DNA of 64,000 nucleotides from Heteronotia binoei (lineage: Eukaryota), in NCBI RefSeq assembly GCF_032191835.1, contig NC_083229.1, positions 111,910,001 through 111,974,000 on the forward strand, given 5' to 3'. Each line of letters opens with the position of its first letter. Positions within the stretch are counted from its first letter, which is position 1. The position numbers were made by a program, and so were the translations under genes. Shown in pieces: positions 1 through 64,000 of the stretch. The notes beneath the pieces were generated by a model, which worked only from the letters and a program-made list of their open reading frames with translations, had not been told where the DNA came from and made no database searches.

Positions 1-69
1 TCAGCTTTCATGAGTCAAAGCTCAATGTCAGATGCCCTGGTTAAAATGAGCTTGTTATGACCATAATTA

Positions 70-237
<168 letters not shown>

Positions 238-379
238 CTAATCCGCCCCAGAAAATAACAGGACAAATTAATAAATCTGTAATCTTGATGACAATTTTAG
301 AAATGTGATGCATGCCACTGTAAAGAATCTTCAACAACTGGGTAGTGCAACATACAGTCCATAACAGTTCAAGCAGTCA

Positions 380-960
<581 letters not shown>

Positions 961-1474
961 CTATTAAATGTATATATTTACTACCCAGAGAAGTATGTGT
1001 ACAATGTATATCTACTGAATCCCTGCTATATCATGAACAGATAACCAAGAGTAGCTTTACTCTGACATATGACAATCCGTGTATGATACAAATACTACAT
1101 GACGAACAGCTTAAGATCTATTAGAATTCAGAAAAACAGCCTTATTGATTGGAATGACTAGGAAAGACAGAAGCTCATTTACTGTCAGTATAATTCAGAT
1201 ATCCAGGAGACAATAATGCCTTTGTTTGATTAAAAGTTATTTTTTTCCCCAGCAGCTAGTATATGACTGTAAGTTGATTTTTCAGACAGGCAGTGTACTA
1301 ACAAGAATCCTAACAGTCTAAGCTTCAGTATTCAAAGGTAAATTTTTAGCATTTGTAATAGTGAAGAGATATTTGAAAATATAACTACTCTAGATGTGTC
1401 TCTTTCCGAATTCCAGCACTAAAGCAGTACATAACCTGCAAGGAATCATCCTCTTGTTACAGGTTTATCCTATT

Positions 1475-1659
1475 CAGGGCTTTTTTTTTTGTAGCAGGAG
1501 CTCCTCTGCATATTAGGCCACACACCCCTAATGTACCCAATCCTCCTGGAGCTTACAGTAGGCCCTGTACTAAGAACCCTGTAAGCTCTTGGAGGATTGG
1601 CTACATCAGGGGTGTGTGGCCTAATATGCAAAGGAATCCCTGCTACAAAGAAAGCCCTG
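1475..1659. mobile_element. Fold-back hAT-type MITE, family A (CAGGGC...GCCCTG)
   Basis: Near-palindrome over its whole length; flanked by atcctatt/atcctact (7/8 TSD). Confidence 0.8.
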
Positions 1660-4510
1660 ATCCTACTCTAAACTACATACTGCATTTTTTTTAAAAAAAA
1701 ACCCTCTTCAAACTATAGCTCATATGGATAGTAGTTATCAAACACATGAAATAAATGCAGGTGCTGCCCAAGGAGAGAGAAGTCCCAGAAAAAAAGGAGA
1801 AAATTTTCCATCCTCTTCAAGACTTCCCCATTTTTTTAATGGAAACATCTGAAGTTTTGGGGAGCATCAAAAAAATCTTCTTTAAATCAGGAATCAGTAA
1901 AATGCTTTTTAGGACAAGGTTTTACTGATGCAAAATGCATAGTATGAAGCTTTTGTGCAATATTAAATCATTAGAGAACATTAAGTCCAGTGAAGATACA
2001 TATTTTTCCAACCTTGCATTTGTTTTGTTCAAATGTGGCCTTGCCCACAGACAAAATTACAGGCTTTCATTTGTTTATGATAGAAAACGCAAATTTTATT
2101 TTCAGACTCTTAAATGACAAACATGAGATATATTTACTATTGTAGCATAGCATGCAGCAGTTTACAGCCCATCTCCCCCACCTCTGCCATTGACGTAAAC
2201 CTTTACATTTAATTAATATGGCTAAGTTATAACTGATGCATTTTATGTTATTAAGGTAGTAAACAAGTTTGGGATTGATAAAAAAGTGACTCTGTACAGC
2301 ATATCCTCTTATACTGCCCATGATTTACTCAGTTATGTTTACACTTGATTAATCCAATCTTCCAAGGCTGCAACTAATAGAGGCATTTAATTTTTGCTAG
2401 CAGATAAATGCCCTGAAATTACTGAGCAGGTAGCAGAGTTTTTGGCACATGTACTGAAGAAGAAAGAAAGAGGAAAAGGGGAAAGTAAAAGAAAAAGAAA
2501 AAGGGAGGGAAGGGGAGAGTGAGTGAGTGAAAGTCTATATAATGTTTAATCATGCCCCCCTTCTGACTGTCAAGCCTTTTTGCTGTTAAACTTTATTCTT
2601 TTGTTGTTGTCTGTGGTACTCAAGATTAAGATTATTGTCCTTTTTATTCCTCTTATTATTAATTATCAGCTGGCATTATAATTTGATGAATCTATATTGT
2701 TTTATCTTGACATATGGGCAAATTGCGTGCTTATTCCTTTCTATGAGCTATTGTTATAGCATTAAAGGTTATTGCAATTGGATAAAAAAGTAATGATTGG
2801 TCATGGATCCATTTCCCCCAACATTTCTATCCCTCCCAAGACAAAGAGCCTTAAAACGTTTTCTCTTGTGGATTCACAATTTCTGGAAATTTTTCATTCT
2901 GTGCCCAAGACATCCTCTTTCCATGTTCCTGGGTGTATATTACAGTAATACACTGGAAAAAAACAAAAAGCTGCCATCTGGCCAATGCTTTAAGTTCACA
3001 AAAAAAAAAGTACCAAATTGAATTAACTGAGTGATGGGGTATAAAGGATGACGCCTTGAGAAGAGACAGGGACTTTCAGAGTAAATTTAGAAGAGGGGAC
3101 ATATGACCAGAATCAGATGATGGATGGAACACAAGAAATTAATCCTTCAGTTTATGTCTTTTTATGAGTAAGGCTTTTTTATTATAGGTTCAGTCTTTTT
3201 ATCAGCAAAATTTATTATTATTATTCATTAATTCATTCATTCTGCAAAAGCCCACAGAGAGTATTTTGCACCATCTCATTTATTGGATCTTACGCAGAAC
3301 TGGGATACAAACTGTCATTAAGGTCCCCCGAGGAATGCCCTGCAAGATAAAATGGAGAAGGGAACTATTGTAAACAACAGATTGTTCTTTATAATCTCTT
3401 TGTGGAAGATTAAGGAAGGATTAAGAAAGAGGACAGATAGAGGACAAGTTACTATTACTCTAAGATCTTTATCAAAAAAGTTTCATAACAGAAATGCATT
3501 ATATCGAGTTAACCAATAGCTACCATCAGATTTTCAAGTCAAATTCCAAAGAAAAAGTAATTACCAGTAATACCATTAAGATCTTAAAATATATTTCCCT
3601 AACTATAACACAGCAAGGACAATGATGAACCTATATAATTATTTCAGAAGTCATCTAAGTCGCTCTATACATTCTATCAGCACTAACCACTAAACATAAA
3701 ACCCTCTCAATAAAGTAAACAACACTGCCTGCATAAAAAAAGTAATGTAAAAACACATTATGACTGGCAGAATTAGAATCTAAGTAGGTAATACTGATCA
3801 GTTAACCATAAGCGTTGCCATTGTAAAACACATTCTAAAAAGCGTTTGGAAAATACACCATGCCCTAAGTAATTAACAGTGCCACTGAAGCTGTTATACC
3901 CTATTAAAATCAATGAACGTAGAAGGATGTGACTGCCTAGCATGGCACTGGAAATCAATTTTCCAGAGAAACTGTTTCCATAGCATTGATAACTACATTT
4001 GACAGCATGTACAATCCAGCTAGGGAATGTGCTGGTGATCCATGAGCATATCTCCAGTTGCTGCATTTTTTACTTTTTAGTCCATGCCATATTTGACTGT
4101 GAGGCTTATAATGATCATCGAGAAGTACTTCCATTTTCCACGGCCATACCTTTTACCAGCAGCCAAAAATTGCAACTCCTTCTTAGCAATAGGAACCCTG
4201 AGGTTACATACAAATTAGCAAAATTTGGCTGGCTTGCCACAAGAATAAGGAAAACTCTAATAATTCAGTCAGGAAATGGCTAAACACCTTTGCCAGTCTG
4301 TTTGCTGTAACAGCCATGTTTTGTTATAGTTGTAGTTTTATAACAGTATTTTATGTCTTTTATGTATGATTTTATGGACAAAGTTTTAATTTTGTATGAT
4401 TTTACTGCTTTAAATGCTGGCTTAGGCAGTGAATAAACAATTTATTTATTAAGGGAAGAAACAAAGAGGTCTAGACTGGGTTTTTACTTTATCCTTGGTT
4501 TTAACAAAAA

Positions 4511-4805
4511 GAGCCCCGAGGTGCAGAGTGGTAAAGCTGCAGTATTACAGTCAGAACCCTCTGCTCACAACCTGAGTTCGATTCCAGCAGAAGCTGGTTG
4601 AGGTTGCCGGCTCGAAGTTGACTCAGCCTTCCATCCTTCCGAGGTTGGTAAAATGAGTACCCAGCTTGCTGGGGGGAAAGTGTAATGACCGGGGAAGGCA
4701 ATGGCAAACCACCCCGTAAAAAGGTCTGCCATGAAAACATTGTGAAAGCAGCATCACCCCAGAGTCAAAAACGACTGGTGCTGTCACAGGGGACCTTTCC
4801 TTTTT
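4511..4805 (+). mobile_element. Sauria-type SINE (tRNA head, BovB-like tail)
   Basis: Box A/B-like head GGTGCAGAGTGGTAAAG...GAGTTCGATTCC, ending in ggggacctttcc; several near-identical copies in the window. Confidence 0.8.
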
Positions 4806-5009
4806 TTGGTTTTAACACTAATTTTACATCTTCAGTGTCTTAAAGTCTGTATTTGTATTTTATGTACATTTTAGGTGGTATCATATTTTAGTATATAAAA
4901 ATTATTGTATATTTATATAACCTTTTATTGGTTGTGAATTGGACTTTTATGAATTGTTGGCTGGTCTATGACCATAATAAATAAATAAAATTTACTTTTT
5001 ACTTTTTTC

Positions 5010-5155
5010 TTTGCTGTCAAGTCACAGCTATCATATGGCAGCTCGTATGATTTTCAAGGCAAGAAACATTTAGCAGTGGTTCACACCTCCTTGGTGGTCT
5101 CCCATCCAAGTACTAACCAGGGCTGACCCTGCTTAGCATCTGAGATCTGTTGAGC
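5010..5155 (-). mobile_element. 5S rRNA-derived SINE fragment (5S-Sauria-like)
   Basis: Reverse complement of 5093-5150 reads GATCTCAGATGCTAAGCAGGGTCAGCCCTGGTTAGTACTTGGATGGGAGACCACC, close to the 5S internal control region. Confidence 0.7.
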
Positions 5156-6326
5156 TATCCCTGTTGCTTTAACTATCTATAGATTGCAGCACTGCAGCCT
5201 CAATATGAATCAGAGAACCGTGTTCTATGTAATAGCACTATTTTAAGCAGAGCTATACCCTTTTAAGACTATTGACTTCCATGTACTTAAAAGGTGTAAT
5301 TCTGCTTAGGATATTAGCACCGTAACACATCAGAAACAACAAACCTATAAAAGATGCCCATAGTCTTTCAGTGAAATGGGAGACTTGCTTGCCAAACCAA
5401 GACAATTAGCATAGATTTCAGTAGCCCGGTCTGTGACACTGAAGACCAATGCTTTCTGCTGGAAACCCTGTGTTTTTAAAGAAATTTTATACTGTCTTAT
5501 TGATGTTAAATTTGTATTTATATTGATTCTATTCGTTTCTGTTTATATGTTTTTGTTTATATGTTCTGATCTGCCCTGAGCCTGCTTACAGGGAGGGCGG
5601 AATATAAATTTGAATTAAAAAAAAAAACTTTTAAAATTCAAGTCCAAATGTTAACAACCACGAACAGATACCAGGGCTTTTACCCAGTTAAAGAAAATTG
5701 ACTGACTGTGTGAATTTTAGATAATTATTAATTCAATATGCATCTGCATAAAAGCAATGGGTCTTAAGCAAAAAAACCCACAAGCAACTGTATTTTGTTT
5801 TAGATAATGTTTTATAGCAGACATAATCTTAGAAGAGGCACTGCTTCCTACCCAGGGCAGGAAAAACCTTTCCTAATATTGTGCATTCCATCTACAGTTT
5901 TTATAAGTAACATTTAAAATAACAGCTTATTTTCAAATGCCGTTTAATTAGGGCATTGTTTTAGTCAATATAAAATGTAATTCATTATTCTAACCAACCC
6001 ATCAGTCAGATGTTGCAGGCCTACTAAATGCCATCCCTTCAGCAGTACCTACCGGTGAACACAACTGCAGCAAATTCTATGTCTCAACAAGGCTTTAGAG
6101 ACATCAGAAACACGAAATTATTAAAAAGGAACTTAGGGGGAGTGTTGACAAACTGGATCGACTGGGAGCATGTGGTTTTGGTCACATTGTCAAGGTTCTG
6201 GAATCTTCAGGCAACTTATAAGAACATAGTACTGCCAGGACCATATGCTTTTACATCATAAGCTCTACTATAAAAGGCAGTGCTCTGCAGATGAATATGA
6301 AGATTTTGTATTGTGGTACTGCACTT

Positions 6327-6803
6327 AGAGACATCACCCTGCCAACAAAAGTCCGTATAGTCAAAGCGATGGTATTTCCAGTAGTAATGTATGGCTGTGA
6401 AAGCTGGACCATAAGGAAGGCCGAGCGCAGAAGAATAGATGCTTTTGAGATATGGTGCTGGAGAAGACTCTTGAGAGTCCCTTGGACTGCAAGAAGATCA
6501 AATCAGTCAGTCCTAAGGGAAATCACCCAGACTGTTCCCTGGAAGGTCAGATACTGAAGCTGAAGCTCAAATACTTTGGCCACCAAATGAGAAGGGAGCA
6601 CTTACTAGAGAACATCCTGATGCTGGGAAAGACAGAAGGCAAAATTAGAAGGGGACAGCAAAAGATGAGATGGCTGGACAGCGTTACTGATGTAACAAAC
6701 ACAAATTTGAGCAGACTTCAGAGAATGGTGGAAGACAGGAGGGCCTGGCGTGACTTTGTCCATGGGGTTGCAAAAAGTCGGACTCAACTGTGCGACTGAA
6801 AAC
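6327..6803 (+). mobile_element. RTE-BovB LINE 3' fragment
   Basis: Translates to RDITLPTKVRIVKAMVFPVVMYGCESWTIRKAERRRIDAFEIWCWRRLLRVPWTARRSN, the characteristic BovB ORF C-terminus; frameshifted and 5' truncated. Confidence 0.92.
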
Positions 6804-7119
6804 AACCACTGCTCTTCAGTATTACACAAAGAGGAAGTAGTTTTCTTTTTTAATCTGAAGATTCATCATGAGTTTGCCATCAGGAAGAATTGAAATAAAG
6901 TACTGGATATTTTGACAACTACCGGAGTGAGAAGTATTATTTAGGCAATAGCGCTGCTGTGTTTTTAGCATACTAATAAGAACTACCAAGTTACACCCAA
7001 AGTCTTGGAAAAGATACTCTCCTTGCTCAAAGCAAACATATTGCCCTGCACCGATATAATATTGAAAGACCAACAGAAAGCACAGGCAAGCTAGTGCAGA
7101 TGCTAGTGCTGCGCCAGAG

Positions 7120-7330
7120 AACATAAGAACAACGGCCTATTTAGTCCAGCATCTTGTTTCACACAAGCAGCCAGATACCATTGGAAGACCTCCAAGCAGG
7201 ATATGAAGGCCTTCTATATTGCTGCCCCCCCCCCCCCGGGAATCAAAAGGTTACCGCTTCTGAACATTAAGACTTTGCATTGTCACTGACTAACCTATCC
7301 TCCATGAATTTGTCTACATCCTTTTCAAGT
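7120..7330 (-). mobile_element. CR1-like LINE 3' end
   Basis: AGAACATAAGAAC tail motif plus tagtccagcatc; similar copies at about 14440, 31662, 41377 and 48910. Confidence 0.55.
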
Positions 7331-8634
7331 CCCAAGTAGATCCTACGGCAGATCCACAAGCAAATTATTCACTGAGTGAAGAAATGCTTCCGAATACCTC
7401 TTTTAAATCTATCCTTCATAAAGTTATTGCTGGCTGGAATACTAATGCTCAAAGCAATAAGCTGCAATCCTGAGTTCAACCTGTGGGTGCTTATTACAGC
7501 TTTTTAAAGACAACTTTCTCCCTATTTTCTCATTTTAAAACAGACCATATTAGTCAACTTTCAGAAAACCAGGGGAATTCACTTTCACTCTTGTGGGGGG
7601 TGGGAATTCAAAGATATGAATACTATGCTGCTGAAGGCTTGACTCCCACACAGCCCAGAAGAAATTCATACACAGATCTATAGCAATCTACACACAGAAC
7701 CACCACTCTCTTCAAACCCAGAGATCAGAGTACCGACCTTTCAAATTAGAGTATGCAACACAAACATAGATTGCCCCCACAATCAAAGAGACAGCTGCTA
7801 AAACACCTTCTCCCACTAGAAACAGGAGCCTTCACTGAAGGACACCCCCCCCACACACAAAATTAGGATCTCAAATAGGGTTCATCTTGATACACTTTTC
7901 TTCTTTTGTTTACTTTTACAGGGCAAAGTGTTTCTGTTGCTAAACAGTAACAAGTGGTAGCCTAGGTAGTAAAACAGACCTTTCACATCCTTTTATTCAT
8001 ACGAAAGGTACAGCCTTTGTTTTATGCCTGAAGAATGCAAAGCTCTTCCTCTCCTTGGACTCCCGTCAATATGCCCACAAAAGAGAAAGCTTTCTCCACC
8101 GCCCTACTGTATCTTTGATACAGCACACAGCTATGTAAGATGCAGTCAAACGATTTGCCAAGTTTCTACTCATTTGTTACAGTCTAGTCTTAACACATTC
8201 ATCTGAAAGTCTGTTCCCTTGATCTCAGGTGGATGAACTTCCAAGTAACCTTATGTAGAGTCAGGTGCAGCTATAGAAATCAAATCCACACTCTGCCATG
8301 CAGCATGCTGGGTGCAATTGGGCTAGTCACTTTCTCTCTCAGCCTGATCTGTGTCACAAGGTTGTTGTGAGGACAGAACAGGCACCAGAGAGCCATGCAC
8401 AATATGTGCCCATGATCCTTGGAGAAAAGGCAAGATAAAAAAAAATGTAATGGATGCTTTCCACTGAAATCGATAGGACTGTAAAAAGCTCTTATCTCCA
8501 CAAGCATGTGTGCCCTAGAAAAGCAATGCCAAACACATTCTGAATAAAACTTTGTTGGTCTTAAAGGTGCTACTTGACTCACTACGTCCAATGTTAAGAA
8601 CCCAGAGGACTGCAGTCTTAGATGCACTCCCAAG

Positions 8635-8825
8635 CAGTGCTCCCTCTAAGCTGAGTTAGTGTGAGCCAGCTCAGTTTTTTTAGCCTCCAGCTCACACTTT
8701 TTTGTTTTAGCTCAGGAAAAATGGCCCCAGAGCAAACTGATCTATACAGTAGCTCACAGCTTTAATGACAGTAGCTCACAAAGCAGAATATTTGCTCACA
8801 AGACTCCATAGTTGAGGGAGCATGG
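8635..8825. mobile_element. hAT-type MITE, family B (CAGTGYTCCCTCTAAG...GAGGGARCATKG)
   Basis: Terminal inverted repeats and a perfect 8-bp TSD CTCCCAAG (8627-8634, 8826-8833). Confidence 0.85.
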
Positions 8826-8989
8826 CTCCCAAGTAAACCTATTGGGAGGGGGCACATGTTTAAGGCCATGGCTCTCCCTAAAGTCATCTTACTTTGTAAG
8901 TCATCTTACTCTTACCCTCAAACAAAAGTCACATCATAGCTTTTTATGAATAACAACCAAAACACCACAATGCAGAACAGAAGCACTCC

Positions 8990-9425
8990 ATTGTCTGCTG
9001 GGCACTCCATTATTCCCTATGGAGACCAATTCCCATAGGGTATAATGGAGAATTGATCCGCAGGTATCTGGGGCTCGGGGGGGGGCGTGTTTTGAGGTAG
9101 AGAGGCACCACATTTTCTGTATAGCATCCAGTGCCTCTCCCCAAAATACCCCCCCAAGCTTCAAAAAGATTGGACCAGGCGGTCCTATTCCATGAGCCCC
9201 AAAAGAAGGTGCCCCTATCCTTTACTTCCAGTGGAGGGAAGGCATTTAAAAAGGTATGCGGTCCCTTTCACTGTGATGGCCAGAACTCCCTTTGGAGTTC
9301 AATTACGCTCGTCACAACCTTGCTTCTGGCTCCACCCCCCCAAAGGCTTCTGGCTCCACCCCCAAAGTCTCCTGGCTCCACCCCCAAAGTCCCCAGATAT
9401 TTCTTGAACTGGACCTGGCAACCTA
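8990..9425. mobile_element. Truncated DNA-transposon-like repeat ending in GGCAACCTA
   Basis: Shares its terminus with the TAGGGTTGCC...GGCAACCCTA elements at 13201 and 16849; abuts the MAK CpG island. Confidence 0.5.
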
Positions 9426-9429
9426 GCGG

Positions 9430-9860
9430 GAAGCCGCCCACCCGCCCTCCACCCACCCAACCAACTTCGCTTCTGCCTCGTCGCCACGCCCCCACTCCTC
9501 CGCCCCCCTCGCTTGGCTGCGCACTCACTGCGGATCTCCTGACGGCCTCGGGAGGCGCCGGGGCCGCGGCCTCACCCTCCGGGTCCTCCTTGTCCTCGCG
9601 GTCGCCTCATCCCAACCGCCGACAGCTCCTTAGACTCGGCCCGGCCCGGGCTCTGCGCCGGCGGCCACTCGTCACCCAGGCAACAGCCCGCGGAACCAAT
9701 GACAAGCGCCGCCGCCGGGGCGCGAGGGAGGACGTCCGGGAGGGGGCGGAGCGGGAAGCTCGAGAGGCGGGGCAAAGGGGAAAGATGCAATCGAGAGGGC
9801 GCTCGCTCCGCGCGGCGGCTGTGATTGGTTGACCGCTTGACGGCCTCTTGCACCCTACGT
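9430..9860 (-). promoter_or_regulatory. MAK: MAK CpG-island promoter and non-coding first exon
   Basis: CpG-dense block; GC boxes; CCAAT at 9696-9700 and ATTGG at 9824-9828; X-box at 9671-9684; minus-strand donors GTGAGG (9575) and GTGAGT (9528). Confidence 0.75.
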
Positions 9861-10026
9861 AGATAGATCCAGGTAGGCAGCGGTAGAACAAAGTAGAAGT
9901 CAAGTGGCGCTTTTAAGACCAACAGAGTTTTATTCAGAATGTAAGCTTTCGTGTGCTTTAAGCACACTTCATCAGACAAGGAATCAGGTACAGAGAGCAG
10001 AGCTACGTATAGCTGTAGTCAGTGGT

Positions 10027-10752
10027 CCTCTTGTGGAGGGTGAAAGAGGACAGCGCAAAAGTAGGCTTGAAACTCAACATAAACAAAACTAAGATCATGG
10101 CATCCGGCCCTGTTACACCTTGGCAAATAGAAGGGGAAGATATGGAAGTAGTGATGGACTTCACATATATGGGGTCCAAGATCACTGCATATGGTGACTG
10201 TAGCCATGAAATTAAAAGACATTTGCTCCTTGGGAAGACAGCTATGGCGAACCTGGGCAGTATAATAAAAAGCAGAGACATCACCCTGCCAACAAGAGTC
10301 CGTATAGTCAAAGTGATGGTATTCCCAGTAGTAATGTTTGGCTGTGAGAGCTGGACCATAAGGAAGGCCGAGTGCAGAAGAATAGATGCTTTTGAGCTGT
10401 GGTGCTGGAGAAGAATCTTGAGAGTCCCTTGGACTGCAAGAAAATCAGTCAGTCAGTCTTAAGGGAAATCAACCCAGACTGTTCCCTGGAAAGTCAGATG
10501 CTGAAGCTGAAGTTGAAATACTTTGGCCACCAAATGAGAAGGGAGCACTCCCTGGAGAAGACCCTGATGCTGGGAAAGACAGAAGGCAAAAGAAGAAGGG
10601 GACGGCAAAAGATGAGATGGCTGGACAGCATTACTGATGTAACAAACACGAATTTGAGCAGACTTTGGAGGATGGTGGAAGACAGGAGGGCCTGGTGTGA
10701 CTTTGTCCATTGGGCCGCAAAGAGTCAGACTTGACTGTGCGACTGAACAGCA
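10027..10752 (+). mobile_element. RTE-BovB LINE 3' fragment
   Basis: ORFs 10022-10462 and 10399-10734 give KVGLKLNINKTKIM...YGDCSHEIKRHLLLG...RVPWTARK and LKYFGHQMRREHSLEKTLMLGK. Confidence 0.93.
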
Positions 10753-10875
10753 AAGTTGTTTAGAATGCTAAATGGTACAAATTTAAAGTCCAGTGACAGA
10801 ATATTAAAATTAACAGAAGAGGATGGGAAAAACATCTAAGAAACAAATGCCCTCATTTTGGCCCAGGCTTAAGAG

Positions 10876-11150
10876 AGCCAGTTTGGTGTAGTGGTTAAGT
10901 GTGTAGACTCTTATCTGGGAGAACCAGGTTTGATTCCCCTCTCCTCCACTTGCACCTGCTGGAATGGCCTTCAGTTAGCCGTAGCTATCGCAGAGGTTGT
11001 CCTTGAAAGGGCAGCTGCTGTAAGAGCCCTCTCAGCCCCACCCACCTCACAGGGTGTCTGTTGTGGGGGGAGAAGATAAAGGAGATTGTGAGCCACTCTC
11101 AGTCTCTGATTCAGAGAGAAGGGCGGGGTATAAATCTGCAGTTCTTCTAT
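10876..11150 (+). mobile_element. tRNA/CORE SINE (MIR-derived, Squam3-like)
   Basis: GCCAGTTTGGTGTAGTGGTTAAG head, CACCTCACAGGGTGTCTGTTGTG core and GAAGGGCGGGGTATAAATC tail. Confidence 0.75.
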
Positions 11151-13200
11151 AACTATACGGTGATTAACAGACATTCTCACATTTTGACATGTTACTGTTT
11201 TATTGGTTTATCACGCTCATGCTACCCAGATCAAAGGTATATTCAATTTGTTAATTTTACTATTCTGTCATTGGACTTTAAATTTGTACCATTTAGCATT
11301 CTAAACTACTGCCTACCAGCTATATGTAGCTCTGCTCACTGTACCTGATTCCTTGTCTGATGAAGTGTTAGCAACCCTTCAGGTTAGCAACCCTAAAAGC
11401 ATGGCCTTGACCAATTGATTTTAAAACTCCAGACAATTCACATGGGAACAAGTTTGCTTCAAAGATACTCCCAGGCTGAAATTGTGAACAAAAGTTGTAA
11501 GTTGTTCTCAGTTCCTCAATAAATCCAGAACGCTGTGTGAGCTGAGTGGGTACCAAGAGAGTGGCTCTGTGGATTGCACTGGCTGTTCCTTCTATCTTCT
11601 GTCCATGGCTTAGAAGAACTCCTTCAGCTAACATACCTTTACTGTTTTTACAATGTTACTGAACTGTACAGAAATAAGGTGCATGGTCTGAAATCATTGT
11701 TACATAATACTGCTTACGTTCATGTGAATGCAATCTACTTACAGAATATGTTGTGGCATTTTTAATGGTTTCAGTCTGTTGTAACCTGCTCTGAGCCTGG
11801 TTGTGGGGGAGGGCAGGATAGAAATATGATAAAAGAAATAATTTTAGTCTGTGCAGCCAATCAGATCCCTAATACTAAGTACTCAGGTCATGAGCAGAGC
11901 TTGGACTGCAGCTTACCACTCTGCACCAAGGGGCACATGCATATCCCAGGCTGAAGGTGGTGGCAGGTGTTGAGCAGACAAGGCAACTGTAAATAGACTG
12001 AAAGTGAAGCGTCTTGGGGGGGCAGCATTTCTTGGGAGGGGGGAGTCAGATGTGGGATAGCAGATCTGTCCTGTAAAAGTGCCTCGTTGCCTCAGTCTAA
12101 ACTACATTTGTATATTTGTAAAAGGAAATAATACAAAGATTCCAGAAGTCTCCAGGGTTCATTTAAAGAAAACCAAACCTGACAGCACCGCCCCAGAACT
12201 TCTTTCTGGTTGGAGAAATACTTAACGGTATAAAGTTGATTACCTGAAAGTAAACCTCATAAAACACAGTGAGTTTAACTTCTGAATAAACAAGTTTTAA
12301 GATTGTACTAAACCCTTACTTGGGAGAAAGCTCCGTAGAACACAGTGGGAATTATTTCTAAGTGAACATGCATAGGTTTGGATTGCAAGAAACTATTTGC
12401 TTTATTTAGAACCAATTAGGAGCGAAAATTCGCTTGAATTACAGCCATTGTGACTGTTTGTTAAACTGATTGGCTGCCATAGACGACATTTAGATGTGAT
12501 GATAGATAAATTGATTTCACACCATGTCTACTGTGTGGAAAATCAAAGTAACTGAGTCTCTTTTCTGGGAGCCAAAGGATATATTGTTGAAAGCATTAGA
12601 GAACTTCCCAGGCGAAAACAGGATCAAAAACCTAAAACCAGTGCCAGGTGCCAAATTAGGCGTGGAGGACTCCTGTTATTGTTTTCATTGCAGCAATGGT
12701 TGAATGAACAAATCAGAAGGTAAGAAAAATATTAAAAAGTCTAATGGGAATTTTAGTGTTGTAAAAATTAACTGGCAATTGGTTTATCCAATGCAATACT
12801 CTAGCATTAAGATTTTGATAAGAAATGGGACTGAATCAGCAGCTTTTCGCATTGGGACAAAAACAAGATTGCTTTCTTTTCTGTATCTGAGCAAGATAAG
12901 ACTTCCCAGGAAACATGCCTTCTTAAAGCCTTATCTTACCTTGCAGTCACTGATTATTAGATAATTTCATTTAGTGGATACCATGGTACTTCAAGATTTG
13001 CAGGGTTTCATGGAGTCAGTATTGCTGCTGATTTCTCACCTATCATCCATCTTATTAAACAAAACATTCATTGACCAGAATTGGGACAGACTTATAACAT
13101 GCAAATTCTGTTTATCTTGAGGCACAGAGAAGAATCAAAGTTTTTGCACAGTTTCTTTGGGCCTGCTTACTACTTACACCCTTGAGTCTTCTTTTAGTTC

Positions 13201-13408
13201 TAGGGTTGCCAGTTCCAGGTTGGGAAATAACTGGAGATTTTGAGGATGGAGCCTGAGGAGGACAGGGTTTGGATCTGAATGGGATATAAAGCCATAAAAT
13301 CCACCTTCCAAAGTGATCATTTTATTCAGGTGAAATGATCTCTCTTAGCTGGAGATCAGTTATAATTCTAGGAAATCTCCAGCTACCTCCTGGAGACTGG
13401 CAACCCTA
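13201..13408. mobile_element. MITE with TAGGGTTGCC/GGCAACCCTA termini
   Basis: Terminal inverted repeats visible; related copies at about 13880-14090 and 16849-17255. Confidence 0.65.
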
Positions 13409-13472
13409 CTTCCTAGTCTAACAGTGGTGTACTAAGCAGAGTTATATCTTAGCAGTCCATGGGCTTAGCCAC

Positions 13473-13640
13473 CAGGGCTTTTTTTTTGCATATTAGAACA
13501 CACACTCCTGATGTAGCCAATCCTCCAAGAGCTTACAGGGCTCTTAGTACAGGGTCTACTGTAAGCTCTTGGAGGATTGGTTACATCACGGGGTATGGCC
13601 TAATATGCCAAGGAGTTCCTGCTACAAGAAAAAAGCCCTG
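13473..13640. mobile_element. Fold-back MITE, family A
   Basis: CAGGGCTTTT...AAAAGCCCTG; arms homologous to 1475-1659. Confidence 0.75.
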
Positions 13641-14910
13641 GGTATAACTCTGTTTAAGATTGCACAGTAATGCACCAGAGCAGACTGACCCATTCTTGGG
13701 AATGTTCTTGATGTGAGCTGAGCCAAGAGACCTCTGATGAAACAGCAGGGCCACAGAATCCGCTTGGCTTGGACCCAGGCTGCAGCAATGATGATACCAG
13801 AGAATCTACATCTTCATGGCTGTTTAATGTCCCAGTCCACCCCTGGACATTTCTGTATAGGAAATTCATGAGGACAATTGGGTTGCCAGCTCTGGGTTGG
13901 GAAATACCTGGAGATTTTGGGCACGTAGCCTCAGGAAGGCGGGGTTTGGGCAGGGGACAGACTTCACTGGGGTACAGTGCCATAGATTCTACCCTCCAAA
14001 GTGTCCATTTGCTTTAGGTGAACTGATCTCTGTTGCCTGGAGATCAGCTGTAATCCCAGGTCTCTAGCCACCACCTGGAGATTGGCACATGCTTTTTCTT
14101 TTCTTTAAGGAAGCAGTAGCTAATCACAGCTTCGCTTACGTGTGCAGGTAAGTAAAATAAAAGTTTGCACCCCTTGGTTACTTCTGTGACATTTAAAATT
14201 ACTCCCTCCCCTTTCCTTTTGACTTGTATCAGCAGTATGTCAGAGCTTCTAAGGGATTTTAGAACGCTTAATTAAGCCACAGTATTGCAATAATTACTGG
14301 TGTGTGGTTTTTTTACTGTGCAGAAAGTACTGGCCGTTACCGTTTTAGAAGAGGAGGCATTAACAGTACAACTTTCAAGAGTGGCATTCAGAGTCAACAG
14401 ATATTGAAAATAATATTGATAAATGAAATGTACACATTCATAAGACCATAAGAAGAGCCTTGATGGATCAGACTGATGGTCCATCTAGTCCAGCATCCTG
14501 TTTCACATAGTGGCCAATCAGTTTTTATGGATGGCCAACAACAGGGCATAGAGGCCAAGGCCTTCCCCCGATGTTGCCTCCTGGCTCTGGGATTCAGAGG
14601 CTTACTGCCTTTGAATGTGGAGGGTCCCTTCAGTCACCATGGCCAGTAGCCATTGATAGACTGATCCTCCATGAATATATCAAATCTTCTTTTAAAGCTG
14701 TTTATGCCTTTGGCAGCAAATTCCACATTTTAATCACTATATCCTCTGGCAGTGAATTCCACATTTTAAGCATATTCTAATCATGTTTGTACATGTCTGT
14801 GTTACCCTTTGTGGATCGCACTGTGAGACCCGTCAGTCTGTCTGTTCCTCTATCAATCATGCTATTAACTTCTTATATTTTGGTACCTGTTCTTAAGTTT
14901 CACAGGTAAA

Positions 14911-14925
14911 AGGTCAGCTTGACCT
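14911..14925. promoter_or_regulatory. Perfect consensus estrogen response element AGGTCA-gct-TGACCT
   Basis: Exact 15-bp IR3 palindrome, outside any repeat I recognise. The motif is certain; function is untested. Confidence 0.55.
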
Positions 14926-16938
14926 TAAAAGTTCCTTCTTGTTTATGAGGAAGATTGAGCATTTCCCAAAGCGATGGGATGAACAACACATACTGATCAG
15001 TTAGCACTTCGTTTTGTTCTTCAGACACAACAGCCGCAGCGTGTTTTGCTCTTCCTGTGAACCAGGGAACTAAATGAAAGGTAGCAGGGCAGGAGCTAAA
15101 AGAGCCATGAAGAGCAATGCTGTTTGCATTTCTGCAAAAGGAACCGAAAACAACAACACCCCAAGGCACCTGCTCCCTTACTCAATTTACGTGATCATAT
15201 TTCTGTCTTATCCTTCCTCCACGGAGCTCATGTTCTTCCATTTTATTCTCACAACACCCATGGGAAGTAGATGAGGCTGCAAAGAGGTGACTGGCATAAG
15301 TCAGTTTCTCAGCAGGATAAAAGTTGAGTCTCGTCCTAGGCCATCGCTTCAACCGTACTGGCTGTCTGCACTGCAAAGTATCTTGTGTATGTGGGCTAAT
15401 GATGCTTTTACCTGTGTTCCTGCCTGGGTCATTGGAGATTTTAGGTCGGAGCTTGGGGACTCGGGAACAATGGGCAGTGGGATCCAAATCCCTGCTGCCC
15501 TGCTCCAATCACGGGCCCCTTGCTGGTTTGAAGGATCCAATGGTTTCTAGCATGAGAACCTTGAACTGTATATAGTTGGCCCCATTGGCGCAGTAAAGGA
15601 GTCTAGTTCAGCCGTTATCATGCTGTAACTAATAAAGAGAGCTATGATCGCTGCAACCGCGTCTCCTCCTTGCATTGAACCCACTTTATTATAGTATCCC
15701 GTATCATTTCAAGATTATTCTGATCCTTGATTATTAGAACTGTTTCCTTTCAGTCAGTCTTTCCCTACACCAGAGGTCCCCATCTTCTTTGAGTCTGCGG
15801 GCACCTTTAAAATTCTAACACAGTGTGATGGGACCAGCCACAAAATGGCTGCAGCAGTAGGCTGAGCCAGCAACAAAATGGTTGCCACAGCTTACCTTCA
15901 GTTCACACAATGCAGGTCTTTGTGCTCTGATGGCAGCTACTGCCAAAGCAACACCTTTAAAATCTGTAGAGGCAATCTAATCTCCAATAGTCAATCCTAA
16001 ACATTGCTGGGCAATGCCGCCCCCGCCGCCCTGCTTTCTAAAGACACTTGGCAAACACCAAGAAAAGTGCTTGTGGGTGCTATGGCACCCACAGCGACCA
16101 TGTGGGGAGTGGGGGGCGCTGTCCTATGCTGTTTGTAGACTTTTGGTTAGTGGTCAGTCCTTAGATGAAATTTTCTGTTTATTTATTTATGTTATTTGCA
16201 TCCTGGCTTTCCTGCCAATGGGGACCCAAGGCAGCTTACATCATTCTCTTTGCCTGCATTTTCACCTCACAACAACCCTGTGAGATAGGTTAAGCTGAGA
16301 TCCTAGCACCGATTGACCCACCTGCCTAGTCGATTGGCTAGCATTTCCAAGACTGTCTTCAGCCGGGGAGAGGCCTTTCTGACTGTCCCATCAATCAAGC
16401 TTGTTTGGTGGGTATAGGGGAGCAGGCCTTTTCGGTGGCAGCCCCATGATTGTGGAACAACCTCCCCAGGGAGGCACACCTGGTCCCTTCACTTTTGATC
16501 TTTAGGAGGCAGCTGATGGTTTGATCAAAAATGTCACTTGGTTAAGTTTGCTAATGGTCCTGAATTGTGAGTTTAAATTTTGCTTTTATGTTGTTTAATG
16601 TATTCTATTTTATGTATTTTGTTAGTGTTGTAAGCTGCCTTGAGCTCTGTACAGAAGAAAGGCAGCTAATACATGCAACCCTGATACTGCAGGATTACTA
16701 CCATTTACCCAAACAAAACAAACTTTGGGGTCCTAAGAAAACTGATGTGTTTGTTGCCAGTTCCACTATTATTACAACTCATTCAATAACTGAGGCATTT
16801 CTAGCATGATTTTTTGCAACAAAGAATAAAGCAGAAATTATTGTGAACTAGGGTTGCCAGGTCAGGGGTAGAAAATACCTGGAGACTTTGGGGGTGGATC
16901 TGGAAGAGGGTGGGGTTTGAGGAGGGGAGGGCCCTCAG

Positions 16939-17119
16939 CAGGGGTAGAATTCTAGCAGAAGCTCCTTTGCATATTAAGCCACACACCCCTGACGTAGCCA
17001 ATCCTCCAAGAGCTTACAGGGCTCTTCTTACAGGGCCTACTGTAAGCTCCAGGAGGATTGGCTACATCACAGAAGTGTGGTCAAATATGCAAAGGAGCTC
17101 CTGCTAGAATTCCACCCTG
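16939..17119. mobile_element. Fold-back MITE, family A, nested in a TAGGGTTGCC MITE (16849-17255)
   Basis: TSD gccctcag/ggcctcag; the host element continues on both sides. Confidence 0.8.
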
Positions 17120-17365
17120 GGCCTCAGCATGGTACAATGCCGTATAGTCCACCCTTCAAAGCAGCCATTTCCTCCAGGGGAGCTGATGTCTGCCAGCTGG
17201 AGATCCATTGTAAAATCAGGAAATCACCAGGCCCCAGCTGGAGGCTGGCAACACTATAACATAACTCCTTCAGTGGGGTCACTCGCAAACCCCCAAAACC
17301 TTATACCCATCAAGCATAAAACAGAGAGATATGGATGGGTAAAGGATCCCACACAGTCATGTGAA

Positions 17366-17620
17366 GATGAAGAAGATATTGGATTTATATCCCACCCTCC
17401 ACTCCGAAGAGTCTCAGAGCGGCTCACAATCTCCTTTACCTTCCTCCCCCACAACAGACACCCTGTGAGGTGGGTGGGGCTGGAGAGGGCTCACACAGCA
17501 GCTGCCCTTTCAAGGACAACCTCTGCCAGAGCTATGGCTGACCCAAGGCCATTCCAGCAGCTGCAAGTGGAGGAGTGGGGAATCAAACCCACACACTTAA
17601 CCACTACACCAAACTGGCTC
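17366..17620 (-). mobile_element. Squam3-like SINE
   Basis: Reverse-complement match to 10876-11150. Confidence 0.72.
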
Positions 17621-18619
17621 TCCAAGGGAGAGGTCAGGCACCACAGGGTCCTTTATCCCCCCACGGTGGTCCACTCCCTTCACCCTCCCCCAGGCCCAGT
17701 CATAGGGAAAGAAAGGGCCAGGGTTTTCCTGCTGCTGCTGCCACCCGCCCTCTGAGCTGTCTATGTACAGACTGCCCCACCTTGAAGGATGGGCATTTGT
17801 TACCCTGCTGGCTCTGCCCATTGTGCAGGACCACAAACTAGGCCTGCAGTGAGCCAAAACTCCCTTTCCCATTGCCTTCCTCTGCAAAGTCTTCCTTGGT
17901 GCTCTTCCATTTAAATACTGACTCTGCTTAACTATTGAGATCTGACAAGGCTTTAATAATAGCATTCCCTGTCCCCGGTCATCTGTGTGAGTGGATAAAC
18001 AATCTAGACAACATTATAAACCCTTGGATTATAGACTGGTTGTATACATTAACAGTGTCCCTTAACAGTGACCCTTTTAAGCCCGCTCTTCTAAGTTGCA
18101 CCTTTCTAAGTCCAGTTCTTAGGACAACACTGAAAGACAATTAGATTCTGAAGAGGGGTTTTTTTAATTTGCTGTTGCTGGTGTATTGCTAAATATCTAC
18201 TGAAAGGCAGAATAAATAAGTAAAATGTTGCTACTCTTCTTGTGCATAGTGGCCTCATGTCATTAATAGATTTTATTTTCAAAAAGGAAACAAACAATTA
18301 AAACATAGGGTTTTTTTAAGGTGAGAAATATACATTTCTGCACCACATAAAAAATTGAGACATTATAAATGAGCATAGAATGTCAGGCTGTACGACTTGG
18401 GCTCTGCTATCCTTGAGCCCTAATTCTTTTCCTCTGCACATTGGAGTTGTGGCACTGAACATGGGGAGAGAGCTATATAAATGCTTAATAAGAATTTGGT
18501 TCCATGTTGTAATTAGTGAGCTGAAACACATTTGAAGAAAAGGATATAACAGCAGTTCCAGCTGAAAGAGTGGGGGACCCTAGAAGACCAGCGTAGCTGT
18601 ATCGGAACAGAACTGTAAG

Positions 18620-18933
18620 CAGGGCGAAATTAACAATTCGGCCAAGTAGGCACTGGTCTATGGGCCCCACACCTTTAGGATGGCTTTCCTCTCTAGTTTC
18701 CCCCCCTGCTTGCAGCCCTTCCAGCCTGCACGCGCAGCCAGCAACTGAACTGCTCTTTGTTCAACTTGCTGGTCACCAGGTTTGCCTCCCTCTGCCTCTC
18801 CCCCACAGTTTTGTCAAGGGGGCTTTTGGGGAAAGTGCCTGCAGGTTGCAGCGCTCCAACTCTGAGATAATTGCAAGGGGGCTCCCAAGATTTTGACTGC
18901 CCAGGGGCCTCCACAGGGTTTAATTTGGCACTG
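18620..18933. mobile_element. hAT-type MITE, family D
   Basis: CAGGGCGAAATTAA...TTAATTTGGCACTG with perfect TSD ACTGTAAG; an oppositely oriented relative lies at 54533-54899. Confidence 0.8.
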
Positions 18934-19864
18934 ACTGTAAGCATACATGAAATGTCAGATTGTATAAGGTTTCTTCTGCTCATAGTAGCCAAGTTACAGT
19001 CTCCATATTTTGGTGACCAATTTGTAGGCCCCTCAACTTTTCTCTTAATATGAGAAGGCTTCAAAGTACTAGTATCTATATAAATGCCAAAAGAAGTAAC
19101 ATTATTACATGTTAGAAATAGATATTACTTAGCAACCAATTTTACTTTCTTTGTATATAAGAGGCTATCTTTCTGTCTCTTTTCCGCAGTTAGATACACA
19201 TCTTTCAATAGCAGCATTGGCCAGAAAGAATTACCACAGTGAAATGCACTCCTCCAGAAATCAACATATTTCCTATGAAAACTATAATGAAGTGCAGAAC
19301 TCAATAAAATAAATCCATGTTTATTACAATACATACTATGCTGGTTTTCTTGTTCTGTATTTAAAATAGTCAGAACTGCTAAGAGTAGTTGTCAAGTTTC
19401 TGAACCTATGCTGTTCACATTTTGAAAACATTTTCTGATAGCTGAGAGTGAGAATATGCTAATGTAATGACAAAATACCCAATGTGTTTAGGAATTTACC
19501 CTGTGTGCAAAATCCATTAAATAAAAGTTCACTGTGCTCTCATGCATGTCAGTGGAAGATGTACCAGTGATGTTTCCCATAGTCCGGGAAGCCAATATGA
19601 AACTGTAGAATATCAGCTACTAAAAGGCTTAGGATAAACTACAATTACTACCAAGAGTGTCTTTAATCTATATAATTCTTGCAGACATTGTATAATGAAT
19701 TTTTAAAAATTTGATCCACATTTTTTTTGTTTTATCATGCCCTTGTCTAGGCAGGGTTTTTACATAAGTGTTTGCTATATATTCAGATTGAATAAATTGA
19801 CAAAGCCATATCCCCAAAGTCAACAAATTTTCATTAAAATTCCATACATCTTATTAAGAAAAAG

Positions 19865-20002
19865 ACTGTAGATTTATACCCTGCCCTTCTCTCTGAATCA
19901 GAGTCTCGCAATCTCCTTTATCTTCTTTCCCCACAACAGGCACCCTGTGAGGTAGGTGGGGCTGAGAGAGCTCTCACAGAAGCTGCCCTTTCAAGGACAA
20001 CC
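19865..20002 (-). mobile_element. Squam3-like SINE 3' half just downstream of the GCM2 stop
   Basis: gatttataccctgcccttct...caccctgtgaggtaggtggggctgagagagctc. Confidence 0.7.
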
Positions 20003-20083
20003 TATTAGTAATTATTAGTATTATTAGTAAATGGTCCTTGTATACATATGTGCTAGCTGTTTACTGAGTACCACATTTGGGGT

Positions 20084-20959
20084 TTAGTATTCAGTATTCT
20101 CAAATCTGAATGTTTGCCCTTCATATCCAGTATAATTTCTTTCTGTGCCTGGACCACCTTGATAAGTTTCCACTGACTCTACATGTTCTGCCTTATTGGT
20201 GGTCAGAAATTGTTCACTAAGCAAACCTGGTTTGACCATTTCCCAGTCTTCTTGGATTTTTATCTCAGGGGAAACATTTCTAGAAATATTCTCTGCAAGA
20301 GGACAGCTCAAAAGATCTTTCGCTTCATAAAAATTGTCACCGCATTTCACCACTGATGATTTATAGGCTTCATAAGACATCTTAGTTGTTGCGGTTATAA
20401 CAGTCTGCAAAGCTGGAAATTCCAGAGTATCATAGCTGCAAGGATACTCTCCACTATTGTGAAGGTGATCGGCGTCAGGTTGATTCAATCCATGGCCTGC
20501 ACATTCTCCATCGTTAGTTTCCTCTAAGGACTGTTTCAGTACATGATGTTTATGGATTTCATCGATGTTCTTTTCATGAGGACTTATTGAATTTACACAA
20601 TACGGGAGTCCATTCAGCACAACATGATCATTGTCCACTGGGATATCCATTGGGTCTTTTTGAAATGTTGAATACAAACCGGATCCAATATAATCGGGCA
20701 TTCCACATTCATAGCCGCAACTTGGCATAGGTGTATAGATTGTAGGGCTTGGGTACTTCTGAAGCGGCAGATCTGTATCTCCAGGAACCCTGGCTGTATC
20801 ATAAGTAACTCTGTAAGAGTCTATGTTTTGAAATGTATGAGGAGGCTGGATTGGGCGTGGTAAACTTGTATCTGGAATTATGCTGATTTTTTCTGCTCCT
20901 TCACGTGCCAGATGATGAATGTAGTGAAAGTATTCACCATTCTCATTACATGATCCTAT
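20084..20959 (-). CDS. GCM2: GCM2 last exon (876 nt including stop)
   Basis: Acceptor ttctgtctag|ATA GGA; open frame through QKYPSPTIYTPMPSCGYE and PALQTVITATTKMSYEAY to FRFENTEY*. Confidence 0.92.
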   Translation of the reverse strand: MGSCNENGEYFHYIHHLAREGAEKISIIPDTSLPRPIQPPHTFQNIDSYRVTYDTARVPGDTDLPLQKYPSPTIYTPMPSCGYECGMPDYIGSGLYSTFQKDPMDIPVDNDHVVLNGLPYCVNSISPHEKNIDEIHKHHVLKQSLEETNDGECAGHGLNQPDADHLHNSGEYPCSYDTLEFPALQTVITATTKMSYEAYKSSVVKCGDNFYEAKDLLSCPLAENISRNVSPEIKIQEDWEMVKPGLLSEQFLTTNKAEHVESVETYQGGPGTERNYTGYEGQTFRFENTEY

Positions 20960-21994
20960 CTAGACAGAATATTAATTAAAAAGATCATTGGAAGCATAGG
21001 CCACACACATACATACACAAGTAATCACAGGGTAAACAAATACGTCGGTTGGATTCAACCAGTTTTGTTCAGTTTTGAAACTTCTTTACAAATGCATGTC
21101 AGAGAATGCTGATTTATTAATTTATGTATTTTTACATTGCTTTTCTTCCCAGTGGGAACCCAAAGCAGCCTAAACAATATAAATATAGAATAAATAAACA
21201 AAGAGACAGAAAATACAATTTTCAAGAAAACGGAACAGGCAAAAAGTATGCTGGGCTGGTCTCCGATCCCCTGGGTTGGCTCACAGTCTGCAAAATATGT
21301 GCTAATAGCCAAGCTTCTGGCTATGGCAGAGCTAACATTTGACATTCTGCATTGTAGTCCCTATTCTTCCTCTACTTCTCCCTCATTCTAGCCTTACCCA
21401 ATGTAAATATGCAGATTTCAGCTTTTTCAGACTTGGGATTCACTAAGCTCCAAACACATGACAGGAAGTCACATGACAGAAAGAGGCGAAACCAGAGTTA
21501 TGATGACCTCATCAGCATCATGGCTGGCAGCCACCATTTCTAGGATGGTGACTAATTTCAGTAGTGCCAGTTCAACCCACACTAACATTTCTCTGTATAG
21601 TACTTGCCTGTGTGATTGTGTGGAGAGAAATTCAGCAGGATAAAATCATGCTCAAATCACTAAAACTATTTTGTGCTGGGCAATTTATTAAACCTCCTCC
21701 TGTTCCTCAGAGGAGCTCAGGTAGCACAAATGGTTCTCCTCTAATCTACATGTCTGACAATATTTTTGTTTCTAGCTCCTTCATGTGGCTGAGTAATGTT
21801 TCACGAGCTAGCTTGGATCACCCCTTCTTGAAATACAAAATGGTCATGTTGGAGACATACAGAAGAAGACCAGTCCAGCACCAGCAGAGAGGAAAAACAA
21901 ATACCATGTATTAAGAATCCTTTGAGCAAAAGATATTAACATGTCGAAAAATGTAAACTTGGTATCTCTGCTGTTTGGTTCTATAAGCCCCTTT

Positions 21995-22250
21995 TAGAAG
22001 AAGAGGAGACTGGATTTATACCCTGCCCTTCACTACCCAAAGGAGTCTCAGAGCAACTTACAAATCTCCTTTCCCTAAACCTCTTCACAACAGACACCCT
22101 GTGAGGTAGGTGGGGCTGAGAGAGCTCTCCCAGAACTGCTCTTGAGCAGAACAGTCTTGAGAGAACTTGGTCGCATAAGCAGGTGTATGTGGACGAGTGG
22201 GGAATCAAACCCAGTTCTCACAAATAAGAGTCTGTGCACTTAAACACTAT
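21995..22250 (-). mobile_element. Squam3-like SINE in GCM2 intron 4
   Basis: Homologous to 10876-11150 in reverse. Confidence 0.7.
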
Positions 22251-22404
22251 GCAATCTTTAGTATGATCATAGGCTGTAATGCCGCTGATTTATCTGGACA
22301 TTATGTATATAGACACACATATTTATTCATTATGTAGCAGTTTATATTCACCTTTATTTACTTCTTTTGCACCAGCATTTCTGATGACATTTCACAACAC
22401 TTAC

Positions 22405-22530
22405 CTGAAAGTCCAGAAGCCTTCTTTTCTGGGATGAGTGAGAAGGTGGTGCTTGCTTTTTCAGGGCACTTCTTCTGGCTTCCGTCTCTGATTTACTCTC
22501 TGGTCTAGGGTGGTCATGAATTCCCTTGGC
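22405..22530 (-). CDS. GCM2: GCM2 exon 4 (126 nt): [26 protein letters not shown]...DFQ
   Basis: tttttgcag|GCC...CAG|gtaagt; end of the GCM domain plus the NLS. Confidence 0.96.
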
Positions 22531-22730
22531 CTGCAAAAATATTCATACCTCAATAAGTGAGTTATTGAAAGGCAATAAACGAGGATGAATTAAGGATAAG
22601 TGCATGAGTGTAAGTCAAATTGACTTTCAATCAAAAGCTCCAGTTTGGGGAGCAAGAAAAAGTAATAAACTGGTCTTAATAACATTCAGCTGGCAGAGAG
22701 ATTTATACCCAAATCTACAAGCAGCAGAGG

Positions 22731-23020
22731 GTCCCCGTGGTGCAGAGTGGTAAAGCTGCAGTACTGCAGTCCAAGCTCTGCTCACGACCTGAGTTCAATC
22801 TCAGCGGAAGCTGGGTTCAAGTAGCCAGCTCAAGGTTGACTCAGCCTTCCATCCTTCCAAGGTTGGTGAAATGAGTACCCAGCTGGCTGGGGGTAAAGTG
22901 TAGATGACTGGAGAAGGCAATGGCAAACCACCCTGTAAAAAGTCTGCCATGAAAACGTCATGATGTGACGTCATCCCATGGGTTAGTGACAACTGGTGCT
23001 TGCACAGGGGACTACCTTTA
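22731..23020 (+). mobile_element. Sauria-type SINE in GCM2 intron 3
   Basis: Homologous to 4511-4805. Confidence 0.8.
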
Positions 23021-23544
23021 CAAGCAGCAGAATGGGCAGGGCAGTTATCAGAAAGGTCAGAAGACCCTGTTCCCAAGGCAAAAGCAAGATCCAGCCAAAA
23101 GAATAAACTGTCAGCTCAGAATCAATGTGGACCACTCTCAGTTCTTAATGAACCGGCAAAAGAAGGATGAATCTGAATTTGTAAGAAAGAGTAATTACTT
23201 TGGGAAATAAGATGATCATCTGAAGTCCCCACTGACTCCATCTGACAGTCCAGTTTCATGTGTGAATCTCATCTCAGCTTTGTACTGTTTCAAAGTCATA
23301 CTTTTAAAGTCAACAGTACTTTTAAGTGAGTTATTGAATGTTTAGTGAGGTAGAAATGCCCTCCACTGGTTTCTGAAGGTGCTACGGCACTACCTCCTTG
23401 GGAAAAGTACATATCCACCCCCCTTCTGCAGTACTACTTTAAACCCCCACCCCCAAATATTAATTTATATCTTGTAGTATGCATTCATGATTTTGCATTT
23501 TCTATTTTTACCTACATGAAACAGAAGATGCATTCATATCTTAC

Positions 23545-23657
23545 CTGAAAAAATATCACTTTGTTGTCATGTCTCCAGAAGTTAGTTACTGGGTAACCGC
23601 TATGCCCCCGGCAAGGAATTAACTCAAGGGCTGAACTGCAGTTGGGGCAGTGCTTTT
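23545..23657 (-). CDS. GCM2: GCM2 exon 3 (113 nt): (K)[37 protein letters not shown]
   Basis: attgcag|AA AAG...CAG|gtaaga; zinc-binding CPNC and CRGH motifs. Confidence 0.97.
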
Positions 23658-24440
23658 CTGCAATATGGAGCTCAAAGTTAGTGTCATCCCAAGTGGCCCC
23701 ATCATTGACTTCAATGAAGTTAGAAAAGTGTAACTCTACAAAAGTTGGCAGCACTGTTCGTGGTAAATCAGATTTTAAAGTTCAGCATTCTAGTGTCTAA
23801 ACTTCCAAGCAAAGTAAATGAAGTATAATGCATATTCTGATAATTCCCCCCACACAAACACTGTCAAGTCGCAGCCGACTTATGGAGACCCTGCAGGATT
23901 TCAAGGCAAGAGTCATTTAGAAATAGTTCATCGATTCATGCCTCTAGTGTAACAACCCTGGTATTCCTATACATACCTTAATTATAAATACATTAGTCTC
24001 TCATTTTATTATTATTTTAATCTTTAAGCTGGATGTTGATTATAACTCAAAATATTCACAGGGATTCAATCCCGTTCCTAGCGCTTCAATTCTTCCAACT
24101 CCATCTTGATTCTCCCAAAGATATAAAAGAGCAAGTATTTCAAAAAAGGTGGCGTAACATCCTGAAGGCTAGTACATTTACAGTGCCATCCTAAGCAGAT
24201 CTCCTCAGCATCCTATTCAAAATTATTCAGTGAGGCTTACACCTAGGAAAAGGATTGCACCATTGCTTTACCACCCAAGCTGTTGGTGGGTTTGGACTAT
24301 ATACATGAGACTCAAATTATTTCTTTTAGTATTTACAGAAATATCAGAGCCGATTTGTATGGTGTTTATGGGACCTAGACATAAAGTAGTTACATTGCGA
24401 TTAGCTGAATGGTCAAGTGATTTCTATTAGAGATGAATCT

Positions 24441-24563
24441 CAGGGCTTTTTTTGAGCAGGAACACACAGGAATGCATTTTCGGCTGGCTTGGTGTCAGGG
24501 GGTGTGACCTAATATGCAATGAGCCCCTGCTGGGCTTTTTCTCAAAAAAAAAAAAAATTCCCT
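24441..24563. mobile_element. Short CAGGGC-TIR MITE (family A'); other copies at 25287-25403, 43175-43291 and 51816-51947
   Basis: Shares the TIR and the GCATATTAGGCCACAC motif with family A. Confidence 0.65.
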
Positions 24564-24950
24564 GGAGATGATAGTGAAAGCAGATCCTTGATCCCTGTTC
24601 CTAGATCTGAGAATCTTCTTGGGTCTTCTTCATGAATTGGATCTTGGGAAAGTGAATGTGGGTGCTAGAGTAACTTTGCCAAGAGCAAAGTTACAAGGAT
24701 CACTCCAAAGCGTCATCCCTTGTGCATCATTCATTCATTTGAAAGAGATCTTCTTGGTGTTCAAAGATCTCTGAAATTCACATTTCGGATATTCTACTTT
24801 TGGATACCATTGCGGCTGGAGAGCTGATAAGCAGACGTCCTCTGTATGGAACTCCCTATCAGGAAATAAACTCTGTTGAGAGTCGCATACAGCTCCCAAA
24901 CCATAGGGGAAACTATAAGCCATAAGCGTCTCCCATTTCCCCTTTCTCAC

Positions 24951-25203
24951 TTTGTTGCTTTTGCCGAGCTTTATCGCATATAGCGGGGCGGAGCTGTAGC
25001 TTGGTCCCGTTTGGCAGCGTGCAGTTCCTGGCACACACCACCACGCCGAGGCAAGACTTCTTCAGGATTTGGCAGTTGTGGTTGTTGGTGTTGCGCATGG
25101 CCCAGCCGCTGAGATGGCGCTGTGCATTCTTATCTTCACTGGCATAAATAAACCTCAAATAGCCATCTGGCCACTCCTGGAAGGAATCGAAGTGCTTGGG
25201 TTC
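24951..25203 (-). CDS. GCM2: GCM2 exon 2 (253 nt): [20 protein letters not shown]...[10 protein letters not shown]...[10 protein letters not shown]...[13 protein letters not shown]
   Basis: caatgcag|GAA...CAA A|gtgaga; unmistakable GCM DNA-binding domain. Confidence 0.97.
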
Positions 25204-25406
25204 CTGCATTGGAGACAAATAAATAAAACAGAGAGAGGAAGCAGAGGAGCAGAAGGAAAGATACTTGAACAGAGCATGCCTCTAACCAGGGCTTTTGTTG
25301 TAGAAAAAGTCCAGCAGGGACTCATTTGTATATTAGGCCACACCCTCTGACACCAAACCAGCTGGAACTGCGTTCCTGTGTGTTCCTACTCAAAAAAGCC
25401 CTGCCT

Positions 25407-25655
25407 CTAGAAAGGCAGGTAGTTTCCTGTGCAAGCACCAGTTGTTTCCAACTTTGGGGTGACGTTGCATCATGATGTTTTCACTTCTTAAGGGGTGGTT
25501 TGCCATTGCCTTCCCCAGTCATCTACGCTTTACCCCCAGCAATCTGGGTACTCATTTTACCGACCTCGGGAAGGATGGAAGGCTGAGTCAACCTTGAGCC
25601 AGCTACCTGAACCCAGCTTCCACCAGGATCGAACTCAGGTCGTGAGCAGAGAGTT
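25407..25655 (-). mobile_element. Sauria-type SINE in GCM2 intron 1
   Basis: Reverse-complement match to 4511-4805. Confidence 0.78.
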
Positions 25656-26839
25656 CCTGTGCGTCCCTGTTCAGAAAAAACCCTGCTTCTAACTACAGGT
25701 AAAAGCTGGACAATTGTGGGAGGACCATGCGTTCAGCATGCCATTCGTTTCACCTATATTCTGCAACGTCTGCAGACACAAGAGCACAAGATCCTTACAC
25801 CCGTGTTAAACCGCATTTCTGCTTCCTCAGATAAATCTATTCCTGACAACTGCTGCGTTTGTATTAGTTTCTGTAGACTATGCAGACATGACCTCCTTGT
25901 AACTGGTCAGATGTTTCCTGTTATGCTTGAAGTGTGGGCGACGTCATTATTATGAGAGAGTGTATAAAATAAAGGAACCTTGCTGAGAAGAAAGGCTTCT
26001 CCTCTGAGCAGGCTTTTTCTCCTGGAACACGTGTCGAGTGGTCATTCCTACAGACAATCCTTTCCTCAAAAGGCCAATAATCAAGATGCCAGCCCACATT
26101 TGCAAAAAAGGCATTCATACAAACTGCAGCGCAGGAGGGCCAGCGCACACATGACGCTCCTGCATGCCGGCACTACCAGTGTAGACATCCTTTCTTATTG
26201 TCAGATCCACAGTCCTATCCCAACTGAATGTTAAGCATGCCATTAAACCAGCAGGCTTACAGCTGTCAAAGGCAGCTAAAAAAAACCCTTTCCCAGATGT
26301 TGCTCGTAATTTGTAGTGAGCAACAGAACTCTCCTCTGTGAACTTCACATTTAAAGTTGTATTATCATTGTGTCAATTTGCTCAAGGACCACGATGACTT
26401 TGCAGCCACCAAGAACATTTCAGCAGTGGTAATACCATATCCTGCCACTGGAATGGAAAATATTTTTAAATGGCAAAAGATCAGCAAAAATAATTCACTC
26501 GTCGCACCCACATGACCATGCTGTTTTGCTGTTTGGGGCACCTTTTCCTTTCTTTGTTCGAATTCTGTGAGCACTCCGTGCTCCTGTCCTCCTATGCTAG
26601 AACACTCATCTAGGTTTTTAAAAGGGGAAACAAAATGAGAACAGCATAATCCATCTCCCCACAATCCATCCATGGCATACATGCAGATTGGACGTCATGC
26701 TATTGTTTGCAGGGCTGGGAGTTGAAAACCAGTATTATACAAGGATAGGATGCACTTTGTCAGATTATGCAGAGAGAGACACCTGCACCTCGAAACCACG
26801 CCTAGCATTCTAGATCATCCGTGTCTTCTTATTCCATAC

Positions 26840-26929
26840 CTGCGGCATCTTGGGGTCGTTGATGTCCCATGTTAACTTCATCCCATAGGAACAGACATAG
26901 TCGGAGTCCTCAAAGGGATCTTTTGACAT
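26840..26929 (-). CDS. GCM2: GCM2 first coding exon (90 nt): MSKDPFEDSDYVCSYGMKLTWDINDPKMPQ
   Basis: ATG at 26929 with A at -3; WDIND motif; donor CAG|gtatgg. An in-frame ATG at 26938 would add MVN. The five exons sum to 1458 nt (485 aa). Confidence 0.93.
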
Positions 26930-27227
26930 GTTCACCATGGACCTAGGAGGACAGGATAAGCAACATGTGGCAGGAATTCCTTCTAACTTGTGTTACCATG
27001 GGCAGCTTCCTAGTTCCTAGATGTGTGCTGTCTGCCCTGACTCCATCTTGGCCAAATTCATGTTGGCAGCCATTTTAGGAACTAGCAATGCCATATTTTG
27101 GAGAAGGTGAGGTCAAGGCTCTTTTCAGGCTATACTAACAAGTGGTGGGATAATGATTCACTAACGGGACACCTGTATTCCTACCCATTGCAATGAGGAC
27201 TTGCCAAGCCAGGCACTCACTTAGGTC

Positions 27228-27399
27228 CAGGGGTGGAATTCTAGCAGGAGCTCCTTTGCATATTAGGCCACACACTCCTGATGTAGCCAATCCTCCATGA
27301 GCTTACAAGGCTCTTTTTTTTAAGCTCATGGAGGATTGGCTACATCGGGGGGGGGGTGGTCTAATATGCAAAGGAGTTCCTGCTAGAATTTCACTCCTG
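27228..27399. mobile_element. Fold-back MITE, family A, upstream of GCM2
   Basis: CAGGGGTGGAATTCTAGC...GCTAGAATTTCACTCCTG with perfect TSD CTTAGGTC. Confidence 0.85.
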
Positions 27400-28220
27400 C
27401 TTAGGTCTATCAATGTAATTTCAACAACAAACACAAGTCTTCCCAAGAACAAAGTCTAAGGACCATCAAGCGGCCAGGTAGGCATGATTACTTGAGTGCC
27501 TGAGTGTCACCTTCCAACCTACCCCAAGCATAAGTGAAGCCTCTATTCTGCCAGCTCTTTTGTCCATCTTGGCTGGATGCAATTTGCTGACAACCCACCC
27601 CCCCTCCCCAACACTCAATTGGAGGTAGAAAATCCACAGGTCCTCATCCTGGACTCACCCTGAATTCCTGGACTTTACAATTATTTCTTTGATAGTCTAC
27701 TGGGCTGGCATCTATTGCTGTTCTGCCAGCTAAAACTGTGCAGTCTCACCCCACTGCTGACTCAGAAGCTGGCCGTTCCTCTCTTCTCTTCTGGAACCAT
27801 CAAACCTTCTTACTGTTTCCTTGGGATCATGCAACACTCCATCTAAAGGTCCCACACACTGAATCTCTGTCATCTAAACAGATAATGTGCTCTACCCAGG
27901 TCTGTATAGATAAACTCCTTCCCTGTTCACTCCTTTTTTCTTAAAAACTCCTGTTTTCTCCCCTTCTTTAAATCCCTCTCTCCCACATTTCTCCTTTTGA
28001 CCATTCCCTGGTGCAGAGTTCTCACTCTGTCAGAGGCTTGGATCTCTTTCACTTTTCCTTTCTGTCCTCTCATGTAATTCTTCATATGCACGTCCTCCTG
28101 AACACAACAGTTTCACTGTTCTTACGCTTCAGTAACTTTTCGATTCCCGCACCTCTACACTTTCGTCGATAAATTCTAAACCTTGCCTTGGAAAAGACCT
28201 GATTGTTTTGTGGTTAGCAG

Positions 28221-28414
28221 CAGTGTTCCCTCTAAGCTGAGTTAGCAGGAGCCAGCTCACAATTTTTTAGCCTCCAGCTCATACGTTTTTGTCTCAGCTC
28301 AGGAAGGATGGCCCCAGAGCAAACTAATTTATTCAGTAGCTCACAACTTTAATGCCAGTAGCTCACAAAGTAGAATTTTTGCTCACAAGACTCTGCAGCT
28401 AAGAGGGAACATTG
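28221..28414. mobile_element. hAT-type MITE, family B
   Basis: TIRs plus TSD gttagcag/gttaccag. Confidence 0.8.
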
Positions 28415-29508
28415 GTTACCAGTAGCCTAACAGAGGTGCTTTGAGCTTGCTTGCATGGTATGCACATAAAGATCCTTAGATCACATGTTCAGTCCCCTCC
28501 TAATTGGCAAGCCTAATAGTTTCCCAAGCTAGCCAAACTGTAGATGTGAAGTTTTCCCCTAACACTGAGCTTAATTCCCCTGAACTGATGGTGGTTCTGA
28601 CTGAGAGTCCTGAACACAAGTCAGAGTGCCCACGTGCGTCTAAGAAGACGTGCGAAAGAGAACACGTGTGGTGAAACTCTTGCAGGTATAACATCAGGCT
28701 GTCAAAAAAAAAAATCTCAGTGAAGAAATGGCAGTTATAATTGGTTAAACTTTTCTGGTCTAGGAATCATTCTTACATGGATCCTTGCACAAGCATAAGA
28801 CCAGTTCTGTCACAATAACGGGTGCTTGGCAAGCTGTGTTGCCTCTGAGTTAGTGTGAGCTAGCTCACAGATTTTTAGCCTCCAGCTCACACATTTTTGT
28901 CTTAGCTCAGGAAAAATGGCCCCAGAACAAAATAACTTACGCAGTAGCTCACAACTTTAATGTCAACATAATGTCGACATAAACAATCATCAGACCCCAA
29001 ATTGTGATTATTTTAATCTGCTAACTAACATTTCCATGATTTTGCATACAAATTCACTACCCACTTTATATTTAGGACTGTTTGCCATCCCATCCTACTG
29101 ATGAAGTGTGCTTCTAGCACACAAAAGCTTACATTCTGAATAAAACTTTGTTGGTATTAAAGGTACAACTTGACTCCTGCTTTGTTCTACTAACTTTAAT
29201 GCCAGTAGCTCACAAAGCAGAATTTTTGCTCACAAGACTCTGCAGCTTAGAAGGAATATCGATTGCAAGGTAATTTTCTAAACTGATCATGTGAATGGAC
29301 AGAACTAAGCAAACATTAACAAACAAACTAAACAGAGAGTGAGAGAGCTCCCCAAGTGCCATGAGTAAGTATCTAATAGTGCAATCCTGAGTAGAGTCAC
29401 ACACCATTTTAAGCCCACTGATTTCAATGCACTATAAGGCATATCTGTTTTCCAGCTGCCTCTGTTCCTAGCTTGGGCTGCAGAGCATCATTAAACAACA
29501 ATAACCAC

Positions 29509-29683
29509 CAGGGCTTTTTTTTGTAGCAGGAACTCCTTTGCATATTAGGCCACATACCCCTGATGTAGCCAATCTTCCTGGAGCTTGTAGTAGGCCCTAT
29601 ACTAAGAGCCCTGTAAACTCTTGGATGATCGGCTACATCAGGGCCTAATATGCAAAGGAGTTCCTGCTACAAAAAAGGCTCTG
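29509..29683. mobile_element. Fold-back MITE, family A
   Basis: Homologous to 1475-1659. Confidence 0.72.
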
Positions 29684-29739
29684 ACAACAACTATACCTAA
29701 TTGTAAAGTGGGTGGCTTGTGCAAAAAGAGGCTACTTAC

Positions 29740-30260
29740 AGATAAGGTATGGGTTTCCTTTTGGGCAGTCCTCAGGTATACAGGGAAAATGATGTGAATA
29801 CTGTGCAGTTCTGGTCACTGTATTTTAAAAAATGATATTGCAGAGCTGAGGAAAGTACAGAGGAGAACCACCAACCACAAAGGGGATTGAAGCACCTTTC
29901 CTGTGAGGAAAGGAATGAAAATCTGGGACTCTTTAGTCTAAAGAGATGGCTAAAGGAAGACAGGATAGCGGTTTACAAAATTAGGCATGGAGTGGAGGGA
30001 ACTTTTCTCCCTCACCCACAATACTATAACTGAGGGGCAGCCGATGGAGTTCTTCTGAAATAGGTTCAGGACATACAAAAGTACTTCTCTGGGAGATGAG
30101 TGATTCAGCTGTGGAATTCACTGCCAGGTGAGGATGTGATGGCCACAACCACAGATAGATTTAAGAGGGGGTTAAAATATATTCACGGAAGAGGAATCCA
30201 TCAACATCCACTAGCCATCCACTAGCCGTGGAAGGAAAGCTGCATCTACAGAGGCAGCAA
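29740..30260 (+). mobile_element. Degenerate CR1 LINE ORF2 3' fragment
   Basis: gaatactgtgcagttctggtc...gtacagaggagaaccac...ctgggactctttagtct is a typical CR1 3' ORF2 signature. Confidence 0.6.
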
Positions 30261-31139
30261 CTCTCTAAATAGTTGCCCTGAGCCTGTTAGGGGAGGGCAG
30301 GATATAAATGTGTGCCCTCAGCCTTTGTGCTCTCCTGCCCTCCAGGACAACTGGTTGGCTGCTGTGTGAAACAGTGTTCCCCCCCCCCCCCCCATTGCCC
30401 AAATTATCTCAGAAATACTTGCAAGCAACTATTCTGTCAGATAGTTCAGTATTCTTATCGCCATGTTACTGATGGGGCAAATGACCAGATCCTGATTGAA
30501 CAGCGGATTTCTCAAGAACAGGTGTTAAGGTGATGTCTGAAGGGAGATTGCTACCAAAGACTTTTCAGCAGGTATTTCATATTATTATCACCCCATCCAC
30601 TAGGGCCTGGCCTACTCTTGAAGGAATGAGAAGGTAATGAAGGGGCAGAGCACTGAGGTGAATCCCCTGTAACTGGAAAACTTTCACATCATGCCAAAGG
30701 TTATGATAGCCTAACTGTTTTGCCCGATTTGCTAATAGTCTACTTACAGAGAGGCTTTTTAGAGCCTTAAAAAGGGATGGGGCATGGTATAGCCTACTTT
30801 ACCTCCTTAGAATCCTACCACCTCCTTCTGCTGTAGGTACTCTGTGTGTGTGTGAGTGAAGTGCCTCAAGTCAGTTCTACTCATGGCAGCCCTATGAATT
30901 AATGGTCTCCCAAAAGCTGTGCTTAGGTCTTGCAAACGGAGGACAGTAGCTTCCCTGGTTGAGTCAATCCATCTCATGTTGGGTCTTCTTGCTTTCCTGC
31001 TGCCTTCTGCTTTTCCTAGCAAGACTGTCTTTTCTGGTGACTCTTGTCTTCTCCGAATGCAACAAGGGTATTGGGGCAGCCCTGAAGGAGCTAGGAAGGT
31101 TTAAGAATGTGTCACTGGGGAGGATCAAGAATGCTCTTC

Positions 31140-31375
31140 TCTCTAAATCAGAGTCTCAGAGCGGCCTCCTTTATCTTCTTCCCCCACAGCAGACACCCTG
31201 TGAAGTGGGTGGGGCCGAGAGAGCTCTCACAGAAGCTGCCCTTTCAAGGATAATTCTGCGAGAGCTATGGCTGACCCAAGGCCATTCCACCAGCTGCATG
31301 TAGAGGAGTGGGGAATCAAACACACTTCTCCCAGATAAGAGTCCGCACACTTAACCGCTACACCAAACTGGCTCT
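31140..31375 (-). mobile_element. Squam3-like SINE
   Basis: Reverse-complement match to 10876-11150. Confidence 0.72.
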
Positions 31376-32030
31376 CAAAGATGAAGTTCAAAGATCAAGC
31401 TAACTCACACTATAGTATTTCTCATCACTTTGAATAGATTGTACACCCAGATTCTCTCAGCCAAAAGCAGCCCCCCCCCCTCCCAGTATGCCCTTCCAAG
31501 CAACTGCTCCAAATCCTTCTGGCAACAATTGGGTGCAATTCAGAACTCAGGTGTTCGGGAACTGTCTAGTTGCCTTCAATCATTGAATGCCTATTATTAA
31601 GGCCTCTTCCTGCATTTCTATTCTTTGGGTATCAAAGCAGTCTGTCTCCTTCCCCCTTCCTAAGAACATAAGAGGAGCCATGTTGGATCAGGCCAATGGC
31701 TCATCCAGTCCATCACTCTGTGTCACACAGTGGCCAACCCCCATTTCGAAGGACAAGTAGCCTCGCTCAACCAGTCTGGAGATCCCTGTGAGGCAGTGGC
31801 AGAGCTGGTAAGTTTGATGCCATCCTATCATGCTGATATGAATGGGTGTGAAAGCTGGGCAAGGAAGAAAGCGGACCGGAAGAAAGCTGGTTCTTTTGAA
31901 ATGTGGCGTCCCAGGGGAGTTTTATGGATAGGGTGGGCCCCTGAGCACACCAATGTATGCAGTAGCTCACAACTTTCATGCCAGTAGCTCACAAAGCAGA
32001 ATTTTAGCTCCTAAGACTCCACAGCTTAGA

Positions 32031-32124
32031 GCAGGGGTGACCAAACTTGCTTAATATAAGAGCCACACAGAATACACATCAGATGTTTAAGAGCTGCTAT
32101 ACATGAATGTCAGATGTTTGAGAG

Positions 32125-32173
<49 letters not shown>

Positions 32174-32361
32174 AGGAAGGAAGGAAGGAAGGAAGGAAAG
32201 AGAGGTGGAAAGAAAGCAACTTTAACTTTAAATGCATTATCCAAGCCAAGTGGCTTGGCTTGACGACGTGATTTAAGCCATCTCCAAGCTGGCCAACAGG
32301 ATGGTGAAGACTTCCAAAGCCACACGAGTTGTGTGAAAGAGCCACAGTTCGGCCACCCCTG
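32031..32361. mobile_element. hAT-type MITE, family C (CAGGGGTGRCCAAAC...GGCCACCCCTG), with internal (CAGG)n(AAGG)n
   Basis: Perfect TSD GCTTAGAG; relatives at about 33039-33358, 37035-37331 and 56486-56808. Confidence 0.85.
32124..32198 (+). repeat. Compound tetranucleotide microsatellite (CAGG)n(AAGG)n
   Basis: Directly visible. Confidence 0.95.
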
Positions 32362-35300
32362 GCTTAGAGGGGAGCCATTCTCAGCAGGGTTGCCAAGAGA
32401 AGGCAGAAGGGGAGAAGAGAGCGGCTGGGGTGGAGAGGCAGGGCAGCACCGGAAAGGGACCCACTTGCCTGGGAAGCGCCGTGCTCTGTCCGCCGCCGGC
32501 AGTGCTGAAATCTCTCTTGCAGTTTGCGGGGCAGCAGCTTGGGAACGGGCTCTTTTCTGGCCTCCTCTCCCCGGGAGCTGAGCGACTCCTCCCCCTGGGA
32601 CGTCCGTCCCAGACACCGGAGGAGACACCCGAGTCGCTCCGCTCGGAAAATCAGAAAGCCCCCCAAAGGGGTCCCGATCCCCCATCCGGCAAAACTGCAA
32701 CGCCGAGAGGCCGGCTGCGATCCGTAGCACGCTTTTACTCGGAAGTAAGCCGCCCCAGAAGCTCTTCCAGCTTGCTTCGCCACGCATGCCTTTAGATGCT
32801 GCCCTGCAACGGCGATTTGGCGATCTACAAACGGGTTGAGCGGAACCACTTGCCCTTCGAAATCGGATTAGGAGCTCCGGACCGGCCGCCGGGGTGGAAA
32901 TGTTTCGCTCTAAGTCTGCAGGAGCGCTTGCGCAAGAGGAAAGACTTTAACAGACCGGCTGGCCCTGAAATCGGCTACAGGGAGAGCGACTTCGATACAA
33001 AGAGCCAGACTGAGCCCAAACGCGCAGTTAGTCTTGCCCACGGGTGGCCAAACTTGCTTAACGTAAGAACCACATAGAATTAATGTCAGATGTTTGAGAA
33101 CTGCAAGACACAAACATCAGATGTTTGAGAGCCGGGAGGGAGGCAAGCAAGCAAGCAAATAGACGAGGGAGAGAGGGGTGGAAAGGAAGCAACTTTCTCC
33201 ATTCTCCACGACGCCAGCTAGCTTGGCTTGGAGAAGTGATTAACAGAGAGAAGTGCCTTTTCCAAGTCAGCTGAGGGGTCCGTGGGGGCTTCGAGAGCCA
33301 CAGGATGTGCGTGAAAGAGCCACCTGCGGCTCCCCAGCCACAGTTTGGCCACTCCTTGCTAAACTTAATCCAACAATTCGATTTCAATAGGTTTGAAATC
33401 TAATCTGAAATGAGTCGCAGGCTTCTCCTTTAGAGGATTTACCGGGTTGGAAGCGAAACCGTTGCTTTCACACCCGGTGGTGGATAACGCTCTTTCAATG
33501 CACTTTGAACAGGAGTTTGCAACCGGATTTCACCGGGTTGAACTTGCAACATCCACTCGCAAACGGTTGCTAAAGTGTTCGGCTTTGAAGCAGCTGATTA
33601 CGCTCCACTTAGAGGAACCTTTGAGTTTAGGAAATACTAATTGAAATCGGGGAGGGAGGGAAGGCCGGAGAAGGTGGTCTCAGGAGGGAAGGCCATCGAA
33701 GGATCAGGGAGAGAGGAGAAAGTGAACCGAAATTGAACGGAAACCGTTTGTCCCCGTCGCCATCCAGCGAAAGTCAGTTATGCAACCGAGCTGGTTCACT
33801 GGTCAGCGCCGTCTTCTTGGCCACTTTTCTTTCTCAGCTCTGTTAAAGCGGCAAATTTGGGCTTACTTAACCTGGTAGTGGCAAGAACAAAATCTGAGAC
33901 ACCTTTAAGATCAACGAAGTTTAAATCTGGGCATAAACTTTCGTATAAACTGGATATAAACTTTCCTGTAAAATGGGTATAAGCTTTCAATAAATAGCTA
34001 GCACAATAGGATTAGGGTTGAAGGTATTGCATCAGGTATCGAAAACCAGAACTGAAACAAAGCACTGCAATGGCTCGACATTACACACACAAAACGATGC
34101 AAAAATTGCACAGGAGGATTCTCTTTCCAGCAAGTTCAGCTCAGTCGTGACGGTAAAATGGAGAAGACGAAATTGTAATCCACTTCGGGTCCCCAATGGT
34201 AAAAAAAGTGGGATATAAATAAATTGTCTCCTTGAATGTCACGGGGGTTTAATGTGATAAAATTGTTCAAATGCAAACGTGTATCCCTTGGATGCTTATG
34301 GGTTTAATGAGCGGAGATATTTTATAATAAAAGTAAGTCTGCAGGCTCAAATTCAGAACAATGTTTCCTGCTTCCTTCCTTGCCAGGCGCGGCGGGGTCT
34401 ATTAACCCAGAAAAAACCGCCTGGTCTCCCTGATCCATCCAGCAGTTTTCAGCCGGTAGGAAACGGATTCTCCCCGCGCTGCCGGCTCCCTGAGGTTATG
34501 ATCACAGGCCCTAAATAATGCACTTTCAATCCAATTTCAGTGCACTTTCCAACTTGATTTTGCCAGCCTGCACAGTAAAATCCAGTTGGAAAGTGCATTG
34601 AAAGCTGCTATTTATATGTGATCTATCAAATTGCCTTGTTACATTGATGAGGTTTTAACTGTTTTTAGAATATTGTGATCCGCCCTGAGCCCATTTTGGA
34701 AAAGGGCGGAATAGAAATTGCCTAAATAAATAAATTGAAAGTGCATTATTCGGCGTGTGAGCGCAGCCAGGATAACAAGCGCTGGCAATCAGGGTCTTGC
34801 GCCTTTTGAAACTGAGCCTCTCGATGCTTTTGGAAATCTCTTCCGCTAAACTCAGTGGCTGGTTGCATTCGAAGAAGCACGCCTAGAATTGAAGCCTTCT
34901 TTCTTCCTCATATCTCACTTAAACTGCGCTTACGCACACTAACAGGGCCATCGATTAGCACTTTCCTGGGACGGAAGCTCTGCTGAGTCAAATGGGGCAT
35001 ACTTCCTAAACGCAAAGTGCTTCCTAAACTGTCCAAGTGCTTTACTTTCCGATGCATACCGGGAAAACGGCAAGTTTATTCATAAACTTTGAAAATGCGC
35101 CGCTAGAATCGGTGGGATTAACTGGAGATAAAGAAAAAATCGTCCACAGTTTGGGGACAGAGCTTCTTCGTTCTGGAGTTTTTCGAACAAGTTATGTTAG
35201 AAGAAAACCAAACGCACAGACTAACAGCGTGCTCTTTGTCCGTTACCGGATTTTGTGGGGTTTTTCTTGGCTATTGGTTTATTTTAGCTTTCGGGAATTT

Positions 35301-36960
35301 CGCCAAGTAATAATATACCAGGCTTTTAAAAAGCAATTGTTTGCAAGCCGAGTTTCCAGTTTTGCACAGAAAAATCCAGTTGCAAAGGATTGCTAAAGTG
35401 CATTATGCAACATGTGATAAATGCATTTAATGTGGATTATCCGACATGTGGTAGATGAGCCCTAACTACCCCTCCAAATTCCGAAATCGGGGTGTTTACT
35501 GCAAGAACACTGTGAAGGGCAGTAATGGAGAAGTTTCTCCGGATGTTCGCGCGCGCGCATACCGCTCTGGAGCTTGAGCTGTTGTAAAGGCGGAAAAAAA
35601 AATACTCCAAATGTTGTCTACGCGTATTTATTTTTAAAACAACATTGAATGTAGTCCGGCTTTATTTCAGTATTCCCGCCTACCCGAAAGAGAACTCGTT
35701 TCTAAAACATCTTGCGTAGGTTATAGGGCTGCACTGCGCAAAATGATTTTACAAACTTCCTTGGATAAATTAGGGACTGTGGTCTATAATGCTTTTTAGC
35801 TTATTGCAGCAAGTAGGAACCTAGTGATGCAATTTCTCCACCGCTTAAAGCGTCATGCGAAATACTTATGCTATGCTTCAGTTCTTTCTGGCGCCTCCAG
35901 GCTTGTAAAATCCGAATGCATTGGTTACTGAACGTTTTTGTGATAGTACTAGGCACTAGCTCACTCTGTAATCCACCTGGAGTCCCACTAGAAAGGCAGA
36001 CTATCAAGAATGCAGGTAAACTAAATAAATAAATGTACGGCCTCATCCTGTATGCGTTTGGGCGCGATTTTTACTTGATTACTCTAAGAGCGCCTAGGAG
36101 TTGTCTTGTTCAGACCATCAACTTCAGTGATGGTCCATTTACATTACACTTTTTGCAACTGGATTTTTACTGTGGGTAATAGCAAAAATCCAGTTGCAAA
36201 ACGCATTGTTTAGTGGAGAGTGAAGGCACCCTAGGGTTGTGACCACACACCAAATAATGCACTTTCCAACTGGATTTTACTCTGTGAACTTGCAAAATCC
36301 AGTTGGAAAGTGGACTGAAAGCCCGGGACTCGCCAAACAGACGCGCCCGCCTATTATAACGGGTATTCGTTTCAGCTTTGAACGAGTTTACGCCTTTTAT
36401 CTTGCAAAGAATGAGCGCGCGCCGTTTCGCAAAAACGGCCCCATCGATTGAAACAAAATCTTTTCAGCCACTCTCCAGCCTGAGAGAAAAGCCATATTTT
36501 CCCTAGGAGATGATCACGCAATAAGTGCATATAAGCCCCACTTGCGCCGCCGAACCTGTCGCAACAGCAGCAGCACGTGGGAGGAAGGCGAGGCGCCGCC
36601 TACCGCCAGGCCCTGCGGTGTGGTTTGAACTCGTGGCACTTCTAGGCCGGGAAAAGCAGAATAACCATGCTCCAGGTCCGTGAGTCCCCCCACCTCACTT
36701 CGGAGGGCCCGCAGACTGTGGACAGGGTCGCCTCTCCTTCCCCTAGGCTATTGCGGCCATTCATGCCCTTGTTAGCCCCCTCCTCCCCACTTTTCAGTTA
36801 AGGTTCTGCGCTTTTAGCCCCCTGCCCTCAGTGAAACTTTATGGCGCACAGCTTGTTCCCGAGTAAACAGGCCTTTTGACTTTAGCCTTCGGGTATTTCG
36901 CCTTTGGATAAGTAGTAGTAACTTTCCTATCGCTGAGTTACTCCAGTGCGCTGTGTTTGG
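32362..36960. promoter_or_regulatory. Extended CpG-rich domain between the divergent GCM2 and SYCP2L genes, ending in the SYCP2L promoter and exon 1
   Basis: CpG is visibly frequent from about 32.4 to 37 kb compared with the flanks (not computed); SYCP2L ATG at 36667. Confidence 0.65.
36667..36675 (+). CDS. SYCP2L: SYCP2L exon 1 coding part (MLQ, 9 nt)
   Basis: accATG CTC CAG|gtccgt inside the CpG island; only this donor is in frame with exon 2. Confidence 0.6.
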
Positions 36961-37034
36961 AGGAAGTTTGCGTAGCGTGGTGTTATTAGCTACTCAGCCC
37001 ATTCTTTTGACTTGCTGTTGTTGAGCATATAGAG

Positions 37035-37331
37035 CGGGGTGGCCAAACTTGCTTGATGTAAGAGCCACATGGAATAAATCTCAAATGTTAGAGAGCCACA
37101 AGATATAAATGTCAGATGTTTGAGAGTTGCAAAACATAAACGTCAGATGTTGGAGGGAGGGAGGAAGGAAGGACGGGAAATAGATGGTGAGGGGGGAGAG
37201 GTAGAAAGAAGGCGACATTGATTTTAAATGCATTCTCCAAGCTGCGGACATGGCAATGGGAGCTTTGAGAGCCACACAATATGTGTGAAAGAGCCACATG
37301 TGGCTCCTGAGCCACAGTCTGGCCACCCCTG
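37035..37331. mobile_element. hAT-type MITE, family C, in SYCP2L intron 1
   Basis: TSD atatagag/atgtagag. Confidence 0.78.
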
Positions 37332-37573
37332 ATGTAGAGAGTTTCTGGCCTTTCCGGGAGGCTGAGGAGGACGTTTTATTTTTACAAACCAGAACGAGGG
37401 GAGGATTCCTCCATCTCTGCCTCAGAGTGCCCCCGCTGAGCCCTCTGCAATCAAGGTCTTACCTTACTTATCAGTTTGCAGCTCATGACTGAAGTATCAG
37501 AAACCATTTTAAGAGATTGCTGTGTTGAATTCAAAATGTATGGATGCTTAATTTTTCCCCCCTTTTACCTAAG

Positions 37574-37627
37574 GAAGAAGAAATGCCACAGCAGATGACT
37601 GAAGCACCTGACGGCGTCGAGTACTAC
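37574..37627 (+). CDS. SYCP2L: SYCP2L exon 2 (54 nt): EEEMPQQMTEAPDGVEYY
   Basis: ccttttacctaag|GAA...TAC|gtaaat; phase 0/0; sequence is diverged. Confidence 0.68.
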
Positions 37628-38619
37628 GTAAATATCACTCCAGAACTGCAACATTTGCTTAAGCAGGGAGTCCATTGAAATTTTCAGTACAGTCCTGATT
37701 CTGAGTTCACAGAGCAATCCTACACAGAGTTGTTCAGTGCCAATGTTTTAATCAATTTACAAAGGTATAACTGTTTAGGATTGCGCTGTTAAAGGGGAAG
37801 AGGTAAAAATTAACACAACTGTAGTGTCATATATTGGCTGGCTTGTGCTTCTTTCCTGTGTGAATAAAGACTTCACTTGATGTTATGTATTCAAGAGTCG
37901 GGTATGTGTACTTTAATGTCTTAAGCATGCAAATACTGTGTAGGTGAAGTACGTTAATTTCTCAGCAAAGATAAGCCCTCGGCAAAACTGCAGAAGCCAC
38001 ACAAGAGAAATTGACTGCTTTCCTTCTTGATAGCTTTTTTTCTGTGAAGACATGACTTCTTGCTGGCATGGATGAAATCATGGATTGTTCAGCCAGAGTT
38101 TTAATGCAAGGGCTGTGGCTCAGTGATTGAGCATCTGCTTTGCATATGGAAGGTCCAAGGGATATTTTTATCACATGTATATTATCATGAGTGAAAGCAT
38201 AAACTATCTGAGGGGTTTTGTATTTGCATAGGGGGGAAAAAAGGCTCATTTTGGCTTCCCAGCACCTCTGTGCAGTGTATTCACTGCTTGGCATATGAGG
38301 TACATACGTTTTCCACTTGAAAGTAATATGAAGAAAAACAGTGTTTGGAATTTTTTAAAAATGGATATGCCGGCTATTAACTAGATAATTCTTTAGGTGG
38401 TGGTTGGTTCAGCAGCACAAACAATAATGCTCTGTTGGGAAAAATTGAGAATTGGTAGCTATAGAACTTGAATTAGCTCGCGGAGAAGGAAGAATAAATC
38501 TACAGGTCTATTACTATACAGTTTGGAACAAAGGGCAGCAGGTTTTAAAAGGCACATCTTCTGACATCAACAAGATACTGTACATGGTCAGTGTGTATAA
38601 TTACAAATGAATGCATTGC

Positions 38620-38902
38620 AGAGGTCCCCTGTGCAAGTACTGGTCGTTTCCGACTCTGGGGTGACATTGCTTTCACAACGTTTTCACGGCAGACTTTTTT
38701 TTACGGGGTGGTTTGCCATTGCCTTCCCCAGTCATTTACACTTTCCCCCCAGCAAGCTGGGTACTCATTTTACCAACCTCGGAAGAATGGAAGGCTGAGT
38801 CAACCTGAGCCGGCTACCTGAAACCAGCTTCTGCTGGGATTGAACTTAGGTCGTGAGCAGAGCTTAGGACTGCAGTACTGCAGCTTTAACTCTGTGCCAA
38901 GG
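38620..38902 (-). mobile_element. Sauria-type SINE
   Basis: Reverse-complement match to 4511-4805. Confidence 0.8.
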
Positions 38903-39009
38903 GGAAATAAAAAAATGTAAATCTTGTTTGTCCTTCTGAGTACGTCAAAGATGTGGAAGTCCAATCTGCTGACACTTCAGTTAAGATTGGTTTCTTGTTT
39001 TTATTCTAG

Positions 39010-39144
39010 CTTGAGTCATTATTAGCTGATGTCTTTAAAGGGAAAGGATTTCAGAAAATAAGCGAAGCGTTAAAAGAAAAGGACGTTTATCCTCAGAAGT
39101 TCAGCAAACAACTATTAAACCAACTGGACAAAGTTCTGAAAAAG
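39010..39144 (+). CDS. SYCP2L: SYCP2L exon 3 (135 nt): LESLLADVFKGKGFQKI...LDKVLKK; GC donor
   Basis: ttctag|CTT...AAG|gcaagt; matches the SYCP2/SYCP2L N-terminal motif LxSLIxDAFxxKGFQKI. Confidence 0.9.
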
Positions 39145-39236
39145 GCAAGTAATCTGACAGTTCATTAATTTAAGCCACCAAATTACTCATTTTAGGCAGT
39201 AACACATGTATGGATTGCTTCCCCCCACACCAATAG

Positions 39237-39356
39237 GAACTGGACAAAAATGAGTTCTCAAATGTTTCTTTGTTGCTGAAATGCATCCAACTGTACTGTA
39301 GAAGTGATCCATACGAAGGTGTAAACCTGCTGCTTCAGCAAGGATTGATACCAAAG
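39237..39356 (+). CDS. SYCP2L: SYCP2L exon 4 (120 nt): [18 protein letters not shown]...QQGLIPK; AT donor
   Basis: caatag|GAA...CCA AAG|ataagt; strong match to recalled human [18 protein letters not shown]. Confidence 0.88.
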
Positions 39357-39677
39357 ATAAGTAACTTTGTGCTTAGATATAATGTGTCTGATTTGCTGCA
39401 ATCAGTCTTCATAGCAGAACAAGTTTGTTTTTAAGGATATAGAGACCAAAATGTTTACCTGTTAACTTCTTTGTCTGTTCAGTACTCTTAATTTTCAGGT
39501 GAAGATTGTGTATTGAGGAGTACTTTTTTGCTTGCAAGCATTTAATTTTACGGTGATACTTTGTAAGCCGAGAGTGCAGGTTTCATTTTAAAATATGATT
39601 TATTAAACGATTATTTTAGAGTCTAGCAATAAAGTGCTTATAGAAACACAACTGTTTATGGAGGCATACAAAATGGA

Positions 39678-39945
39678 GACCAGTTTGGTGCAGTGGTTAA
39701 GAGCGGTGGACTGGAATCTGGAGAACCGGGTTTGATTCCCCACTCCTCTACATGCAACCAGCTGTGTGACCTTGGGTCAGTCATAGGTCTGTCAGAGCTG
39801 TTCTCTCAAGAGCAGTTCACTGAGAGCGCTCTCAGCCCCACATGCCTCTCAGGGTGTCTGTTGTGGGGAAAGGAAGAGACGGAGATTGTAAGCCACTCTG
39901 AGGCTTCAAGTGAAAGGCAGGATATAAATCCAATCTCTTCTCCTT
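39678..39945 (+). mobile_element. Squam3-like SINE in SYCP2L intron 4
   Basis: Homologous to 10876-11150. Confidence 0.72.
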
Positions 39946-40296
39946 CTCAGTACAAGGACATCACAGCTTATCACCTGCACTTGCACATAAGCAACATATT
40001 TTAAAATCTTCATCAGGCATTGCTGGCCATATTGTTGCAAAGTATTCATGCTTCCATATCACCCCCCAAAGTGTAGAAATCCTTTAAGAATATTAATGAC
40101 ATTTCTTAAAACATTGTTGATTCAGTTCAGTGAAGTTAGTGTTGTCTCTTTAAGAATCCGTGCAGGTTTTTCTCCCCTCCCAAGAGAACTGACTCATTTT
40201 CCTGTAGCTATCCCAACAGAAAATAGTTGGTATAAATAAAGCTTAACATGTAGCCAATCGTCTCTTGAAAGTTCCTATAGAAAGCATAATGTTTTC

Positions 40297-40478
40297 CAGG
40301 GCTCATTTTGTAGCAGGAGCTCCTTTGCATATTAGGCCACATACCCCTGATGTATTCAATCCTCCAAGAGCTTTGAGTAGGCCGTGTAATAAGAGCCCTG
40401 TAAGCTCTTGGAGGATTGGCTGCATCAGGGGTATGTGGCCTAATATGCAAAGGAGCTCCTGCTACAAAATGAGCCCTG
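40297..40478. mobile_element. Fold-back MITE, family A, in SYCP2L intron 4
   Basis: CAGGGCTCATTTTGTAGC...GCTACAAAATGAGCCCTG; near-perfect palindrome. Confidence 0.82.
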
Positions 40479-41087
40479 AATTGTTTTCACATAATGCAGT
40501 GCCTGGGATTCAGGAAGTGTCAAAGACTGTTCTCTCAGACTGACTTTGCTATATCTAAATGCTAGGCTATATGCAAGGTTACAGTTTGGTATGCATATAC
40601 CTGGATAATCTTCCTTTTTCATCCTGTTGCAATCCTCACCGGTGGCGTTGGAGTCCAAGGGGGAGAGAATAAGCTTTCATTAATTTCTTTCAATCTCTGG
40701 AAGTTGGACAAGTATTGCTTTAGCTTGTCTGTTCAAGATAAGGTGCATCTTAACTGGAGCAGGAAAGAAAGATACAGCATTGAGTCTCCTGGGAACCAGC
40801 TTTTTGGGGTCAGTTTCAAGGAGGATCTGCCACAACTCCTCCTCTGCTTGAAGAATTTTGGTTAAGTACTGTTCCAGCCACTTACTGGGCCAACCAGAGG
40901 AGGCGCACCATGGAACCAGGAGGTGTAGTTGGGTGTGGAGGATGAGGGTAAAAGGAAGAAAAATTCTTCTTTCATTCTTGGTTTCTGCAAATGGCCAGTC
41001 TCTGCTTGTTAACTTAGTTACTTACTTTTATACTTCTGCTGCGTTAAATATTCATCTGATTTTTGCTTATGTGTCTTTTGTTTCTAC

Positions 41088-41192
41088 ATGGTCACTTGGT
41101 TTGAAAGAACTAGAGAATTTCTGAGCCTGATAGAACCAAAAGAAAGTAAATTCTTAGCAACACTTGTTGAAGACTTTTTCGACACAGCGCTG
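41088..41192 (+). CDS. SYCP2L: SYCP2L exon 5 (105 nt): MVTWFERTREFL...VEDFFDTAL; AC acceptor
   Basis: ttttgtttctac|ATG GTC ACT TGG...CTG|gtaagc; matches recalled human LVSWFERT...IEDFFDTAL. Confidence 0.88.
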
Positions 41193-41906
41193 GTAAGCAA
41201 ATGGAAAAGAAAATGCTTCAACTCACTGAATTGTGTAATGGTCTCTACATTTTATTGTGTGCTATAGCTAGCCATCATTAACCCAGTAATGACAGTCTTA
41301 CTCCTACAGCAATCGTGCCAATTTGTGAACTTTTTACATTTCTAAAAGCCCCTATTATGCCTTGGTCCTTCTGTATTCATAAGAACATAAGAGAAGCCAT
41401 GTTGGATCAAGCCGATGGCCCATCCAGTCCAACACTGTCACACAGTGGCCAAAAAAATCAAGTGCCATCAGGAGGTCCACCAGTGGGGCCAGGACACTAG
41501 AAGTCCTCACACTGTTGCCCCTCCCCACAAGCACCAAGAATCCAGAGCATCACTGCCCCAGACAAAGAGTTCCAACAATACGTTGTAGCTTATAGCCACT
41601 GATGGACCTTCAAGTACAGTACTTCTGCACTATTGTATTCATAGATCATAATGTATCTCTGTTTTCTTTTAGCTGTGCTCGTACTTCATTCATTTACATC
41701 TTCCACTTGTCTTCCAATGAGGACCCAAAACCACTTATATCATTCCCTCTTTCATTTTATCCTCACAACAACCCTGTCAAGTAGGTTAGCATTTCATGAA
41801 GCAAACACAAAATAGGAAGGGCAGCTGCTCATTTCTAAACTGGTTGTGATCGTAGGCAATTGGGGGTGGGACTAGGACATGTCCCCAAGTGTCCCAGTCC
41901 ACACAC

Positions 41907-42089
41907 CAGGGCTTTTTTTAATGGCAGGAACTTCTTTGCATATTAGGCCACACACCCCTGATGTAGCCAATCCTCCTGGAGCTTACAGGGCTCTTGGTAC
42001 AGGGCCTACTGTAAGCTCCAGGAGGATTGGCTACATCAGGAGGGGTGTGGTCTAATATGCAGAGGAGTTTCTGCTACAAAAAAGTCCTT
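41907..42089. mobile_element. Fold-back MITE, family A
   Basis: Homologous to 1475-1659. Confidence 0.72.
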
Positions 42090-43635
42090 CCACGTGCTAC
42101 TTGTAATTCTTCAGCCAAAAACAGGGTGGCATCAAGCTGCCCTGGAGGAGAGCCGGCTGGAAAAGTTGTAGCCAGGAGCCTCCAGGCATTGCGTGGCCTG
42201 CCCCTGGAACCAGGGTCAGGCTGCGTGCGCCCTAGAGTTGCTTCCAGAGTGCTCATGCACCTGTCGGCCACTCCCTGGGTGTTTCCCAGCCATCCAGACG
42301 GCTGGAGAAGCACCTCGAAGCCGCCTCAGAATTTAGGTACCACTTTGACAGTGGTGCCTTTCTGAGGCAGCTTCGATCCAGCCCTGGACAGGCTGTATGT
42401 GGGACGGGGACGGCAGGCAGATGTGTACGTGTGTGCACACTTTTTTGATCTGGCTGCCTCCCATCCCCAGGGCAGCTTAAACTGCCTGTCTGTTATCAGC
42501 GTTCATGTCAGTGGCAGGATATGTTAGTGTACCCATGGCAATGCAAATACAGTTTAAGCATCTCTCTGAACCACTGAGGTGGTGGAAGTAGTGTATTCAC
42601 AAAGCATTCTTTGGAGGCTGGTTTGTGTATTTCTGGCAAGAAATGAAAGAGGGAGTGCAGACAAGTTGCATTCCTCCAGTTCTTCCCAGGAATGTGCAAA
42701 GCCACTTGGGAAATCTGTTTGTGCTGTGAGCCCTAATGAATGATTGAGATGTATCTTCACCAGTGGTGTGCTTGCTGTTGAAAATTGCTTCTGAGTTATT
42801 GTACCATGTGTCTGCAAGACTGTTAGCTCCCCACATGGCTCAGCTGAATTGCATGGCCATTGGCCTGCACAGAGTGTGGGTAAGGGGAAGAATGTCCTGG
42901 TATGGGTAAAGGGAAGAGTAGACTTTTCTGCCAGGTTGTAATGTGATTGTGCAGAAAAGCACTTGGCGGAAACCATATGGCTGAAAATATGTAGGAATCC
43001 ATTCTTAGTCATAAGATTAAACTGCCGGTTTAAGAAGTTGGTGTGGAAGGCAGAACAGCCCTAATGAGCACTGACTAACACGATCTCATTGGCAGCTAAG
43101 CGTGGTCAATACTTGGATGGGAGACCCCCCCCCTCCTGGGAAGACTGGGGCTGCTGTGCAAGGAAGGCAGTGGCCAGGGCTTTTTTTTGTAGAAAAAGCC
43201 CAGCAGGCACTCATTTGCATATTAGGCCACACCCCAACACCAAACCAGCCAGAACTGTGTTCCTGTGCGTTCCTGCTCAAAAAAAGCCCTGGGAATAGCA
43301 AACAACCTCTGCTCCCCTCTTGCCTTGAAAACCCTGTGAGGTGGAAATTTGCAGTGGTCACTATCGGGTCGGTTGTGCCTTGACAGCACACGTTACCTTT
43401 GTGGAAGACAGCCATGTGAAATGATCTGGAGGCTTGAGAATGTTTTATATAAATGGTTGATCTTAGGAATTTGTGATATTTGAAACAGAATCTCTTGTGA
43501 TGAATCACCTTGTGCCTTTTGAAGGAAAGATAGACAATAAACATTTAAAATAAATAAAGGAATTGTTCTCTAGCTCCAGTAGGTATTGCAAAAACATAAA
43601 TAACTGAATGTTAGGAATATGGGTAAGAGTTAAAG

Positions 43636-44153
43636 CAGGGGTGTCTAACATGCAGTTGGGGGGCTGAATCAGACCCCTGGAGGGCTCCTATCAGGCCCCC
43701 AAGCAACTGGCTGTCATCTGCTTCCTTCTCCCTATATCTTGCTTCCTTCTGCATATCAGTTTGCTTTGCAAGGCTTACTCAGTTGTACAGCAGAACTACT
43801 GAGCCAAGCCTCTCTTCCTTCTATTGACTGAGGCTCTCCACCCCGAAGTCCCTGGGGAAGGAAGGAAAGAGCCAGAGTTTCCTTTGGCCAGTTCCCTGGA
43901 TCCCATGGGAGAAGTACAAAGAAAGCATATTTAAGACTAAGGAGTGCTAATATTTTAAGCATGTTTTACTTTTTTTTAAATATTTGTGCTTGTCTGTGTT
44001 CTTTATAGAATTTATATCTCTGCTACCTAATATTAAATAGGTACGCATATGGCCCAGTCCAACATGGCTCGGCCCAACCTGACATGGCCCGGCCCAACAA
44101 GGTCTCATTTATGTCAGCTCTGTCCCTCATAACAAATAAGTTTGACACCCTTG
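43636..44153. mobile_element. hAT-type MITE (CAGGGGTGTCTAAC...GTTTGACACCCTTG)
   Basis: TIRs plus TSD agttaaag/agttaaaa. Confidence 0.78.
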
Positions 44154-44350
44154 AGTTAAAAGTGTCTTATCGTGCAGTCCCATACCATTCAAAACCCATT
44201 GAAGTCAGTGGGCGTAGAGGGATATAACTGTTTAGGATTCCTGGTTAGATAACTTGCCTGAGCAGTATTTGAAGGCGCTGCATTTTAGGTCTGTTTGTTT
44301 GTACTTTATTAATCTCCATTTAGCTCTCCTCTCCTCTGTTCCACTTTTAG

Positions 44351-44375
44351 GTCATTGGCAAAAGCAATGCAGAAG
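44351..44375 (+). CDS. SYCP2L: SYCP2L exon 6 (25 nt): VIGKSNAE(G)
   Basis: ccacttttag|GTC...GAA G|gttggt; bridges phase 0 to phase 1 exactly. Confidence 0.82.
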
Positions 44376-46128
44376 GTTGGTCACTAAATATTTATAATAA
44401 CCGAACAATTTCAAATGTGGTGGTTTGACACTTTGTGTACCTCACGTGTATAATTGCTTGTAAGCTGCTTTGAGCTAGTAAGGTGAAAAGAGGTGTTAAA
44501 ACAAAAGCTGCAAGATTTTGTTACTTTAATGGGTACTTAATCCAATCAGCAAGGCTGTAAATTGAAGGGATGATCACTTAATTTTTAAAACTCTTTAGCT
44601 TCCAGTGCAGTACCACAATAAGGAATTTTAAAAAGAACGGGTCCCCCCCGCCATACTCTTGAATTTCTTGTAATCTCTCCTAGATAGATGCATTTTGATA
44701 ACACACCAAAAGTTGGTTCCTGTGACCGATTTGTTGAAGTGTGTAGGTGCAGCAGATCTCTAGAACTGTCCCTTGAACACCTACTGCCAAGAACTTTGAG
44801 GTGAAGAGTCAACAATCCATTGGTTTCAGAGGTTTCAATGAGTAAGGGGAAAACAGGCAAAATCAGCTCTGCCTTTTTCTGCAAGGATGGTGGGAGCTGC
44901 AGAACAATTTGAGGGGCAATCTTACCTGATTTTTCTCTCCTCACTGCAGCATCCCTTGGCCAGTTGCAATTTGAACATGCGGCCCAGGACCAAAGCCAGA
45001 AAATTTTAGGTGTGGGGGCCCGGAGGATAAAATTTGAGAAGGGGGGCCGCAGGGCTTGGCTGCTTCTTCCGTCTACTGACCAGCCTGGCCCCAGCAGCAG
45101 GAGCTGCCAAACAGAGAAGGGGCTTCTCTTCCCCCCCTTCTGCCTTGACCATTAAGCTGAAGGGGAAAGAGCGTGGATCTCAAGGAAGCTGGTCAGCCAC
45201 CTGCCTGCTTGCCCTCAGGCTGTCTTCCTCGCTCTGTGCCCTTGCCCGTGGACTTTTTCTCTCACTCCCGGATGCCCAGTGAGAGGAGAAGGAGAGCAAG
45301 AAGAGGAAAAGGGTGGCCAGCGGTGAGCGCTGGGCCTAGAGTTGGAAGTTAAGCCTTCTCCTTGCAGCAGGGCTTCCTCCCAATTCAAGCGCACCCAGGA
45401 TGGCAGCCTCTGGCTCTTTTGAAGCAGGCATCCATGCTGGAAAATTGCATGGGTGTGAGTGTGTGAAATATCTTTGGCTTCTGAATTCTCATGCAGAGGC
45501 CGGAGGGCTACGGGGGCCCCAAGCAGCCAAGAAAGCTGCATTCCAGTGCCAGAGCCCCATCACTACTGCAGCCGGTCTCTGCACCATGCAGGGGCCATAA
45601 ACATGGAAGGGGGAGTTAAATGGAGTGGCCTGACCCCTCCCAGGCCTCACTGTAGCTATGGGCCTGATGGGGGGCCCTTTTACAAGATGCTGCTGTGCAC
45701 AGGAAAGATGGGGAGAGACCTGCAGGGGTCTTCTGTTTGTCCTGCAGGAGGATCCAGTCCTTGTATTTAAATTGATTAGGCAGCAAATATAAACTCTTTA
45801 ATCTGTTTGCAGTGTCATTCCTGTTGAGATGAGGGCGAGGGGAGCAAGGTTTTCATTTTAATTATTTATATGACATGGTTTTTATAATGCATGTTGTAAC
45901 TGTTAGGTGCCTCGGTGGCCCTGATGGAGCAGAAAGATGGGGTTCAATTTTGGTAAACGATTCCCTTGTACAAAACTGTAGAAATTTCCCCAGTGTGATT
46001 TGGATAAACTGCAGATCATTAAAATATACTGCAGGTCACTTCTGAGTTAACTAGTACGGCCCCTATCTGCCTGATAAATTGGGTTTCCTCGTCCTCCCCT
46101 CCCTTTCCCACCTCATTTTCTTTTACAG

Positions 46129-46214
46129 GGAAGAAACAGCTGCTTGAATCCTTCCTACCGTACTTGGGACATATAGCTATTGAACCTAACGTGAACTGTG
46201 CCCTTCGACAGGAG
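46129..46214 (+). CDS. SYCP2L: SYCP2L exon 7 (86 nt): (G)KKQLLESFLPYLGHIAIEPNVNCALRQE
   Basis: ttttacag|GG...GAG|gttagt. Confidence 0.9.
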
Positions 46215-46321
46215 GTTAGTGTCAGACTACTAGGAAGTAATACGAAAAGTGTGTTGGATGAATCCTCCCTCACGTTAATGACTTTTATTGTATCATGTTT
46301 CTTCCCATCACTTCAACTAAG

Positions 46322-46410
46322 GCTCTGAGAACCTTAAACACGCTGTTGGACAACGTAGCTCGAGAGGACCGAAAGAAGTTTGCCTTGTCTGAAGAGATGT
46401 GTTTGCTTAC
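46322..46410 (+). CDS. SYCP2L: SYCP2L exon 8 (89 nt): ALRTLNTLLDNVAREDRKKFALSEEMCLL(T)
   Basis: caactaag|GCT...AC|gtaagc; matches recalled human REERKKFPLSEGMC. Confidence 0.9.
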
Positions 46411-47322
46411 GTAAGCATGTTTGTACTATGAGGGTCATTCTTACTCTGGTTTCTGTTATACAAGGCATGAAGAAATGCAGTTTTTCTCCTGGGAAGTTTG
46501 AGATGAGCAAGGCCTCCACTATAAGTTTGAAAAGCTCTTTTTCCCTATGGGCAGAGAACAGGCATGGGGTGGAGGTCTGTGCAATTGCTTTCCAGACTCG
46601 GTTTGCTGTCATTTGAATGCAAATAGATTTAGCAGGAGAGAGAATGAGTGGGACAAGAGCTCCCTCTTCCTTCAAGCAGGTAACAGAGTTTTAGAGAAAT
46701 GGAATGTTGGAAAGGCTCCAGGAAAGAGATTCCTGGAAGTTGCCTTGACCTGGCCTGACTAGGGTCAGGGGGAGGAGAAACAGAGAGGGAAAAAATTCCT
46801 TGCCACAGGAAGGAGCTCTCTTTTCCTTGGCTGCTGCATCTAGGAGAGCGCACAGATCTCTCCACAGGCAAGGCAGCTGTTGGCCATGTGTTCTTAAGAG
46901 CTCGAGCAAGCTTCAAGGTAATGATGACTAGGTAGTGATAACTTCTTTACACTTAATTGCCTGTCCTATATTTTAACATCTCATAGGACAAGTATAGAGA
47001 GAGGGGAAGAGGATTTGCATTTTTCCCATTTCTTTTTGGTTCTTTTGCTCCATTGGGTGCTGTGTTAAAGGTATGCTTGTGGTCATATTCTTTTTGACAC
47101 TTTATAACTTGGAATGCTGGTAGTGGTTCTTTGTACCACACAATATCTCCACCATCTCAGACACATTATTTTAAAAGGGGCCTCAGGAGGAAAGCAGGCA
47201 GTTGGCAATCAGCTATCCCTCCAGGGGCATGCAAAACAGTAAAATGTCCCTGTGGTGACCAGACGCCAGGCAGCGGGAGACACAGAGGCCAGGCCTTAGA
47301 ACCTGGAAGGGAAGTAGAAGGT

Positions 47323-47593
47323 GACTGCAGATTTATACCCTGCCCTTCTTTCTGAATCAGAGATTCAGAGTGGCTTACAATCTCTTATATCTTCTCCCCC
47401 CACAACAGACACCCTGTGAGGTGGGTGGGGCTGAGAAAGCTCTCCCAAAAGCTGCCCTTTCAAGGACAACTCCTATGAGAGCTATGGCTGACCCAAGGCC
47501 ATTCCAGCAGCTGCAAGTGGAGAAGTGGGGAATCAAACCCGGCTCTCCCAGATAAGAGTCTGCACACTTAACCATTACACCAAATTGGCTCTG
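47323..47593 (-). mobile_element. Squam3-like SINE
   Basis: Reverse-complement match to 10876-11150. Confidence 0.75.
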
Positions 47594-49746
47594 GGAGCCC
47601 AGACCATCCCAGTGGATAATTTCGGTGAAAGATCAGGTCACGGTGGAAAGCTACCCTGAGAGTGAAAGAAAGCCCCTGTAGGTGTAGAGAAACATGAGGG
47701 CATGACTGAATATGCCAGCAGGCCAGAGAAGGCACGACCTGCTACATGAGAGAAAAGATTTTGTCTCTTCTTATATACAATGTATGGATGTATTTTAGCA
47801 GAAGCTTAAACTTTTTGCTGAGTAGAAAATAGTTACAATGTGGCCTTGTATGCAGTAGCAGTTTTCAAGATGCAGAAGAAATTTTATTAAAACTGATCGT
47901 TTTTTTTCATTGCTTATGACACAGTGTCTTACAACTTTTTGCATTAAGATAGATCAAGATGGGTAACTGTGTTCATCTGTCTGTAGCAGTAGAAAAGAGC
48001 AAGAGTCCAGTAGACCATAAAAACTAAAAACCATTGTGGTAAAGTTTCCTTATCACTACCCTTCCAGGAAGCCCCACCAAACAATGGGCACATCCACAAA
48101 CCAATTGCCCTTTCACCACACCCCCTCCAGCCTAGAAATAGCAGCTCTCCAGCAGCCCTGGCCCCACTCAATGCACAGCAGCCAAGAAGATCAGAGCGCC
48201 TGCTCTGGCTGCAACGCCACTGAGGATGTTCTCAGCAGCTGAGAACGAAACGTCTGGAAGGAAAACTTTCTCCAGTAGAACACGACACTTGATCCCGAAA
48301 GATTCTACAAACCCTAATGATGTTACCAGCCGTGAAAACCTGAAATCTTTGATAACATTGTGGTAAACATTGGGCGCATAGCACCCTTGGCAGACTTGGG
48401 CCTGCTGTGCCCCCCACACCACTGCGGCACCGGGTTCCCCCTGTGTCACCACCTCCTCCCTCCCCCGGCCTCCTCCTCCCTCCCTTCGTGCCTCTCCCCC
48501 CCCCCAAGTCTGTTTCAGCCTCCGAAACCGGTGTTGGAGCGCTGCACTTGGGGCTATCCAAAGGCGTGCACCCCCTGCCGATCAGCTGATCGATGGGTAA
48601 AACCACGCGGCACACTGTCAATGCCCAGGCAAGACAGCAGCAGCGAACCACGAAGCCTGAAAGGGCAGCCATGGCACTGCTGCTGCCTCCTCCCCACTTC
48701 CTGGATGGGAAGGATAGCCTTTAGATAGCCCCAAGTGTGGCACTCCACCACCGGTTCCAGGGGTTGAAATATACTTGTGGGGAGGGAGGGAGGAGGCTGG
48801 GGAGCAGGCAAACTAGGCATTTGCCTAGGGAGGAGGGGGGAATTTTGCTGGCCCCAATTTTGCCGGCACCTTAGGCAACCACCTAGTTTGCCTAGCGGTC
48901 GAGCTGGCCCTGCTGTGTCACACAGTGGCAAAAAAAACCAGGTGCTATCAGGAGGTCCATCAGTGGGGCCAAGACACTAGAAGTCCTCCCACTGTTCCCC
49001 CCCCCCCGGCACCAAAAATATAGAGCATCTATCAGGGGTGTGTGACCTAATATGCAAAGTGATTCCTGCTATAAATAAAGCACTAGTGGTAAGGTTTGAG
49101 TTTTCATGAGTCACTGCTCATGTCTTCAGGTAAAGTGCTAAATCAGTCCTCACCAGTTCTCTTTTTCCCTTGCATCTGAAGAAGTGACCAGTGACTCATG
49201 AAAGCTCATGCCCTACCACAAATTTTGTAAGTCTTTAAAGTGCTACTGGATTCTTTACTCTCTTCTACTTTTTGCACTGTTTGTAATTTTTATGATTCTA
49301 TTCCTATTGGACTGTTTGTTGGAAGTCTCATGCTATTTAATTGCATTGTCTTGCACTTTACGTGTCAATGAGAAAGGAAGGTTATAGAATAAAGAAAATT
49401 TGTGAATGATATCCGCTATTAAGGCAGCTATTGTATGCAGCAGCTAGTATTACTATTTATATGCATTTATAGATTTATGTGACTATAGTGGCTAAAATAA
49501 ATCTTACTGTTGTTGAGTCTGTAATGTAGAAGGCAAGGGAGTGTGGTGATCAGCTGAATGGTCAGTTTGTTCCTTGAAGGCTAAATTTTGGTAAAATATT
49601 TTTGGCATTTCACTGGATTGTTCATATTTTGTTTTAGTTGCAGCCTAATCAATCTGTGTGTATCTTCCATTTAAATGGCCACTTAGTTGTAAAACATTGT
49701 TTTGTTCTCACCCATATAAACTCATGAACACATTATGTGATTGCAG

Positions 49747-49781
49747 GAAAGAACTTGCAAAAATGATTCTGGTTGTTGGAG
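49747..49781 (+). CDS. SYCP2L: SYCP2L exon 9 (35 nt): KELAKMILVVG(D)
   Basis: gattgcag|G AAA...GGA G|gtaaga. Confidence 0.87.
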
Positions 49782-50306
49782 GTAAGAATCCGGGGCATGT
49801 ATCACTTGGTATGCCTAGGTAGCTAAGAACATGAGTTCTATAATCCAAGTCTAAATTATCAGTTTTACAGTGGACAGACCTGCCGCACAGCCTTAGGCAT
49901 TCCACAGCCATGATTAGCTAAATGGTTACAAGAACTAGTGAGAGAATTTTAGGTGGGGCCCCCAATCTTGTTTCATAGTTGAAATATGCTTTGTTCTTGG
50001 GAAATGCCATAAATACATAAATGAGCGTCTTCATCGGTTCTCTTTCCCTTTTTTAACATTTCATTCTTTTGCAAGATGTGATCTCTTTCACAGGAATGGC
50101 TATTCAGTCATTTCTGAAAACCACAGTTGGCATAGCAGCATTTCCACCCGCTAATTGACTACACCGAAGGCTACATGCATAAAGAACAACAGTTCTTGAT
50201 TTAAATTTGCTGTGCTTGGAAGATAATTGGTCTGGCATTAGTTGCAAAAAGGTTTTCTGAATTACAAGAGGTAATTCTCTTTTGAAGTGGTTTCTGTGCT
50301 CCACAG

Positions 50307-50449
50307 ACTATGATATCCAGGTTGCGATTTTGGAAGCCCTGTTCAGACTGATGTTGAAAAAATGGAGAGATGACCTTGCTCACAATTGGTTTGAAGATAA
50401 ACACATTGCTAATGCCTTCAAAGAAATCAAGGATAGAGACTTTGAAACT
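50307..50449 (+). CDS. SYCP2L: SYCP2L exon 10 (143 nt): (D)[14 protein letters not shown]...[12 protein letters not shown]
   Basis: ctccacag|AC...ACT|gtaagc; matches recalled human DYDQQVALSEALCR...[12 protein letters not shown]. Confidence 0.95.
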
Positions 50450-51004
50450 GTAAGCTCTTTTGTTTTTTTCACATAAAAAACATTTCAGTGATTCCACCAT
50501 GGGTTGTCTTGCTTTTGCAAAGCATCAAATGTACAATAGCATGGGAGAGATTTTATTTTTAGGTGTGTGTTCACTGGGTAATTCTCTTCCATCGTTTACG
50601 GAATTCATTCCTATGTTCTTTGGCGGGAGAGAAGCATTGATAATATCACTGGTTATCTTTAAGAAAATGTGAGTGATTTTAATCTGTTTTTTTATTATTA
50701 GATCTAAGTTTAGGTTCTCTTATCACTTAACATTATAATATGTTACATATTGGGTTTGGAGGATCCTTTAGATTAGAGATTGCAGAACAGTTTTCGAAAA
50801 CTGCTGAACAGAGATTGAGTCCAGTGGCAGCTTTAAGAACAACAAAGTTTTATTCAAGGTATGAACCTTTGTGCATGCACACACTTCCTCAGATACATTG
50901 AAATGGCAGGTAACCATTCAAACATCTAAGCAGAGGCTGGCCAGTAAATTAGCATGCAATATGATGAAGATGTTTTAGAACAGGTGAAGATAAAGCAAGA
51001 ATAA

Positions 51005-51640
51005 CAACTGCCAGTTACATACCGGGTCCAATACAAAGTGCTGGTTATCACCTTTAAAGCCCTATATGGCCGAGGACCTGCCTACCTGAGGGACCGTCTC
51101 TCCCCATATGAGCCCCAAAGAGCACTGAGGTCAGCAGGGAAGAACATGCTGACTATCCCTGGGCCAAAGGAAGCAAAATTACAGAGTACCCGGGCACGGG
51201 CCTTCTCTGTTACAGCCCCGTGCCTTTGGAATCAACTCCCAGAGGAGGTACGGGCCCTGCGGAATTTGGATCAATTCCGCAGGGCCTGTAAGACCATTCT
51301 TTTTAAGCAGGCTTTTGTAGACCGTTGATCGGATGGCTGTTTAATCCATCAACGATTTATCTAGTGACCCCTGCCATAACATAAGTGAACAGAACAACAT
51401 CAGGAAGATCACTGCCGTCCAAATCATAGAATGATCCAGGCAACTGGAACTGGTTTTAGATCGCTGTTTTAAATTATTGTATAATCTTATATTGTTTTAG
51501 ATTGTTATTTTATATTACTGTATAACCTAATTGTTTTAAACCCTATATTGTATAACTTATTGAAATGTTGTTAGCCGCCCTGAGCCTGCCTAGGCGGGGA
51601 GGGCGGGATATAAATAAAAATTTATTATTATTATTATTAT
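51005..51640 (+). mobile_element. L2 LINE 3' end with 3'UTR and (TTA)n tail
   Basis: YKVLVITFKALYGRGPAYLRDRL...FSVTAPCLWNQLPEEVR...FRRACKTILFKQAF*; tail GCCGCCCTGAGCC...GGGCGGGATATAAAT. Confidence 0.85.
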
Positions 51641-52140
51641 AACTAAGTTTATATGGTCAACATTTGTTTGGATTTAATTAAGGGGGGAAAACAGTGAAGC
51701 ATTACATATGTCAAAATAGGAGATAAATATATTGTCTTCCTGATTTGCCTGTCTTATTTTTGTCTTTATGGATCTTAAAACATCATCAAGTTGCAAGTTA
51801 ATTTGCTTAACTGCTTACAGGGCTTTTTTTGTAGAAGCTCAGCAGGAACTAATTTGCATATTAGGCCACACCCCCTGATGCCAAGCCAGCCAGAACTGCG
51901 TTCCTGTGAGTTCCTGCTTAAAAAAAAACACTCAACAAAAACCCCTGACTGCTTATATATTTGAACCGTTGCCTTCCATTTTGAGTGTGTATGCATACAA
52001 AAGCTCCTCTCTTGAATAAAACTTTGGTCTTAAAGGTGCCACTGGACTTAAACTTTGTTCTGCTGCTTCAGACTAACATGACTGTCCGCCCGGATCTACT
52101 TGGAAAACTGCTGTTACTTTCTATTATTTTTTTCTTAAAG

Positions 52141-52193
52141 GATTGCAGGAAATTTCTTAATGAAGTAAATGAAAGACTTGGGGATAGAAGAAG
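52141..52193 (+). CDS. SYCP2L: SYCP2L exon 11 (53 nt): DCRKFLNEVNERLGDRR(R)
   Basis: tttcttaaag|GAT...AG|gtaagg. Confidence 0.93.
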
Positions 52194-52371
52194 GTAAGGA
52201 TTTATATGAACGTGTTCACTTGGGGGTTTAAGCATCAGCTTTTATTCAGTGACTTGCAGAGTCTGGAAGCCAGGTAGGTTTCCTCAGACTCCGAAGTGGC
52301 TTTTCCTCTCGTTATCCAGGGTCCTTGCTGAAGGATTGTTGAGATCTGTTTTCTTTACCCATGCTCAAGTG

Positions 52372-52541
52372 CAGGCGTGGAATTCTAGCAGGAAGTTCTT
52401 TGCATATCAGGCCACACACCTCTGATGTAGCCAATCCTCCAAGAGCTTGCAAGGCTCTTTTTTGTAAGCTCTTGGAGGACTGGCTACATCAGGGATGTGT
52501 GGCCTAATATGTAAAGGAGCTCCTGCTAGAATTCTACCCTT
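52372..52541. mobile_element. Fold-back MITE, family A
   Basis: TSD ctcaagtg/ctcaaatg. Confidence 0.8.
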
Positions 52542-53307
52542 CTCAAATGTGTGGTCTTTCCGTACAATGACCAGTGTCTCTTTCCCCTGCAGGCTACTAG
52601 AAAGCATCTAGGCATATTTGACATTACGGCTGTGTCCTACTACAACACTTTAACAAAACAAACAAAGATTGTATTGATTCAGTTGGAGAAAGATGGACTT
52701 GGAATACAATAGGGAATTCAGAACAGAAAGAAAAAATGGCGTCTACTGGATGGTGGGCAATGCCCTATGCTTGTCAAAAGATGGAAGCTTTTTCCTGGAA
52801 GGATGATTAACGGAGCTTTTTTTCTGGGGGAATGCAGCAGGACAGAATTTTCATGGAAACAAAATTCTAAATAAAAGTTCAAGAGGGGGGCACCCTTGTG
52901 TTTCTCCTTCATTTCCCTCTTGAGAGTTCCAGCACCTCTTTTTTCAGAAATAAAGCCCAGAATTGATTAACGTAACAGCCATATGGAAAGTTTTCATCTT
53001 TTGAAAAGGTCACTAGGGTGGAGTTTTCCTTTGGTCATCTCATCCAGTTGCATACCAGGGAACTTGGTCTGAAGTTGTAAGGTCTATTCATTCCATTCCT
53101 TTTGTTTTTGTAAGGACAGAATCATCTTGGGTGTGAATGCATGCCTCATTCTACATGAATAAAATAATGCAGGAGCAGGTAACCTTTTTTTGACCCAATC
53201 GCTAATTGAAATGCAAGGTCTACCTGTGAAGACGCTGGTGAGCCAGCAAATGATAGATCAGGGAGAGGAGGCAGTTGTACTGGTCATAAGGGGGGGCTGG
53301 GAGTGGA

Positions 53308-53474
53308 CAGGGGTGGAATTCTAGCAGGAGCTCCTTTGCATATTAGGCCACACCCCCCTAATGTAGCCAGTCCTCCAAGACCTTACAAAAAGAGCCTTGT
53401 AAGCTCTTGGAGGATTGGCTACATCGGGGTGTGGCCTAATATGCAAAGGAGCTCCTGCTAGAATTCCACCCCTG
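53308..53474. mobile_element. Fold-back MITE, family A
   Basis: CAGGGGTGGAATTC...GAATTCCACCCCTG with perfect TSD GGAGTGGA. Confidence 0.87.
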
Positions 53475-54532
53475 GGAGTGGAGCGGCAGCAACATCTTCT
53501 GCTCTGCATAATTTTGGCATCGCAGCACGTGCCTACCTCACAGTCTTGGCACACTGAGCAGTGATGCTGCCCACCTGTGTAGTACAGCACTAGCCATTGT
53601 GATGGGGCTTTTGGCTCTTACTAGGGATAGAGGCCCAGAGGAGTTCTGCTTGATAACCTCACTGTGGTCTGATCTGATCTGGCTTAACTGCACCTCTGCT
53701 TTTGAGGGGGAGTAGCTGTGTCAATCAGATAGTCTAATATGCCACTGTTTGGCATGTAAACAAAGGGCTGCCTACTCATAGACATTCTGTTTGAGGCCCA
53801 AGGTAGTTACTGAAAGGAGCCCAAGATAGCAACAGAAAGGGGGCATAAAACCTATTTGATGCCCAGTGTAGCTATCTTGGGCCTCAAATGGATTTTAGGC
53901 CTCCTTTCAGTGTTACCTCAGCTGTGTGGTATGGGCGGAGCTAATTCACTGTAGTTCCTGTTCAATCTGCTGAGGTTAGATCAGAAGCTTTTAAATATTT
54001 TATTGTCTGTGTTTTTTAAAAAGCATCTGCACCTCTTATGTTTTAATTATTTTAATGAGCTGTTACTTTGAGCCACTTAGAGCCGCTTTCTGCAGCAGGC
54101 CACGCATAAATCTTCTAAATAAACAAAAAGTGCCACAGGAAATAGTTTTGCCTGCTGCTTCTACAGTTTCCTACTTGAGCAGGGTGGAAAGTTCTTCATT
54201 AAATGAAATCTGCATTGCTGATGTAGCATGGGGTGGGATAGAGACTCACTTTATTTTAAGTGACCCGGGACTTTACACAACCGAATGCAAGGTTCCTGGA
54301 GTACATACTGGGTGAATAACTGTTCTTCCTGTGTTTTGCCCCCTAGTGGTAACATTTCTCATCTTCAGTCTGGCTGTATGCCGCAGTAACCATTGCTGTC
54401 TGCAAATGTGCTCGTGCATAGATTAGATTCTTACGTTGTGAGAGAATTGCATATGGCCAGTATGGTGTATTGGCAGTGGCTGTTGATGGCATCGGGGCAC
54501 CTCTGCACTTGTCCCTTCCTGTGCTCTGCTTG

Positions 54533-54899
54533 CAGTGCTGGATTAAACCTTGTGGAGGCCCCTAGGCAGTCGAAATCTTGGGGCCTCCCTCACAAATTAT
54601 CTCAGAGTCTGAGTGCCCACCCTGCTGCCCATGGCCCCTGCTGCAGCCTGCAGGCACCTTCTTAAAAGCCCCTTTTCTCAACCACAGGGGAGAGGCAGAG
54701 AGAGACGAACAACACTAGCAGTAGCCACACCAAGGAAGTTGGGCAAAAAGCAGCTCATTTGCTGGCTGCATGTGCAGGCTGGGAGGGCTGCAAGAAGGGG
54801 GAAAACTGGGTGGGGGGGAGGAAAGCTGGCCCAGGGCCCCTATAGGTATGGGGGCCCATAGGCCAGTGCCAACTTGTTCTAATTGTTAATCCGGCTCTG
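54533..54899. mobile_element. hAT-type MITE, family D
   Basis: CAGTGCTGGATTAA...TTAATCCGGCTCTG; inverted relative of 18620-18933. Confidence 0.7.
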
Positions 54900-55315
54900 C
54901 CTGCTCGCTTCTGCTTAGCGCTGGGAGTAGTGGGGAAACATTCCTGTTTGGACACAGTATGCAGTTAACCTGTAATGCTTCCTGGGAGCTGCACATGTGC
55001 CCATTTTTGTGTCTTGTCTGTGGGAGTGGAAAGTAGGATCCTCAGCTAACTGATATAGCTGAGCTGCTTGTGACTCTGGGTGCGCTTGGATTTAGTAGAT
55101 CTTGCCCCGTGTGGGAGAAACACATGCTTTGTTGGGGTGGCAACAGGCCACCTGGAAAATGGGGAAAGCCTTCCCCTGGAAGATGGTGAAAGATGGAACA
55201 GACCTTCAGAAATCCACTTAAATTGACATGACCCATTCTTTCTAGAGACCAGCTGTGGAACCAAGGTTGTGTTCAAGATTGCTGCCCTAAGGGTAGAATT
55301 TTGCTTCTTTTGCAG

Positions 55316-55361
55316 AGTGTTCTCATTTCCTTGTAAAGCTGCTTATGCTGACACGAATAAG
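55316..55361 (+). CDS. SYCP2L: SYCP2L exon 12 (46 nt): (R)VFSFPCKAAYADTNK
   Basis: tttgcag|A GTG...AAG|gtactg. Confidence 0.92.
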
Positions 55362-55595
55362 GTACTGTTTTTGTTTTATTAGTTTCACAGTCAATGTGGA
55401 ATAGCAGCACTGTGTCTTTTAGATGTCTCTCTTTTATTCTAGTTATGTCTCTTTTAGGTATCTGATGATGTTACTATATCCTTCCTTCACTTGCAGCTGC
55501 TGGGAATGGCCTTGGGTCAACCTTAGCTCTCGTAGGAGTTGTCCTTGAAAGGGCAGCTTCTGTGAGAGCTCTCTCAGCGCCACCTACCTCACAGA

Positions 55596-55766
55596 CAATG
55601 TTTCCTCTAAGCCGCAGAGTCTTGTGAGCAAAAATTCTACTTTGTGAGCTACTGGTATTAAAGTTGTGAGCTACCGCATAAACTATTGCTCTCTGGGGCC
55701 ATTTTTCCTGAGCTAATACAAAATCTGTGAGCTAGCTCACGCTAACTCAGCTTAGAGGGAACGCTG
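55596..55766. mobile_element. hAT-type MITE, family B, inserted in a Squam3-like SINE (about 55490-55865)
   Basis: TSD ctcacaga/ctcacagg splits the SINE core. Confidence 0.82.
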
Positions 55767-56279
55767 CTCACAGGGTGTTTGTTATGGGGTAGGAAGGTAA
55801 AAGAGATTGTGAGCCGCTCTGAGATTCAGAGCGAAGGATGGGATTTAAATCCAATTTCTTCTTCTACTACTAGTCTTAAAAAGCTGTAACTAGTGGAAAA
55901 GAAAGCATGATTTGTTTGGTAGAAGGTTGGGAAGAAGTATATTTATTAATGCAGCATTCCTCTTTTATTTCATTGAGTTGGAGGTGACTTGGATTGGAGA
56001 AAATCTCAGTTTTCCTGAAACTTCTCCTGCTGCCCCCAGCTGCTTCTCAGTGTCTTGAACCTTGTGGAAGTAGAAGCTGCAGAAAGCCTCCACAGGCTGC
56101 TCTGCAAGGCAGGTGGGCCGGTCAGGCTTTGTTCACTGTGGGAGTCATTAGAGAGCCAATGTGGTATCGTGCTTAGAGTGCTGGACAAGGATCTGTGAGA
56201 CCCAGGTTGGAATCCCCTTTCTGCCCTGGCAGCTGATTGGATGACCCTGGGCCACTCACTTTTGCTGTTGGTAGAAAAT

Positions 56280-56470
56280 GCTGTCAGGTTGCAGCTGACA
56301 TGGCAACGCCTCATGGGGTTTTGAAGGCAAGAGATGAACAAAGGTGGTTTAACACTGCCTGGCTCTAAGCAACCCTGAACTTCCTTGATGGTCTCCCATC
56401 TGAGTACTAACCAGGGCTGACCCCGCTTAGTTCTGAGATCTGACAAGATTGGGCGAGCCTGGGCCTTCTT
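56280..56470 (-). mobile_element. 5S rRNA-derived SINE
   Basis: ggtctcccatctgagtactaaccagggctgaccccgcttag is the reverse complement of the 5S internal promoter region. Confidence 0.68.
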
Positions 56471-56485
56471 TTGGTCAGTCTAATT

Positions 56486-56808
56486 CAAGGGTGGCCAAAC
56501 TTGCTTAATGTAAGAGCCACATAGAATAAACATCAGATGTTTGAGAGTCACTGAGACGTGAATGTCAGATGTTTGAGAGCCGGAAGGAAGGGAAAATGGA
56601 AAGAAAGCATAGATGGGGGAGTGAGGTGGAAAGAAAGCAACTTTAAATGCATTCTCCAAGCTGCCAGCTGACTTGGCTTGGAGAAGGGATTTAAAGATAC
56701 AAATGTCTTCTCCAAGCCAGCCGATGGGGTGGGATGGGGCTTTGAGAGCCACACAATTTGTGTGAAAGAGCCACATGTGGCTCCTGAGTCACACTTTGGC
56801 CACCCCTG
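56486..56808. mobile_element. hAT-type MITE, family C
   Basis: Perfect TSD GTCTAATT. Confidence 0.85.
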
Positions 56809-57016
56809 GTCTAATTTATCTCAAAGGATAGTTACTCTAAAATGGAGAAGAGGGGAATAGTGGTGTACACAGTTTTGGGAGCCCATGGGGGAATAAATAC
56901 ACGCAACTGCAATTTAACATAAAATTTGCCCTTCCAATTACAGTAAAAATATATATTATTTACATGTTGGCATGCCGTATGAGTTTCTGGAAATAAAACT
57001 CTCTTTTTATTTTAAG

Positions 57017-57109
57017 TTAGCAAAACCTGCTGATGAAAAATTGGAGGAGTTTTGGATTGACTTCAATTGCGGAAGCGAGAGTATAAGTTTCTACTTAAAT
57101 GACCCTGAG
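57017..57109 (+). CDS. SYCP2L: SYCP2L exon 13 (93 nt): [31 protein letters not shown]
   Basis: ttttaag|TTA...GAG|gtaaaa; matches recalled human [18 protein letters not shown]. Confidence 0.95.
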
Positions 57110-57196
57110 GTAAAAAAGCCACAACCTACCCTTACGGCTCTTGACATTTGACTCTGATATAGTAGAAGGCATCTTGCTCCAAATATTCTTTTTCAG

Positions 57197-57257
57197 CGTG
57201 CTCTCTGGGAGTCTGTGAGATTGCCAGAAGAAGTAGTCAGCAGTTATTGTGTGCAAG
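57197..57257 (+). CDS. SYCP2L: SYCP2L exon 14 (61 nt): RALWESVRLPEEVVSSYCVQ(E)
   Basis: tttttcag|CGT...CAA G|gtaaga. Confidence 0.92.
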
Positions 57258-57344
57258 GTAAGACACTGCAGAAGTCAGAGAAACCTACCTGCTTAAACTT
57301 CATGGTAACTCAGAAAGTTCAGCTGTAAATTTTATTTTTAAAAA

Positions 57345-57626
57345 GGGTAGTCCCCTGTGCAAACACCAGTTGTTTCTGACTCTGGGGTGACGTCGCATCA
57401 CAACATTTTCACGGCAGACTTTTTTACGGGTGGTTTGCCGTTGCCTTCCCCAGTCATCTACACTTTCCCCCCAGCAAGCTGGGTACTCATTTTACCGACC
57501 TTGGAAGGATGGAAGGCTGAGTCAACCTGGAGCTGGCTACCTGAACCCAGCTGGGATCGAACTCAGGTCGTGAGCAGGGAGTTTGGACTGCAGTACTGCA
57601 GCTTACCACTCTGCGCCACGGGGCTC
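57345..57626 (-). mobile_element. Sauria-type SINE
   Basis: Reverse-complement match to 4511-4805. Confidence 0.8.
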
Positions 57627-58165
57627 CTACAGATTTTATAAGGAAGTAGAATTCTTGCAGTACAAAGGCAGTGGTAATGTAGGAACTTTTAAAGCACAGA
57701 CCAGCGTTCAAGATCTCCTTTTTTATTTAACCTTTCTTACCTAGCATTTCCTGATATTCCAGGTTAGGTCTGCATAAGGCTTCCCATCTGCTTGCCTCCA
57801 GTGTGACAATTAATCTGCTTAGCTTCCATGTCTGGGCTGATCATCTCCACAAGAGAACCGGGGGCAGGGATCGCATCTGAAGCCAGAAATGACGGCCAGT
57901 CAGCATTCTAGGAATCTGCCCAAATCTCTATGTTCTTTACCATAGAGATTTGGGACAAAACCCTAGAGTGCCCCACACACCTTTCCCCTTCTTTGGCAAT
58001 CCTGCAGAGAGGCAGCTGATCACTCAGTTACTTGCCATGGGCAACAAACAGTTGTCTTTGCCAAGGAGACAAGGGCAACATTATGCCACCCTGTCTGCTC
58101 TGTTGGTCTTCACTGAGGCTGTAAAGAATACAGTACTTTACCACTTTTATTCTTTGGCTGGTAAA

Positions 58166-58630
58166 GAGTTCGATCCCAGCAAAAACTGGTTCAGGTAGCC
58201 GGCTCCAGGTTGACTCAGCCTTCTATTCTTCCGAGGTCGGTAAAATGAGTCCCCAGCTTGCTGGGAGGAAAGCGTAGATGACTGGGGAAGGCAATGGCAA
58301 ACCACCCAGTAAAAAAAAAAGTCTGCCGTGAAAACGTTGTGAAAGCAATGTCACCCCAGAGTCGGAAATGACTGGTGCTTGCACAGGGGACTACCTACTA
58401 CCCAACCCCTGGACCGTGGACCAGTCCCAGTGTGTGGCCTATTAGCGACCGGGCTGTGGAGTGAGGCAGAGACCTTCACCTTCTCCTTATTTAAAGACCC
58501 CCATGGGGAACAGGGTGTGGGCGTGGGGGCAGCCTGGGGTAGCAAAAACCCCAGCATCCCCACCGGTCTGTGGAAAAATTGTCTTTCACAGAACTGGTCC
58601 CCGGTGCCAAAAAGGTTGGGGGCCACTGCT
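58166..58630. mobile_element. Sauria-type SINE (58166-58397) followed by a hAT-like MITE remnant ending GGTTGGGGGCCACTG
   Basis: SINE body homologous to 4511-4805; the MITE terminus resembles Charlie-type TIRs. Confidence 0.6.
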
Positions 58631-59376
58631 TTAGACAGTCTCCCAAACCAGATAAATAAAATACACAGACCATTGCATGGTTCGTAATGGCTTCCTCCAC
58701 ACATGAATGACATTTCCTAAGTCATGGTGTGAAAATGTGCATATATGAAGCCAGTTATTTGGTAGCACATGTGTGAACCAGGCTTTTGTCTTTTGCATTG
58801 GGCTTAAGTGTTTAGCTAACTCACAAGGGCTGGTATATAGTTGATATCCTTCTCTGATAAAAGGATTTGGTGTGCTGCTCAAATTATACTAAGGAAATGA
58901 TAAGATACTTGGAACTTCTGTGGGGGGGGGGACCCTTCTGATACATGCCACCATAACCTCAAGACTGGACTGCTGTAACATGCTCTGTGTGGGGAGGGCT
59001 GCCTTTGAAGACATTTCAGAAGCTTCATTTGGCACAAAATGCAGCAGTGATACTTCTCTCTGTAGTCATCTGCTTTGAACATGCAAGTTCATTAGTGCAT
59101 CAACAGCTCCAGTTGTCCTTTAGCTCCTGGACCTAATGCAAAGTGATGATTGTTACATTTAAAGCCTGGGGCCCTCATACCTCTTGGACCATGTCTCCAT
59201 CTTGTGTACCAGTTACACCCCTGAGATGACCTTCTCATTGTGGTACCCTCACCTAGGATTCTTTGGCAACACTTAGGTCATTGGTGTTCTCTGTGGTAGG
59301 TGTGTCACTCTGAAACAGGCTACCAGAATGGATGAGGTGAGTGCTTTCAGGATATTGTGTAAGATTGTTTTGTTCC

Positions 59377-59690
59377 AGAGGCAATCTAGTGGCGCAGAGT
59401 GGTAAAGCAGCAGTACTGCAGTACTGTGATCTGAACTCTGCTCACGACCTGAATGCGATTCCTGCGGAAGCTGGATTTAGGTAGCCGGCCCAAGGTTGAC
59501 TCAGCCTTCCATCCTTCCGAGGTCGGTAAAATGAGTACCCAGCTTGCTGAGGGGAAAGTGTAAAAGGCTGGGGAAGGCAATGGCAAACCACCCCATAAAA
59601 AGTCTGCCATGAAAACGTTGTGAAAGCAACATCACCCCAGAGTTGGAAACGACTGGCGCTTGCACAGGGGACCTTTCTTTTTCCTTTCCT
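59377..59690 (+). mobile_element. Sauria-type SINE
   Basis: Homologous to 4511-4805. Confidence 0.8.
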
Positions 59691-59816
59691 TTGTTTTTTT
59701 AAGTTGTTTCTGGATGCTTATGATGACTTGCAGGTTTTGCACAGCAACTTGCTAAGAGAAGGGTGGGGTATTAGTAAGTTAAATGAGTAAAGTTTTCTCT
59801 CTTTTTTTTTATAAAG

Positions 59817-59962
59817 AAGAAGGGGGAGAAAAGATTCTTCAAATACTCTTGCAGAACCCCACTACAATCAACAGAAAAGAAGTAACAAAGATAAAAATTC
59901 ACTTCAATAGCAAGTTTGATATTTCGAGTCCACTCAGTAAGATCTCTGGAAAGGATAAAATG
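59817..59962 (+). CDS. SYCP2L: SYCP2L exon 15 (146 nt): (E)EGGEKILQILLQNPTTINRKEVTKIKIHFNSKFDIS...KDKM; probable GC donor
   Basis: ttttataaag|AA GAA...ATG|gcaagt; matches recalled human KEVMKIEIHFDLQFNIS. The 3' end depends on the exon 16 assignment. Confidence 0.85.
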
Positions 59963-60287
59963 GCAAGTATCTGTGTTTTCTTGTTTTTAGATAAAATGGC
60001 AAGTATCTGTATTTTCTTGTTTCCCCCTTGTTTTTAGATTCTCGTGTAGATGTTTTCTAACACATCTTCAGAATTCTGTGTATCAGTGTATTTTGTTAAT
60101 AAGAAAATGCTGTGTTAATAGAAGAATGTTCAGTTCCCTGGGTTGGTGAGTTGGTTTTCATTAATTTTTTTTTTACTATTGGATGACATAATCTTCCTTA
60201 GATACGTTTTTTAATCTGCCAGTTATTTTTACAATACTTCACCACCTTTATTCTTGGCCAGTAATACTTTACTGTAGGGTAAGCCTT

Positions 60288-60729
60288 AGTCAAAGTGATG
60301 GTATTTCAAGTAGTAATGTATGGTTGTGAGAGTTGGACCATAAGGAAGGTCAAGCGCAGAAGAATAGATGCTTTCAAGCTGTGGTGCTGGAGAAGAATCT
60401 TGAGAGTCCCTTGGACTGCAAGAAGATAAAATCTGTCAGCCCTAAGGGAAATCAACCCTGACTGTTCTCTGGAAGGTCAGATGCTGAAGCTCAAATATTT
60501 TGGCCACCAAATGAGAAGGGAGCGCTCCCTGGAGAAGACCCTGATGCTGGGAAAGACAGAAGGCAAAAGAAGAAGGGGACGGCAAAAGATGAGATGACTG
60601 GACAGTGTTACTGATGTAACTAACACGAATTTGAGCAGACTTTGGAGGATGGTGGAACATAGGAGGGCCTGGCATGACTTTGTCCATGGGGTTGCAAAGA
60701 GTCGAACTCGACTGTGCGACTGAACAACA
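60288..60729 (+). mobile_element. RTE-BovB LINE 3' fragment
   Basis: Highly similar to 6327-6803 and 10027-10752. Confidence 0.9.
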
Positions 60730-60873
60730 GGGTAACCCTTTAGGCAGCCTCTTGAACCAGATTAAAAAAAATACCTGAATTCTGGTTATTTAGAACTTAA
60801 TTGCAGAATCTGAACCGTAAAAATGTAAAGCTACAATTTTTCTCAGTAAGGTTCTTAAACTCTTCCTTTTCAG

Positions 60874-60946
60874 GAGCTCGAACAGATAATATTGGATGAA
60901 GCTGATGCCAGTAACAGCAGGGATCAGCCACAACAAAATGGGATTG
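60874..60946 (+). CDS. SYCP2L: Probable SYCP2L exon 16 (73 nt): ELEQIILDEADASNSRDQPQQNGI(G)
   Basis: tcttccttttcag|GAG...ATT G|gtgagt; strong splice sites; only phase 0 is open; little recognisable homology. Confidence 0.62.
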
Positions 60947-61341
60947 GTGAGTGTCTGCTGACTGTGGTCTAATGCAGATAGACCCATGACTAGCACTAAC
61001 CATCCTTGGTTGCCTCGGCTGTGGTTGAGATCCCAGTGAAATGACTCTCCAGCTTGCTAGTCTTGCTAGAGGCTTCTCATTTTTGCAGATAGAGAGTTTT
61101 TGCAATCACAGATGAATGCAGATCACAGTTTCAAACACATTTCAAGCCAGGGTTTCATATTCAGGTTTCAGAGTGGTATTTACGGTAGTCTTTTGCAACC
61201 AAAATGGGAGTCTTGTGGCACTTTAAAAGATCAATGAACTTAAGGCAATTCCTCATATGTGTTGCCGGGCAACATGAGGACTTTGCATCAGATCTTTAAT
61301 GTCTGTCTTGTTCCTCACAGTTTCACATGTGCCTTTGTCTC

Positions 61342-62342
61342 TGTGACGGAAAGCTAGGGGTTAACCAGAAACTGAAGACGTACAGGGCCTGCATCAGGTG
61401 ACCTAAGGGTGGGGGGCAAAGTGCTCGGAGCTCTCACACACACAGCCCTCTTGGCCAAAAGAACCGTTCTTGCACTCGGTCCCTTGTCTTATTGATGCCA
61501 AAGTGAGAGGCCATGGGTGATGCATGGATCTCTTTATTTCAGTCTCTTCGGGGTATTTTACTTGTTTATTTGATGGAAATATAATTCACTTCATAGGGGA
61601 CCACAGCAGCTTTGTTTGTTTTCCCAAAAATATAGGCTCTTGAGAACTTTAACTCCAACCACAGATTTATTATAACACAAAGTCTTTAACTTGGGGACAA
61701 GGGAGATATTTACACAGGCTAACACGTTGCTCAGTTGGTTCAGGCTTTACATTAACTTTTTCCTTCTTTTGAGTTTCTCAGTTACACAGTTCACAGTTTC
61801 CCTATAACTTGCTCTCTCCACTTCTAGCAAAGGTCTGGCCTCTTGGGAATGATGTGCCAAGTCTCACCCCACGACTGGAGTCCCTCTCTCAGCCCTTCTG
61901 GTGTCTCAGACCTACATCCACTCCCTCAACCACCTCACTAGATCCTCAGAGTTGTTGATAGGTGTCTGTGACCGTTCAGGTCTTGACTGACTCACACTTG
62001 TTCCACACACACAGCCCTCTTGGCTGGTTTTGTCGAGCTTGCAGTCTCTGGAAGACTTTCCCGTCACTGTCTCAAGCTCCTTCACAGGATCAGCTGCCCT
62101 CCCAGCCTCGGTCAGGCACGAACTGACCCACTCAGTCTCTGTCAGGCCACAACACTGACAGACTTCTGACAGGCACCAACTCTGTCAGACACTAACTGAC
62201 TGAATGACTGCCTCAGCAGATTCTGTCACTCAACCACTTTCCATCCCTGAGAGCTCCGAGCACTTTGCCCCCCACCCTCAGGTCACCTGACGCAGGCCCT
62301 GTGCGTCTTCAGTTTCTGGTTAACCCCTAGCTTTCCGTCACA
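61342..62342. mobile_element. 1001-bp TG...CA element with 95-bp TIRs, a 5-bp TSD (GTCTC) and a Gypsy/Ginger-like integrase fragment
   Basis: 61342-61436 is the reverse complement of 62248-62342 with 3 mismatches. GTCTC lies at 61337-61341 and 62343-62347. The minus strand of about 61452-61535 encodes KEIHASPMASHFGINKTRDRVQERFFWP. Confidence 0.8.
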
Positions 62343-63520
62343 GTCTCCTTGCTAGAAGCACCCCCATCACCAGTTTTCACTTTCCCACACTGCCCCATGA
62401 AGGCACTGTTGGTTCCATTGCAAAACTTACATGCAACCCTGTAAGTTACATGATTTCAAGGTGAACTATATTTATATGAAGTTGAGGGGAATGAAACTTT
62501 CATTGTAGGTTCTTCATGTCTAGGACTGGAAACAGGTGGCATTCCATGGACATGCTTTGGCAGCGTCTGGTTACCCATGGTAACAGGGAAATGAAATAAG
62601 GGGTAAAATGAGATGGGGAGGGGTGTTGTGAAATGTCACAGCTCATTTGTGCTAAGAGACTTTTCACGTATGTGAGATCTCGGACTGTTGTAGCGTCTTC
62701 GACAGAAATAGTTTGTTGTGCCAGAAAAGAGTCAACGGTCCGTACCTCCCAGAAGGTGCTCTTCTAAGTAAAGGTGGAATTGATGACAAATCTGACTCTT
62801 CACTGTGCTCTAAGTGAATGTGTATAAGTGGGGCAGGGTCAGAAGCCTTGTGTTGCTTTCCTTATGACCTACATTTGATCTAGCATAAAGGCATTCAAAC
62901 CATTTCCGTGCTTATGAAGCCCTTCATGACATCTGTATGGTATAAAGGATTCTGAGGTATGCTTTCGTTTTGCACGTTACTGGCCAGGCCTGTTGTACTG
63001 CCTCAATTTCCTGAGTAAACTGAGCTCTGAAGCACTCTTCAGACCTTCCTTCAGATTAAACAAAGTAATCTGAGTATAGCCCTAAATACATCTGGTGGTA
63101 GCATCAGCTATTCTGCATTTATATATATATTTATTTAATTTATATGCCACCTTTTCCCAAAACGGGCTCAGGGTGGATGGCAACATAGATAAAACAGCAA
63201 TTAAAACTTGAAATTATATAATTCCTAAGAATTCATTGTACAACCAAATGCTATACTTCTAATGATGACTAACCGAATATCATACTTTACCTTGGTTTAG
63301 AAATGGCAAATTGAAGCTGTATACTTACCTACTTAACTTTCGCAAAAGTATTTTTTTGTTCTTTCTGAATTTTATTAGGTGTTCCAAAGGATAATAGTTT
63401 TTTAAAAGCCTTACAATTAAAAATCAAAAACTATATAAGGCAGTACAATAAAACAATAGGCAAGTTTTAGACCATAGATGTGGTTTCAATTGGGTACCTT
63501 CTACAATTCAGTGTAATGTA

Positions 63521-64000
63521 AAAGGTAAAGGTAGTCCCCTGTGCAAGCACCAGTTGTTTCCGACTCTGGGGTGACGTTGCTTTCACAACGTTTTCCATTT
63601 TGAAAATTTTATTTGTTTTCTAGAAAGTTAAAGGGAATGGGTAAAGGGGAATAGAAAATCGAAGTTACAGATATCAGTACTATAATCTAATCTGCATGTA
63701 GTATACTTAAGATACAAATGTTATCACGTTATTATCTCTTTACATTAAATCATCAACATCTAAATAGCATGTTTTAGTGATTGTAAGTCTTCTTGTTAAA
63801 ATGTCTATTTAAGCTTACATTTCCAATATAAATGATATTATAATATAGAATACAGGAGAAAGAGAAATTCACACCAAAGAGTCTTGAGCTTGCTTTCACG
63901 TTTTCACGGCAGACTTTTTATGGGGTGGTTTGCCATTGCCTTCCCCAGTCATCTACACTTCTCCCCCAGCAAGCTGGGTACTCATTTTACCAACCTTGGA
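63521..64000 (-). mobile_element. Sauria-type SINE pieces (63521-63595 and 63890-64000)
   Basis: Reverse-complement match to the SINE tail and body; may be one element split by an insertion. Confidence 0.65.

What the first reader, a model, noticed from the sequence alone, without database searches (positions are those of the whole stretch)
39357..41087. AT-AC intron with a major-spliceosome (U2-like) signature in SYCP2L
Seen: homology (…GLIPK | MVTWFERT…) joins exactly if the 1731-nt intron starts ATAAGTAAC and ends TTTTGTTTCTAC. There is no AG within about 70 nt of exon 5. The donor is not ATATCCTT and no TCCTTAAC branch box is present; instead there is a U2-like CTGAT about 28 nt upstream plus a pyrimidine tract. 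The GT-AG alternative (39361 with AG at 41016-41017) hits TGA at 41122-41124. Established: U2-dependent AT-AC introns are a very small class, exemplified by one intron of voltage-gated sodium channel genes. I cannot check whether this intron is already catalogued in orthologs.
Basis: partly seen in the sequence, partly recalled or inferred. Interest (0 to 1): 0.85.

Follow-up and report, generated by a model that had tools for sequence, protein, structure and literature searches.

The report
Known major-type AT-AC intron in SYCP2L
The intron between exons 4 and 5 of this reptile's SYCP2L gene really starts with AT and ends with AC while otherwise looking like an ordinary major-spliceosome intron, but the same intron is conserved from rays to mammals and is already listed as a U2-type AT-AC intron in human SYCP2L and SYCP2, so it is real but not new.

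Summary
Intron 39357-41087 (1731 nt, phase 0) starts aag|ATAAGTAACT and ends TTTGTTTCTAC|atg, and the nearest upstream AG is 70 nt away. The flanking exons map to positions 48-87 and 88-122 of Pfam SYCP2_ARLD, so homology fixes the junction to the residue. No GT/GC-AG pair reproduces it.

It is not an assembly error. DNA contigs of three relatives show no listed change at either intron end. The homologous intron is AT-AC with an AT[A/G]AGT donor and a TAC acceptor in gecko, python, penguin, elephant, frog and electric ray SYCP2L. The paralog SYCP2 in this same genome has it too.

The donor matches the U2 consensus at every position except +1. It matches the U12 donor at only 3 of 8 positions. 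No U12 branch box lies near the 3' end, while a CTGAT branch candidate and an 80% pyrimidine tract do.

De Wolf et al. 2021 (PMC8280824) list human SYCP2L intron 4 and SYCP2 intron 5 as U2-type AT-AC. They also show SYCP2 intron 5 is insensitive to depletion of a minor-spliceosome factor. No RNA evidence could be obtained for this species. Interest is low.

The parts
39010..39144 (+). SYCP2L exon 3 (LESLLADVFKGKGFQ...LDKVLKK)
   Evidence: Pfam SYCP2_ARLD positions 2-47; translation; tblastn with gecko SYCP2L
39145..39236 (+). Intron 3, 92 nt, a GC-AG intron (aag|GCAAGT ... CCAATAG|g)
   Evidence: The GC donor is also present in penguin, elephant and frog; it is GT in gecko, python and ray
39237..39356 (+). 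SYCP2L exon 4 (ELDKNEF...QQGLIPK), 120 nt
   Evidence: Pfam PF18581 positions 48-87, E 5.6e-13; 98% identical to gecko SYCP2L residues 52-91
39354..39364 (+). 5' splice site aag|ATAAGTAA: U1/U6-type consensus apart from A at +1, with G at +5
   Evidence: AAG|AT[A/G]AGT is kept in all 8 genes compared
39357..41087 (+). Intron 4, 1731 nt, phase 0, AT-AC termini, U2-type signature
39680..39935 (+). tRNA-derived SINE copy inserted inside the intron (passenger, not part of the splice signals)
   Evidence: huge depth and loose ends in four runs; at least 5197 first-look candidates in the own genome; the 39 other copies scored are 83-86% identical
41056..41060 (+). Candidate U2 branch site CTGAT (A at 41059, 28 nt from the 3' end); CTTAT at 41066-41070 is a second candidate
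   Evidence: the CTGAT...TTTTTGCTTAT block is kept in gecko and nearly kept in python. Inferred, not mapped.
41061..41085 (+). Polypyrimidine tract (80% C/T)
41086..41087 (+). 3' terminal AC (TAC|atg)
   Evidence: TAC or CAC is kept in all orthologs and in SYCP2
41088..41192 (+). SYCP2L exon 5 (MVTWFERTREFLSLIEPKESKFLATLVEDFFDTAL), 105 nt, followed by GTAAGC
   Evidence: Pfam PF18581 positions 88-122, E 1.2e-9; aligns from M103 of mouse SYCP2 5iwz_A

Best explanation
This is intron 4 of the squamate ortholog of SYCP2L. It is a genuine AT-AC intron of the rare major-spliceosome (U2-type, 'AT-AC II') kind.

Shown here: the termini, the exact junction, the U2-like and non-U12-like signals, and conservation of these features from cartilaginous fish to mammals and in the paralog SYCP2.

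Inferred from established knowledge and from published human data:
- U1 snRNA pairs with AAG|AUAAGUA at -2, -1 and +2 to +7 despite the A at +1.
- U2 pairs with a yUnAy branch site about 28 nt (or about 18 nt) upstream of the 3' end.
- U2AF binds the pyrimidine tract.
- At catalysis, the A(+1)/C(last) non-Watson-Crick pair replaces the usual G/G pair.

Changing either end alone would break that pairing. The state is therefore 'trapped' and has persisted since before the SYCP2/SYCP2L duplication.
For: Junction fixed by contiguous Pfam positions 87|88 and by M103 of mouse SYCP2. The gene is SYCP2L: the best hits are named SYCP2L in gecko, python, turtles, birds, frogs, elephant and elephant shark. 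The donor matches GTAAGT at +2 to +6 in 5 of 5 positions, and the U12 donor at only 3 of 8. The best U12 branch-box match is 6 of 9. The pyrimidine tract is 80% C/T. The same AT-AC is found in Sphaerodactylus, Liasis, Pygoscelis, Elephas, Spea and Narcine SYCP2L, with intron lengths from 273 to 9854 nt and little or no similarity beyond the splice signals outside the squamates. It is also found in the own-genome SYCP2 on contig C2. DNA contigs of three relatives cross both ends with no listed change at 39357-39366 or 41085-41087. 87 of 119 public SYCP2L protein models contain the ...K|xVxWFE junction. Literature: human SYCP2L and SYCP2 introns are listed as AT_AC / U2; SYCP2 intron 5 was tested by RT-PCR as a major AT-AC intron; none of the major AT-AC introns responded to depletion of the minor-spliceosome factor CENATAC (PMC8280824). 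The primers confirm it is the homologous intron.
Against: There is no transcript evidence from this species. No RNA run was listed, and the laid contigs were DNA-like and gave no exon 4-exon 5 joint among the rows shown. Spliceosome dependence was not tested here. In human it rests on sequence classification and on insensitivity to CENATAC depletion, not on U2 or U12 knock-down of this particular intron. The branch point is only predicted.
Confidence: 0.88

Rival explanations
1. It is a U12-type (minor-spliceosome) AT-AC intron with degenerate signals.
For: The termini are AT-AC, which are mostly U12-type in vertebrates. Weak U12-branch-like words exist: TTGCTTATG, 6 of 9, 18 nt from the 3' end here, and TTTTTTAAC, 7 of 9, 8 nt from the end in penguin.
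Against: The donor ATAAGT (ATGAGT in penguin) matches ATATCCTT at only 3-4 of 8 positions in all 7 genes scored, and positions +4 to +6, needed for U11/U6atac pairing, are all wrong. The exon ends in AAG and the intron has G at +5, both U1-type features. The human ortholog and paralog are classified U2, and the major AT-AC introns were unaffected by CENATAC depletion.
Confidence: 0.04
2. The AT and AC are assembly or sequencing errors in an ordinary GT-AG intron.
For: None beyond the prior that non-canonical termini are often errors.
Against: Two independent errors would be needed. Contigs from three other organisms (X2-X4) show no listed difference at either end. Six independently assembled orthologs and the paralog in the same genome have the same AT-AC.
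Confidence: 0.01
3. The real transcript uses a nearby canonical GT/GC-AG pair, or retains or skips sequence, and the AT-AC junction is only apparent.
For: 44 in-frame GT/GC-AG combinations with open frames exist within about 100 nt, for example GT 39361 with AG 41115. About a quarter of public gene models use such alternatives or read into the intron.
Against: Every alternative either deletes the conserved MVxWFER block or adds residues with no counterpart in the Pfam profile or in orthologs. Most models, among them NCBI RefSeq (XP_) ones, use K|MVxWFE. The models that deviate are truncated, split or partial, as in the ray, where the gene is split into two models exactly at this intron.
Confidence: 0.05

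Closest known systems
Human SYCP2L intron 4 (NM_001040274.2, chr6:10894205-10898010), listed as AT_AC / U2 in Datasets EV1/EV3 of de Wolf et al. 2021 (PMC8280824)
   Same: Orthologous gene and the same ordinal intron (part 8 in position-sorted exon/intron numbering, which is intron 4). Same AT-AC termini and same U2 classification. The elephant ortholog fetched here shows aag|ATAAGTGT...TGTGTAC|atg at the same junction.
   Different: Different species. The intron body is unrelated (here 1731 nt with a squamate SINE). The human sequence itself was not inspected here, so orthology of the listed intron rests on its ordinal position and on the elephant locus.
Human SYCP2 intron 5, used as a 'major (U2-type) AT-AC' RT-PCR control (de Wolf et al. 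2021, Fig 5E)
   Same: Paralogous intron at the identical protein position. The published exon 5 and exon 6 primers translate to VLGQAG and KDIIQSQ, which lie in the exons homologous to exons 4 and 5 here. The SYCP2 copy in this genome reads aag|ATAAGTATAT...TCTTTAC|atg.
   Different: Different gene. The flanking exons are only 34-37% identical in protein.
AT-AC II introns of voltage-gated sodium channel genes SCN4A/SCN5A (Wu and Krainer 1997; Sheth et al. 2006, PMC1557818)
   Same: AT-AC termini with a U2-type donor that has G at +5, and preservation across paralogs and from fish to human.
   Different: Unrelated gene family. For the SCN introns, dependence on the major snRNAs was shown experimentally; this has not been done for SYCP2L.
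U12-type AT-AC introns
   Same: Terminal dinucleotides only.
   Different: They need an ATATCCTT donor and a TCCTTAAC branch box 10-20 nt from the 3' end. Both are absent here and in all orthologs.

Membership tests
U2-type AT-AC (AT-AC II) intron | Intron begins AT and ends AC at a junction fixed independently of splice rules | tested here: met
   Pfam positions 87|88 are contiguous. In the shift table only AT-AC is a known pair.
U2-type AT-AC (AT-AC II) intron | 5' splice site fits the U2-type consensus (M)AG|GTRAGT except for A at +1, including G at +5 | tested here: met
   aag|ATAAGT here; 5 of 5 at +2 to +6 in 6 of the 7 genes scored, 4 of 5 in penguin (ATGAGT); the ray also reads aag|ATAAGT.
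U2-type AT-AC (AT-AC II) intron | No U12-type donor (RTATCCTT) and no U12 branch box (TCCTTRAY) 8-20 nt from the 3' end | tested here: met
   Donor 3 of 8; best branch-box match 6 of 9. Consensus matching only; intronIC PWM/SVM scoring was not available.
U2-type AT-AC (AT-AC II) intron | yUnAy branch candidate followed by a pyrimidine tract | tested here: met
   CTGAT at -28, CTTAT at -18, 80% pyrimidines. The branch point was not mapped.
U2-type AT-AC (AT-AC II) intron | Termini conserved in orthologs | tested here: met
   Gecko, python, penguin, elephant, frog, ray and the paralog SYCP2; three further relatives by DNA contigs.
U2-type AT-AC (AT-AC II) intron | The spliced junction is observed in RNA of this organism | tested here: inconclusive
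   No RNA run was listed. The laid runs were DNA-like contigs of relatives, and the joint table was swamped by the SINE.
U2-type AT-AC (AT-AC II) intron | Splicing requires U1/U2/U4/U6 and not U11/U12/U4atac/U6atac | not testable with these tools
   Only indirect support: the human SYCP2 and SYCP2L introns are classified U2 and did not respond to CENATAC depletion or mutation.
U12-type AT-AC intron | ATATCCTT donor and TCCTTAAC branch box near the 3' end | tested here: not met
SYCP2L gene (SYCP2 family, SYCP2_ARLD domain) | Exons encode the PF18581 domain, and the best full-length relatives are named SYCP2L, distinct from the SYCP2 paralog | tested here: met
   A separate SYCP2 locus lies on contig C2.

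The most novel reading that the evidence does not exclude
The SYCP2/SYCP2L intron may be a 'trapped' descendant of a U12-type AT-AC intron, following the rare U12-to-U2 pathway that Lin et al. 2010 proposed for the sodium-channel genes. It would have been fixed before the duplication that gave the two paralogs and kept for more than 400 million years. The ATTCTTAAC word 36 nt upstream of the SYCP2 acceptor in this genome could be a relic branch box. After the sodium-channel genes, this would be a second gene family in which the conversion can be traced, if invertebrate or jawless-vertebrate SYCP2 still carries an ATATCC donor at this site.
Probability: 0.12. Interest if true: 0.45.

Novelty: already known. 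Interest (0 to 1): 0.18.

Why it matters
The practical value is for annotation. This intron defeats predictors that accept only GT/GC-AG. 32 of 119 public SYCP2L models misplace the junction or read into the intron, and the ray gene is split into two models exactly here. Biologically, it is a clean and deeply conserved example of a major-spliceosome AT-AC intron shared by two old paralogs. That makes it useful as a control or as a case for studying why such introns persist. Its existence and class are already on record for human, so a specialist would not be surprised.

Tried and rejected
- RNA evidence: the look-up of sequencing runs on the whole region listed nothing. With exon 4 alone it listed 7 runs of other organisms, none on record as RNA.
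- The single read-laying run included the intronic SINE. The SINE flooded the joint and piece tables, so an exon 4-exon 5 joint, if any contig had one, would not be among the rows shown. The cap prevents a repeat without the SINE.
- The PDB search with exon 4 gave no hit.
- The look-up of encoding contigs returned no DNA for the túngara frog, caecilian and lungfish because the genes are too long. It found nothing for non-longest isoforms.
- SYCP2 orthologs outside this genome and invertebrate SYCP2 could not be reached. The searches return only the best 120 hits (all SYCP2L), and spliced proteins cannot be passed by reference.
- The U12-type reading, assembly error and canonical alternative junctions were considered and rejected (see rivals).
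- The search of earlier findings returned nothing.
- No structure prediction or complex prediction was relevant.

Full report
**Observation.**
- Exon 4 (39237-39356) ends ...GGA TTG ATA CCA AAG.
- The next bases are ATAAGTAACTTT.
- The intron (39357-41087, 1731 nt, phase 0) ends TTTTGTTTCTAC.
- Exon 5 (41088-41192) reads ATG GTC ACT TGG TTT GAA... and is followed by a normal GTAAGC donor.
- The nearest upstream AG is at 41016-41017, 70 nt from the exon.
- CTGAT sits at 41056-41060, and the last 25 intronic bases before the AC are 80% pyrimidine.

**Is the junction real?** It does not rest on splice rules.
- Pfam SYCP2_ARLD (PF18581) aligns the exon 4 peptide to profile positions 48-87 (E 5.6e-13) and the exon 5 peptide to 88-122 (E 1.2e-9). 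There is no gap and no overlap.
- The exon 5 peptide aligns from its first residue to M103 of the mouse SYCP2 crystal construct 5iwz.
- Within about 100 nt of either end, 44 GT/GC-AG combinations keep an open frame. Every one either removes the conserved MVTWFER block or adds residues with no counterpart.
- Sliding the cut gives only AT-AC, or the product-neutral TA-CA and AA-AT (exon 5 begins with AT). In penguin, exon 5 begins with CTG and only AT-AC fits.

**Gene identity and host.**
- A whole-library search with the 40-residue exon 4 peptide returned 26 hits. Those looked up by name are SYCP2L of a gecko (98% identity), a python, penguins, a lungfish, elephants, a caecilian, frogs and the elephant shark.
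- A profile search returned 590 relatives, and the 120 listed are overwhelmingly named SYCP2L or SYC2L.
- The window (contig C7 of a 2.63 Gb genome) holds exons covering residues of about 30 to 400 of SYCP2L.
- The intron carries a tRNA-derived SINE at 39680-39935 with thousands of copies in the genome. Together with the protein affinities, this points to a squamate reptile.

**Not an error, and conserved.**
- Contigs from three other organisms (runs X2-X4, about 90% identical) cross both intron ends. No difference is listed at 39357-39366 or 41085-41087, although neighbouring intron bases do differ. The caveat is that only the best-supported rows are printed.
- The SYCP2L locus was fetched from six independently assembled genomes and the junction read directly:

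| Species | Donor | Acceptor | Intron length (nt) |
|---|---|---|---|
| Sphaerodactylus (gecko) | aag\|ATAAGTAACT | TTTTTAC\|atg | 2609 |
| Liasis (python) | aag\|ATAAGTAACC | TTTTTAC\|atg | 1538 |
| Pygoscelis (penguin) | aag\|ATGAGTATAA | CTTTTAC\|ctg | 1213 |
| Elephas (elephant) | aag\|ATAAGTGTCA | TGTGTAC\|atg | 1199 |
| Spea (frog) | aag\|ATAAGTGTAC | CCATTAC\|atg | 273 |
| Narcine (electric ray) | aag\|ATAAGTATAT | TGTTCCAC\|atg | 9854 |

- The paralog SYCP2 in the same genome (contig C2) reads aag|ATAAGTATAT...ATCTTTAC|atg at the same protein position. Its exons align to mouse SYCP2 residues 64-101 and 103-137.
- The flanking exons of the two paralogs are only 34-37% identical in protein. 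The AT-AC state is therefore most simply older than the SYCP2/SYCP2L split and is present across jawed vertebrates.
- Outside the squamates, beyond AAG|AT[A/G]AGT and a pyrimidine tract ending in AC, the introns share little or no sequence. This is the pattern expected if selection acts on the splice signals only.

**Which spliceosome?**
- The donor matches the U2-type consensus at -2, -1 and +2 to +6, and here also at +7. It has the G at +5 that Lin et al. 2010 stress for the sodium-channel AT-AC U2-type introns.
- It matches the U12 donor ATATCCTT at only 3-4 of 8 positions in every gene scored. No U12 branch box reaches more than 6-7 of 9, and none at a consistent position.
- This is the criterion Sheth et al. 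2006 used to define AT-AC II introns: a U2 donor matrix with G changed to A at +1.
- The mechanism is inferred, not shown here: U1, U2 and U2AF recognise the site, and the A(+1)/C(last) non-Watson-Crick pair replaces G/G at catalysis. It rests on the published yeast and human suppression experiments cited by Sheth et al..

**What is already known.**
- De Wolf et al. 2021 (EMBO J, PMC8280824) list, in their intron-retention datasets, SYCP2L NM_001040274.2 chr6:10894205-10898010 as AT_AC, U2, and SYCP2 NM_014258.3 chr20:59919598-59920358 as AT_AC, U2.
- The part numbers, 8 on the plus strand and 80 on the minus strand, correspond to intron 4 of SYCP2L and intron 5 of SYCP2.
- Their Figure 5E uses 'major (U2-type) AT-AC introns in SYCP2 (intron 5) and TAF2 (intron 1)' as RT-PCR controls.
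- The text states that none of the 85 major AT-AC or related introns responded to CENATAC depletion.
- In the patient dataset the SYCP2L intron has adjusted P 0.92.
- Their SYCP2 exon 5 and exon 6 primers translate to VLGQAG and KDIIQSQ. These lie in the exons homologous to exons 4 and 5 here, so it is the same intron position.
- Sheth et al. 2006 had already counted 15 human AT-AC II introns, ten of them in sodium-channel genes and one in TAF2. The others are not named in the text available to me.

**What was not shown.** I could obtain no RNA evidence for this species. Support for the junction in transcripts is indirect. 87 of the 119 public SYCP2L protein models in which the motif could be located contain ...K|xVxWFE, among them many NCBI RefSeq (XP_) models. 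Dependence on the major snRNAs has not been tested for this intron in any species, as far as I could find.

**Verdict.** The finding is a correct re-discovery of a known and conserved U2-type AT-AC intron.
- direct DNA evidence that the state reaches from ray to mammal and is shared by both paralogs;
- a measure of how often it breaks gene models: 32 of 119 models misplace it, and the ray gene is split in two at this intron.

Interest is low.

Noticed in passing
window 39145-39236: The intron just upstream (intron 3, 92 nt) is a GC-AG intron (aag|GCAAGT...CCAATAG|g). The GC donor and the short length (80-92 nt) are kept in penguin, elephant and frog. Gecko, python and ray have GT. So two non-GT donors lie 212 nt apart (39145 and 39357) in this gene.
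   Followed up: partly
window 39680-39935: A 256-nt tRNA-derived SINE lies inside the intron. The own genome gave at least 5197 first-look candidates, and the 39 other copies scored are 83-86% identical. The four public runs laid show enormous depth here. The head (GAGACCAGTTTGGTGCAGTGGTTAAGAGCGG...GGTTTGATTCCCCACTCC) looks like the squamate 'Sauria'-type SINE (from memory, not tested).
   Followed up: partly
window 41088-41186 (run X2, record 14): In one relative's run, a second contig (1189 nt, depth 21.6, against 23.5 for the genomic contig) starts matching exactly at the first base of exon 5, at its own position 121. Exon 4 is exactly 120 nt long. It could be a spliced copy (retrocopy or cDNA), a second haplotype or subgenome, or a coincidence.
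   Followed up: no
L013 10001-14418 and 24267 onward (Narcine bancroftii): The public annotation splits the ray SYCP2L into a 112-aa model that reads into the AT-AC intron (K|ISIFNQLSY) and a separate 879-aa model starting in exon 5. Many bird 'SYC2L, partial' models instead use ...GLV|LTDSFNFY LVSWFE, which comes from an upstream AG. Both are systematic annotation errors caused by this intron.
   Followed up: partly
L004 about 1470-1480 (own-genome SYCP2, 36 nt upstream of its AC): ATTCTTAAC matches the U12 branch-box consensus TTCCTTAAC at 7 of 9 positions but lies too far from the 3' end. It may be chance, or a relic of a U12-type ancestor.
   Followed up: no

What the first reader, a model, noticed from the sequence alone, without database searches (positions are those of the whole stretch)
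61342..62342. LTR-like element with inverted ends: TG...CA, 95-bp TIRs, 5-bp TSD and an integrase zinc-finger remnant
Seen: a 1001-bp unit with TIRs differing at 3 of 95 positions and a GTCTC direct repeat on both flanks. The minus strand encodes KEIHASPMASHFGINKTRDRVQERFFWP, resembling the H-x-H-x-G-x-x-KT...RF-x-WP half of the Gypsy-type integrase H2C2 domain. A 21-nt segment (CACACACACAGCCCTCTTGGC) occurs at both 61435 and 62004, at the junction of the left TIR and the integrase piece. The interior has minus-strand AATAAA motifs. Established: LTR retroelements have direct repeats, while Ginger DNA transposons have TG...CA TIRs, 4-5-bp TSDs and Gypsy-like integrases. Inference: either a non-autonomous Ginger-like element, or a template-switch product of a Gypsy element with two copies of one LTR end that integrase still inserted cleanly. 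The second case would be a snapshot of a retroelement becoming TIR-bounded.
Basis: partly seen in the sequence, partly recalled or inferred. Interest (0 to 1): 0.75.

Follow-up and report, generated by a model that had tools for sequence, protein, structure and literature searches.

The report
Mis-made retrotransposon copy with inverted ends
A 1-kb insertion in an intron of a gecko's SYCP2L gene is most likely a faulty DNA copy of a Gypsy-type retrotransposon whose far end was replaced by an upside-down copy of its own first 95 bases. The element's integrase still pasted it in cleanly, so it is a real and tidy curiosity, probably dead on arrival rather than a new kind of jumping gene.

Summary
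The unit is 1001 bp (61342-62342). It has 95-bp inverted arms that differ by 3 transitions, TGTGA...TCACA ends and an exact 5-bp GTCTC duplication. A minus-strand Integrase_H2C2 fragment scores Pfam E 2.5e-9, and a 21-nt segment occurs twice.

The pol-derived piece is longer than noted: 71 codons with 2 stops, at 61455-61667. It breaks at the conserved Trp-Pro codons. The junction 21-mer reads as about 4 nt of microhomology, about 15 nt of filler copied from the interior, and a 2-nt overlap with the arm.

My best reading (0.58) is an aberrant Ty3/Gypsy cDNA with two copies of one LTR end. It would have been made by serial template switches, inserted once by integrase, and unable to move again.

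A Ginger-type DNA transposon is less likely. Animal Ginger elements make 4-bp duplications at other target sequences, and the closest integrases belong to polyproteins that carry reverse transcriptase.

The scan noted the same kind of insertion before, at six or more other places in this genome. I have not checked those notes. If they hold, this is a recurrent by-product rather than a one-off.

The parts
61337..61341 (.). Left copy of the 5-bp target-site duplication, GTCTC
   Evidence: Read directly. It is identical to 62343-62347, and the neighbouring bases differ, so the length is exactly 5.
61342..61436 (+). Left arm. In the sense orientation of the pol fragment this is the 3'-terminal inverted copy of the first 95 nt of the element. 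It starts TGTGACGG.
   Evidence: Inverted repeat, 92 of 95 matched to 62248-62342.
61435..61455 (+). Junction copy of the 21-nt segment. It joins the pol fragment to the left arm. On the sense strand its first 4 nt (GCCA) coincide with the conserved Trp-Pro codons of the integrase. Its last 2 nt overlap the arm.
   Evidence: 100% identical to 62004-62024. Homologues all keep W-P at this place.
61455..61667 (-). Pol-derived fragment. It covers the linker upstream of the integrase zinc finger plus the first half (HH) of the H2C2 finger. It spans 71 codons with two in-frame stops and ends at Trp-Pro. The CxxC half and the DDE core are absent.
   Evidence: tblastn against P0001 residues 629-689, E 8.6e-6 against the whole window and 7e-9 against the element alone. 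Pfam PF17921 on the stop-free piece 61437-61538, E 2.5e-9.
61668..62247 (-). Non-coding interior of unknown parentage, presumed to be LTR body plus leader. It contains a 27-nt x2 tandem subrepeat and a TGACAG-rich palindromic stretch at 62108-62228. A possible native LTR end, ACGGTCACA, lies at 61975-61967.
   Evidence: No Pfam family on any open stretch. No homologue of the 90-aa open frame 61915-62184. Tandem repeats, self-comparison. The LTR end is an inference from the 6-nt GTCACA match to the terminus.
62004..62024 (+). Interior copy of the 21-nt segment. It is the presumed source of the junction filler and lies 223 nt inside the right arm.
62248..62342 (-). Right arm. In pol-sense orientation this is the native 5' start of the element (presumed LTR/U3 start), and it continues into the interior.
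62343..62347 (.). Right copy of the 5-bp target-site duplication, GTCTC

Best explanation
This is a single, dead-on-arrival insertion of an aberrant reverse-transcription product of a Ty3/Gypsy-type LTR retrotransposon.

**Layout, read on the window's minus strand (the sense strand of the pol fragment):**
1. The start of an LTR, TGTGACGG....
2. About 580 nt of LTR or leader-like non-coding sequence.
3. 213 nt of pol, ending in the middle of the integrase zinc finger.

**What happened at the break (inferred).** The growing DNA strand left its template at the Trp-Pro codons. It landed on a 4-nt match (GCCA) about 320 nt into the element and copied about 17 nt there. It then switched, on a 2-nt match, to a strand of the same polarity. 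It copied that strand's first 95 nt backwards to its very 5' end. That template was either the strand's own 5' end or a free plus-strand strong-stop DNA, which begins exactly at the LTR start.

**Result.** After second-strand synthesis the product was a linear DNA with the same LTR terminus at both ends in inverted orientation. Each end offered the ...CA-3' that integrase needs, so integrase inserted it in one event and made the 5-bp GTCTC duplication.

**Shown:** the arms, the termini, the duplication, the pol fragment and its break point, and the copied 21-mer.

**Inferred:** that the arms are the U3 end of an LTR, the template switches, the role of integrase, and that the element cannot move again.
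For: - **One insertion event.** The arms are 92/95 identical and end at the same internal position. An exact 5-bp duplication flanks the whole unit.
- **Integrase signature.** The termini follow the TGTNR pattern of Gypsy LTRs (PMC2836005). A 5-bp duplication is the commonest length for LTR elements (PMC6839031).
- **Gypsy parentage of the pol piece.** Integrase_H2C2 scores E 2.5e-9, and homology runs over 71 codons to P0001. The best full-length relatives, at 57-59% identity, are polyproteins with RVT_1, RNase H and rve domains, named RNA-directed DNA polymerase by their sources. The one Ginger1/GIN1-like hit (P0002, which has a Ulp1 domain) is 43-44% identical.
- **Template-switch junction.** The 21-mer is an exact copy of an interior segment. 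It begins in the conserved W-P codons and overlaps the arm by 2 nt. Deletions with short templated insertions are the classic mark of serial template switching. LTR-element insertions made complex by template switching, and still flanked by duplications, are documented (PMC1950507).
- **No means of moving.** There is no reverse transcriptase, no DDE core and no transposase ORF.
- **Lead only, untested here.** Earlier notes of this scan list other TG...CA insertions with 5-bp duplications and inverted LTR-like ends in the same genome. One is a nearly intact Gmr1-type Gypsy with an inverted 130-bp U3 copy.
Against: - I could not find the parent element or any second copy. There is none in the window.
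- That the arms are an LTR end therefore rests on the terminal motif, the duplication length and the linked pol fragment. It does not rest on an observed pair of direct LTRs.
- No primer-binding site, polypurine tract or certain LTR boundary could be identified.
- Filler DNA at deletion junctions also arises by abortive gap repair of cut-and-paste transposons.
- A 5-bp duplication also occurs in the Ginger2 members TDD-4 and TDD-5.
- Only about 300 nt lie between the presumed LTR and the integrase piece. So either more jumps occurred, or the template was already a deleted, non-coding relative. The two stops in 71 codons point the same way.
Confidence: 0.58

Rival explanations
1. A non-autonomous member of a cut-and-paste DNA transposon family of the Ginger kind (Gypsy-integrase-related transposase, TG...CA TIRs). 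On this reading the integrase piece is a remnant of the family's own transposase gene, left by an internal deletion with filler DNA.
For: A 95-bp TIR lies within the Ginger ranges (40-270 bp for Ginger1, 50-180 bp for Ginger2). The termini are TGTNR. Ginger transposases carry the H2C2 finger. TDD-4 and TDD-5 make 5-bp duplications. Filler at a deletion junction fits abortive gap repair. Several small TG...CA elements with inverted arms and 5-bp duplications are noted elsewhere in this genome (untested).
Against: Animal Ginger1 makes 4-bp CCGG/CCGT duplications. Animal Ginger2 makes 4-bp duplications at AT-rich RTATAY targets, and GingerRoot makes 6-bp ones. Here the duplication is 5 bp and reads GTCTC. 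The fragment is closer to RT-bearing Gypsy polyproteins (57-61% identity) than to the Ginger1/GIN1-like hit (43-44%), though over only 28-71 residues. The other noted cases differ widely in size (453-5668 bp) and arm length (95 to about 335 bp), and one is said to be a nearly whole Gypsy with RT. That fits independent accidents better than one TIR family. In the two papers consulted, I saw no active Ginger family reported from reptiles: the Ginger paper's only lizard mention is the domesticated Gin-1 gene, and the GingerRoot paper mentions no reptile or lizard.
Confidence: 0.18
2. An ordinary solo LTR, or a whole LTR, of a family whose LTR happens to carry long terminal inverted repeats and a captured pol piece. 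On this reading the inverted structure arose once in an ancestor and was then copied normally as part of each LTR.
For: TG...CA ends, a length of about 1 kb and a 5-bp duplication are just what a solo LTR shows. The interior has U3-like short tandem subrepeats.
Against: LTR terminal inverted repeats are normally a few bases long, not 95. An integrase zinc-finger fragment inside an LTR would need a separate capture. The exact 21-nt filler sits right at the pol/arm joint and ties the pol break to the inversion as one event. No second copy was available to test this.
Confidence: 0.08
3. Rearrangement after insertion, or two independent insertions. For example, two LTR fragments landed head to head, or a full element was later inverted and deleted in place.
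For: Complex LTR structures often arise by recombination after insertion (PMC1950507).
Against: Recombination between separate insertions does not leave matching duplications. Here the flanks match 5/5, against about 0.13% expected by chance. Both arms stop at the same internal base. An in-place inversion would need a breakpoint exactly at the boundary between element and host.
Confidence: 0.03

Closest known systems
Complex LTR-retrotransposon insertions made by abnormal template switching during reverse transcription (Sabot and Schulman 2007, PMC1950507)
   Same: It is a single integration event with a flanking 5-bp duplication and near-identical outer terminal repeats. The structure was fixed before insertion, and integrase still accepted the ends.
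   Different: The described cases have three direct LTRs and two internal regions. Here the second terminal repeat is a 95-nt inverted partial copy, most of the element is missing, and a short filler sits at the joint.
Ginger1 and Ginger2/TDD DNA transposons (Bao, Kapitonov and Jurka 2010, PMC2836005)
   Same: TGTNR termini, TIRs of tens to hundreds of bp, and a link to a Gypsy-like integrase with an H2C2 finger. TDD-4 and TDD-5 also make 5-bp duplications.
   Different: Animal Ginger elements make 4-bp duplications at specific targets (CCGG/CCGT, or AT-rich RTATAY). This copy has no transposase gene, and its integrase piece is nearer to RT-linked integrases. No family membership could be shown.
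Twin-priming 5' inversions of L1 (LINE) insertions
   Same: It works alike in outline. A copying accident flips part of a retroelement inside one pair of target duplications and yields a dead copy. If the scan's other notes hold, it also recurs many times in one genome.
   Different: The machinery differs: target-primed reverse transcription for L1, against cDNA made in a particle and inserted by integrase here. Only the terminal 95 nt is duplicated in inverted form, rather than a segment being flipped.
Earlier finding of this scan, s1-318575 (same genome): a Gmr1-type Gypsy copy with two U3 ends
   Same: The geometry as described is the same: an inverted copy of the first ~130 bp of the 5' LTR replaces the 3' LTR, with a clean 5-bp duplication.
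   Different: That copy is said to be nearly full length (5.7 kb). This one keeps only a 213-nt pol piece and has a filler at the joint. I could not see its sequence, so I do not know whether the two belong to one family.

Membership tests
Ty3/Gypsy LTR retrotransposon (canonical insertion) | Two LTRs in direct orientation | tested here: not met
   The only long repeat is inverted, 95 nt. The only direct repeat is the 21-mer.
Ty3/Gypsy LTR retrotransposon (canonical insertion) | TG...CA (TGTNR) termini and a 4-6 bp, mostly 5-bp, target duplication | tested here: met
   TGTGA...TCACA with GTCTC on both sides. Pattern as given in PMC2836005 and PMC6839031.
Ty3/Gypsy LTR retrotransposon (canonical insertion) | Pol with reverse transcriptase, RNase H and integrase | tested here: not met
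   Only a 71-codon piece at the N-terminal end of the integrase is present. No other open stretch matches Pfam.
Ty3/Gypsy LTR retrotransposon (canonical insertion) | Primer-binding site after the 5' LTR and polypurine tract before the 3' LTR | tested here: inconclusive
   By eye, no tRNA-like TGG... site follows the candidate LTR end at 61967. No tRNA gene in the window was available for comparison. No 3' LTR exists, so a polypurine tract is not expected.
Ginger1 DNA transposon | 4-bp target duplication, CCGG or CCGT | tested here: not met
   The duplication is 5 bp, GTCTC (definition).
Ginger1 DNA transposon | TIRs of 40-270 bp with TGTNR ends | tested here: met
   95-bp arms starting TGTGA.
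Ginger1 DNA transposon | Family transposase: Gypsy-like integrase fused to an OTU or Ulp1 protease, without RT | not testable with these tools
   This copy holds only a fragment, and no access to the rest of the genome was possible. The fragment is 43-44% identical to the one Ulp1-bearing hit, against 57-61% to the best hits; the full-length ones among these (57-59%) are RT-bearing polyproteins.
Ginger2/TDD DNA transposon | 4-bp duplication at AT-rich RTATAY targets in animals; 5 bp in TDD-4 and TDD-5 of Dictyostelium | tested here: inconclusive
   The 5-bp length matches only the Dictyostelium members. The target GTCTC is not the AT-rich animal motif.
Ginger2/TDD DNA transposon | Multiple copies sharing the TIRs with different target duplications | not testable with these tools
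   No second copy in the window. No run was listed and the pattern scans were blank.
GingerRoot DNA transposon | 6-bp duplication, mostly TA...TA termini | tested here: not met
   5-bp duplication and TG...CA ends.
DIRS-type retroelement (inverted terminal repeats) | Tyrosine recombinase, no target duplication | tested here: not met
   A clean 5-bp duplication is present, and the linked enzyme fragment is a DDE-type integrase zinc finger. The definition is from general knowledge.
Template-switch complex LTR insertion (Sabot and Schulman type) | Flanking duplication plus highly similar outer terminal repeats, showing one reverse-transcription and integration event | tested here: met
   Arms 96.8% identical and duplication 5/5. 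Criteria in PMC1950507.
Template-switch complex LTR insertion (Sabot and Schulman type) | Three direct LTRs with two internal regions | tested here: not met
   The arms are inverted and there is a single interior.

The most novel reading that the evidence does not exclude
The element is not an isolated accident. It would be one of a recurrent class in this gecko, in one of two forms:
- A regular by-product of Gypsy reverse transcription, in which a nascent strand copies a strong-stop DNA of its own polarity to its 5' end. This gives U3-U3 or U5-U5 inverted-end cDNAs that integrase inserts, an LTR-element counterpart of L1 twin priming.
- More radically, LTR-derived, TIR-bounded units that are still moved by a Gypsy-type integrase. 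That would be a living intermediate between LTR retrotransposons and Ginger-like DNA transposons.

The probability given is for the radical form, a mobile TIR family. I put the milder form, a recurrent dead by-product, at about 0.4.
Probability: 0.13. Interest if true: 0.8.

Novelty: new variant of a known kind. Interest (0 to 1): 0.45.

Why it matters
If the reading holds, the locus is a clean fossil showing two things. A retrotransposon integrase will insert any linear DNA that carries its terminal sequence at both ends, whatever the orientation. And reverse transcription can produce such DNA by copying a strand of its own polarity. That is the very step needed to turn an LTR element into a TIR-bounded one, or the reverse, which bears on the debated link between Ginger transposons and Gypsy elements. 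This copy alone is dead and changes little. The value would come from a genome-wide count. The scan's other notes hint at a whole class in this gecko, which would give rules (arm length against LTR length, U3-U3 against U5-U5) to test the mechanism. As a side effect, the 95-bp arms put a long double-stranded stem into the SYCP2L pre-mRNA.

Tried and rejected
**Searches for other copies**
- blastn of the element against the window found only itself, its arms and the 21-mer.
- The look-up of sequencing runs listed no run, so read laying could not be used and copy number was not measured.
- Exact-pattern scans of viral, metagenome and prokaryote genome contigs with the first 25 nt of the arm were blank, as expected for a gecko repeat.
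- Word searches with the 90-aa open frame and with the arm-spanning 40-aa frame found no candidate. A blank here says nothing.

**Search for the parent**
- The whole-library phmmer search of the 34-aa stop-free integrase piece gave only distant relatives, at most 61% identity, from a pseudoscorpion, fish and unnamed contigs. The family was not pinned down, and a Gmr1-type origin was neither shown nor excluded.

**Ideas examined and dropped**
- A paralogous empty site: the flanks are unique in the window.
- A second integrase piece at 56152-56329 that seemed to carry on the zinc finger. The match is weak (E 0.055) and the frame is full of stops, so I take it for chance.
- The arm start translating to a GxLGVN-like motif. 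E 0.11 under permissive settings, taken for chance.
- An internal near-copy of flank plus terminus (GAGACAGTGACGG at 62073-62058). E 1.2, taken for chance.
- Single-ended autointegration as the mechanism. Rejected because the joint next to the arm does not carry an element terminus ending in CA (concept).
- Transib, hAT5 and other superfamilies with 5-bp duplications. Rejected on terminal motifs, from general knowledge.

**Other**
- Rfam gave nothing above chance.
- Literature searches found no description of LTR-element insertions with inverted duplicated ends. The library is not exhaustive.

Full report
**Observation.** The window holds no N. At 61342-62342 lies a 1001-bp unit.
- Its first and last 95 nt are reverse complements of each other, apart from three transitions at arm positions 40, 52 and 64.
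- The unit begins TGTGACGG and ends CCGTCACA.
- GTCTC stands directly outside both ends. The next bases outward differ, so the duplication is exactly 5 bp. Two random 5-mers of this window match at 0.13%.
- The element's only within-window matches in a blastn at E ≤ 1 are its own arms and a 21-nt direct repeat at 61435-61455 and 62004-62024.
- Among 55 inverted pairs in the window, this is the most similar of the long ones. The others look like scattered copies of interspersed repeats.

**The coding remnant.** On the minus strand, 61437-61538 translates without a stop. It matches Pfam Integrase_H2C2 above the curated cut-off: E 2.5e-9, 37.5 bits, profile positions 11-38 of 59. The His-His half of the finger is present, and the Cys-Cys half and the catalytic core are missing.

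A whole-library search gave 22 relatives.
- The best full-length hits (P0001, P0010, P0007/P0018) are 57-59% identical. P0001 carries RVT_1, RNase H and rve. P0001 and P0010 are named RNA-directed DNA polymerase by their sources, and P0007 carries the same K02A2.6-like label.
- One hit with a Ulp1 protease domain (P0002, a Ginger1/GIN1-type protein of a carp) is only 43-44% identical.

tblastn with P0001 extends the homology upstream to 61667: 71 codons with two in-frame stops, matching P0001 residues 629-689. I left the stops as they are and searched only the stop-free piece.

The three minus-strand AATAAA motifs lie in or at the edge of this stretch, mostly as Asn-Lys codons. They are not poly(A) signals.

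The rest of the interior (61668-62247) has no Pfam match on any open stretch, including a 90-aa open frame that also has no homologue. It has no Rfam family above chance. It does have a 27-nt x2 subrepeat and a TGACAG-rich palindromic patch, which would suit an LTR body.

**The joint.** On the sense (minus) strand, the pol fragment ends ...TTT TGG CCA, that is Phe-Trp-Pro.
- Nearly all homologues have Trp-Pro here and then continue with the Cys-Cys half of the finger.
- The 21-mer starts at the last G of the Trp codon and ends two bases inside the arm.
- So about 4 nt (GCCA) are shared between pol and the interior copy at 62024-62004. About 15 nt are pure filler copied from that interior site in the same orientation. 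The final TG is shared with the inner end of the inverted arm.

Two successive joints, each with 2-4 nt of microhomology and a short templated insertion between them, are the usual trace of a polymerase hopping between templates.

**Mechanism proposed.** With the pol strand taken as sense, the unit reads:
1. LTR start, of which the first 95 nt forms the arm.
2. LTR body and leader.
3. Pol piece.
4. Filler.
5. Inverted copy of nt 95 to 1.

One change of polarity explains the structure. A nascent plus-sense strand, or its mirror image on the other strand, ended by copying the 5'-terminal 95 nt of a plus-sense DNA to the last base.

Plus-strand strong-stop DNA is the natural candidate template, because its 5' end is exactly the LTR start. 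This rests on general knowledge of retroviral reverse transcription, as outlined in PMC6894440.

The product has the same terminus at both ends, each with ...CA-3', so integrase could join both ends and create the 5-bp duplication.

The alternative assignment, two U5 ends, would need more polarity changes to accommodate the pol strand, so I rank it lower. I cannot prove the assignment, because I found no certain LTR end, primer-binding site or polypurine tract. A candidate LTR end, ACGGTCACA at 61975-61967, would give an LTR of 376 nt with the 21-mer source inside it.

Only about 300 nt separate that point from the pol piece, and the pol piece has two stops. The template was therefore probably an already deleted, non-coding relative, or further jumps occurred.

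**Why not Ginger.** The Ginger paper (PMC2836005) gives the following:
- Ginger1: TIRs of 40-270 bp, TGTNR ends, 4-bp CCGG/CCGT duplications.
- Animal Ginger2: TIRs of 50-180 bp, 4-bp duplications at AT-rich RTATAY sites.
- TDD-4 and TDD-5 of Dictyostelium: 5-bp duplications, the only Ginger members with that length.

GingerRoot makes 6-bp duplications (PMC6839031), and that paper notes that most LTR elements make 5-bp ones.

The TIR length and ends fit Ginger, but the duplication does not fit the animal groups. No transposase is present, and the fragment leans towards RT-linked integrases. With one copy and 28-71 residues this is a lean, not proof, so I leave 0.18 on a TIR-transposon family.

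**Other rivals.**
- A solo LTR of a family whose LTR carries long inverted ends (0.08) is the most ordinary alternative. It needs an odd LTR and a separate capture of pol, and it does not explain why the filler sits exactly at the pol/arm joint.
- Rearrangement after insertion, or two separate insertions (0.03), is hard to square with the matching duplication and with arms that end at the same base. Recombinant complexes lack matching duplications (PMC1950507).
- Single-ended autointegration (concept from PMC7197481) predicts an element terminus at the inner joint. That is not seen.

**Context.** Earlier notes place the window in the SYCP2L gene of a gecko. The exons rise along the plus strand, so the element sits in an intron, antisense to the gene. 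In the pre-mRNA the arms would form a near-perfect 95-bp stem. The arms differ by K2P 0.033, which is very roughly 7-20 My at assumed squamate rates of 0.8-2.5e-9 per site per year (the rates are from my own knowledge).

**The scan has seen this kind before.** Notes on other DNA of the same genome describe:
- a nearly whole Gmr1-type Gypsy with an inverted 130-bp U3 copy in place of its 3' LTR (s1-318575, followed up as a one-off);
- a 625-bp TGT...ACA unit with 126-bp arms (s1-340854);
- a 1151-bp unit with ~335-bp arms (s1-322573);
- a 1409-letter unit with two inverted LTR-like ends (s1-321181);
- an LTR+PBS fragment closed by an inverted copy of its own U3 end (s1-340800);
- an element with two U5 ends (s1-345608).

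All are said to have 5-bp duplications. I could not see their sequences, so they are leads, not evidence. If they hold, about seven cases in 756 windows argue for a recurrent copying accident rather than a unique fossil. Their varied sizes and arm lengths fit independent events better than one TIR family. The LTR+PBS case is what a self-templated plus-strand strong-stop DNA would look like.

**Limits.** The collections open to DNA search hold no gecko genome. Copy number, the parent element and the empty site therefore remain untested.

**Verdict.** "Becoming TIR-bounded" is overstated for what looks like a dead copy. In the library I searched I found only direct-repeat complex insertions described, never inverted-end ones. 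I rate it a new variant of a known kind (aberrant LTR-element cDNA insertions), of moderate interest alone and of more interest as one of a possible class.

Noticed in passing
window 61337-62347: As part of the SYCP2L pre-mRNA (intron, element antisense to the gene), the two arms pair into a near-perfect 95-bp stem in the predicted minimum-energy fold. Such a stem is a possible substrate for double-stranded-RNA editing or processing.
   Followed up: partly
window 62073-62058 and 61975-61962: Two short interior sites resemble 'flank plus terminus'. GAGACAGTGACGG resembles the 5' flank plus element start, and CGGTCACAGACAC resembles the element end plus 3' flank. They bracket about 100 nt that contain the interior 21-mer. 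The E-values are at chance level. The second site is my candidate for the native LTR end.
   Followed up: partly
window 62339-62298 (minus strand): The first codons of the arm translate to a G-x-L-G-V-N-x-K-L string that resembles the GHxGxxKT core of the same zinc-finger domain (E 0.11 under permissive settings). I take it for chance, but it is odd given the linked fragment.
   Followed up: no
window 6333-6485 and 10280-10381: Two similar stretches on the minus strand give the same weak match to an integrase hit (...YYW..H.FDYTD.CWQGD). They are probably two copies of an interspersed repeat, not an integrase.
   Followed up: no
window 57398-57552, 58188-58315, 59469-59623, 63898-64000: About 100-155-nt segments, 90-91% alike, occur in both orientations around the exon-15 region. 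They are probably copies of a SINE or MITE family, and several lie close enough to pair in the pre-mRNA.
   Followed up: no
window 40297-40478, 1484-1653, 52377-52537, 16942-17117: Four compact palindromes: 75-78-nt arms, 85-96% complementary, with 9-28 nt loops. They look like foldback or MITE-type repeats.
   Followed up: no
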